Virus record (IMG/VR): IMGVR_UViG_3300034091_000019
Coordinates: 1-36,996 of that record
Length of the DNA: 36,996 bases
Origin: a virus
Lineage: Duplodnaviria; Caudoviricetes
Direction: 5' to 3' (one strand)
A model generated the notes under the pieces. That model saw nothing but the letters and a program-made list of their open reading frames with translations, had not been told where the DNA came from and did no database searches. Shown here piece after piece: positions 1-36,996 of this stretch (within the stretch, counting starts at the first letter, position 1; every line of letters begins with the position of its first letter). A program made the translations under genes and the position numbers.

Positions 1-367
1 ACCAGTTGCTATTTGGCTTACGACCTGAGCTTGAGTGGGACTTCCACCCTCTACTTCGCCGCCTTGTGCGGTTTGAGATATCGCTTGTGTTTGCCCTGCC
101 GCACCCGCTTCAACTTCGCCACCAGTACCAGTTTGCGAGACAGTAACGGTTACACCCGCGCTTCCACCTTCAACCTCTCCACCAACAGCAACTTGAGATT
201 CAAGTGCAGACTGAACCGCAGAACCGCCCGCTACTTCACCACCAGTTGCTATTTGGCTTACGACCTGAGCTTGAGTGGGACTTCCACCCTCTACTTCGCC
301 GCCTTGTGCGGTTTGAGATATCGCTTGTGTTTGCCCTGCCGCACCCGCTTCAACTTCGCCACCAGTA
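1..367. repeat. Exact direct repeat with 240-bp period, built on a degenerate 60-bp unit
   Basis: 1..127 is identical to 241..367; 60-bp periodicity of (a/g)ccacc...cttc. Confidence 0.95.
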
Positions 368-444
368 GCAACGAGAGAGACAATTTGAAGGGTAACACCA
401 GCACCGGATATAGCATCAGCAGAAAGAGGGTAGAATCCTAACAC
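1..444 (-). CDS. Tail/virion protein with 20-aa GGEVEGG repeats (runs off the left edge; not in the ORF track)
   Basis: GTG at 444 with AGGT upstream. Reads MLGFYPLSADAISGAGVTLQIVSLVATGGEVEAGAAGQTQAISQTAQGGEVEGGSPTQAQVVSQIATGGEVAGG... and is open to position 1. Same strand as the structural operon; MLGFxPLS-type N-termini are common in phage tail proteins. Confidence 0.8.
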   Translation of the reverse strand, partial: MLGFYPLSADAISGAGVTLQIVSLVATGGEVEAGAAGQTQAISQTAQGGEVEGGSPTQAQVVSQIATGGEVAGGSAVQSALESQVAVGGEVEGGSAGVTVTVSQTGTGGEVEAGAAGQTQAISQTAQGGEVEGGSPTQAQVVSQIATG

Positions 445-455
445 GATTTACCTAA

Positions 456-962
456 TTAACTTGAGGGGGTGCCATGACTAGCCTGAAGAACAGGCGTAAT
501 TGAAAGTTGGTCCCCGTTATTTGCAGGAGTCATGGGAGCATTAAAAAGCTGTGACCACACGACAACCGGCGTTGAAGCCTGATCGGTTATGTAGTATCCG
601 TAGATCGTGCCATTCGTGGTTAAAGTCCCGGTAAAGGTCCAGGTTTGTTTTGCATAGGCAGCTTGATAGATACTGCCGACGCTAGAGACCGTCCATGACC
701 CGTTTGTGAGAGTGATTGCAGAATAGCCGCCGCCGCTGCACTCAGTATAAGTACTGGCCACGTCCGTATCAGCCGGGGTTACATTGGTACAGTAAAGATG
801 AAGAACGAAGTTTTTCCCACCTGAAGGCCAGGTATTGTTTAACCAGGCCGTAAGCTCATCAGCCGCGCCATTATCGTTGAAGATAAGTGAAGTAGCCGCG
901 AAAGAAGACGCTGAGAAAGACAGCATAACCACTACGAGCAGGATATTAAGAAATCTTTTCAT
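456..962 (-). CDS. Minor tail-like structural protein with an N-terminal signal peptide
   Basis: LHLYCTNVTP...TYTECSGGGYSAITL...TIYGYY...GDQLSITP pattern of a widespread phage tail protein; MKR, hydrophobic core and SFA-A cleavage site; AGGAG RBS. Confidence 0.7.
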   Translation of the reverse strand: MKRFLNILLVVVMLSFSASSFAATSLIFNDNGAADELTAWLNNTWPSGGKNFVLHLYCTNVTPADTDVASTYTECSGGGYSAITLTNGSWTVSSVGSIYQAAYAKQTWTFTGTLTTNGTIYGYYITDQASTPVVVWSQLFNAPMTPANNGDQLSITPVLQASHGTPSS

Positions 963-966
963 GAAA

Positions 967-1176
967 TTATTTCTCCTTTTTCTGGATTTTTGTACCCTTT
1001 ATCCCCATTGCGTTTAAATGCTTGCCAATGGAAGAGGCGTTTACAAGCTTGTTGAAGGCGTCTTTGGTAACACCACTATATTCGTAGGTGCCACCATGTT
1101 TGAAAGTTACTTGCAGAGTATCGCCTTCATGACCTACCGAAGCCACATTTGAACTATTAACCGCTACATGTTCCAT
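967..1176 (-). CDS. KTSC-domain protein
   Basis: VNSSNVASVGH...LQVTFKHGGTYEYSGV...LVNASSIGKHLN matches the KTSC pattern; GGAGG RBS. Confidence 0.9.
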   Translation of the reverse strand: MEHVAVNSSNVASVGHEGDTLQVTFKHGGTYEYSGVTKDAFNKLVNASSIGKHLNAMGIKGTKIQKKEK

Positions 1177-1234
1177 GATTCCCTCCTGAAATTAAATTAT
1201 TTCCTTTTTAGCATAGAACCGGATAAACGACAAG

Positions 1235-2521
1235 TTAAAAGCCGCCTAACCCCCATTTCTCCGCTTCCTTCAGATTCTTGTTGCATTTAGCAAACACTTG
1301 ATCGTCATAGTCGAGTCGTGGACAATCAATTTGACTTGCAATGTCGAGTGCCATTTCCTGAGATTCTTCTTTTGTTTTTCCCCACCCGCAGGCCGCGCCT
1401 ACCATAGTACCGCCGTCCATAGGTAAGCCCCATATCTGACCTGTCTTATCCTTCCAGGCATTACGAAGGGCAACATACTTTGAAATCTTATCCGGGAATG
1501 ATACAGGAACGTGGTTATCTGTGAGTACATCCGAGTGAAGAATCACTTCGGATACATATTCAGCATACCATTCTGGCTTAATTCTTTCTCCGCGAGAAAC
1601 CGCCTCCATGACATAACTGAAATTTTTACAGTTGCGGATGTTCACTTCGCTTGAAGGAGTGCCACCACGACCACAATAATCTATCGGGAAAGCTACCAGA
1701 TTTTCACCTACACGGCTTTCCATAGAAGAAAGGCCACTAGCACCACACTTTTTAAGGAAAGTTATAAGTTTTTGATCTACAATCCGCACAGGTTCAGGCA
1801 TCTTACTGAAAGCACGGACTTGCCCGGAGTACCCACGCCCCTTTACTTCCCAACCATAAACACCTGAGTCAAGAGGCTCCCCATTGCAAAGAATCTGATC
1901 ACTTCCAGGCTCAATGCCTTTTTGCGCCTTCTCTATCATGAAATCCATTTCAGGGGCATAACTGGCAAGCTTGAAACCGATTTTATAAAGGTGCGGCATT
2001 GCCTTATTGACAGTAGTGAATTTGAAAGTTTCCGTTACAGCCCTGAATGCGCTTATTTTAATGTAATCCTCTTCCTTTTTCTGTTCTTTCAATTCAAGAT
2101 GTTTCAAAAGATTCATCCAACCAGTTACCATTTCATAAGGAAGCACAGGAAGTCCGTACTTCTTGAGAATCTTCTTCATAAATTCACGGTCATACTCCAT
2201 TATATCAGCGGTCCCGGTACTTACTACTTTAAAGCCCTGATCCCGCAAGTCCTGAGCATCGGAACCATCCCCTGCATCAGGAAAGACTATAAAACCGCCG
2301 CTTTCCTTCACTTCTGCCTTGTGTTCTGCAAACTCTTCCACACGGGTAATATCGCTCATACGAGTGCCGACAATAGCCTTTTTGTAATCAGGAAACCCGG
2401 ACTTCCAAGGGCAATAGTAGAGCACTTCTTTAAAATCCGGTCTCATCCGTTCAGCCATATGATGAAAAAGGCCATGATCGTAAAACATGATTGTCATTTT
2501 GGAAAGATCGGGAAGGCTCAT
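1235..2521 (-). CDS. ATP-grasp protein (PurD/GARS-like amine-carboxylate ligase)
   Basis: MEYDREFMKKILKKYGLPV, YIKIS, FMIEK...GIE and PIDYCGRGGTP motifs typical of PurD-like ATP-grasp folds. Confidence 0.75.
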   Translation of the reverse strand: MSLPDLSKMTIMFYDHGLFHHMAERMRPDFKEVLYYCPWKSGFPDYKKAIVGTRMSDITRVEEFAEHKAEVKESGGFIVFPDAGDGSDAQDLRDQGFKVVSTGTADIMEYDREFMKKILKKYGLPVLPYEMVTGWMNLLKHLELKEQKKEEDYIKISAFRAVTETFKFTTVNKAMPHLYKIGFKLASYAPEMDFMIEKAQKGIEPGSDQILCNGEPLDSGVYGWEVKGRGYSGQVRAFSKMPEPVRIVDQKLITFLKKCGASGLSSMESRVGENLVAFPIDYCGRGGTPSSEVNIRNCKNFSYVMEAVSRGERIKPEWYAEYVSEVILHSDVLTDNHVPVSFPDKISKYVALRNAWKDKTGQIWGLPMDGGTMVGAACGWGKTKEESQEMALDIASQIDCPRLDYDDQVFAKCNKNLKEAEKWGLGGF

Positions 2522-5113
2522 TTAGTCCTCATCAAGCATTTTTTGTTTACGCGAAACACGGATACTCTTTTTCAGATCATCAGAACGAAGCTCGTTTATC
2601 CCTTCCGCTTTAAGAGTTTTGAATAATTCCGGTTTCGCCTTCTCCAGATACTTGAGAGCCGCTTCCCGGTCATACCATTTTCCGTTAGGACCGATAAATC
2701 CTCTTTCGTTGTTTGTGGCTTTGAGTCCGAGATTTTTTGACTTGATGATAGAGTCATGATCCTTTCCCCCTGTGTAAGTTTTCCCATTCTTACGAACAGC
2801 CGGGACAAGGGTTAAAGATCCGCTATGCCCTTTTTCATTTTCTTTCCCATGCTCTTTTTTGTCATTGCTTTGGACGCTAGCTTTGTTCCCTTGTCGGCTT
2901 CCGAAAAGTCTTTCCCGACTGACTGAGGAACCCCCACTCTCTTTGCCGCCGCTTTGTTGTGCGCTACCATTTCCATGAACCTGTGTTGCTTCTCGCTTAC
3001 TGAGGGCATTGTGATTTTCCTTTCGTACCATACCGCTTTGGGCATAGCCTGTATTGATTCCTGAATTATTAACCGGCGTCATATTACCGGCAAGTTGCTT
3101 TAACCGTGTTGTTTCTTCATCATAATATTGCTTACCGATAGCATGTGCCTGCTCATCAGATAGAGTCTGACCGGGGGAAAGCTCACGACCTTTAGCCATG
3201 ATCGCGTCAACACCGGTTATATATTCTCCCGGTTCAGTAGGAGTTAAAGCAACATCCCCTTGACCGGGAATGACTTTACCGGGGATTTGACCGCTATCTT
3301 CAAGGCCGGGAGTCGGTTGTGACTGAGTAGCTTCTTCACCACCCACCGCCGCCGCTTTGGGAGCTATACTGTAAAGCTCATTTACCACCCTTGCCATTGC
3401 GCGGCCTGAAGGATTGTACTTTGAAGCCGCCATAGCAAGATTCTTACCTAATTTGGTTGTGGTAAGAAATTTAGTTATACTAGCCACACCAGCAGCAACG
3501 CCAGCAGTACGAAGTGCCCCGGTCATTCCAGCCACTTGATAAGCAGTACCTTCCATACCAAGACCGAGCGCAGCCGGACCCCACCGGTTAGCCGTAGGCG
3601 GATTTTCAAGGTATTGACCGGCACGGCGAACAGCCTGCATGATATTTGCTAGACCTGTCATTTCGTTTATCTCAGCGCCGGTAAACTGCTTTGTATACTT
3701 GTTTTTCGCTACCTGTTTACCAAGTTCAGTAGCGAATTTTTGAGGACTGAAAAAGGTTTGATCCCCTACTTCTTTTGTCACTTTATCGTAAGTCCGTTGC
3801 AGTATGTCATGTTTGACCACAAAGTTTTTATAGGCATCATTCGCAGCCTTGAATTTACTTGATATTTCTGGCTTACCTATGGAAGTAGCCCATTTGTCTA
3901 TATCGTTTGAGACAGCACCAAAAAGTTGCTTCATTTGGGAATAAGCCGTATTATCAATTTCCCCGCGCTGTTTTGCCAACCGAGCTTGACCTATCTTTTC
4001 ACCAAGACCTTGTCGGAGGGTCCATAGATCATCAAAAGTTAAGGTTTTGGGAATACCTTGAGTTGTTACACCCCCCAAATTTACAGTTGGAGCAGTACCT
4101 TTAATAATATCATTCACAAGACCTTCAGTTTTGGTGTCTTGAAATTTCTTAAAAATATCAGGATACCGAGAAAGTAGGTCCTGTGCTACTGTGCGCGTCT
4201 CTGTAGGATTAATAGCTTGATTTGGCACTTGAGAAACTAAGCCTTTTACCCCTTCATACAAGTTACTTACAAAAGACCTGTTACCCTGTTCGATATCCGG
4301 CGCGGTAGGATCGGCAATATATCTACCGAGAAAATCTTTAGCCGCATCATGAGCAGCCTGTTGTTGTTGCTCTCTAAAGCCTTTATTACCCAAAAAGCCC
4401 GGTGCTCGTTCCAACATTATATCTGTACGAGAAGGTGCAGCATTAACGGTTTCAGCAAGGGTAGTAGGAATATTGTATTTCTTGCCGAGCGCACCAATAA
4501 CAGTTTCAGGGACTTGACCAGTAACAGCATTAATAGCTTTCCCTGCTAACGAAGCCACACCAGACCCGGCAGCACCAAAAAGAGCGCCTTTTGCAGCGCC
4601 AGTTACCGGCGTTTCAGGCTCCATTACCGCGCCGATACCCGCGCCGGCAGCAGCAGAAGTCAAAGCACGTTTTAAAACTCCACCTTCCACGCCACCAGGT
4701 ACAGCCAATGTAGGTACGGTTTCCCCTATAAAATTACCTACCTTTGCAGCCGTACTAGATTCACGCAAAGGCGCAAAATCAGAAATAGCAGATTCACGTT
4801 CGGCCTTTGTCCGTTGTTCAAGTTCAGCAGCGCCATGAACATGTAAAGCCGCTCCAACATGCCCCGCCAGTTGTTCAGCACCCTTGCCGATGTTATACAT
4901 TCCTGCGCCTATACCAATTACAGTGTTCTTGAGCGTATCAGGCCCAGGAGTGACGGCATTCTTTACCCTTTCCATGAAGGAAGGTTGAGCGGGAGCAACG
5001 GAAGCGGCAGTAGGAGTAGTATCCCATTTGATCTTATTAGGATCAATCGGCGGAGCACTAGTAGTAGGCGCAGTATCCCAACTTACCTGTGAAGGATCAA
5101 TATTAAGGGGCAT
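2522..5113 (-). CDS. Putative internal virion/DNA-ejection protein
   Basis: 863 aa, Ala/Gly-rich hydrophobic segments, repeated IDPxxxxWD at the N-terminus, located after the tail genes as podovirus ejection genes are. Confidence 0.65.
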   Translation of the reverse strand: MPLNIDPSQVSWDTAPTTSAPPIDPNKIKWDTTPTAASVAPAQPSFMERVKNAVTPGPDTLKNTVIGIGAGMYNIGKGAEQLAGHVGAALHVHGAAELEQRTKAERESAISDFAPLRESSTAAKVGNFIGETVPTLAVPGGVEGGVLKRALTSAAAGAGIGAVMEPETPVTGAAKGALFGAAGSGVASLAGKAINAVTGQVPETVIGALGKKYNIPTTLAETVNAAPSRTDIMLERAPGFLGNKGFREQQQQAAHDAAKDFLGRYIADPTAPDIEQGNRSFVSNLYEGVKGLVSQVPNQAINPTETRTVAQDLLSRYPDIFKKFQDTKTEGLVNDIIKGTAPTVNLGGVTTQGIPKTLTFDDLWTLRQGLGEKIGQARLAKQRGEIDNTAYSQMKQLFGAVSNDIDKWATSIGKPEISSKFKAANDAYKNFVVKHDILQRTYDKVTKEVGDQTFFSPQKFATELGKQVAKNKYTKQFTGAEINEMTGLANIMQAVRRAGQYLENPPTANRWGPAALGLGMEGTAYQVAGMTGALRTAGVAAGVASITKFLTTTKLGKNLAMAASKYNPSGRAMARVVNELYSIAPKAAAVGGEEATQSQPTPGLEDSGQIPGKVIPGQGDVALTPTEPGEYITGVDAIMAKGRELSPGQTLSDEQAHAIGKQYYDEETTRLKQLAGNMTPVNNSGINTGYAQSGMVRKENHNALSKREATQVHGNGSAQQSGGKESGGSSVSRERLFGSRQGNKASVQSNDKKEHGKENEKGHSGSLTLVPAVRKNGKTYTGGKDHDSIIKSKNLGLKATNNERGFIGPNGKWYDREAALKYLEKAKPELFKTLKAEGINELRSDDLKKSIRVSRKQKMLDED
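2812..3009 (-). CDS. Small basic phage protein (MPSVSEKQHRFMEMVAHN type) nested out of frame in the 863-aa gene
   Basis: AAGGA RBS before ATG 3009; 65 aa; resembles the MPSxSxKQHxFMxxVAHN...VGxPQSVGKDF small-protein family of uncultured phages (recalled, not searched). Confidence 0.7.
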   Translation of the reverse strand: MPSVSEKQHRFMEMVAHNKAAAKRVGVPQSVGKDFSEADKGTKLASKAMTKKSMGKKMKKGIADL

Positions 5114-6998
5114 AATCTATAGTCCCATCCGAGTATTGAACAACTTTTTTGCCTTCATGCATACCTGTTCTAACAACAGTTTTAGCAGCACTTGCAGCCG
5201 GTGCAGCAGTAGGTGTGGTCGTATCAGCGGTTCCTTGTCTATATCTAGCAACTATTGATTGTGGTACTGATTTGAGTGCCGATGTTCTTTGTTTCATTAA
5301 ATTCTGGAAATTAGTTAATACTTTTTTGAATGTTTCAGGGTTATTTGAAGCATTCAATAAGGCTTGTCCTTCTTTCCTTCCAGCATCAGTTAATCCTGAT
5401 ATACCGAAATTACCAGAAACTACTTTGGAATAGTCAAGGAGCGTTTCATACAGTGTTCCATAAAGTTGTTGAGCGTTAGGATCTCCGAGCCAATCTTTTT
5501 GTGCGGCATATTCAAAATCAGCTATCTTTTTAAACTTAGAAAGATTCATGTTTTGCCGTTGTTGTAGAAGAGTCGGGATATAATTATTGACTGTTTGTTC
5601 ATAACCTTCAGTCATGGTAAGTATTTTATTGGCCTGGTTGATTGAAGTCTGATCTGATTTATTCTTGAGTGCATTAACCGCGAGATGAACATTATCTATC
5701 CCTTGAGCTTTTGCTAATTCAGCCATGCGATTCCCGATCTGATTTCTTACCGCTTGGCCTGTAGCACCAAAGCCGCCAACACCAGTTGGGATATGACCTT
5801 GATCTAAACCTTGTTGCGCATACATTTCTATAGCTTCGGGGGTTATTGATCCACCTCCTATATCTAATGATGTGCCTTTAGGAATAGTAAAGCCATGTTT
5901 TTTGGCAAATTCCAAATCTTCCTTCAGTTGCGCAGCCTTAGCCTGTTCTTGTTCCCCTTTAGCCTGTTCTTGGCCTGCTTGAGCTTGTCGTAATCCTATT
6001 TCCGCGCCTTGTGCCTGTGCAGCCAAAGCCGCCTGTTGATCATATATCCTACGATTCAGATAATCCGTTCTCTGTTGCGGTTTCATAAGCCCTTTTGTAA
6101 AAGCTTCAGATTCCTTCATAGTTGACTGTACACCGCCCGGAGTACCAACCCATATTGTCGGGTCGGGTCTCTCCCATGTTTTGGTTGCTGTGTTATAGGA
6201 ATATCCCGGCTTCCCGAAATTCGGATCGGCAGCAAGACCTGAGTTTTTGAATTGTTCATCAGAAAGAGTATTTACACTCCCTTGAGTCTTAGCCATGAGA
6301 GGATCTTTAGCAGTTCCGATATCGGCAATCCCTATCCGATTCTTGCCTACTTGAGCATAACCGGTGCCTTGTACTTCAGGAGTCGCAACCGTTGTTAAAG
6401 GGTCCGTATGCGGAGCAGCACCAGGAATAAATAATTGGTAGTTTGTCGCGCCTTGATTTGTAACCACAGGTGCAGCCGAAGCCACCGGAGCAGCCCCTTG
6501 TGCATTCACCGGCCAGGAAGTTACTCTTTTAAGGGGATCATCCACCGCGCCGCTTTCAGCAAAGCCAGTTTGATTTGCAATATTCTGAGTTTCATTAATA
6601 CGTCTTTGCGCTATACCGGCAGTATTGCTAAGATATCCCGTTCCCATTTGTGACGGTTGAACCGGAGGCGTGTAGGGTACACTTACAGAGGGAACCTGTA
6701 TAGGTTGAGGTAAACTGGTTAAACCTGTACCTATAGGAGAACCTATTGTGCCAGTAGGAGTGGATACTGTTCTATTGACAAAGGATTGCACAGGTTGAAC
6801 AACATTTCTTTTCAGCCAGTCACCCGCAGTACCCATAATTCCGCCACTTTCTTGATACCCTTCAGGCAAATCTGCAATTCCAGGCCCTGACATCACCGGA
6901 GCAGAAGGTACAGGGGCGTTTTTATTCACCGCTTTCAACAGCATTCCGGGACGCCGTTTGTGGGAATAAAGATCGGTCAACGGGTCAAGAGCTTGCAT
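5103..6998 (-). CDS. Putative DNA-ejection/transfer protein
   Basis: 631 aa, Q/A/G/P-rich with a coiled coil; C-terminal VVRTGxxxGKKVVQYSDGTIDY motif seen in podovirus ejection proteins. Confidence 0.65.
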   Translation of the reverse strand: MQALDPLTDLYSHKRRPGMLLKAVNKNAPVPSAPVMSGPGIADLPEGYQESGGIMGTAGDWLKRNVVQPVQSFVNRTVSTPTGTIGSPIGTGLTSLPQPIQVPSVSVPYTPPVQPSQMGTGYLSNTAGIAQRRINETQNIANQTGFAESGAVDDPLKRVTSWPVNAQGAAPVASAAPVVTNQGATNYQLFIPGAAPHTDPLTTVATPEVQGTGYAQVGKNRIGIADIGTAKDPLMAKTQGSVNTLSDEQFKNSGLAADPNFGKPGYSYNTATKTWERPDPTIWVGTPGGVQSTMKESEAFTKGLMKPQQRTDYLNRRIYDQQAALAAQAQGAEIGLRQAQAGQEQAKGEQEQAKAAQLKEDLEFAKKHGFTIPKGTSLDIGGGSITPEAIEMYAQQGLDQGHIPTGVGGFGATGQAVRNQIGNRMAELAKAQGIDNVHLAVNALKNKSDQTSINQANKILTMTEGYEQTVNNYIPTLLQQRQNMNLSKFKKIADFEYAAQKDWLGDPNAQQLYGTLYETLLDYSKVVSGNFGISGLTDAGRKEGQALLNASNNPETFKKVLTNFQNLMKQRTSALKSVPQSIVARYRQGTADTTTPTAAPAASAAKTVVRTGMHEGKKVVQYSDGTIDYAP

Positions 6999-7007
6999 AA
7001 TTGGCTC

Positions 7008-8177
7008 CTAAGAATTTGAAGTCTGTATAGAAACGCCTTGTACCGACAACACTTTGATAAGTTCGGCATAGGTGCTGGCAACTTGAGTAAGTTGATCCTG
7101 TTGCAGTTTATTGTTTTCAAGAAGTTGTTGCATTGCAATTCGTGATAATTCAACAAACTGTTGGACATTAGCCTTGAAAACTTCAATGGCTTGCTCATTC
7201 GCCTTTATCTGAAGATCGGCAATGTATTTTTGAACATCGGCAAGAAGAAACTGTAATTTGTTCTGTACTTCAAATTCTGTGACTGTTACTTGAGAAGCTA
7301 AACGAATTTGATCCCTAACCTCACCTATCCATGCTCTCATTTCGTCTCTATCAGCTTTTTGCACTTCAAGGTCTGTCATTTGAATACGCAAGAACGATTC
7401 AAATATCTGGAAATTGGTTAAAGCATCAGTTTTATACTCTTCAAGGCTAGTCTGTTGTATCCTGTTAAGAGCATTGGCCGTTTCTGTGAAGATTTGCGCT
7501 TTCGTTGCATTATCAGATATGCCAGCATTAATAGCAGCCTTGAGAGTGTCATTAGCAAAATTAGCCATTACCTCTACTATTTTCCGTGACATGTCATCAA
7601 GCCCATACTGATAACTTGCAGTAATTTGAGCTTGCATGGCCTTTGTCATGGAATTGGCATATCTCATGCCTTTTGCACCTGTACGCGCTCCAGTAAGATC
7701 GAGAGCATCATTATAAGTCTGAAGGTTGCGCTCATAACCGGTATCAAAAACAGCAGCCTGAATAGTCGGAGAGATATTCTGACCGCCGCTGTTAAGTAAA
7801 TTTGTAAGTTGTGTTTCAATCTCTGTAAAAAGTCCTAAAGTCAATGCTTCCACTTGATCTACAAAAGCCTGTGCCGTGCCAGTATCCATAGTCGGCTTTT
7901 GGTAAGTAATAGCAGATAGAATACTTGCAGTTAAAGCCTGATAAGGATTTTTATTAGGGTCTGTGGCACTAATGGCCGTATTATCAAGATCCCCGAAATC
8001 CGCAGGAGTAACCGCTATTTGATCGTTATGAAAGTTACTTATATTTGGTAAAGATACCAAATTCGGAGTGAAGTAAGAAGCCCTATACTCTGCTAATTCT
8101 TGTATTGTATCGGCAATATCACCCTGAAAACCGGTAATAAGAGTATTTATCTGATTGATTTGATCCTGTGTGCTCAT
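7008..8177 (-). CDS. Putative internal virion protein, helical/coiled-coil
   Basis: 389 aa, Q/A/I/L-rich, first of three large genes after the tail module; ATGA-coupled to the upstream gene. Confidence 0.55.
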   Translation of the reverse strand: MSTQDQINQINTLITGFQGDIADTIQELAEYRASYFTPNLVSLPNISNFHNDQIAVTPADFGDLDNTAISATDPNKNPYQALTASILSAITYQKPTMDTGTAQAFVDQVEALTLGLFTEIETQLTNLLNSGGQNISPTIQAAVFDTGYERNLQTYNDALDLTGARTGAKGMRYANSMTKAMQAQITASYQYGLDDMSRKIVEVMANFANDTLKAAINAGISDNATKAQIFTETANALNRIQQTSLEEYKTDALTNFQIFESFLRIQMTDLEVQKADRDEMRAWIGEVRDQIRLASQVTVTEFEVQNKLQFLLADVQKYIADLQIKANEQAIEVFKANVQQFVELSRIAMQQLLENNKLQQDQLTQVASTYAELIKVLSVQGVSIQTSNS

Positions 8178-8944
8178 CTTTTCCTTCCGCTATCGACAAA
8201 GTTTTGTTCAAACTTCGCCAGATCGAAATCAGCACCTTCTGCATTGGAAATTTTGAATTGAATATACACGCCTTTTGCTCCACGCGCCATAGAAATATAT
8301 ACCGGCTTTATACCATTTCCCGGATTAATTGCATTGTATGGATCACACCACTCTTGAGGATTATCTTCTTTATCATCAATTTTAGTCGCTACTTCAATCT
8401 CTCCGCCCCTCATATGAGCATACATGGAAGGAATATATTTGATATCACTCGTTCCTAAATTACAAGGGCCGGTGACTATTTCGGCCTTTATCTGAGCGCC
8501 GTTGTCGTTATCGCCGGTCAAGAGTTGCAGCCCTTCCGCCGTAATCCCATAAAAGTTAGTGCCAGCCCGGAAAAGAGAAGTGAAAGGGAAATTCGTGTAT
8601 TCTGAAAATCCGGCTGTTTTAGTGTTCATAACGAAGCTGTAAAATTCTTCCGTGAGAGCCGCCACGGGAGCCAGGACTTCGACAACACCAGCGCCAAGGG
8701 TAAGGTATACGTTTAACTGTTCAACGACCCCTGCTTGAGATTTGACCGCCACGCCACATATTTCAGTAATACCACCACCGACAGAAATAGCGGGTTTTGT
8801 CTCTTCTATAATCCCTCCACCCGTTTTTATCGCCGGTTGGTTATAATCGACAATGCCGGCACCGCATAAAGGATAAGGAGATATTGCCGATTCAACAATA
8901 CCAGCACCTACATTGATTGTCGGTGTAACATAGTAAGTTGGCAT
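8174..8944 (-). CDS. Tail-associated protein (N-terminal GGIIE repeats, conserved C-terminal domain)
   Basis: Five [GQ][AG]G[IV]xE repeats followed by FVMNTKTAGFSEYTNFPF...GDNDNG. Confidence 0.6.
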   Translation of the reverse strand: MPTYYVTPTINVGAGIVESAISPYPLCGAGIVDYNQPAIKTGGGIIEETKPAISVGGGITEICGVAVKSQAGVVEQLNVYLTLGAGVVEVLAPVAALTEEFYSFVMNTKTAGFSEYTNFPFTSLFRAGTNFYGITAEGLQLLTGDNDNGAQIKAEIVTGPCNLGTSDIKYIPSMYAHMRGGEIEVATKIDDKEDNPQEWCDPYNAINPGNGIKPVYISMARGAKGVYIQFKISNAEGADFDLAKFEQNFVDSGRKR

Positions 8945-9694
8945 TTATCCCTCTTGCCTTACAGGAAGCCCCACTTTTTCATAAAGGCCACCTTGAGCAA
9001 CCGGCGAAGTACCATTCGGACCTGTACCTGTTCCCGGAGCAGTAAGCTCTATAATTCCGGCTTGAGTTTTAACAGGAAAATTAGCTTGAGCATGTTCTAT
9101 GATTCCGCCCTGAGTTTTCATAGCAAATGGAGGGCCGGTGTGTTCATTAATCCCTCCACCCGTAATCGGTTCAGGTGAAGCAACGCCAAATTCAAAACCA
9201 AGGCTACCAAATTCCGCATTAGCCCATGCGATATCCGCAGCCGATATTGTAATCCCACCTGTAGGCGCAGGCGGAGTGATGAAGTCACTTGTTAGATTTG
9301 TCCATGTCCCGGTTAAACTGTCAATCTGCCTGTAAACAATACCGTCCGAAGTCGTAATAAGATAATACGTGTGACCATCTGATGAAAGAAGCTCTGAAAA
9401 ACCATAGAATCTATCACCAGTTTCAGGGATGTTTATGCCTGTGTCGGTTATGACTATCCCACTTCCGACAGAACAGGTAACAACATAAACCTCACCATTC
9501 CGAGAGAAAGCGCAATGACCGTCATAAGTGATATTAGAAGATGGAGACCACGGATCCCCTTCACTTGTGATAATTGCATAAGAAACCGGAGCGCCATAAG
9601 CAGAACCACTTTGGTATTCCTGATACCAGATTGTGAAGGAATTACCGTCCGAAGCTATAACTGAGTAGAACTCGTAACTAATAATTATCGGCAT
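8945..9694 (-). CDS. Putative tail protein
   Basis: Beta-rich, S/G/T-rich, C-terminal GGIIE-like repeats; in operon. Confidence 0.55.
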   Translation of the reverse strand: MPIIISYEFYSVIASDGNSFTIWYQEYQSGSAYGAPVSYAIITSEGDPWSPSSNITYDGHCAFSRNGEVYVVTCSVGSGIVITDTGINIPETGDRFYGFSELLSSDGHTYYLITTSDGIVYRQIDSLTGTWTNLTSDFITPPAPTGGITISAADIAWANAEFGSLGFEFGVASPEPITGGGINEHTGPPFAMKTQGGIIEHAQANFPVKTQAGIIELTAPGTGTGPNGTSPVAQGGLYEKVGLPVRQEG

Positions 9695-9697
9695 AAT

Positions 9698-10306
9698 TTA
9701 CCCGTAGAATCCATGATAAGCTGTACCTAGAAATTCAGGCGAATCGCTTATAGCCGTCCAAGTTACACCGTAATCAGTAGATTGCAGGAAATTACTTTGG
9801 CCAGCACCGCGCCCGACCACAACACCTGTTGCAGCATCCACAACCATTTGCTGAATAACGAATGCCGGATAACTCACTATTGACCAGGTATTCCCATAAT
9901 TCGTTGATTTAGCCATGACCGGGACACCGTTTATCGAACCTCCCATAAGGAAACAGTCATGTACACCACCATTATTTGTGGCTATAGGACTTCCCCAATA
10001 CCAGTTTATACTTGCGGCAAGCACACCTTGGAAAACCGCGCATTGCCAGGGAAATTCCGCAGGCGGAGCAACAGAAGTCGGCGGAGGAACCCAAGGCGTG
10101 TTGTCAACAGTCAAAGGCGGAGGCGCATTTGAAGGTTTATAATCCACAGGCGTAATAATCTGGATGCCTATGAATTGGCTACCAACAGTTACTTTAACAA
10201 TCGTTCCTGGAGTGCCAAACTGTTGTTGGACTACTCCCGCGACGAAAGCTAGAAGTTGTTCACCTGTTGTAACCCCGGCTGGTATGGCAATAGTATTATC
10301 AGCCAT
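9698..10306 (-). CDS. Tail protein with Asp-box/BNR-like motifs
   Basis: KSTNYGNTW and QSTDYGVTW fit S-x-[DN]-x-G-x-T-W; AGGAG RBS. Confidence 0.65.
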   Translation of the reverse strand: MADNTIAIPAGVTTGEQLLAFVAGVVQQQFGTPGTIVKVTVGSQFIGIQIITPVDYKPSNAPPPLTVDNTPWVPPPTSVAPPAEFPWQCAVFQGVLAASINWYWGSPIATNNGGVHDCFLMGGSINGVPVMAKSTNYGNTWSIVSYPAFVIQQMVVDAATGVVVGRGAGQSNFLQSTDYGVTWTAISDSPEFLGTAYHGFYG

Positions 10307-10315
10307 TCACAACTC

Positions 10316-11338
10316 CTAAGTCGAACTCACATATCCGATTCCAGTAACATTAACCACGTTGTTCGGGTAATTTATCGGATTTGTCGGAACCGTAACCGTA
10401 TCCTCAACCCATATACGGGTTGCCGCATTGGTAGTGATTGCAGAGGGTTGAATAACCGGCGCGAAAGTACCTGGTGAACCGGATACATCCGGCGCGAATT
10501 GTAGGCTTCCGATAGTGTAAAGAGTGCATGACGCCGCTGTTGCATCCGTATAACTGAGATTTGAGATTGTCACGGTTGTTGTAGTGTTTGCCGTGACAAC
10601 CCCTTGGTAATTACCGTTATGGACACATGCGCGTCCTATCAATGCCCCTGCTACAAGTCCGGTGAAGCCGGAACCCACGCCAGAGGCAAATGTGATTCCG
10701 GTTTGAGTAAGGCTGTACTGAGCTTGGCTGTTGTCTTGGCATTGGACAAAAAGAGTGTCGTAAGTGTTCATCGAGCCATCAGCGTTTGTCGCACGGGCAA
10801 GATAGAAACTTGACTGCGTATTCTTAACCGTTCCGGTTGTGCCGCCAAAACTCAAAGCTAAATCGCTTGTGGCCGTCATGTGAAGATTCTGGCTAGTCGT
10901 AGGCGCCGTGTTCATCGTAACGACATTGGTTGTCAGATTTACCGAGTAAGCCGTAGTAGGCTGTATCACGTAATTGCTGATGATACAGGTTGAGGCCGTT
11001 GCGTAAGTGTAGGAACTGTTCGAGATTGTTACCGTTGTCGCGGTATTTGATACCACAGTCCCTTGGAAAGTCCCATTTAGAATAACTCTTTGGCCTATTA
11101 GCCCGTTGACAGTCAGTCCGGAGAAACCGGAAAGCACCCCACTTGCCGCTGTTATGCCAGTGAATGTAGCAAAAGTTTCAACATAGACCGCTTGGAGTTG
11201 CGCACCTGAGAAGGAAGCCACCCCCGCAGGAAGATTAGAGCCGAGAGTGAAAGCAACTTGGCTACCCGTCCCGGCAAAAACCTGATTGACAAACATTTGT
11301 TCAGTAAGACCAGCATCCAGATAAAGATTCAGAGCCAT
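10316..11338 (-). CDS. Thr-rich tail/fibre protein with an internal domain duplication
   Basis: Two ~60-aa copies of GITxASGxxSGFxGL...LIG...NGxxQGxVxxNTxTTVTISNxSYT; AAGGAG RBS. Confidence 0.65.
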   Translation of the reverse strand: MALNLYLDAGLTEQMFVNQVFAGTGSQVAFTLGSNLPAGVASFSGAQLQAVYVETFATFTGITAASGVLSGFSGLTVNGLIGQRVILNGTFQGTVVSNTATTVTISNSSYTYATASTCIISNYVIQPTTAYSVNLTTNVVTMNTAPTTSQNLHMTATSDLALSFGGTTGTVKNTQSSFYLARATNADGSMNTYDTLFVQCQDNSQAQYSLTQTGITFASGVGSGFTGLVAGALIGRACVHNGNYQGVVTANTTTTVTISNLSYTDATAASCTLYTIGSLQFAPDVSGSPGTFAPVIQPSAITTNAATRIWVEDTVTVPTNPINYPNNVVNVTGIGYVSST

Positions 11339-11350
11339 TTTATTCTCCTT

Positions 11351-13387
11351 TCATATGTCGAACATGAAGAGTGGTGTTTCGTAATGTTGTAAAGCCTGAA
11401 GAGTTACCACAGGCACGGAATTTTCTATTTCAACAGATAAAATCCTTTGCTCTAACCGATATCCCCATACTGAGGTATAACCAAGTTGAACAGTATTAGG
11501 TTGACCGTCTAACCTTGTCAGTGTGAATGTGTAAACCTGGATACTTGATAAAGGATCTATATAAGACCCGAAATTCGTTGCTGAATATGTGTTCCCGGCG
11601 TTTATTAAAGCCATAATAGCCAAAACAGCCGTTGCAGCAGGCGTCGGAGTTGCTACCGTGCCACCCATTGTAAAAACAAGCTGATTGTCGATATAGAAAA
11701 GGTCTCCCGGCGTATAACCGGTTTTAGCATCATTTGTTGCCCTTGCGCCATCATTGGAGAACCTCACCCGGCATGACGCCCCTGAATAAGTGTCTGTGTT
11801 CCAAGTATTCTGCGTAAGAGGCGGTTTGACCGCAAGCAAGAGATTACTGCTATCGCCTATTCCCGGTTCCCATATCTGCATATCGCCAATATTCGCATCA
11901 AAACGGACCCCGGGAGCAGCAGCCGTAATAGTTAATCCTACTCCGTTGACGCCAGTCCAACTATAACCAGGGAAGCCAACAGGAGCACTATTGGTAAGCC
12001 AAAGTAATATAGCTTGACAAAAAACGTTCGCATCTGTACCCCCATTATAAAAGTTTTGAGAGAGAGAAATGCCGGTTACAATCGGATATTCGTTGCCTTG
12101 AGAATCAATTAGGACAAATCCTTGTTGAAACACGAAAGCCGTCATTATCGGCAGATAAGGGCTTGCAAACGTGCCTGTATCATTTATACAGCCGCAAGCC
12201 TCAACCCGGTTGTTTGTTATCCCACCGGCCAAGGGAATTGTTGCAACGAACCCCTGTAAAACCGTGTCGATAGAAGAAGGGTTGAGAGTAAAAGATTGAA
12301 CAAGCGAATAGTCTGATTTCTTACGCTGATCTACTATAAGGCTCATTCCCGGAAAGATGTAAGTGTCAGCACCCGTAGGATCGTAATAGCTTGAAAATCC
12401 CATATTCCAATCTGTAGCCGTATTTATAGCCATCCTTACAACATAGTAATATTGCGATTTCTCCGAAGTGAAGATATCAAACATATTGTCAAGATAGAGA
12501 GACCCGGCAGTTGGAGTGCCTTTTGTCGTTGTCGGCGGGTTTGTACGGCTACCAACCGGAAGCGCCGGGATAGGTAAAGCCTCTACTGTGAGAGTATTTG
12601 ACGATTCCGCTATAAGATAAAGTGTCCCTGAATAGGTTGAGGTATTATGATAATAAATCACCATGTTTGTTTGAGTATCAGAGACAATCAATCTCCTAAA
12701 AAATATACCCGGAAGATTGAAACTTGATCCGGCGAAAGGAGCCACTACAAGCATTGTAGACGCCGTTGCATCAGGTGTAAGCTCATAAAGAACTGTTTGT
12801 GACAGGCTTACAAGGCATATTTTAGCGTTAATGGCTGTATCGTTTATATTAATACCACCACCCGTTAGAAAATAAGTCATTAAGAACCATTGGTTTTCTG
12901 TGACTGTATTGTAATATTGTTTAAAACCCTCCCATACCAGAGCCTGTAAAGGAGATGTATAACTTAAAATCGGGTTATTGAAAGTAATCGTCTGTAAAGG
13001 TGTCGATTGTCCTGTCAAGTAACTTTGAATCTCGTTGTAGAGTGGTACTGCAATACCCAACGGCCACGGCGTAACACTGTTAGGCGATATCGGGTAAAAG
13101 GTAGGCAAAGAGGGCAGAAGACCACCCGCAATATTCCAATTTGAGGGAGTTGCAGCCGTGAATAAGGAATAGTATGTTTGTGAGGTATTATTAGAACTGA
13201 ATAGCGCATAGTTGTATATCTGCATGATGATCTTGATATCATCCTGTTTGAAAAGCATGATTGCAGGGCCAACGACAACCGTTTTAGGAAAGGCGTTAAA
13301 AAGCTCATATTGGTGATAGAAGCTCTTAGCCTGACCTATATAATCGGTTGCGCCTTGCCCTGCCAATGTCAGTTTAGGGTTGCTCAT
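11351..13387 (-). CDS. Large tail/receptor-binding-like protein
   Basis: Long aromatic/Thr-rich ORF; start moved to MSNPKL (13387) to remove the overlap with the upstream gene. Confidence 0.6.
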   Translation of the reverse strand: MSNPKLTLAGQGATDYIGQAKSFYHQYELFNAFPKTVVVGPAIMLFKQDDIKIIMQIYNYALFSSNNTSQTYYSLFTAATPSNWNIAGGLLPSLPTFYPISPNSVTPWPLGIAVPLYNEIQSYLTGQSTPLQTITFNNPILSYTSPLQALVWEGFKQYYNTVTENQWFLMTYFLTGGGININDTAINAKICLVSLSQTVLYELTPDATASTMLVVAPFAGSSFNLPGIFFRRLIVSDTQTNMVIYYHNTSTYSGTLYLIAESSNTLTVEALPIPALPVGSRTNPPTTTKGTPTAGSLYLDNMFDIFTSEKSQYYYVVRMAINTATDWNMGFSSYYDPTGADTYIFPGMSLIVDQRKKSDYSLVQSFTLNPSSIDTVLQGFVATIPLAGGITNNRVEACGCINDTGTFASPYLPIMTAFVFQQGFVLIDSQGNEYPIVTGISLSQNFYNGGTDANVFCQAILLWLTNSAPVGFPGYSWTGVNGVGLTITAAAPGVRFDANIGDMQIWEPGIGDSSNLLLAVKPPLTQNTWNTDTYSGASCRVRFSNDGARATNDAKTGYTPGDLFYIDNQLVFTMGGTVATPTPAATAVLAIMALINAGNTYSATNFGSYIDPLSSIQVYTFTLTRLDGQPNTVQLGYTSVWGYRLEQRILSVEIENSVPVVTLQALQHYETPLFMFDI

Positions 13388-13403
13388 TTCTGAATCCCGG
13401 TTG

Positions 13404-13742
13404 TTACAGCCTTGCTTTCCCCTTAATATCCAACTCAGGGAGGTTGATGTTAGCCGCGCCTGTGGCAAAGATCGGCTGCACCGATGCCGTCATTATACCA
13501 TATTCGTTATAGGTCAGCACGATGCAGTTAGACGGCGGCGTCACGGTATAAGTGCCAGCAGTCGGGCCGGTGAACGACAACCCAAGGTTGATATAACCCA
13601 TTCCGCTTGACGAGTGGATGAAAGAGTTAAACTGTAAATCCAATTCCCCATTGGTAAAGAGGGAAGCTATCTGAATATCTTCATCGGCAAAACAAGGGAT
13701 TGCCAAGGAGAATAAGAATATAGCAAGGATTATTCGTTTCAT
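13404..13742 (-). CDS. Small protein with a Sec signal peptide
   Basis: MKRIILAIFLFSLAIPCFA-DE; GAGGTG RBS before ATG 13742. Confidence 0.7.
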   Translation of the reverse strand: MKRIILAIFLFSLAIPCFADEDIQIASLFTNGELDLQFNSFIHSSSGMGYINLGLSFTGPTAGTYTVTPPSNCIVLTYNEYGIMTASVQPIFATGAANINLPELDIKGKARL

Positions 13743-13751
13743 TGCCACCTC

Positions 13752-14249
13752 TTAGTTTCCGCAACTTGAATATCCAAGTTGAATTATAGATGGATGCAAC
13801 CCCATGCCAAATACCGCACCACTAGTATTTGGTAAGACAGGATAAGCCACCCATGACGCAGCAGTTGTGCTAGCCATCGGACGAACAATGCAGTTTGAAT
13901 TTGTGCCATTGAACCGGAGGCTAAAATAAAGTAGTCTGTTAGAAGCACCACCCTGAATTGGATATAGTGCCTGGATTGTGGACAGCGTTAAGGTATGCTT
14001 ATTATTGTCAGGAATAAGTTGCGTGAAATATGGATTAGGCGTTTCTGCCTGAGTCCTTGTGTAATTTGAATCTTGCGGTAACTGATTGGTGAAACTGATT
14101 ATTGAACTTGCCGCATAACAAATATCTCCATTTGGGATACATACTCCATTACAAAGATATTTACTAACAGAACAAATAATATCACAATTAGCAATCGGAT
14201 TGAGATACCAGAACACAATAAAAGCAATAGCTATAAGTAACTTTTTCAT
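13752..14249 (-). CDS. Signal-peptide protein with a Cys-rich N-terminal segment
   Basis: MKKLLIAIAFIVFWYLNPIANC followed by four more Cys within about 25 aa; AAGGAG RBS. Confidence 0.7.
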   Translation of the reverse strand: MKKLLIAIAFIVFWYLNPIANCDIICSVSKYLCNGVCIPNGDICYAASSIISFTNQLPQDSNYTRTQAETPNPYFTQLIPDNNKHTLTLSTIQALYPIQGGASNRLLYFSLRFNGTNSNCIVRPMASTTAASWVAYPVLPNTSGAVFGMGLHPSIIQLGYSSCGN

Positions 14250-15286
14250 TATAAGCTCCTTTGATATTTGTTGTAAGGCACGCCCGGTTGTTGCATCGAA
14301 CAGATATAATGAACCTCTCCATCCTGTTCACGGACAATAGCAGTACCTATTTGACCGGGAGGGAATGAAACTGTGTCCTGAGTCTCGTTGATAAAGAATC
14401 CGGCATTGCCACCTATGCAAACGCCTCTTGCCGAAGTCCATTGTTGAAAGTTGCCGGGCTTTTTCAAGATAGTGCGCTCACCTTTAACCGGATACTGAGT
14501 ACCTATGACTACTCCATAAGGAGCAACACTTCTTTGAACTTCAAAGCCACCATCAACAACAGCATCTTTGCCTAAGAGAAAGAACGTCTCTAACGTAGTG
14601 CCAACGAAAAGGCCGTCATCGACACGCGCCAACATTGTGCCTTCACCGTCAAATTCAGCTACGATATTTTGCCGTGTATCCATGCTTTCCAACCATCCGG
14701 GAGTATCTAGAGAATCAGAACAAACCAGAGCGCAAGGCTTACCCAAGTAATTATCAACAAGCGCATAAAGGCGTCCATTGTAAAATTCCATGAGCTTCCC
14801 GGCTACCATCCGTTCTTTATAGGAAGGGATGTATGAGCCAAGTTGATTTTGAACAGTTGGAGAAGGGTAAAACGGCGGAGTATCTTGAAGATTCTCAATT
14901 ACTCCAAATTGAATACCGTTGCTGTAAACCACAACATCGTTGCATTGAACGAATCGAACCTTCAGGCCTGGAATGAGATTGTATTTGACAACTGTTATAG
15001 TCCCGTACTGATCTATATGATTTAACAAAGGCCCGTTTGTGAAATATGCATCCGTTAAATTGTATTCGTATGGATCACTCCAGCCTGAGTCAAGACCGGA
15101 AGCGGCAAGAACAGTTTGTTGACCGACACGGAGTCTTTTAACAGTCCCAGGGTCAATGTTTGCCATATAAACAGCTTGATCATAGGCACCATTCATGAAG
15201 TGTTGACCCACTTCATAAGGATCATCCACATTGTTCATGGTATCAGGTGAAAATGTAGCTGTTTGATATTCTTTCGGCATTACCAA
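14249..15286 (-). CDS. Tail stabilisation/nozzle-like protein
   Basis: MNNVDD, FYNGRLY, VDDGLFVGT...FFLLG beta-propeller-like motifs; follows the adaptor gene. Confidence 0.6.
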   Translation of the reverse strand: MVMPKEYQTATFSPDTMNNVDDPYEVGQHFMNGAYDQAVYMANIDPGTVKRLRVGQQTVLAASGLDSGWSDPYEYNLTDAYFTNGPLLNHIDQYGTITVVKYNLIPGLKVRFVQCNDVVVYSNGIQFGVIENLQDTPPFYPSPTVQNQLGSYIPSYKERMVAGKLMEFYNGRLYALVDNYLGKPCALVCSDSLDTPGWLESMDTRQNIVAEFDGEGTMLARVDDGLFVGTTLETFFLLGKDAVVDGGFEVQRSVAPYGVVIGTQYPVKGERTILKKPGNFQQWTSARGVCIGGNAGFFINETQDTVSFPPGQIGTAIVREQDGEVHYICSMQQPGVPYNKYQRSL

Positions 15287-16077
15287 CCTCTATGACCGAA
15301 ACCATCATGCCACCAATGCCGCCCTTCATCCCATCCTTCAGGTCTACAAGTTATGTCATCAGGGGACATTACGGCTTTATCCCGTTGGATTTGCCTTATA
15401 TCTTCTTCAAATTGGTTTTTCCACCTAGATTCTTTTATAGGATCATGAGTTTCACTGTCTTCTCTCTTGAAACCCTTAGAATATGCGTATTTAAGCGCAC
15501 CATGAATAAGTGCAAGGTTATATTCTTTAATTTCAGGCTCATTTTCAGGCTCTTTAGCAGTCAAGTTTACTAAAGGAAGCCTAATAACTCCTATTTGAAC
15601 TGTCCCACCCCAAAGGGGAACATGGTCAAAAGTCAGTGATTTATACTGGAAATCCGTCATAAACCGTTCTACACGTCCTATGCGGCCTATCCATCCACGT
15701 TCAAAACCCCATTCAGAGCGGCTATGATCATTCATTTTGGCGGTTGAAGTGCGGGTTAACTGGTAATTATGTAGATGTCTTTCGTTAAAAACTTGATTAT
15801 CGAAATGAGGGAATAAAACAAACTCAACTCTTAGTACCTTGCTATTGAGTGGGATAGTTTGCGGGAGTTTTCCGGTTGCAGGATCAATAGCAAGGTTAAG
15901 AAAGCATATTTCGTTTGTTGTCGAGTCAGTAAGAAGTAGACAGCGTTCCGCAATTTCCCGTTGTGATTGATTGAGAGCACGGGCAATAGTCCGGTCACTC
16001 CAGAGAGGATTTTGTCTCTCTGTATCATCAAGGAAATCTTCGCGGATCTCTTCTGTCAATTCTTTAACTGTGCTCAT
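15280..16077 (-). CDS. Head-tail adaptor/connector protein
   Basis: TVKEL...R...LDD...LWSD...ALNQSQREIAER and ALIHGALKYAYSK...DSET.D motifs. Confidence 0.75.
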   Translation of the reverse strand: MSTVKELTEEIREDFLDDTERQNPLWSDRTIARALNQSQREIAERCLLLTDSTTNEICFLNLAIDPATGKLPQTIPLNSKVLRVEFVLFPHFDNQVFNERHLHNYQLTRTSTAKMNDHSRSEWGFERGWIGRIGRVERFMTDFQYKSLTFDHVPLWGGTVQIGVIRLPLVNLTAKEPENEPEIKEYNLALIHGALKYAYSKGFKREDSETHDPIKESRWKNQFEEDIRQIQRDKAVMSPDDITCRPEGWDEGRHWWHDGFGHRGW

Positions 16078-16628
16078 TTTTTAAGTGCCTGTAATTCCGG
16101 GGAGTCCTTGACTTCTGTAAAAGCTGCATCACGTTCAGAGGCGCTTACATCAAATCCGCAAACGCCTGATAACCCTTTGCCGTCTCTTGAGTTTCCGACA
16201 ATCGGTATTCCTTGCTGGGTGAAGTCTTCAGGTTTCCCGGCTAAGATGATATTCAGCATGGCTCGTTTGATAAGACCATATCGCTGTTCTGGCAGCATTT
16301 CGGGAGTAGAATCGGGTCTTGATTCCGGTAAAATTGCCGGAGCAGGGGTGTCGTCATCATAAACGCCTGCCTGGATCCTCTGAAGTTGTGCTTCTGTAAT
16401 CGCCCCTTTCCCCAAGGCTTCCTTAACGAAAAGTTGAGGAATTTCACGGGGGAAAAGAAGCTCTCCTTTTTTGTTCTTCATCCCGGCAGGTCCAATTACC
16501 ACCGTATGCCCACCATGAACCGTGGTGCAACGGATATAGGGTTGACCGGGAAGAGTACAAAACTTGTCTTTACTCATTTTTGTCATATCCGGTACTTCTG
16601 TTATGAGTCCTATCGGTCCATCAGCCAT
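16074..16628 (-). CDS. Conserved head-module protein
   Basis: C-terminal EDFTQQGIP...LSGVCGFDVSASERDAAF motif seen after capsid genes; GGAGG RBS. Confidence 0.6.
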   Translation of the reverse strand: MADGPIGLITEVPDMTKMSKDKFCTLPGQPYIRCTTVHGGHTVVIGPAGMKNKKGELLFPREIPQLFVKEALGKGAITEAQLQRIQAGVYDDDTPAPAILPESRPDSTPEMLPEQRYGLIKRAMLNIILAGKPEDFTQQGIPIVGNSRDGKGLSGVCGFDVSASERDAAFTEVKDSPELQALKK

Positions 16629-16664
16629 TTTACTATCCTCCTAGAATGATTTATGGTGCTTCCT

Positions 16665-16694
16665 AAAGCCGTCAAGCCAAGACTTAACGGCTTT
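16665..16694. terminator. Stem-loop, possible terminator
   Basis: AAAGCCGT-CAAG...CTTA-ACGGCTTT inverted repeat in an intergenic gap. Confidence 0.5.
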
Positions 16695-16711
16695 TAGAAT
16701 CACATAAAATG

Positions 16712-17149
16712 TTACGGTGCAATCGGATCGCTGAGGGTGTAATACTCATCAGAGAGGTTCGGCAAGAAGTATTCAATAATCAAATATCCTATGCCGGTTG
16801 TAGGCGTGCCGCTGCCCGGAGTCCATGTAAGACCGATTGTCTGCATGGCAAGAGTTGAAATCTGCTTGCCATTATCGGTAAGAGCCGTGTATCCGAGTGC
16901 TTGTCCATTGATACTAGTCTTATACTGGTTAGGAGTAGCGGAACTATCCTCGATAACGAAAGTATCCGAACTTGTGGAGTTGAAAACCTGTGTGATCATC
17001 AATCCGCCGCCGAGGATAACAGCTTGAGGCGGAATATCAGTCACGCCGAAGAAAGCACCGGAACCCGCAGCAATTACGTCAAGATAGTTAAACTCAACAA
17101 CCTTGGTACGTTTGAATTGGATTCCACCATCACCTTTATTGAAACTCAT
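16712..17149 (-). CDS. Capsid decoration/cement-like protein
   Basis: IPPQAVILGGGLMITQVFNS...TPTTGIGYLIIEY pattern; close to the MCP gene. Confidence 0.65.
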   Translation of the reverse strand: MSFNKGDGGIQFKRTKVVEFNYLDVIAAGSGAFFGVTDIPPQAVILGGGLMITQVFNSTSSDTFVIEDSSATPNQYKTSINGQALGYTALTDNGKQISTLAMQTIGLTWTPGSGTPTTGIGYLIIEYFLPNLSDEYYTLSDPIAP

Positions 17150-17191
17150 TGTTTATACCTCCGTGAAAGTTATTTGTTAATCAGTTAGATG

Positions 17192-17641
17192 TTAGTTGCC
17201 TAGGCTCATCCACACCGAGACTTCCCCCGCTGTCTTTGTCCAGCTAAACTCCACATACGGGGAGGCATCAGTCCAGGTAAGAATTGCATTGGAAGTCGTG
17301 GAAACCGCACCTCCAATGGCGGTTGTGTACAGACCTGTACAGGCTTGGAAAGGTCCACCGGCATTAATGGCACAAAGTGCCCCCAGTGTACCGCTCAATG
17401 TAGTATTGGAATGACCGGAAACGGCGATACCTTGAACTTGAGCCGTCTTGACCCGGTAAAAACCAGTGGATATAACCGGGGAAGTAACCGCTGTGCCGTT
17501 TGCTGCGCTGTAATTGGAAAAAATAGTCGTTCCAACAACAGCAGCCGGATTGCCATTATAGCCATAGTTGCTATCGGCCTGTGAAAAACTAGCAAGCGCA
17601 ATCAAACCGAGAATTACGAATGCTGTGATTATGGATTTCAT
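17192..17641 (-). CDS. Signal-peptide, beta-rich protein immediately after the MCP gene
   Basis: GGAGG RBS before ATG 17641; MKSIITAFVILGLIALASFSQA-DS. Confidence 0.75.
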   Translation of the reverse strand: MKSIITAFVILGLIALASFSQADSNYGYNGNPAAVVGTTIFSNYSAANGTAVTSPVISTGFYRVKTAQVQGIAVSGHSNTTLSGTLGALCAINAGGPFQACTGLYTTAIGGAVSTTSNAILTWTDASPYVEFSWTKTAGEVSVWMSLGN

Positions 17642-17665
17642 TGTTACCTCCATGAAAAAGTGATA

Positions 17666-17702
17666 GACGAGAGCCGGGAGCTTTCACCCCGGGCTAGCCG
17701 TC
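17666..17702 (-). terminator. Stem-loop after the major capsid gene
   Basis: GACG...AGCCGGG-AGCTTTCAC-CCCGGGCT...CGTC imperfect hairpin. Confidence 0.45.
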
Positions 17703-17711
17703 GAGTTGATG

Positions 17712-18896
17712 TTAAATGAGACCGGTTACGCCGAGTGCGCCACCGCCGATGGTGTAGTGATCGAACGCGATAACGGAGAAGTCCTGATTACTTACATCCG
17801 TGGTCGAGTAGTACACCGGTTTTTTCAGACCAAACATTTTGCTGAGGAAAACGGCGGGATGTTGATTGTACTGGAAACGTTTTTCAACCCATTCCCAATC
17901 TTCCAAGTCGGCAATGCCAAGTGACTGAGCGCCGAGAAGAAGAGATCTGGCACCATCAACAAGGCCACCGGAACCCCACTTAGAACCATTGGCCGCGCCG
18001 GTTGTAGTGTAAACAAAGTCGGTTTCGTAGATAACTAGACCGTCTACACGGACATTGGCACCGGTAAACCACGGGTTTTCGTCTCCACGCACACCGGCCT
18101 GGATGATAGCTCTCTGGAACTCAGGGTCAAGTTTCAGCATTGCAAGGGCAAAAGGTGTGGTCATAAGGATATACCACTCTTTGCCACCCTGCATAAGCGG
18201 TTTCACCCTATGGGTACGAGCATAGGCTTTCAGGTTGACAAGGGCTTGGTAACTGAAGGTTGCCGGATTTTGTGTGATTGAGGCGGTATTACCCGGAACG
18301 AGTTGAAGCCCGACCGGGTCCCACATAAGATGCCGCATCGAGGAAGGGGCGGTTACATCCTGAGCGAAAGTGAGCGTTTGGAAAGTCGTATCGACAATAT
18401 AGTTGCCGGACTTGTCGTATTCGCCACGCAGGGTGCCGTTCAGGTTGTAGGCATAGGAAATGCCGGAAAGAGTAAGCATTACGAGTTGGTCAAGACGGTC
18501 GGCGCCCCAATCAGTACCCGCGATTTTTGCTTCTTCCCGGAAGTCGGCAACTTCGGTCTGTGCAACCAATTTGCCTTTGTGCTTGAAACTGTTGGCAATG
18601 CCGTCAATTCGGATTTTCTGATCACTTTTTTGCAGTTCGTATTCATTCCCTTCGAGATTGCCAGCCGAAGAGAGGACCATACCGTCATTGGTAACACGGT
18701 TAACTAACTGCATCAAGCATTCAGTACCGCCGCCGAGCATCTTCTTGATATCCGTGATATGCTCAATCGGGAAACCGGTTCCTTTGCCTCCGAAACGGGG
18801 GAGTATCCAACTCTTCCGTTCCCATTCATGGCGTGTTTCTTTCTGCCAAACTTTAATATTGTCGGGTGACAGAAACCCGAAATTTGTGTAACCCAT
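17712..18896 (-). CDS. Major capsid protein, N4-gp56/DUF4043-type HK97 fold
   Basis: TNFG...W, LEGNE, IRID, DW.ADRLDQL...TLSG, AGVRGDENP.FTG, ARSLLLGAQSLG and GLKKP...DFSVI motifs; GGAGG RBS. Confidence 0.93.
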   Translation of the reverse strand: MGYTNFGFLSPDNIKVWQKETRHEWERKSWILPRFGGKGTGFPIEHITDIKKMLGGGTECLMQLVNRVTNDGMVLSSAGNLEGNEYELQKSDQKIRIDGIANSFKHKGKLVAQTEVADFREEAKIAGTDWGADRLDQLVMLTLSGISYAYNLNGTLRGEYDKSGNYIVDTTFQTLTFAQDVTAPSSMRHLMWDPVGLQLVPGNTASITQNPATFSYQALVNLKAYARTHRVKPLMQGGKEWYILMTTPFALAMLKLDPEFQRAIIQAGVRGDENPWFTGANVRVDGLVIYETDFVYTTTGAANGSKWGSGGLVDGARSLLLGAQSLGIADLEDWEWVEKRFQYNQHPAVFLSKMFGLKKPVYYSTTDVSNQDFSVIAFDHYTIGGGALGVTGLI

Positions 18897-19037
18897 AAAA
18901 TTTACCTCCGTTAGTAGTGTCGTTTCAAATTACTTTTGATTTGCACCTGATTTACGCCATGTGCATTGGCGGAAACGTTCACATTACGGTGGTAACGGTT
19001 TCACCGGGAAGTTTTGCGCCATCCAAGGCGGATACTG

Positions 19038-19274
19038 CTAAGAATTGCAGGACTTGTGGTAAGCATATCCTGGTTGTTTATTGAGGAACCCTTCATGCGT
19101 TTCAAGAAGTGATTCAGCCAACTCAAGGCGCTGAGTCAATTCTTGAATCTCCGCATCATAAGCAGGCGGAGGAAGTGGCGGAGATGCTTCCGGCTCATCC
19201 TGTGCAGGCGCTTGGGTTTCTTCTTGCTCTGGATCGGTATTAACCGCAGGGTCTTTCTGAGTTTCATCGGACAT
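19038..19274 (-). CDS. Small acidic/Pro-rich protein
   Basis: AAGGAG RBS; between scaffold and MCP genes. Confidence 0.65.
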   Translation of the reverse strand: MSDETQKDPAVNTDPEQEETQAPAQDEPEASPPLPPPAYDAEIQELTQRLELAESLLETHEGFLNKQPGYAYHKSCNS

Positions 19275-19308
19275 TGGTTTTCTCCTTTACAGATATAATT
19301 GTGCGGTA

Positions 19309-20439
19309 TTATGCCGCCCGTCTTTTCTCTTCATCGGTAAGTTCATTACCGTTCAATTTGTCCCGAAGTTCTTTCGGTAAATCAGCAATCTCTTTAGGCG
19401 TCATTTTATTGACATCTATCTTGAGACCGCCATCATCTGTTTTGCCCTTAATGAATGCCGGTTGGTTCTTTAAGGCCGCAGCCGCTTTGTCCCGTTGTTC
19501 TTTTTCACGGGCTTCCCTTACCGTTTTTTGCGCTTCCGTTTCACCATCAGGCGGAGTAGTTACCGCCCCTATACGCAAGGCATGGCCGGGAGCAAGTTTG
19601 TCAATCGCCTTCTGAAGTGCTTGACCCGCCGTATATTTCGGGGATCCATCGGCTTTTTTTGCGTCCATAAGGTCGTTGCGAAGTTCCAGAACATCGTTGA
19701 TTGCTTCCTCATCAAAACCTTCAGCCGCTTTATTGAGGAAAGGATAGACTTCATAGGCGGCTTCAGCCACTTCGTCAAGTTCAGATTTCACAGCCGCCAG
19801 CGCCGCATTTTCCCCCTTGAGGCCGGAAACCGCATTACCCGCCCTAACATCGGCCTCCATCTGCATCAGTTGACGGTTGCCTTTGTTGTATTGCTTTACC
19901 GCTTCACGGTATTCATTGGAGTCAAACCCGTAATCAGCAAGGGCAGCCTGCTTGATAAGATCAAGCTCAACAACTTGATTTTCCATTTGTTCAAGAGGGT
20001 CTACTTTAACTTCAGGTTTCAATTCCCCTTTTTTGGCAAGTTCAAGTTGTTCTTTGAGTAACTTGTTTTCAGCCTCAGTAGCCGCCGCCCGTTCCTCAGC
20101 AGTCTTTTTGGCTTCATTAATTTCATTAAACCGGCCTTGGGGGATAAACCCTTTCTTTTCCAGATCCTTTGCTTCCTCGACTAACTTTTCAGCCGCCAGC
20201 CTGTCAGCCTCAGCTTTATCAGCCGCTTCCTTCTCTGCCGCTAGGCGTTCCGCCTCAGCGTTTACCGCCGCTTCCTTGTTTTCAGGAGCCAGTTTAGCCA
20301 ACTCCGCGAGAAATTTAGGAGAAAACTCAGGGGGCAGAGTCATCAGGCCATCAGGGTTATCAATTTTCAACTGGTCTTCAGTGAGAACATCGCCTCTATC
20401 TTCGGGCGTAAAATTATCACCTTCATGAATTACGGACAT
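19309..20439 (-). CDS. Scaffolding protein
   Basis: Acidic coiled coil, IPQGRFNEI motif, C-terminal IDVNKMT.KE...LP.E.R.KL.G capsid-binding-type motif. Confidence 0.8.
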   Translation of the reverse strand: MSVIHEGDNFTPEDRGDVLTEDQLKIDNPDGLMTLPPEFSPKFLAELAKLAPENKEAAVNAEAERLAAEKEAADKAEADRLAAEKLVEEAKDLEKKGFIPQGRFNEINEAKKTAEERAAATEAENKLLKEQLELAKKGELKPEVKVDPLEQMENQVVELDLIKQAALADYGFDSNEYREAVKQYNKGNRQLMQMEADVRAGNAVSGLKGENAALAAVKSELDEVAEAAYEVYPFLNKAAEGFDEEAINDVLELRNDLMDAKKADGSPKYTAGQALQKAIDKLAPGHALRIGAVTTPPDGETEAQKTVREAREKEQRDKAAAALKNQPAFIKGKTDDGGLKIDVNKMTPKEIADLPKELRDKLNGNELTDEEKRRAA

Positions 20440-20465
20440 TGTTGTTACCTCCTATAAAATCAAAG

Positions 20466-20693
20466 TTACTTCTTACTCTTTGCCATATCGACATGGTGGA
20501 GAACATGCCCTAGTTCTTCAAGGCGTTCTTTGGCAAGCATGCCGATTGCCTCCATCATTTTTGTATCGGCTTCAATCTGTTTGGCGCGTCCGATACATTC
20601 CATAGCCGATTTTACATCCCAACGATGAAAACCATTAATCTTCTGTTCTTCTTTCGGTATCATGGGTCTACCCCCTGCGATAGTTTTTATCAT
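20466..20693 (-). CDS. Small conserved protein between portal and scaffold
   Basis: RWDVKSAMECIGRAKQIEAD motif; ATGA-coupled to the portal gene. Confidence 0.7.
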   Translation of the reverse strand: MIKTIAGGRPMIPKEEQKINGFHRWDVKSAMECIGRAKQIEADTKMMEAIGMLAKERLEELGHVLHHVDMAKSKK

Positions 20694-22843
20694 GCCGTTG
20701 CTCCCCCTTCAATTCCGGCATCTGTACCCGCTGTTGCAGAAGGAGGAAGCGCGGGGAAATTGGGATGTGTATTTGGCGGTATATCAGCAATATGGCCAGA
20801 CCCGCTTATAGGAGTCGGGATTTGCGCATCTTTAAACCCTGTCGAGAGTAACAATTCATCGGCAATCGGCGCGGAACCTGGAACCGCAGATAGAATTTGC
20901 GCTGCATGGACGCTACCGAATATTGATTGTATGTATGATTCTATTGCCTTTGCGTCTGTCGCGTTCGCTTCACTCATCATTTTCTTAACTTTGGCTTGAA
21001 TCAACTGCATGTTCATCTGAGCCGCGCCGCCATCGTCTTTAGGTTGACCCATCTTTTCAGCCAGTTCGTGTTTTTTATCAATGTTCGACCGGAGAACCAT
21101 TTCATCATCAGGAATATCAACTCCAAGCTCTTTCAAAGCTTTCAGTTCATTAAACTGAGTTTCCAGCCATGTTCTAGCTGTCGGCCTAGTAGCAACAACC
21201 ACGTCATACTCTCCAACCGTGATATCGTTCAATATAGTGCCATCGGCCTGCACCTGGTTAAGAGCAATAGATTCTTGTTTTTCTTTACCGTACTCATCAA
21301 CATCAGTTATAGTGAAGAGTCTGGGAGCAGTTATAAAATCTTGACCTAATTCGATTATCTTCCGACCTACCAGCGACCGGGTAAATTCAAGATTGTCTAG
21401 CGGATCGGCCATAGCCAACTTACTTTGGAACATGCCACTTTGTAAAGAATCGCCAGCCTGGTGACTGCGTATCATCTCATCTGCGGCCTGTATGCCGGTT
21501 ACATCATGGACACCCTGTTTTCCTATTTCGACAAGATACCTTAACCCTTCCGGGAATTGGTTAGGCGTGATCTTTTCAGGTTTGCCAATATCTTTATCAT
21601 AACGAATGACAATCCCTGTTTTCGCGCCTTTATCCTGCAAGTCTTCTGGTGACATACCAACAAGAGTGCTCTTTTCTCCCTCTTGAGGCAGCAACCATCC
21701 TGAATTTGCACTTGTGTTCATTATATGAATGCCGTTTGAAAGTGACTTGTTTCTAAGTTCTTGTGGTGAAATGGCATTATCGACCATGCCTAACGTTGTT
21801 CCGTAATGAAATTCATAAAAGAAAGGAATAATAGTGTAAGAACGGTACGGCGACCATGTATCATGCAACATGCAAAAGCGGGTGCATACTCTCCAATGGA
21901 CACGCTTGATATTAACTTTTTCTACTACATAGCCCATTTCCGAGGCTTTTTTCTCTGATTCTTCCTTTTCTACATGTTCAGGGACTATCTGGCAATCTCC
22001 TGTTTTTGGATTTACGTAACAATCCGCTATACTCCACTTGTAATATTGACGTTCAATTATTCTTAACCTGTTTTCGCCAGCTTCCCGGCGTTCGTACATG
22101 TTTCTTATGCCGGCAACACCAAACCCATAGCGCATATCAAGCAGAGTGTGGTGAGGAAAATCATCAGTCCAGGGATTGTCGTTATAGAAACCGTGGGTAA
22201 ATTCGGCATGATCTCTAGCCTTTTTACCATACATCCCCTCTATTTGATCGAGTGAAAGCCAATAAAACGTTGTGACTTCGTTCCATTCTTGAGGATCGTA
22301 TGATTCTGTAAAAAGGTCTGGCATTACGGTAAGGGGGTTGCGATTCTGAATCAGGATATCGCCTTGAAGATTCCTATCGAACTTCATTCGGATATCCAAG
22401 TAACCCCGCTGGAAGATAAGACCGTCTTTCCATAATGACTTTTCAAGCCGGTGATAACCATTATCTTTTTGAACGTATAACGCAAATTGAGAAAGAGCTT
22501 TTGCTGTTACTTCGGATGATTCACCCTTACGAGGCATAAACGTTATATCGGCACGGGTAAAAATTTGCTCTCCAACTGCGGTTTGTACTGCCGGATGGAT
22601 ATGATTTTCTTCATGGCATTGACGAAACAAAACATTCTCAAAATATAGACGGTCTGCATCCGACCATTGACGCCCACCACCAAGATAATAACGGAAATTA
22701 CGATTAGCACGCTCCACATAATCCCTGTGCGAATTGTACATATAGAAGAGCCATCGTTCAAACTCGTCACAGCAAGCCCCTACTTCATCAATAGGTGCAA
22801 CGTAATCTCCCCTATCGGGTTTTTTTACTTCTTCATCAGCCAT
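20690..22843 (-). CDS. Portal protein (P22-like)
   Basis: YYLGGGRQW, N.I.PAV...GEQ, DGLI..RGY, ISPQE.RNK and NDITVGEYDVVV motifs; start reassigned to MADEE at 22843. Confidence 0.92.
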   Translation of the reverse strand: MADEEVKKPDRGDYVAPIDEVGACCDEFERWLFYMYNSHRDYVERANRNFRYYLGGGRQWSDADRLYFENVLFRQCHEENHIHPAVQTAVGEQIFTRADITFMPRKGESSEVTAKALSQFALYVQKDNGYHRLEKSLWKDGLIFQRGYLDIRMKFDRNLQGDILIQNRNPLTVMPDLFTESYDPQEWNEVTTFYWLSLDQIEGMYGKKARDHAEFTHGFYNDNPWTDDFPHHTLLDMRYGFGVAGIRNMYERREAGENRLRIIERQYYKWSIADCYVNPKTGDCQIVPEHVEKEESEKKASEMGYVVEKVNIKRVHWRVCTRFCMLHDTWSPYRSYTIIPFFYEFHYGTTLGMVDNAISPQELRNKSLSNGIHIMNTSANSGWLLPQEGEKSTLVGMSPEDLQDKGAKTGIVIRYDKDIGKPEKITPNQFPEGLRYLVEIGKQGVHDVTGIQAADEMIRSHQAGDSLQSGMFQSKLAMADPLDNLEFTRSLVGRKIIELGQDFITAPRLFTITDVDEYGKEKQESIALNQVQADGTILNDITVGEYDVVVATRPTARTWLETQFNELKALKELGVDIPDDEMVLRSNIDKKHELAEKMGQPKDDGGAAQMNMQLIQAKVKKMMSEANATDAKAIESYIQSIFGSVHAAQILSAVPGSAPIADELLLSTGFKDAQIPTPISGSGHIADIPPNTHPNFPALPPSATAGTDAGIEGGATA

Positions 22844-22860
22844 AAATCGCCTTGAAAATG

Positions 22861-22905
22861 AAAAAAGCCGGAAGCAAGGGATAATTCCCTTACAACCGGC
22901 CTTTC
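22861..22905 (-). terminator. Intrinsic terminator/attenuator just upstream of the portal gene
   Basis: GCCGG...AAGGGA-ATTA-TCCCTT...CCGGC followed by U6 on the minus strand. Confidence 0.6.
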
Positions 22906-22954
22906 GTGACAATCCTCCCCTTACTGCGAAGAGGCGGGACTAATCGAATCCGAT

Positions 22955-23107
22955 TTAATTAAGTTTTTCGTTAATTAGCAAGTGAGCATTATTAACACCC
23001 CCTTGGCTTATGTCTACTGTGATTAAAACTTTACCTGTATATTCAGCAGCAATCTTACCGGATTGTTTTAAAATGTCCACTATTTCTTTTGCTACTGACT
23101 TTTTCAT
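22955..23107 (-). CDS. 50-aa protein (YezD/DUF2292-like pattern); below the ORF-track cutoff
   Basis: MKKSVAKEIVDILKQSGKIAAEYTGKVLITVDISQGGVNNAHLLINEKLN; ATGA-coupled. Confidence 0.6.
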   Translation of the reverse strand: MKKSVAKEIVDILKQSGKIAAEYTGKVLITVDISQGGVNNAHLLINEKLN

Positions 23108-23274
23108 AAAGCTGAGTACCATTTTTGGCAAGCGTCACATTTAAAGAGGTTAAATTCCTTGATTTGTTCAGCATTCGGGCGCTGGTTAGGTACTGGATGA
23201 CGAAAATGTTTACATTTGCCTTGAAGAAAAGGCTTCTTACACCATGCGTGGACTGTCTCGTATAACCCTGCCAT
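23104..23274 (-). CDS. 56-aa Cys-containing protein
   Basis: MAGLYETVHAWCKKPF...KCDACQKWYSAL; its stop overlaps the next start. Confidence 0.5.
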   Translation of the reverse strand: MAGLYETVHAWCKKPFLQGKCKHFRHPVPNQRPNAEQIKEFNLFKCDACQKWYSAL

Positions 23275-23314
23275 GCGGAGAAAATACCTTTTTAATAAAA
23301 ATTTGTCAAACTTT

Positions 23315-23542
23315 TTATTCTTCGGGCTTTCTTATTTTCCCGGTTACGTTCATTTTGCCGGGATAAGTGACGGTATCTGTAGTATAACCACAGGCTTGGC
23401 AGTAAAGACCTTCCTCACGGGCAACGAGCATGTGACCATCAGGGCAAAGGTAAGGAACCAAGTCAGGATCAACTTTTTGTGTGCAGAGCCATTGGTGCGC
23501 GTTTACTGCGTTGACATGGCGTTCTTTTAACGGTGCCTTCAT
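23315..23542 (-). CDS. Small zinc-ribbon protein
   Basis: CPDGH...CQAC; ATGA coupling. Confidence 0.65.
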   Translation of the reverse strand: MKAPLKERHVNAVNAHQWLCTQKVDPDLVPYLCPDGHMLVAREEGLYCQACGYTTDTVTYPGKMNVTGKIRKPEE

Positions 23543-23751
23543 AAATCATCCCTCCCTTTCCTAGCTAATTGAGCTTCATATACACATTTTCGCATCATTC
23601 TTTCAAACTCTGTGCCGGTGATATTTGGTAAATCAGGCTCTTGCTGAGAAAGAATACCTGTCAATGTTTTAGTTAAAATATCATCCATGATTCTTTGCGA
23701 CCATTCAGCGAGTGCAATTTTACCAACTTCACCAAAATTAGTAAGTGCCAT
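23539..23751 (-). CDS. 70-aa protein resembling the MCP N-terminus
   Basis: MALTNFG-x9-W versus MCP MGYTNFG-x9-W. Confidence 0.6.
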   Translation of the reverse strand: MALTNFGEVGKIALAEWSQRIMDDILTKTLTGILSQQEPDLPNITGTEFERMMRKCVYEAQLARKGRDDL

Positions 23752-23983
23752 CGGTCATTCCAACGCAGCACCCATTGAAAAGGATATAATATGTATCCCA
23801 CCCAATACGTTTATCAAATCCAACATGATCGAGAGTTATTAGGGCCGGTGTAATACTATCAGTACCCATGCCTTGCAACCACTCTTTTGTAAGATATTCA
23901 GCTATAGCTTCAGGAGTAGGTTCTATTTCGGCAACAGTAGCCATACTATCATCTAGAGTGCCTCTATGCGCCCGGATTTTCAT
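23738..23983 (-). CDS. Conserved phage hypothetical protein
   Basis: MKIRAHRGTLDDSMATVAEI...DKRIGWDTY; GGAGG RBS before 23983. Confidence 0.7.
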   Translation of the reverse strand: MKIRAHRGTLDDSMATVAEIEPTPEAIAEYLTKEWLQGMGTDSITPALITLDHVGFDKRIGWDTYYILFNGCCVGMTDGTY

Positions 23984-24197
23984 AATGTTCCCCTCCATTA
24001 AATATACAGCAGATATAGTATTTATCACCTTTTTCCCACTTGCGGCCTTCTCTACCAAACATAGCCATGAAAGCCTTGTCTTGTCGAGTCATACGGGCCG
24101 CTTGAGCTTTTGATTTAACTATTCCAGGAGGAACGTTATTATATATCAGCACCTTAACGGCATTCCTAAATGATTCAATAGTTAATACATCTTTCAT
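23964..24197 (-). CDS. 77-aa protein with a capsid A-domain-like motif
   Basis: LTIESFRNAVKVL..NNVPP...GDKYYI; AGGGG RBS. Confidence 0.6.
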   Translation of the reverse strand: MKDVLTIESFRNAVKVLIYNNVPPGIVKSKAQAARMTRQDKAFMAMFGREGRKWEKGDKYYICCIFNGGEHYENPGA

Positions 24198-24340
24198 ATT
24201 TCACCCCTAGTTATTATTTCAAAAAATATTTCATCAAATTTTTTAGCAAAATAGTCACTAAGAGCTTTGTCATTTGCATGTGCAAAGTTAATTCCCCAAG
24301 GCTCGACAATCCATTTCTTTGTGTAAAAGGATATACTTAT
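24194..24340 (-). CDS. 48-codon ORF with an ATA start (or pseudogene) resembling the MCP spine helix
   Basis: Exactly fills the gap between two genes (ATAA overlap at the 5' end, ATGA at the 3' end); encodes NFAHANDKALSDYFAKKFDEIFFEII. Confidence 0.45.
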   Translation of the reverse strand: MSISFYTKKWIVEPWGINFAHANDKALSDYFAKKFDEIFFEIITRGEI

Positions 24341-24552
24341 CCCACGTTGTAGTGATGGAAAGTGTTGACTTCAAAGACAGGAATGCCGTGAATAGTGAAA
24401 TTCTCACCTTCTTGCACCCCTGGTTGCTTGTAATTTTTTATTTCGGCATCATTAAGCAGCATGTGATATTCTTCATGGCCGAGATAAATTCCTTTGACAC
24501 TTTCGCCGGTTGCTGAAGGTTTCATTAAATCCTCAACTATTTTGCGGATCAT
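24337..24552 (-). CDS. 71-aa protein resembling MCP residues ~242-291
   Basis: IYLGHEEYHMLLNDAEI...QPGVQEGENF..HGIPVFE; ATGA-coupled. Confidence 0.65.
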   Translation of the reverse strand: MIRKIVEDLMKPSATGESVKGIYLGHEEYHMLLNDAEIKNYKQPGVQEGENFTIHGIPVFEVNTFHHYNVG

Positions 24553-24974
24553 GGCTTATCTCCCCCTTTCGGCGGATAACAAACGCTGCATCCGTTCTTT
24601 CCGCATGGATTACTTTCGTTATAATCCTTGAAGAAATGTTCCGTGTCAAGTTGCTTTTTCTCCGTGTAAAGAGGCTCCTTGCCAAAGTCGGTTCCCTCTT
24701 TACCTAAACACATCGGTATTTCAGCGCCTACCGTATCTGGCACTTTAGTTGCGTTGTCCAATTGGAATTGCAGCACCCTGTCAAGCAAAAGAGTAACACT
24801 TTCGATATGTTCAGGATTTGCATTCAACCGTTTACATTCATCCCGGTAAGCTCTTAACGCCGTTGGTACAGCCAAGTCATGAGCGCAGAGTATTAAAGCA
24901 TTATCTTCTGTGTAAACCTTTTTATTTACAGGGTTTACCGCCACAAAACGAAATTTCCTATCAATTTTTTCCAT
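24549..24974 (-). CDS. Conserved phage hypothetical protein
   Basis: IDRKF.F.AVNP...YTE...A.D.A...AL.AY...KVPDT; AAGGAG RBS. Confidence 0.75.
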   Translation of the reverse strand: MEKIDRKFRFVAVNPVNKKVYTEDNALILCAHDLAVPTALRAYRDECKRLNANPEHIESVTLLLDRVLQFQLDNATKVPDTVGAEIPMCLGKEGTDFGKEPLYTEKKQLDTEHFFKDYNESNPCGKNGCSVCYPPKGGDKP

Positions 24975-24986
24975 TTTCCGCTCCTT

Positions 24987-26624
24987 TCAAGCGCATTGTG
25001 GGCTAGGGCCGCCACTGTTACCGCGACCTCGTAATATCCGCATCAATTCATCGTCAGGTGGTGATTGTTGCCTCCGAGGGGTATTAACACTAGCATAAAG
25101 TATTGATTCTCCTAAGTCTGGAGATACCCCTAACCTTTTTTTGATATCGTCTTTAGGTTCTATTATAATTCCTTTACCATCAAATTTCTTAGATAATCCC
25201 CATTTAGCAGCGCATAGTTCAGCTCTAATCTGGTTGCCTGGAGGAAGACAAACTTCACTGCCATATGCCGGGTCAAGAGATTCTCTAAACTTCCAATATA
25301 TCTCGGCACGTTTATTGGCAAATTTAAGAATCCCTGATCTGTCGCTTCCGTTTCCACTAGCCGCACCGTTGATAGGGATTACATATAAGCCATTGTTTTT
25401 TATATGATCATAGGCCGATTGACCTACGTTGAGAACGTCAATATGAATCGGTGCGCTATCTTTCAGGTGGTGGAATGCTAACTCAGCTACTTTGTTACCA
25501 TCAGTGATTGAAACTCCGGGATATTCAAAAGGTATCCCATACCAATTATCATACCTAGGACATAGACAAGTCCTGTCTTTACCACCCATTGAAACGTCAA
25601 TACCAAGTGAATCCATCTTTTTACCGCGATATCCATCTGCTTGCCAACGATCCTGCGCCGCTCTTACCCATTTTTCGGGAAGCACTTGCCAAGGATCTGC
25701 TTCTTTACCCGCCGAGAAGTCACCTTTCAACATCTGAGAGCGTAAAGGTTCTGGTAATGATTGTAGAGTCTTTTTGTAGCCTGATTGCATAAGGAAAACA
25801 TTATCTTCTATGCAAGAACGAATAAATGTCCTGGAAGTAGGAACAATAAATTCCCCACCTTCAGGGCATGTACGCTTATGACAAATTTTATTGTATGGGC
25901 ATTTTGCATGAGGACAATTGTAGTAGAAAGGTGTACCATGAGGACGCTCATAATCTTTACCATCTAACATGGCAAAGTATCTTAATTCTCCGTCTTTAGC
26001 AGGATTAGGATGATTTTCATTTAGCCATGGTCCCCAATAATCAATAACCCACATTCCGTCAGCGTCAGTCGGAGGGTTGCCACAACAGACTACACGGCAT
26101 TTTTCACCCTGTTTTGTTGTACGGAGCCAACCGCAAAGATATCTGAATTGGGCTTCAGTGAAGTGTGTAATTTCATCGAACCCTTTGAGTGAGTGTTCAT
26201 GACCTTGATGTTTAATTTCTGAACCAATTTCAGCGCAAGCTCCAAACTCAATAAATCTACCGTCAGTGAATCTCCAAGTAATAGGATAGTTTCTATTTAA
26301 TCCTTCTTTATGACCAACCATATTGATACATTTGTCAACTATATCATCTAACTCAGTACCAACACGGCGCATTATTAATGATCTTGAATGTGCTGTTAGA
26401 GCAAGTCCGCATAATAAAAAAGTTTTACCACCTCCGGCTGCGCCACCATAAAATAAAATATCAGCTTCACTATAATAAGCCGCTGTTTGCGGCCCTGGCT
26501 GCGGTGTAAATAAAGGAAGAGACATTTTTGCAACTAAATTTTGCAATTCTCTTAATTCATCAGGGTCAGCCATTCCTATAGCTTGTTGCAATAAAAAAGG
26601 GTCTATAGTCTCAATAGGAGGCAT
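24987..26624 (-). CDS. terL: Terminase large subunit
   Basis: PQPGPQ adenine-binding motif, Walker A GGAAGGGKT, Walker B GFDEITHF, GNP, RNase H-like GIDV..GG.D, SPDLGES; start MPPIET with GGAG RBS. Confidence 0.95.
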   Translation of the reverse strand: MPPIETIDPFLLQQAIGMADPDELRELQNLVAKMSLPLFTPQPGPQTAAYYSEADILFYGGAAGGGKTFLLCGLALTAHSRSLIMRRVGTELDDIVDKCINMVGHKEGLNRNYPITWRFTDGRFIEFGACAEIGSEIKHQGHEHSLKGFDEITHFTEAQFRYLCGWLRTTKQGEKCRVVCCGNPPTDADGMWVIDYWGPWLNENHPNPAKDGELRYFAMLDGKDYERPHGTPFYYNCPHAKCPYNKICHKRTCPEGGEFIVPTSRTFIRSCIEDNVFLMQSGYKKTLQSLPEPLRSQMLKGDFSAGKEADPWQVLPEKWVRAAQDRWQADGYRGKKMDSLGIDVSMGGKDRTCLCPRYDNWYGIPFEYPGVSITDGNKVAELAFHHLKDSAPIHIDVLNVGQSAYDHIKNNGLYVIPINGAASGNGSDRSGILKFANKRAEIYWKFRESLDPAYGSEVCLPPGNQIRAELCAAKWGLSKKFDGKGIIIEPKDDIKKRLGVSPDLGESILYASVNTPRRQQSPPDDELMRILRGRGNSGGPSPQCA

Positions 26625-27078
26625 GGTTGAGTATTCTCCATACAGTAGAGCTTGAAACACCTAGCTCTTTAGCCCAACATCTTAGTGTTTTTGCTCTGCC
26701 AATTTTACGTATTTGTTTAATTTCTTCTAAACTGAATTTTGCCATTGAGTGTTTTATGCCCCTATTGTCAATATTGCGTCCTTTTTGCGCTCTATCTTTA
26801 TTATTGTCCGCAGTTGTGCCTAAAAAGTGATGAGCATCATTACAACAGGGAGGATTGTCACAATGGTGACATATTTTCATGTTTTCAGGGATAGGGCCAT
26901 GAAGTAATTCCCATGACACGCGATGGGCTTTATCATGTTTCCCATGAAAATGTATTTCTCCATAACCGTCTTTATCCGTAGTTCCAGTCCACGGCCAGCA
27001 ATCATTCGGGCCTCGCTTATCCACTTTAGCCCAAAATCTTATATGAATTTGTCTACGAAAATAATGTCCTGTTGGCAT
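26611..27078 (-). CDS. HNH endonuclease with a C-terminal HTH
   Basis: RFWAKVDK..CWPWTG, AHRVSW, CHHCDNPPCCN..H.FLGT..DN..D. Confidence 0.92.
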   Translation of the reverse strand: MPTGHYFRRQIHIRFWAKVDKRGPNDCWPWTGTTDKDGYGEIHFHGKHDKAHRVSWELLHGPIPENMKICHHCDNPPCCNDAHHFLGTTADNNKDRAQKGRNIDNRGIKHSMAKFSLEEIKQIRKIGRAKTLRCWAKELGVSSSTVWRILNHASY

Positions 27079-27079
27079 T

Positions 27080-27553
27080 TTATATCCCGTAAGTGTCCCG
27101 TACAAATTGAATAGCCTCATCCGCACCTTTTGCAACATATATTATCCAATTGTAAGATTTAAGCCGTTCTAACCATTCCTTTTGTTCAGGTGATACCGTG
27201 CCGCCTTTACGACGCTTTAATTCGATCACAACACCGGGAGCACCCATAATTGGCCTGATAATCCACACATCGGGAACACCTTTTTTCACTCCTTGCGCCT
27301 TCATTTTTTTGGCTTCAACTGAAACCCGCACTCCATTTTTATCTTCTTTAGAAGGTCGAATACCCCCGTTTGGTACGTGAAACCAATCTCCAGGCATCAT
27401 TAAATCAAGGAATTGCGCTAAAGTTACTTGCTCTACCTCTTCCAGAGGACAAGGCAAATCACTTGGAAGGATTGAAGGAGCCAGGACGCGCTTAGACGCC
27501 CCGGCTTTTTTGACTATGTGTTCTTGATACCATTTTTCGTCAAAACCCTTCAA
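27080..27553 (-). CDS. VRR-NUC domain nuclease (resolvase-like)
   Basis: E..EQ, FHVPNGG, GVKKGVPD, IELKR..GG.VSPEQKEW. Confidence 0.9.
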   Translation of the reverse strand: MKGFDEKWYQEHIVKKAGASKRVLAPSILPSDLPCPLEEVEQVTLAQFLDLMMPGDWFHVPNGGIRPSKEDKNGVRVSVEAKKMKAQGVKKGVPDVWIIRPIMGAPGVVIELKRRKGGTVSPEQKEWLERLKSYNWIIYVAKGADEAIQFVRDTYGI

Positions 27554-27556
27554 GAT

Positions 27557-27811
27557 TTACTCCGCTGTCAGTAAAGGTTTCAGACTTTCAATAACTGCCT
27601 TGAAAAGTGATTGTTTTACCTTCTCTTCAGGCGTGGCACTCTCATCTATCGGCATGTAATGGCCGGTTATGGCATCCTCTACTTTAAGTATGAATTTGTC
27701 TTTTGCTCCGTTACTAAGCGCCCACCAGCCAGGGATTGTAAAATCTTCCAAAGCTTCCCTGTAAGTCTTAAAAGTTGTGTAAGCGATTTCTGCAATACTT
27801 TCGGAAGTCAT
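27557..27811 (-). CDS. Hypothetical protein
   Basis: Coupled to its neighbours; W..L....K and EEKVKQSLF pattern. Confidence 0.65.
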   Translation of the reverse strand: MTSESIAEIAYTTFKTYREALEDFTIPGWWALSNGAKDKFILKVEDAITGHYMPIDESATPEEKVKQSLFKAVIESLKPLLTAE

Positions 27812-28098
27812 CAGTAGAGCACCGAGTGGCGAACTAGTCCGCCAACAATTACATGGAAAGAAACACCCTGTTGGACAGTAGTTCCTTCCCCATAAGCGGC
27901 AACTGCAAGTTTTGCAATCTGATCTTGCAGAACAGCAGCTTGTGCCGGGGTAAGAACCGCTGGCGGAGTTGTGCCAGTAGATGTTACCGGGGTAGGGTTA
28001 TTTACCACCGTGGATATCTCTGCCGGCTGAGTAACAGGAGGACTTCCCCCTATCGCCGGTTCAGGTACTTGCTTTACTGCTGGGTCTTGACCTTGCAT
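27811..28098 (-). CDS. Pro/Thr-rich hypothetical protein
   Basis: AAGGAG RBS. Confidence 0.65.
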   Translation of the reverse strand: MQGQDPAVKQVPEPAIGGSPPVTQPAEISTVVNNPTPVTSTGTTPPAVLTPAQAAVLQDQIAKLAVAAYGEGTTVQQGVSFHVIVGGLVRHSVLY

Positions 28099-28116
28099 GG
28101 TTATCTCCTTTCAGTT

Positions 28117-28186
28117 TAAAAAATGGGGACCTCCGGACCATCCTTTGGTCCCCTACCACCATGAACAGGGGCATGTCAACCCCTGG
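28117..28186 (-). terminator. Two hairpins, the second followed by a U-tract
   Basis: CAGGGG...CCCCTG and GGGGACC...GGTCCCC-ATTTTT on the minus strand. Confidence 0.5.
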
Positions 28187-28194
28187 TGAAGCTG

Positions 28195-28632
28195 TTAAGA
28201 TGCCGGTGCCTGAGCAGGGGCAGGGGCAGGAGCAGGGGCCGGAATAGCGGCGCTAAGAGCCGTTGACGCCGTGGTAAGACTTTGTGCGGAGGCGGTTAGA
28301 GCAGCGGTTATCGGCGCAAGTTGCGCGTCGGTTATTGGATTTCCGGCTGCAATCTGGGCCTGGAGAGAAGCAATCGTTTGGGCCTGAGTAGTAATTTCGG
28401 AAGCTTCATTGTTAATAGCGTTTACTGCGTTTGTCATAGCGGTTTCTGCGTTTGTAATTGCGTTTTCTGCCGCTGTTGCTGCCGCTGTCAATGCGTCCAA
28501 TCCAGAATCGTCTGACATTTTGACCCTCCAGTTTAGTTGCGCCAAGGCTTTTTTAAGCCGTGACAAGGTTAATTTTACTTCTGTGAATGATGCAAATACT
28601 GGCTGAAATTCAGCCGGGGCTTTTTGCTCCAT
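28195..28632 (-). CDS. Ala-rich coiled-coil protein with a PAPAPA tail; two possible starts (28632, 28518)
   Basis: Both ATGs have a GGAGG RBS. Confidence 0.7.
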   Translation of the reverse strand: MEQKAPAEFQPVFASFTEVKLTLSRLKKALAQLNWRVKMSDDSGLDALTAAATAAENAITNAETAMTNAVNAINNEASEITTQAQTIASLQAQIAAGNPITDAQLAPITAALTASAQSLTTASTALSAAIPAPAPAPAPAQAPAS

Positions 28633-28641
28633 TGGAGCCTC

Positions 28642-28935
28642 CTAGCCGATTCTTGAAGCCTCATCCTGTGCCGCAGTTTCACCAGCCGCCGCTTCCTGAA
28701 GCCCATCGGCGTTTGAAGACTTTCCCTCTTCGGCATGGTCTGAAAGATCCTGTTGAGCAGCAACTTCCGGCTGAAAGGTTGTGTCGTCAACACGGGTTGT
28801 AGGCTGTGCAGCCGTTTCATCGGCATCTTCGGCTTTCTTTTCTTTCACCAGGTCAACAACCGCCTCCACACCTTTAACTGCTTCCCCGGCTACTTCAATT
28901 CCTTCCATTACTTCGCTTGCGGTAATTCCTCCCAT
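28642..28935 (-). CDS. Acidic hypothetical protein
   Basis: AAGGAG RBS. Confidence 0.65.
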   Translation of the reverse strand: MGGITASEVMEGIEVAGEAVKGVEAVVDLVKEKKAEDADETAAQPTTRVDDTTFQPEVAAQQDLSDHAEEGKSSNADGLQEAAAGETAAQDEASRIG

Positions 28936-28965
28936 AATAAACTCCTTTCTGGTTATACTGCGTTA

Positions 28966-29009
28966 TTGACATCCTCCCCGCCCTGAACGACGGGGTTTTA
29001 CGGCCCATC
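28966..29009 (-). mobile_element. Minimal IS200/IS605-family end remnant (PATE-like palindrome)
   Basis: Minus strand GATGGGCCGTAAAACCCCGTCGTTCAGGGCGGGGAGGATGTCAA: CCCCGTC/GGCGGGG hairpin ending in TCAA, as IS605-group ends do. Confidence 0.65.
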
Positions 29010-29255
29010 CTAATAAATATTTGCGTCAAGTCGCTGATTTACCTTATAAAGCATTCTCCCAAGATAGCCTTGAAGAAGGAAAAGGTTATCAGAGCCGGTG
29101 TACTGGTAATAATGCGCCTTATCCCGGCGATAAGTTATTACAACCGCCTCTAATATCTCACCTTTTTTAGCATCTTCAAGGAGTGATTCCAACATTTCAA
29201 CCACATCCTCTTTATAACCTGTATCGGCAATTTCAAGTTTTTTTATATCGGCCAT
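29010..29255 (-). CDS. Conserved phage hypothetical protein
   Basis: VVEMLESLLEDAKKGEI motif; GGAG RBS. Confidence 0.75.
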   Translation of the reverse strand: MADIKKLEIADTGYKEDVVEMLESLLEDAKKGEILEAVVITYRRDKAHYYQYTGSDNLFLLQGYLGRMLYKVNQRLDANIY

Positions 29256-29286
29256 GATCTACTCCAATACCACAAAATCATTTCTT

Positions 29287-29634
29287 TTAAAATGGAATTT
29301 CGTCTTCTTCGGGTTCGATAGGTTGATGTCCTGCTTCATCATCGTCACTATCATAGCTAATCATCATCGGCAACTCGTAGCTTTGGACAGGTGCAATTTC
29401 CAACCGCTTGACTAGACCACGGGCAATTTCTTCCGAGACAAAACTGATTGCGTAAATTGCACCCTGTCCGTACAGTTTTGTGAATCCAGGAGTAGTTCCA
29501 TTCTCAGGCACATCAACACGGACAAATGAACAACCGCCTAGAGTGTGTTCTGATATTTTACCAGCAATCCGAGAATGACCAAACAATTCAACAAGCGCCC
29601 ACTGATCTTTAACTTTCAATTCTTCTGTTTCCAT
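29287..29634 (-). CDS. Conserved phage protein with an SSB-like acidic tail
   Basis: WALVELFGH.RIAG...FVRVDVP...FTKLYG..AIY; ends in EEDEIPF; AAGGAGG RBS before METEE. Confidence 0.75.
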   Translation of the reverse strand: METEELKVKDQWALVELFGHSRIAGKISEHTLGGCSFVRVDVPENGTTPGFTKLYGQGAIYAISFVSEEIARGLVKRLEIAPVQSYELPMMISYDSDDDEAGHQPIEPEEDEIPF

Positions 29635-29702
29635 ACCATCCTCCTTACTAACTACCTTCATTAGTTATTCCTTCTTCTAGGCAAGGTTTTGACTTTTATA
29701 AT

Positions 29703-29771
29703 ATCAGAGAATCAGAGAATCAGAGAATCAGAGAATCAGAGAATCAGAGAATCAGAGAATCAGAGAATCAG
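29703..29771. repeat. Perfect 8-mer tandem repeat (ATCAGAGA)x8 plus 5 bp
   Basis: Read directly from the sequence. Confidence 0.97.
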
Positions 29772-29772
29772 C

Positions 29773-29950
29773 ATTACATTACATGACAAGCCGTGTAATG
29801 TAATTACATTTAATTACACCTTAATTTATAAAGGTTTTTTTGGTAATTCGGACTTAGCTTCATGAGGATGAGGATTTTGATGCCTCAAAAAATTCTCAAT
29901 ATATCCCACCCCGTCATGGCATGTAATTAAATGTAATGACATTAAATTAC
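29773..29950. promoter_or_regulatory. Origin-like cluster of TGTAAT/ATTACA repeats
   Basis: 11-bp inverted repeat 29773-29783/29794-29804; 16-bp inverted repeat 29803-29818/29922-29937; lies in and just after the initiator-like gene. Confidence 0.55.
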
Positions 29951-30143
29951 ATAACATCTTGTCTATATCAATACCATTATCATAAGGGAAAATAACCCCT
30001 CTAATTTTTCTTGGTTCCCATTTAAACCGACCTTCTCGGTCCGCATAACACCACAAACCTATAAAAAGTAATCTTGATTCAAAAGGAAGTTCTGCTAATT
30101 CTGCATTTTGGAAAAACCCAGGTTTAATATTTCGCGATCTCAT
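29826..30143 (-). pseudogene. Phage replication initiator N-terminal domain, apparently truncated
   Basis: MRSRNIKPGFF...RLLFIGLWC.ADREGR...NF.RHQNPH is the N-terminal pattern of phage replisome-organiser proteins; stops at 105 aa with all three frames closed shortly after. Confidence 0.7.
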
Positions 30144-30152
30144 TTTATCCCC

Positions 30153-30341
30153 TTATTTGATATGTAAGGGGAATTTATAATCTCGTAAGTGGGCTATTTT
30201 CTTCCAGAATTGATAAGCAGACATAGAATGAAGGCATTTTGCACAGAAGGAATAATCAAATCCAGCCATACCAAAAGCAATACCAATTGATTGGACTGAT
30301 AAGTTTTTAGTTATGCATGTACCGCAAAATTCACATTGCAT
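30153..30341 (-). CDS. Small zinc-binding protein
   Basis: CEFC...CAKC; GGAGG RBS. Confidence 0.65.
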   Translation of the reverse strand: MQCEFCGTCITKNLSVQSIGIAFGMAGFDYSFCAKCLHSMSAYQFWKKIAHLRDYKFPLHIK

Positions 30342-30360
30342 AATCCCTCCCTAGAATAAA

Positions 30361-30401
30361 GAAACCCCGACAAGTAGGGGCAAGCTACTTAACGGGGTTT
30401 C
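30361..30401 (-). terminator. Long hairpin/attenuator
   Basis: GAAACCCCG..AAGTAG-CTTGCCC-CTACTT..CGGGGTTTC followed by UUUAUU. Confidence 0.65.
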
Positions 30402-30652
30402 AAGGCTCCACCCGCTAGGGGTAGTAAGCCATTCTTGACAAAATACGCACTTGCCCTGCGTTGTCTTTATTTAATTTTTTAGGAGCGGGGAGGCCGTGTA
30501 CTTTAGTCTCCCCTTGCGGTAAAGTTGACCGCCACTACAAGCCCGATCCACTTTGGTATTAAGGGAGAGCGGGGACGTGATTGTTGGTAAGGGGTGCCGG
30601 GGAAATCCGCCCCGGTTCGGTATCCCAAAAGGAGTCTCACTATGACGGAAAC

Positions 30653-30681
30653 AGAATGAGCTTCTTTGCCGAAATTGTCAA
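30653..30681 (-). promoter_or_regulatory. Putative sigma70 promoter
   Basis: TTGACA-N17-CATTCT. Confidence 0.5.
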
Positions 30682-30700
30682 TAGAAATTTATAAATAATT

Positions 30701-31147
30701 TTACAGCCTCACCAGATCATTCCCAGGCATTATGATTTTCTTCTCTTCCGGTACTCCCCACCCAACCATGAATTGAGGAAGCACCTATAAGTGACGGAGG
30801 TTTGCCACATTCACGATGTTCCGATCTTCCGGGTAGACTTCCACGGCATACTGATCACCATAGCCTGCCTGTCGCTTGATTTCCATAAGCTCATCCCAGG
30901 AAAGATTATCCTCAAACTGGTTTTGCTGATTCAATGAAGTCCGGTTACAGGAAAGGCGGATTACATTTTGACCTTCCTGAAATATCTGTACAGCGTACTT
31001 CTTGCTGATCAAAACCTTTATCCGGCTAGGGTCATCATCATACGGCCAGTCCAACCGGGCAACCAGAGTAAGTTTGTCAGGTCTCTTTGCGTTTTCCTTT
31101 TCTAAAAACTTCCTTCTAAGTCTCATCTCTGTTGCTCGTTTGGTCAT
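30701..31147 (-). pseudogene. Conserved phage protein interrupted by TAG at a Trp position
   Basis: SWDEL..IK...AVEVYP....VNVAN.RHL[TAG]VLP...GW; the frame continues 27 codons to TAA at 30701. Confidence 0.65.
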
Positions 31148-31974
31148 GATTTCCTCTCCCACATTTCTTTATTCAAGCCATCCCTATGACTAAAAGTCCA
31201 TCATACTGACTTATTATTTATCGACAGACTTCCATAAGCACGACATTAAAGAAAAAGATCGTTCGTAAACTGTCATAGCGCTCTCCTTGTTATGAAATAT
31301 GTATCCTCTTAAAGTCGGAAATATGTAAATCATGAAATAAGGAAAGATGTCAAAAAAATATTTTAAAGATTTTTTTAAAAAATCAGGAAGCGTTTTTTAA
31401 AGTCAAGGGAGTAAAAACCGAAAACTGTAGATTGAATTGTAAACAGGGAGGAGCCTATAGATATAAAGATAGGACGGGGGTGGGGGTCGGAGGCATACAG
31501 GAAAAACGATATCTGTATAGTCATATATAAACCTATCCATATACACAATTATCCGTTTATATATGAAAGTATCTGGCAGACAGGCAACGGAGACCAGGGA
31601 CCTGGACCAAGTGACACGACCTGGAGACGTAGAACGTTTAAAGATAAACTATAGCGGATTGTAGGATGATACAGGCCGTTACAGGCAGGACGTTACATAA
31701 CGTTGTAAGTTATTGATTCTATTATGTATATAGAAATACATGGTCAGATAATGTTTATTATGTCAAGTACGCAACTTTCTATATACAACGGTAAATCATA
31801 TAGTTATAACCCGCCATGAAGGTGAGAACGTAGAGACCACTATATATAGTCACGGCTTGACCTCAATCGGTTTGTTTTCCAAATCCGCCGAGCTTCGATT
31901 AGAACAAGCACCGCAGGAATGGAAAGATGATTTTTCGGATAATGCTAAAAATGCCCCCAGTGGCAAAATATTAT

Positions 31975-32256
31975 TCATTTATGTCCCGTCATCGCGGCCA
32001 CATACTGAGGGTGTAGCTTCAGTGGCTCTAACTGGGGAATACAAACCACGGGAGACCTAACCGCTATTACAGTCAACTCTGTGCCATTTGGACCGGAAAA
32101 GAATTCTTGCCGTTTATTACCCGCCTCACAACGGTCAACCATGTCGCAGTATTCCCGGAGTGTTTTGACAACTTCGACAGACAATAAACTGTCATCAAGA
32201 GTTGAGTTTTTTAAACAAATAATCACGGTGGCAGTATCTTGATTTTGCATATACAA
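31975..32256 (-). CDS. Hypothetical protein
   Basis: AAAGGAG RBS; same strand as terS. Confidence 0.45.
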   Translation of the reverse strand: MYMQNQDTATVIICLKNSTLDDSLLSVEVVKTLREYCDMVDRCEAGNKRQEFFSGPNGTELTVIAVRSPVVCIPQLEPLKLHPQYVAAMTGHK

Positions 32257-32425
32257 AAATGACTCCTTTGGTTGCCGGTCTAGAAGAAAGCGAGTTTTAA
32301 CAGGACTATGAAAACCTTTTATATCTTATTATTCGCAATAACGCCACAAAAAAAGGATAAGTTATTGATAATTCAATCACCCAGGCGACGGTTTTTTTGA
32401 TATACCTTTTAAAATACCCTCAAAA

Positions 32426-32884
32426 TTATTCTTTATGCTCCAAGAGCTGCGCTTTCTCCATGATCCGTTTGCAGACCGCAGAGATTGCCAGGGCAGTTTC
32501 CAGACTAGCTATATCCCGTTGTGGCGTCTCAATGGATCCGTTTAGCTCCAGCTTGTCGCCATATTTCTTAGGATTCAACTTGCTGGTATACCACATTCTA
32601 GCTTCCATTTGGTTTTTAACCGTTTTTGGATCTTTACCACTATCCGATAATTCAACGACTTGGTGAGCCATAAAATCGGTTTGAGCGCTTTTCGCATGCA
32701 CGTACTGCTCAGACCACGCGCCGCCCTCGCTGAGCCATTGCAACACCGTTGTAGGGGTTGGAAGATAGCTTTTTGCGTCGCATATCGCCTTTAACGACAA
32801 ATCACTAAACGCAGTATCTCGGCAAATTATTAACATACATCTTTTTCTATTAAACTTAAATGTACCTTTCCGACCTTTAGGCAT
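32426..32884 (-). CDS. terS: Terminase small subunit (Sf6/P22-like)
   Basis: SLKAIC...P..TTVLQWL...QY..AK..Q.D...D...ARMW..SKLNPKKYGDK. Confidence 0.88.
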   Translation of the reverse strand: MPKGRKGTFKFNRKRCMLIICRDTAFSDLSLKAICDAKSYLPTPTTVLQWLSEGGAWSEQYVHAKSAQTDFMAHQVVELSDSGKDPKTVKNQMEARMWYTSKLNPKKYGDKLELNGSIETPQRDIASLETALAISAVCKRIMEKAQLLEHKE

Positions 32885-32981
32885 ATATCCCCCTTTTAAA
32901 AACCTCTTTTATAACCTCTCACACCTATAGTCCTATTCAATAATTCATATACATAGATTAAGAATCAATTCTATTGACTAG

Positions 32982-33010
32982 CTTATACCATATTAGAAGC
33001 AACTATGCAA
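32982..33010 (-). promoter_or_regulatory. Putative promoter for terS
   Basis: TTGCAT-N17-TATAAG with an extended -10 TG. Confidence 0.45.
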
Positions 33011-33411
33011 TCGTTGCGGAGAGTGACGTTTTTTGTTCCCCAAAATTGTCACTATTAGAAATGATTATGTCAAGTTGAGTATACCCTGATTCTTAAATAC
33101 CTGATAATACGAGTATAAATAATTATCATTCTTAAACCGTTTTTGGTATCCGGCTTGCAGTATATATCTGTAAATAACGGCGGAGTAGGGGAGAACACAC
33201 CGATAGCAAACGATCCGCGATACAGCGCCCGACTGTGATAACCCTTTGAACGCTTTGAGACGCAATACTTGATAGCGTCAACTAGGCTGTTCAAACCAAC
33301 CACAAAGGAGATAGAGACATGCAAACTTATGATCCTGAAAACGATTATTGTATCGAGTATGAAGCCCCAGAAATACGGAGCGCACAACGTCATTTTGAAG
33401 GAGTGTTAACC

Positions 33412-33618
33412 ATGACCACCAAGCACAGCCACGGCCCGAACTTCGGCAACCTCGTTGACACTTGCCCCCGTTGCCAAGAATTGAAGAACGGAGCGCCAGC
33501 CGTTAAATGGTCCGGCACACTTCGCAAAGAACAGGAAGCAAGATTGATCCAGGACATTAAAAACCATGACTGTAAAAAATCCGGTTGTATGTTAGTTTGT
33601 ACCGCTTTCGATTGGTAA
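33412..33618 (+). CDS. Small Cys/His-rich protein; an in-frame upstream start exists at 33319
   Basis: AAGGAG RBS; H.HGP.FG...CPRC.EL...H.C..SGC..VCTAFDW. Confidence 0.7.
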   Translation: MTTKHSHGPNFGNLVDTCPRCQELKNGAPAVKWSGTLRKEQEARLIQDIKNHDCKKSGCMLVCTAFDW

Positions 33619-33652
33619 CATAAACCAACCCACCAAAGGAGGAATTTAAACC

Positions 33653-34586
<934 letters not shown>

Positions 34587-34635
34587 CCGACCAGGAGCGA
34601 GCCGGGCGCTATATCCCGGCAAAGGAGTACAAGAC

Positions 34636-34833
34636 ATGACCTTATTAAAGGCGGATGCCTATAGTGAGAATTATTTCAGGGGATACTTTGCCAGTGTTCC
34701 TAAAAATGAGATGTATATCACTTTCAAAAGGTTGGTAGGCTCAATCTGTTACGCTCCAGATGCAACGGACGGTTTCATTGCGCAGTCACTGAAAAACCTT
34801 GTCAAAGCGCTTTCGGAAGGAGAAAAAGCATGA
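34636..34833 (+). CDS. Hypothetical protein
   Basis: AAAGGAG RBS preceded by a GCCGGG/CCCGGC hairpin. Confidence 0.65.
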   Translation: MTLLKADAYSENYFRGYFASVPKNEMYITFKRLVGSICYAPDATDGFIAQSLKNLVKALSEGEKA

Positions 34834-34979
34834 TGAATCATGTCTATACTGTTATCTTTTCACCTTTTTGGGATACTATCGGCGGTTATGCCGTGCTAAT
34901 CGGCGCAGCCTTTTGCACGGTCTACAGCGTAATTTGGTGGCTATGGACACCGCCACGGAAGGAAGTGAAACATGACTGA
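34830..34979 (+). CDS. 49-aa single-pass membrane protein
   Basis: ATGA-coupled; hydrophobic IGGYAVLIGAAFCTVYSVIWWLW. Confidence 0.55.
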   Translation: MMNHVYTVIFSPFWDTIGGYAVLIGAAFCTVYSVIWWLWTPPRKEVKHD

Positions 34980-35136
34980 AGAGGATTTTAGAAAGTATGT
35001 TTATTTCCTTGCTAAACTTCATGCAGCCGGGAAATTTACCGCACTTGAGACAGGCCGCAAACTTCACGACGTTGCTTGTCGATATTTGCAGGATCATGAA
35101 ACCTTGCCGAGAGGATATGAAGGCTTTGATTATTAG
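34972..35136 (+). CDS. 54-aa hypothetical protein
   Basis: MTEEDFRKYVYFLAKL...; AAGGA RBS. Confidence 0.5.
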   Translation: MTEEDFRKYVYFLAKLHAAGKFTALETGRKLHDVACRYLQDHETLPRGYEGFDY

Positions 35137-35186
35137 GCTTTGATTATTATAATCCTTCCCGGCGAAGGCTTTGACTTCCCGAAACC

Positions 35187-35224
35187 ATTATACAAAAATG
35201 CCATTTTGCCTGTCAAGATGGCAT
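35187..35224 (-). promoter_or_regulatory. Consensus sigma70 promoter with an overlapping operator-like palindrome
   Basis: Minus strand TTGACA-N18-TATAAT; ATGCCATTTTG-N5-CAAGATGGCAT. Confidence 0.65.
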
Positions 35225-35278
35225 AATAAACTATTTTATACTCATAACGTGCTACGAATTTGAAAGAAAGGTGATGAT

Positions 35279-35398
35279 ATGACATACAAATGTCCTATAT
35301 GTGGTGAGCGATACGGCTACAAAGAAACAGAAACAGAAGTAACTTGCCTTGCCTGTGGAACCGTTTTTCCGAAGGTGCAAAATGAAAATCCAACCTAA
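35279..35398 (+). CDS. 39-aa zinc-ribbon protein
   Basis: MTYKCPICG...CLACG; AAGGTG RBS. Confidence 0.6.
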   Translation: MTYKCPICGERYGYKETETEVTCLACGTVFPKVQNENPT

Positions 35399-35849
35399 TC
35401 AAATGTGCCTTTTATATTTTTGCCCAAATAACTTTTGCTATGGCCTTTTCGTAACGGATCGGCAACCAAAAACAGAAGCGTTAACCCGTAGCATTTTAAA
35501 AAGATACCCTGAAATTGCAAGAAAGATTTGGAGTTGGAAAAAGAAGGAAGGTCTAAGTTGTGGATCGGAAAAAATTAAGTTTGCTTCCCCAAATTTTGAC
35601 ATTGAATTACATTCACATTACCCAGGAAAAGAGCCACATTTACCCGTAGAGCTTGCAAAGCAGCACGGTTACAACAGCGTCTTAAATCCCTTCAAAGGGG
35701 GAGTAGAAATAAGGTTTGACGGAGCCGTGCCTTCAGAATTAACCGAAGTTTTGAAGGCTTACGGCTTTCGTTATTCAGGAACACTTAAATTATGGTGGGC
35801 AAAACAGACACCGGAAACAATCAGGTTTGCAAAAAAAATGAAAGGATGA
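35382..35849 (+). CDS. Protein with a C-terminal domain seen in polyvalent/early MGE proteins
   Basis: GVEIRFD...LKAYGFRYS...LWWAKQTPE motif. Confidence 0.6.
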   Translation: MKIQPNQMCLLYFCPNNFCYGLFVTDRQPKTEALTRSILKRYPEIARKIWSWKKKEGLSCGSEKIKFASPNFDIELHSHYPGKEPHLPVELAKQHGYNSVLNPFKGGVEIRFDGAVPSELTEVLKAYGFRYSGTLKLWWAKQTPETIRFAKKMKG

Positions 35850-35908
35850 AAAATTTTTCTTTACAAATTGATTACATGTTGATATTTTTGCTCTCGGAGG
35901 ATTTGAAC

Positions 35909-36091
35909 ATGGTTTTAACAAAACTTGCCAAAATAAGAGAATCAAGGGGATTATCACCGGAGCAACTTGCCGTTCTTGCAGGTATGTCATATAACACCGT
36001 AAGACGCGCCGAGAAGGGTAAGGGGATTATCCTTAACAACGCCAAAGCGATTGCAAAAGCTCTTAAATTAAAAATCGATGAATTACAATAA
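35909..36091 (+). CDS. XRE/Cro-family HTH regulator
   Basis: LAKIRESRGLSPEQLAVLAGMSYNTVRRAEKG; GGAGG RBS. Confidence 0.9.
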   Translation: MVLTKLAKIRESRGLSPEQLAVLAGMSYNTVRRAEKGKGIILNNAKAIAKALKLKIDELQ

Positions 36092-36104
36092 AGGAGATCA
36101 TTAT

Positions 36105-36341
36105 ATGGCAGATTTACGAAGTCTAGCTATTAACGCGACGGCAAAGCATTTGCCAAAGAAAACCTCACGAATCACACCAGCACCGGAGCCGATTGAAACA
36201 AAAACAGACTGGAATCATTACGGGCCAATTCTCCGCGACACACTGTCAACAGTTTTGCGCCATATCAGCCGCACAGGTATTCAGCACATTGATATTGTCA
36301 ATGCACGGCAACTTGTCAAGGAAATTGAGTTAAATAAATGA
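36105..36341 (+). CDS. Hypothetical protein
   Basis: AAGGAG RBS before MADLRS. Confidence 0.6.
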   Translation: MADLRSLAINATAKHLPKKTSRITPAPEPIETKTDWNHYGPILRDTLSTVLRHISRTGIQHIDIVNARQLVKEIELNK

Positions 36342-36357
36342 GGAGGGATTTAAACTA

Positions 36358-36996
36358 ATGTGTGAATTTATTTCTTACATTGAGAAAAACGGAGAGATTT
36401 TATATCTCACTGACAAAGAAGTATTTTCAAAGTTTGGCAAAGAACATCTAAAAGGTTGCCAGCACAATGATATACTTGGGCATGGTGCTATTCGTAAGTT
36501 TTACAATATACAAGGTGGTAAAGACAGAGAAATAAGAGATTTTTGGAATACTGAGAAACTTCCTAAAGAAATCGACGCTAAAATCAAAGAATTTGACAAA
36601 TATTGGGGCAAAATATTTAAAAGTGGTTATTTCCAACCTGATGATTTGCAATATATCCACACAAATGCCCCGCAACCTTGGAAGGATAAAGCTTTTAACC
36701 AAATGCTAACCCAAGGCTACGTGTACGTGGACAACTGCCCTGAGTTTAAGGGCTTCCCTGATGGGTTCACAGCCCAAGGCGACGTGTACGTGTACAACTG
36801 CCCTGAGTTTAAGGGCTTCCCTGATGGGTTCACAGCCCAGGGCTACGTGTACGTGGACAACTGCCCTGAGTTTAAGGGCTTCCCTGATGGGTTCACAGCC
36901 CAAGGCTACGTGTACGTGGACAACTGCCCTGAGTTTAAGGGCTTCCCTGATGGGTTCACAGCCCAAGGCGACGTGTACGTGTACAACTCACCTGAG
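36358..36996 (+). CDS. LRR-like 21-aa repeat protein (runs off the right edge; not in the ORF track)
   Basis: AGGAGG RBS; MCEFISYIE...GHGAIR.FY... followed by (QGYVYVDNCPEFKGFPDGFTA)n; open to the window end. Confidence 0.85.
   Translation, partial: MCEFISYIEKNGEILYLTDKEVFSKFGKEHLKGCQHNDILGHGAIRKFYNIQGGKDREIRDFWNTEKLPKEIDAKIKEFDKYWGKIFKSGYFQPDDLQYIHTNAPQPWKDKAFNQMLTQGYVYVDNCPEFKGFPDGFTAQGDVYVYNCPEFKGFPDGFTAQGYVYVDNCPEFKGFPDGFTAQGYVYVDNCPEFKGFPDGFTAQGDVYVYNSPE
36712..36996 (+). repeat. 63-bp tandem repeat, 4.5 copies visible
   Basis: Units start at 36712, 36775, 36838, 36901 and 36964. Confidence 0.97.

Follow-up and report, generated by a model that had tools for sequence, protein, structure and literature searches.

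An inserted cassette of small genes resembling parts of a capsid protein, located between terminase and portal in an uncultured phage found in peat metagenomes

What is the function of a block of very small genes, several of which resemble separate parts of a major capsid protein (MCP), in a phage genome that also encodes an intact MCP? The question arises from a 36,996-base virus record (referred to here as the window), which is ~52% complete. The region of interest was found in three sequencing runs, all of them peat metagenomes and one of them perhaps the source of the record, and no RNA dataset is among those listed as containing it. The block (23539-24552, minus strand) sits between the terminase and portal genes and contains five overlapping ORFs in the order c-b-d-x-a (Table 1), chained by overlaps of 4-23 nt that are mostly ATGA; a, b, c and d lie on this strand at the positions given in a preliminary description of the sequence, in which these four ORFs were regarded as candidate capsid decoys. 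The gene order from terL is the 141-aa gene, c, b, d, x, a, the 75-, 56- and 58-aa genes, a hairpin and the portal gene; a simple terminator scan gave no flag at the hairpin.

The block is an AT-rich inserted accessory cassette, as it is missing from the three closest genotypes and has a low GC content. Its GC fraction is 0.385, and an equally low value is found in 9 of 360 windows of the same size. It is absent from all three of the closest genotypes in which the interval is in view (MCP identities of 84, 81 and 74%), counting as a single genotype the records L003, L004 and L085, which are 99.99% alike and have an MCP 84% identical to that of the window. In that genotype the 75-aa gene comes immediately after the counterpart of the 141-aa gene, which defines the empty site, and the block is likewise lacking from L005 (MCP 81%) and L086 (MCP 74%).

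Table 1. Positions of the cassette ORFs and of neighbouring features in the window.
Feature	Position	Strand	Remarks
Major capsid protein (MCP), intact, 394 aa, PF13252 / N4-gp56 type	17712-18896	-	PF13252 E 3e-24, phrog_334 E 2e-56; reference for the fragments
P22-like portal	20690-22912	-	PF16510 E 2e-70
Terminator-like hairpin and U-tract	22864-22905	-	Between the small-gene block and portal; fold z -3.71, 1/200 shuffles
Downstream flank, 75-aa Cys-rich gene	23315-23542	-	Kept in relatives L004, L005, L086
ORF a, 70 aa	23539-23751	-	Residues 3-33 a predicted copy of the MCP spine helix (MCP 116-146)
ORF x, ~81 aa, hypothetical protein	23738-23986	-	phrog_8785 E 8e-19; part of the insertion
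ORF d, 77 aa	23964-24197	-	Belongs to a small family of stand-alone proteins; may contain an A-domain entry helix, NVPP and a strand
ORF b, 48 codons, spine-helix-like	24194-24340	-	ATA start in an ATAA overlap with the stop of c
ORF c, 71 aa, stand-alone HK97 A-domain-like	24337-24552	-	Overlaps the 141-aa gene on its upstream side by ATGA; RBS strong (GGGGGAG)
Upstream flank, 141-aa gene	24549-24974	-	C-terminus common to the closest relative, where a zinc-finger-like gene is next
Terminase large subunit (terL)	24987-26660	-	phrog_979 E 2.6e-36

There are several other features of note in the window and in related phages. HNH endonuclease and VRR-NUC genes are immediately upstream of terL (26611-27553), and a 428-aa gene at 1235-2521, following the internal virion protein genes, is one that by eye we take to be ATP-grasp ligase-like. 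At the contig end (36706-36966) there is a perfect tandem repeat of ~75 nt (a 25-residue unit in translation), which could have arisen as an artefact of assembly or could be origin-like. The terminases of L003 (526-3090) and L023 (3191-5731) have a ~300-aa insertion at the Walker A region that is intein-like by position and is absent from the window. The stretch just upstream of the MCP gene is conserved in L089 (9066-9230), L023 (9708-9920) and L128 (9883-10000), with similar spurious translations, which suggests a conserved leader element; in the window the MCP leader (18897-19037) folds no better than shuffled sequences (z -0.92). In L108 (8717-10723) the MCP gene is interrupted inside the spine helix by a ~0.9-kb insertion, and an ORF in L087 (235-699) has a first 29 residues resembling the MCP N-arm (E 1.2e-6) fused to scaffold-like sequence, which could be a chimera or a misassembly.

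None of ORFs a, b, c and d is a major capsid protein, since each is 48-77 aa with one element, and jointly they are non-colinear and have no E-loop. Library scans of PHROGs, Pfam and NCBIfam gave no capsid family for any of the four, nor did PDB sequence searches with a, b and the c alignment. Searches of cultured phages by tblastn with a, c, d and P0005 (a homologue of c; see below) gave matches at E >= 1 only, and scans of IMG/VR loci with a, the c pair and a four-row c alignment confirmed nothing. ORF x has no capsid signal (637/1000 shuffles) and has a stand-alone homologue in L007; its match to phrog_8785 bears out the earlier suggestion that an unrelated gene is interleaved among fragments that are not colinear with the MCP. 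For the comparisons that follow there are 635 six-frame segments in the window, only 15 of which are within the block, and we note as a chance level for pairwise alignments that an unrelated ORF (29826-30143) reached 2/1000 shuffles among 21 ORFs tested.

The identity of ORF a as a copy of the capsid spine helix is well supported by alignment. Its best alignment to the MCP of the same phage has 11 of 31 residues identical (0/1000 shuffles), and with a broad 15-sequence MCP profile it ranks first of 634 non-MCP segments (E 5.8e-4, 0/1000 shuffles); with a 120-sequence MCP profile it is also the top non-MCP segment (E 0.054), on the spine helix. ORF a has no library match to PF13252 itself. In the preliminary description it was aligned with MCP residues 1-17, and although its derivation from a capsid protein stands, its placement on the N-arm does not (6/17 identical), with a spine sub-profile giving E 2.9e-5 versus 0.051 for an N-arm sub-profile. 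The MALTNF start also resembles N-termini of the family, but we treat the N-arm alignment as a weaker secondary match only (E 0.019-0.051). A reading of the C-terminal half of a as an A-domain entry helix was dropped, having no profile support, and this half is unassigned. The only variant seen, at 23696 in other assemblies, gives Q19R in a.

ORF b is probably a second spine-helix copy. It does not match the phage's own MCP significantly (648/1000 shuffles), in departure from the earlier alignment with MCP 118-143, but distant MCPs favour its placement on the spine helix, which is where it aligns best in five of eight of them (local alignments; 0, 1, 2, 11 and 14 of 300 shuffles). With the 15-sequence profile, which was built post hoc after the spine match of b had been noticed, it ranks second of the 634 non-MCP segments (E 0.18, 1/1000 shuffles) and its spine sub-profile gives E 0.0059; with the earlier 120-sequence profile it is the third non-MCP segment (E 4.4, 4/1000 shuffles), again on the spine helix. 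It has no ATG, GTG or TTG start, and contigs X1 and X2 have no other letter at its ATA. Because it begins at this ATA within the overlap with the stop of c, ORF b may be weakly translated or decaying. Fusion of c and b by a -1 frameshift was considered and set aside, as no classical slippery heptamer was seen and P0005 ends where c ends.

ORF c has no Pfam family at E <= 1, no NCBIfam family and no capsid PHROG, and pairwise comparison with the phage's own MCP is not significant (62/1000 shuffles). The helix-strand-helix-strand core of its AlphaFold2 model (pLDDT 67.5, from two sequences) superposes on the A-domains of capsid proteins. Compared by VIA with 48,161 PDB representatives, the model has a best Z of only 4.3, and, going by their titles, 45 of the 50 best rows belong to phage heads, to encapsulins or to the archaeal stand-alone A-domain PF0899. 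Foldseek searches of BFVD give a mixture of 72-93-aa hypothetical proteins and capsids, with no match at E <= 0.001. In the ESM Atlas there are 30 sequence matches without a common Pfam family (the best three, of 74-82 aa, at 0.91-0.92), and structure matches that include small hypothetical proteins as well as seven capsid-linked clusters among ten rows (TM 0.66-0.73 by query, all under the bar at which the tool assigns a name). Alignment of the c family by hhalign to a 22-sequence MCP profile returns the pairing with MCP 251-291 given in the preliminary description (P 0.0014, probability 17.5%), but other MCP profiles give P 0.12-0.45. Of the comparisons with capsids proposed earlier, the profiles favour a through its spine helix, and the Foldseek search with c was negative at E <= 0.001. 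A complex prediction for c and MCP scored 0.04 and gives no answer either way.

Homologues of c are found in several settings. A full HMMER search identified P0005, a 71-aa protein with the same ends (48%, E 1.5e-7); two of the four matches in this search are long repeat proteins and were dismissed, and a word-based protein search gave only c itself, and then c and P0005. Further members are in L089 and L070, where the gene is alone between terL and the portal gene, and a weak c-like member is directly behind terL in L063 (E 0.15 before inclusion). Others are in seven cultured Pageviruses of Bacillus megaterium (Pascal, Palmer, Pony, Page, Pookie, Pavlov and poppyseed), where they are annotated as hypothetical; the gene is gp28 in Pascal (L008:27774-28022) and gp30 in Palmer, and the records that carry it include L008 and L172-L176. 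In six of six annotations read, the Pagevirus homologue is immediately behind a repressor-like gene and far from the head genes, which is consistent with a non-virion role. When both c and P0005 are left out of the family profile, it recovers c among the 635 six-frame segments of the window with E 1.2e-8. A four-row c profile matched only 1 of 50 related virus records, itself a profile member, in a weak test with five candidates assessed, and a c-like gene was seen at 3 of 75 MCP loci having at least 6 kb upstream.

The homologue in L089 and L070 is under purifying selection as strong as that on the MCP (dN 0.034 and dS 0.52 over 73 codons, with an MCP control of dN 0.038 and dS 0.44), and the values for Pagevirus pairs are mostly 0.3-0.6, all of these figures coming from homologues and not from the cassette copy. 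On the predicted models, we consider it firm that ORF c belongs to a selected, stand-alone, unnamed family with the HK97 A-domain fold.

ORF d is a possible derivative of a capsid A-domain. Its N-terminal RxAVxxLxxxNVPP pattern retrieved 26 stretches, and four of the eight that were scanned are Pfam capsid proteins. The positions outside this pattern gave no significant added support in a flank test (2102/20000), hhalign comparisons with capsid profiles range from P 0.0099 to 0.47, and the structural model (pLDDT 46.6) is unusable, making Foldseek with it uninformative. The A-domain pattern noted in the preliminary description thus does retrieve capsids, but a capsid origin of d is not confirmed by it. 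A motif from the C-terminal half gave nine matches in IMG/VR, one of which is a homologue (L206) with 19 of 40 residues identical in the N-terminal part (E 2e-9), mostly outside the search pattern; the d motif gave 48 matches in GTDB genomes with no homologue of d. The L206 homologue belongs to another PF13252 phage, where it is part of a block of small genes that is inverted and precedes terL; it has a premature TAA, and a TAG=Q reading does not open the frame because the stop is TAA. The search for stand-alone homologues and for selection proposed earlier was thus successful for c, provided one interrupted homologue of d, and gave no full-length homologue of a or b among IMG/VR loci, cultured phages and related loci.

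Could the block be what is left of a second capsid gene that has fragmented and is in neutral decay? A single protein family is indeed the source of all the assigned pieces, which together span no more than 1 kb, but the order c, b, d, x, a is not colinear with an MCP, an unrelated gene is inside the block, and family members with the same boundaries are found elsewhere, the stand-alone homologues of c and d starting where c and d start. The spine helix is moreover duplicated, with a and b being two different copies that are identical at only 7 of 30 positions. Judged by this low mutual identity and by the rank of the phage's own MCP among 248 MCPs (36th for a and 230th for b), a and b are from different, non-self sources. 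The order, the duplication and the mixed sources together largely refute a single broken capsid gene, and with the selected homologue of c they agree with the earlier view that this is not one shattered pseudogene; we regard neutral decay of such a gene as very improbable.

Similar stand-alone pieces are near the packaging genes of other PF13252 phages, being c-like in L089 and L070 and weakly so in L063, spine-like in L080 and d-like in L206. The spine-only ORF in L080 (2803-3057) has E 1.8e-5 among 17,191 ORFs, and there are weak ones in L017 (0.064) and L157 (2023-2283; 2.7). We note that the L080 and L157 ORFs, both upstream of terminase genes, have a twin-arginine-like N-terminus (MNRR...) and a spine-helix-like C-terminus, and they may represent another family of capsid fragments, one that carries a tag.

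The PF13252 / N4-gp56 MCP family (phrog_334) is the apparent source of a and b and the fold source of c; the cassette pieces differ from it in having 30-70 residues, which cannot form a shell, and in that the phage's own MCP is not the closest. The nearest precedents are the Family 4 encapsulins of thermophilic archaea and DSAD1 of phage SPbeta. Family 4 encapsulins (DUF1884/PF08967; PF0899, PDB 2pk8) are described in the available parts of PMC8346489, with PF0899 also in those of PMC11476376, as stand-alone HK97 A-domains of ~100 aa or less, and 2pk8 superposes on the c model with Z 3.5 (rmsd 2.6, 53 aligned). According to the same portion of PMC8346489 they are chromosomal, in thermophilic archaea and two Bacteroidetes genera, and usually behind an enzyme gene, whereas c is shorter, phage-borne, located in the terminase-portal interval and beside spine-helix peptides. 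PF08967 does not match c (Pfam, E <= 1) or the L089 and L063 homologues (E <= 0.5). DSAD1, a small anti-DSR2 protein of phage origin, blocks its sensor by competing for the cavity in which the trigger, a virion protein, would bind (PMC11263360, in part). The likeness lies in the way of working proposed here, which for DSAD1 has been proven experimentally; DSAD1 targets a tail-tube sensor, and in the accessible text of PMC11263360 it is not described as a cut-down copy of its trigger.

We suggest, with a probability of about 0.45, that the cassette pieces are decoys for capsid-sensing immunity that bind without activating. Under this decoy reading, c (as an A-domain) and a and, less certainly, b (as spine helices) are copied from head-shell proteins and would occupy capsid-sensing receptors while leaving them inactive. 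Translation would take place together with that of the terminase operon, presumably at or just before capsid synthesis, with c plugging sensors of the Avs7/8/10 type that grip the capsomer-forming face of the A-domain, and a and b plugging those of the CapRel type that recognise the spine helix; as the remainder of the fold is missing, the pieces would not activate the sensors. By carrying more than one divergent version, the phage would be covered against a range of sensor specificities, which would account for fast gain and loss. Such a function is plausible because the copied pieces match reported sensor epitopes. On the host side, Avs7, Avs8 and Avs10 bind the penton- and hexon-forming A-domain interface of monomeric MCP (PMC13581612, available sections), and a model of CapRel SJ46 that HDX supports places it on the spine helix and the sheet of the P-domain (PMC9712102, likewise in part). 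The decoy reading is further favoured by the accessory nature of the block, by a and b not being tuned to the phage's own MCP, by selection on the c family, by the position of its Pagevirus members away from the head genes, by the recurrence of similar pieces near packaging genes of other PF13252 phages, and by the DSAD1 precedent of competition with a trigger.

There are also points that count against decoys. The Avs7 interface buries 3,700 A^2 over the A-domain, P-domain and E-loop (PMC13581612, in the sections available), so a 71-aa piece may bind poorly, and lone 30-residue helices may be unfolded. Fragments may trigger instead of block, as the same sections report activation of Avs18 by a ~130-residue tape-measure segment alone. 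Part of the block may be decaying, since b is without a canonical start and the only homologue of d has a premature stop, and the assignment of c is weakened by its low Z and the lack of a Foldseek match at E 0.001. A role in packaging or assembly also fits, given that c-like genes are directly behind terL in up to three lineages.

Such a role, chiefly for c, could be to help or modulate the way in which the phage assembles or packages its own heads, through nucleation, as a chaperone or as bait for a protease. The location of a c-like gene between terL and the portal gene here, in L089 and L070 and probably in L063 is consistent with it, as is selection on the L089/L070 gene as strong as on the MCP, but the three closest relatives make the same head without c, a c-like gene was seen at only 3 of the 75 MCP loci mentioned above, and the Pagevirus homologue adjoins a repressor; we consider this rather unlikely. 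It is unlikely too that the fragments are assembly poisons that join and cap procapsid intermediates of competing phages or satellites. The A-domain does make capsomer contacts (PMC13581612, sections available) and a and b are closer to other PF13252 MCPs than to their own, but, because of the coupling to the terminase operon of the same phage, the products would mostly appear during that phage's lytic cycle, and short helices are missing most assembly surfaces.

A somewhat doubtful alternative is that c has been co-opted with a host-enzyme partner, as proposed for the archaeal Family 4 A-domain encapsulins, with a, b and d being recombination debris in the process of being lost. PF0899 (2pk8) is among the structural matches of c, a Family 4 protein reportedly forms a complex with GAPDH (PMC8346489, available portion), and the ATA start of b, the stop in the d homologue and the lack of a full-length homologue of a and b found to date are what debris would look like. 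However, ORF a is uninterrupted and has coupling on either side, ORF d and its L206 homologue share a start and 19 of 40 residues across unrelated phages, spine-only ORFs recur (as in L080), and debris leaves unexplained the retention of the same two or three parts.

A literature search that covered few subscription papers listed none describing phage genes for capsid fragments or decoys of the capsid, and no capsid-fragment inhibitor is described in the accessible portions of PMC13581612 and PMC9712102. Capsid-fragment genes are not mentioned in the available part of a November 2026 anti-defence editorial (PMC13728456), and the word 'capsid' occurs 0 times in the main text, as available, of the EVADES anti-defence preprint (10.1101/2025.06.06.658234). 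What is new here is the presence of spine-helix peptides, a cassette of mixed origin with a defined empty site, its location in a phage with a P22-like portal, and the cultured carriers.

Extending the decoy reading, it is conceivable, although we hold this only tentatively, that phages cut their most-sensed protein into single-epitope mini-genes that are swapped between lineages and stacked as multi-epitope decoy cassettes blunting, all together, several capsid sensors that read structure. If true, anti-defence genes of this class would be made out of the very trigger that is sensed. Capsid sensors that read structure, such as Avs7, Avs8 and Avs10, should resist escape by point mutation, and the A-domain family, which is selected and widespread, and the spine peptides are a candidate answer to them. 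The proposal is directly testable, as the sensors are cloned in E. coli and the Bacillus megaterium Pageviruses with the c homologue are in culture. Whatever the function, the family of c would provide a fold assignment for a large unnamed set of phage hypothetical proteins.
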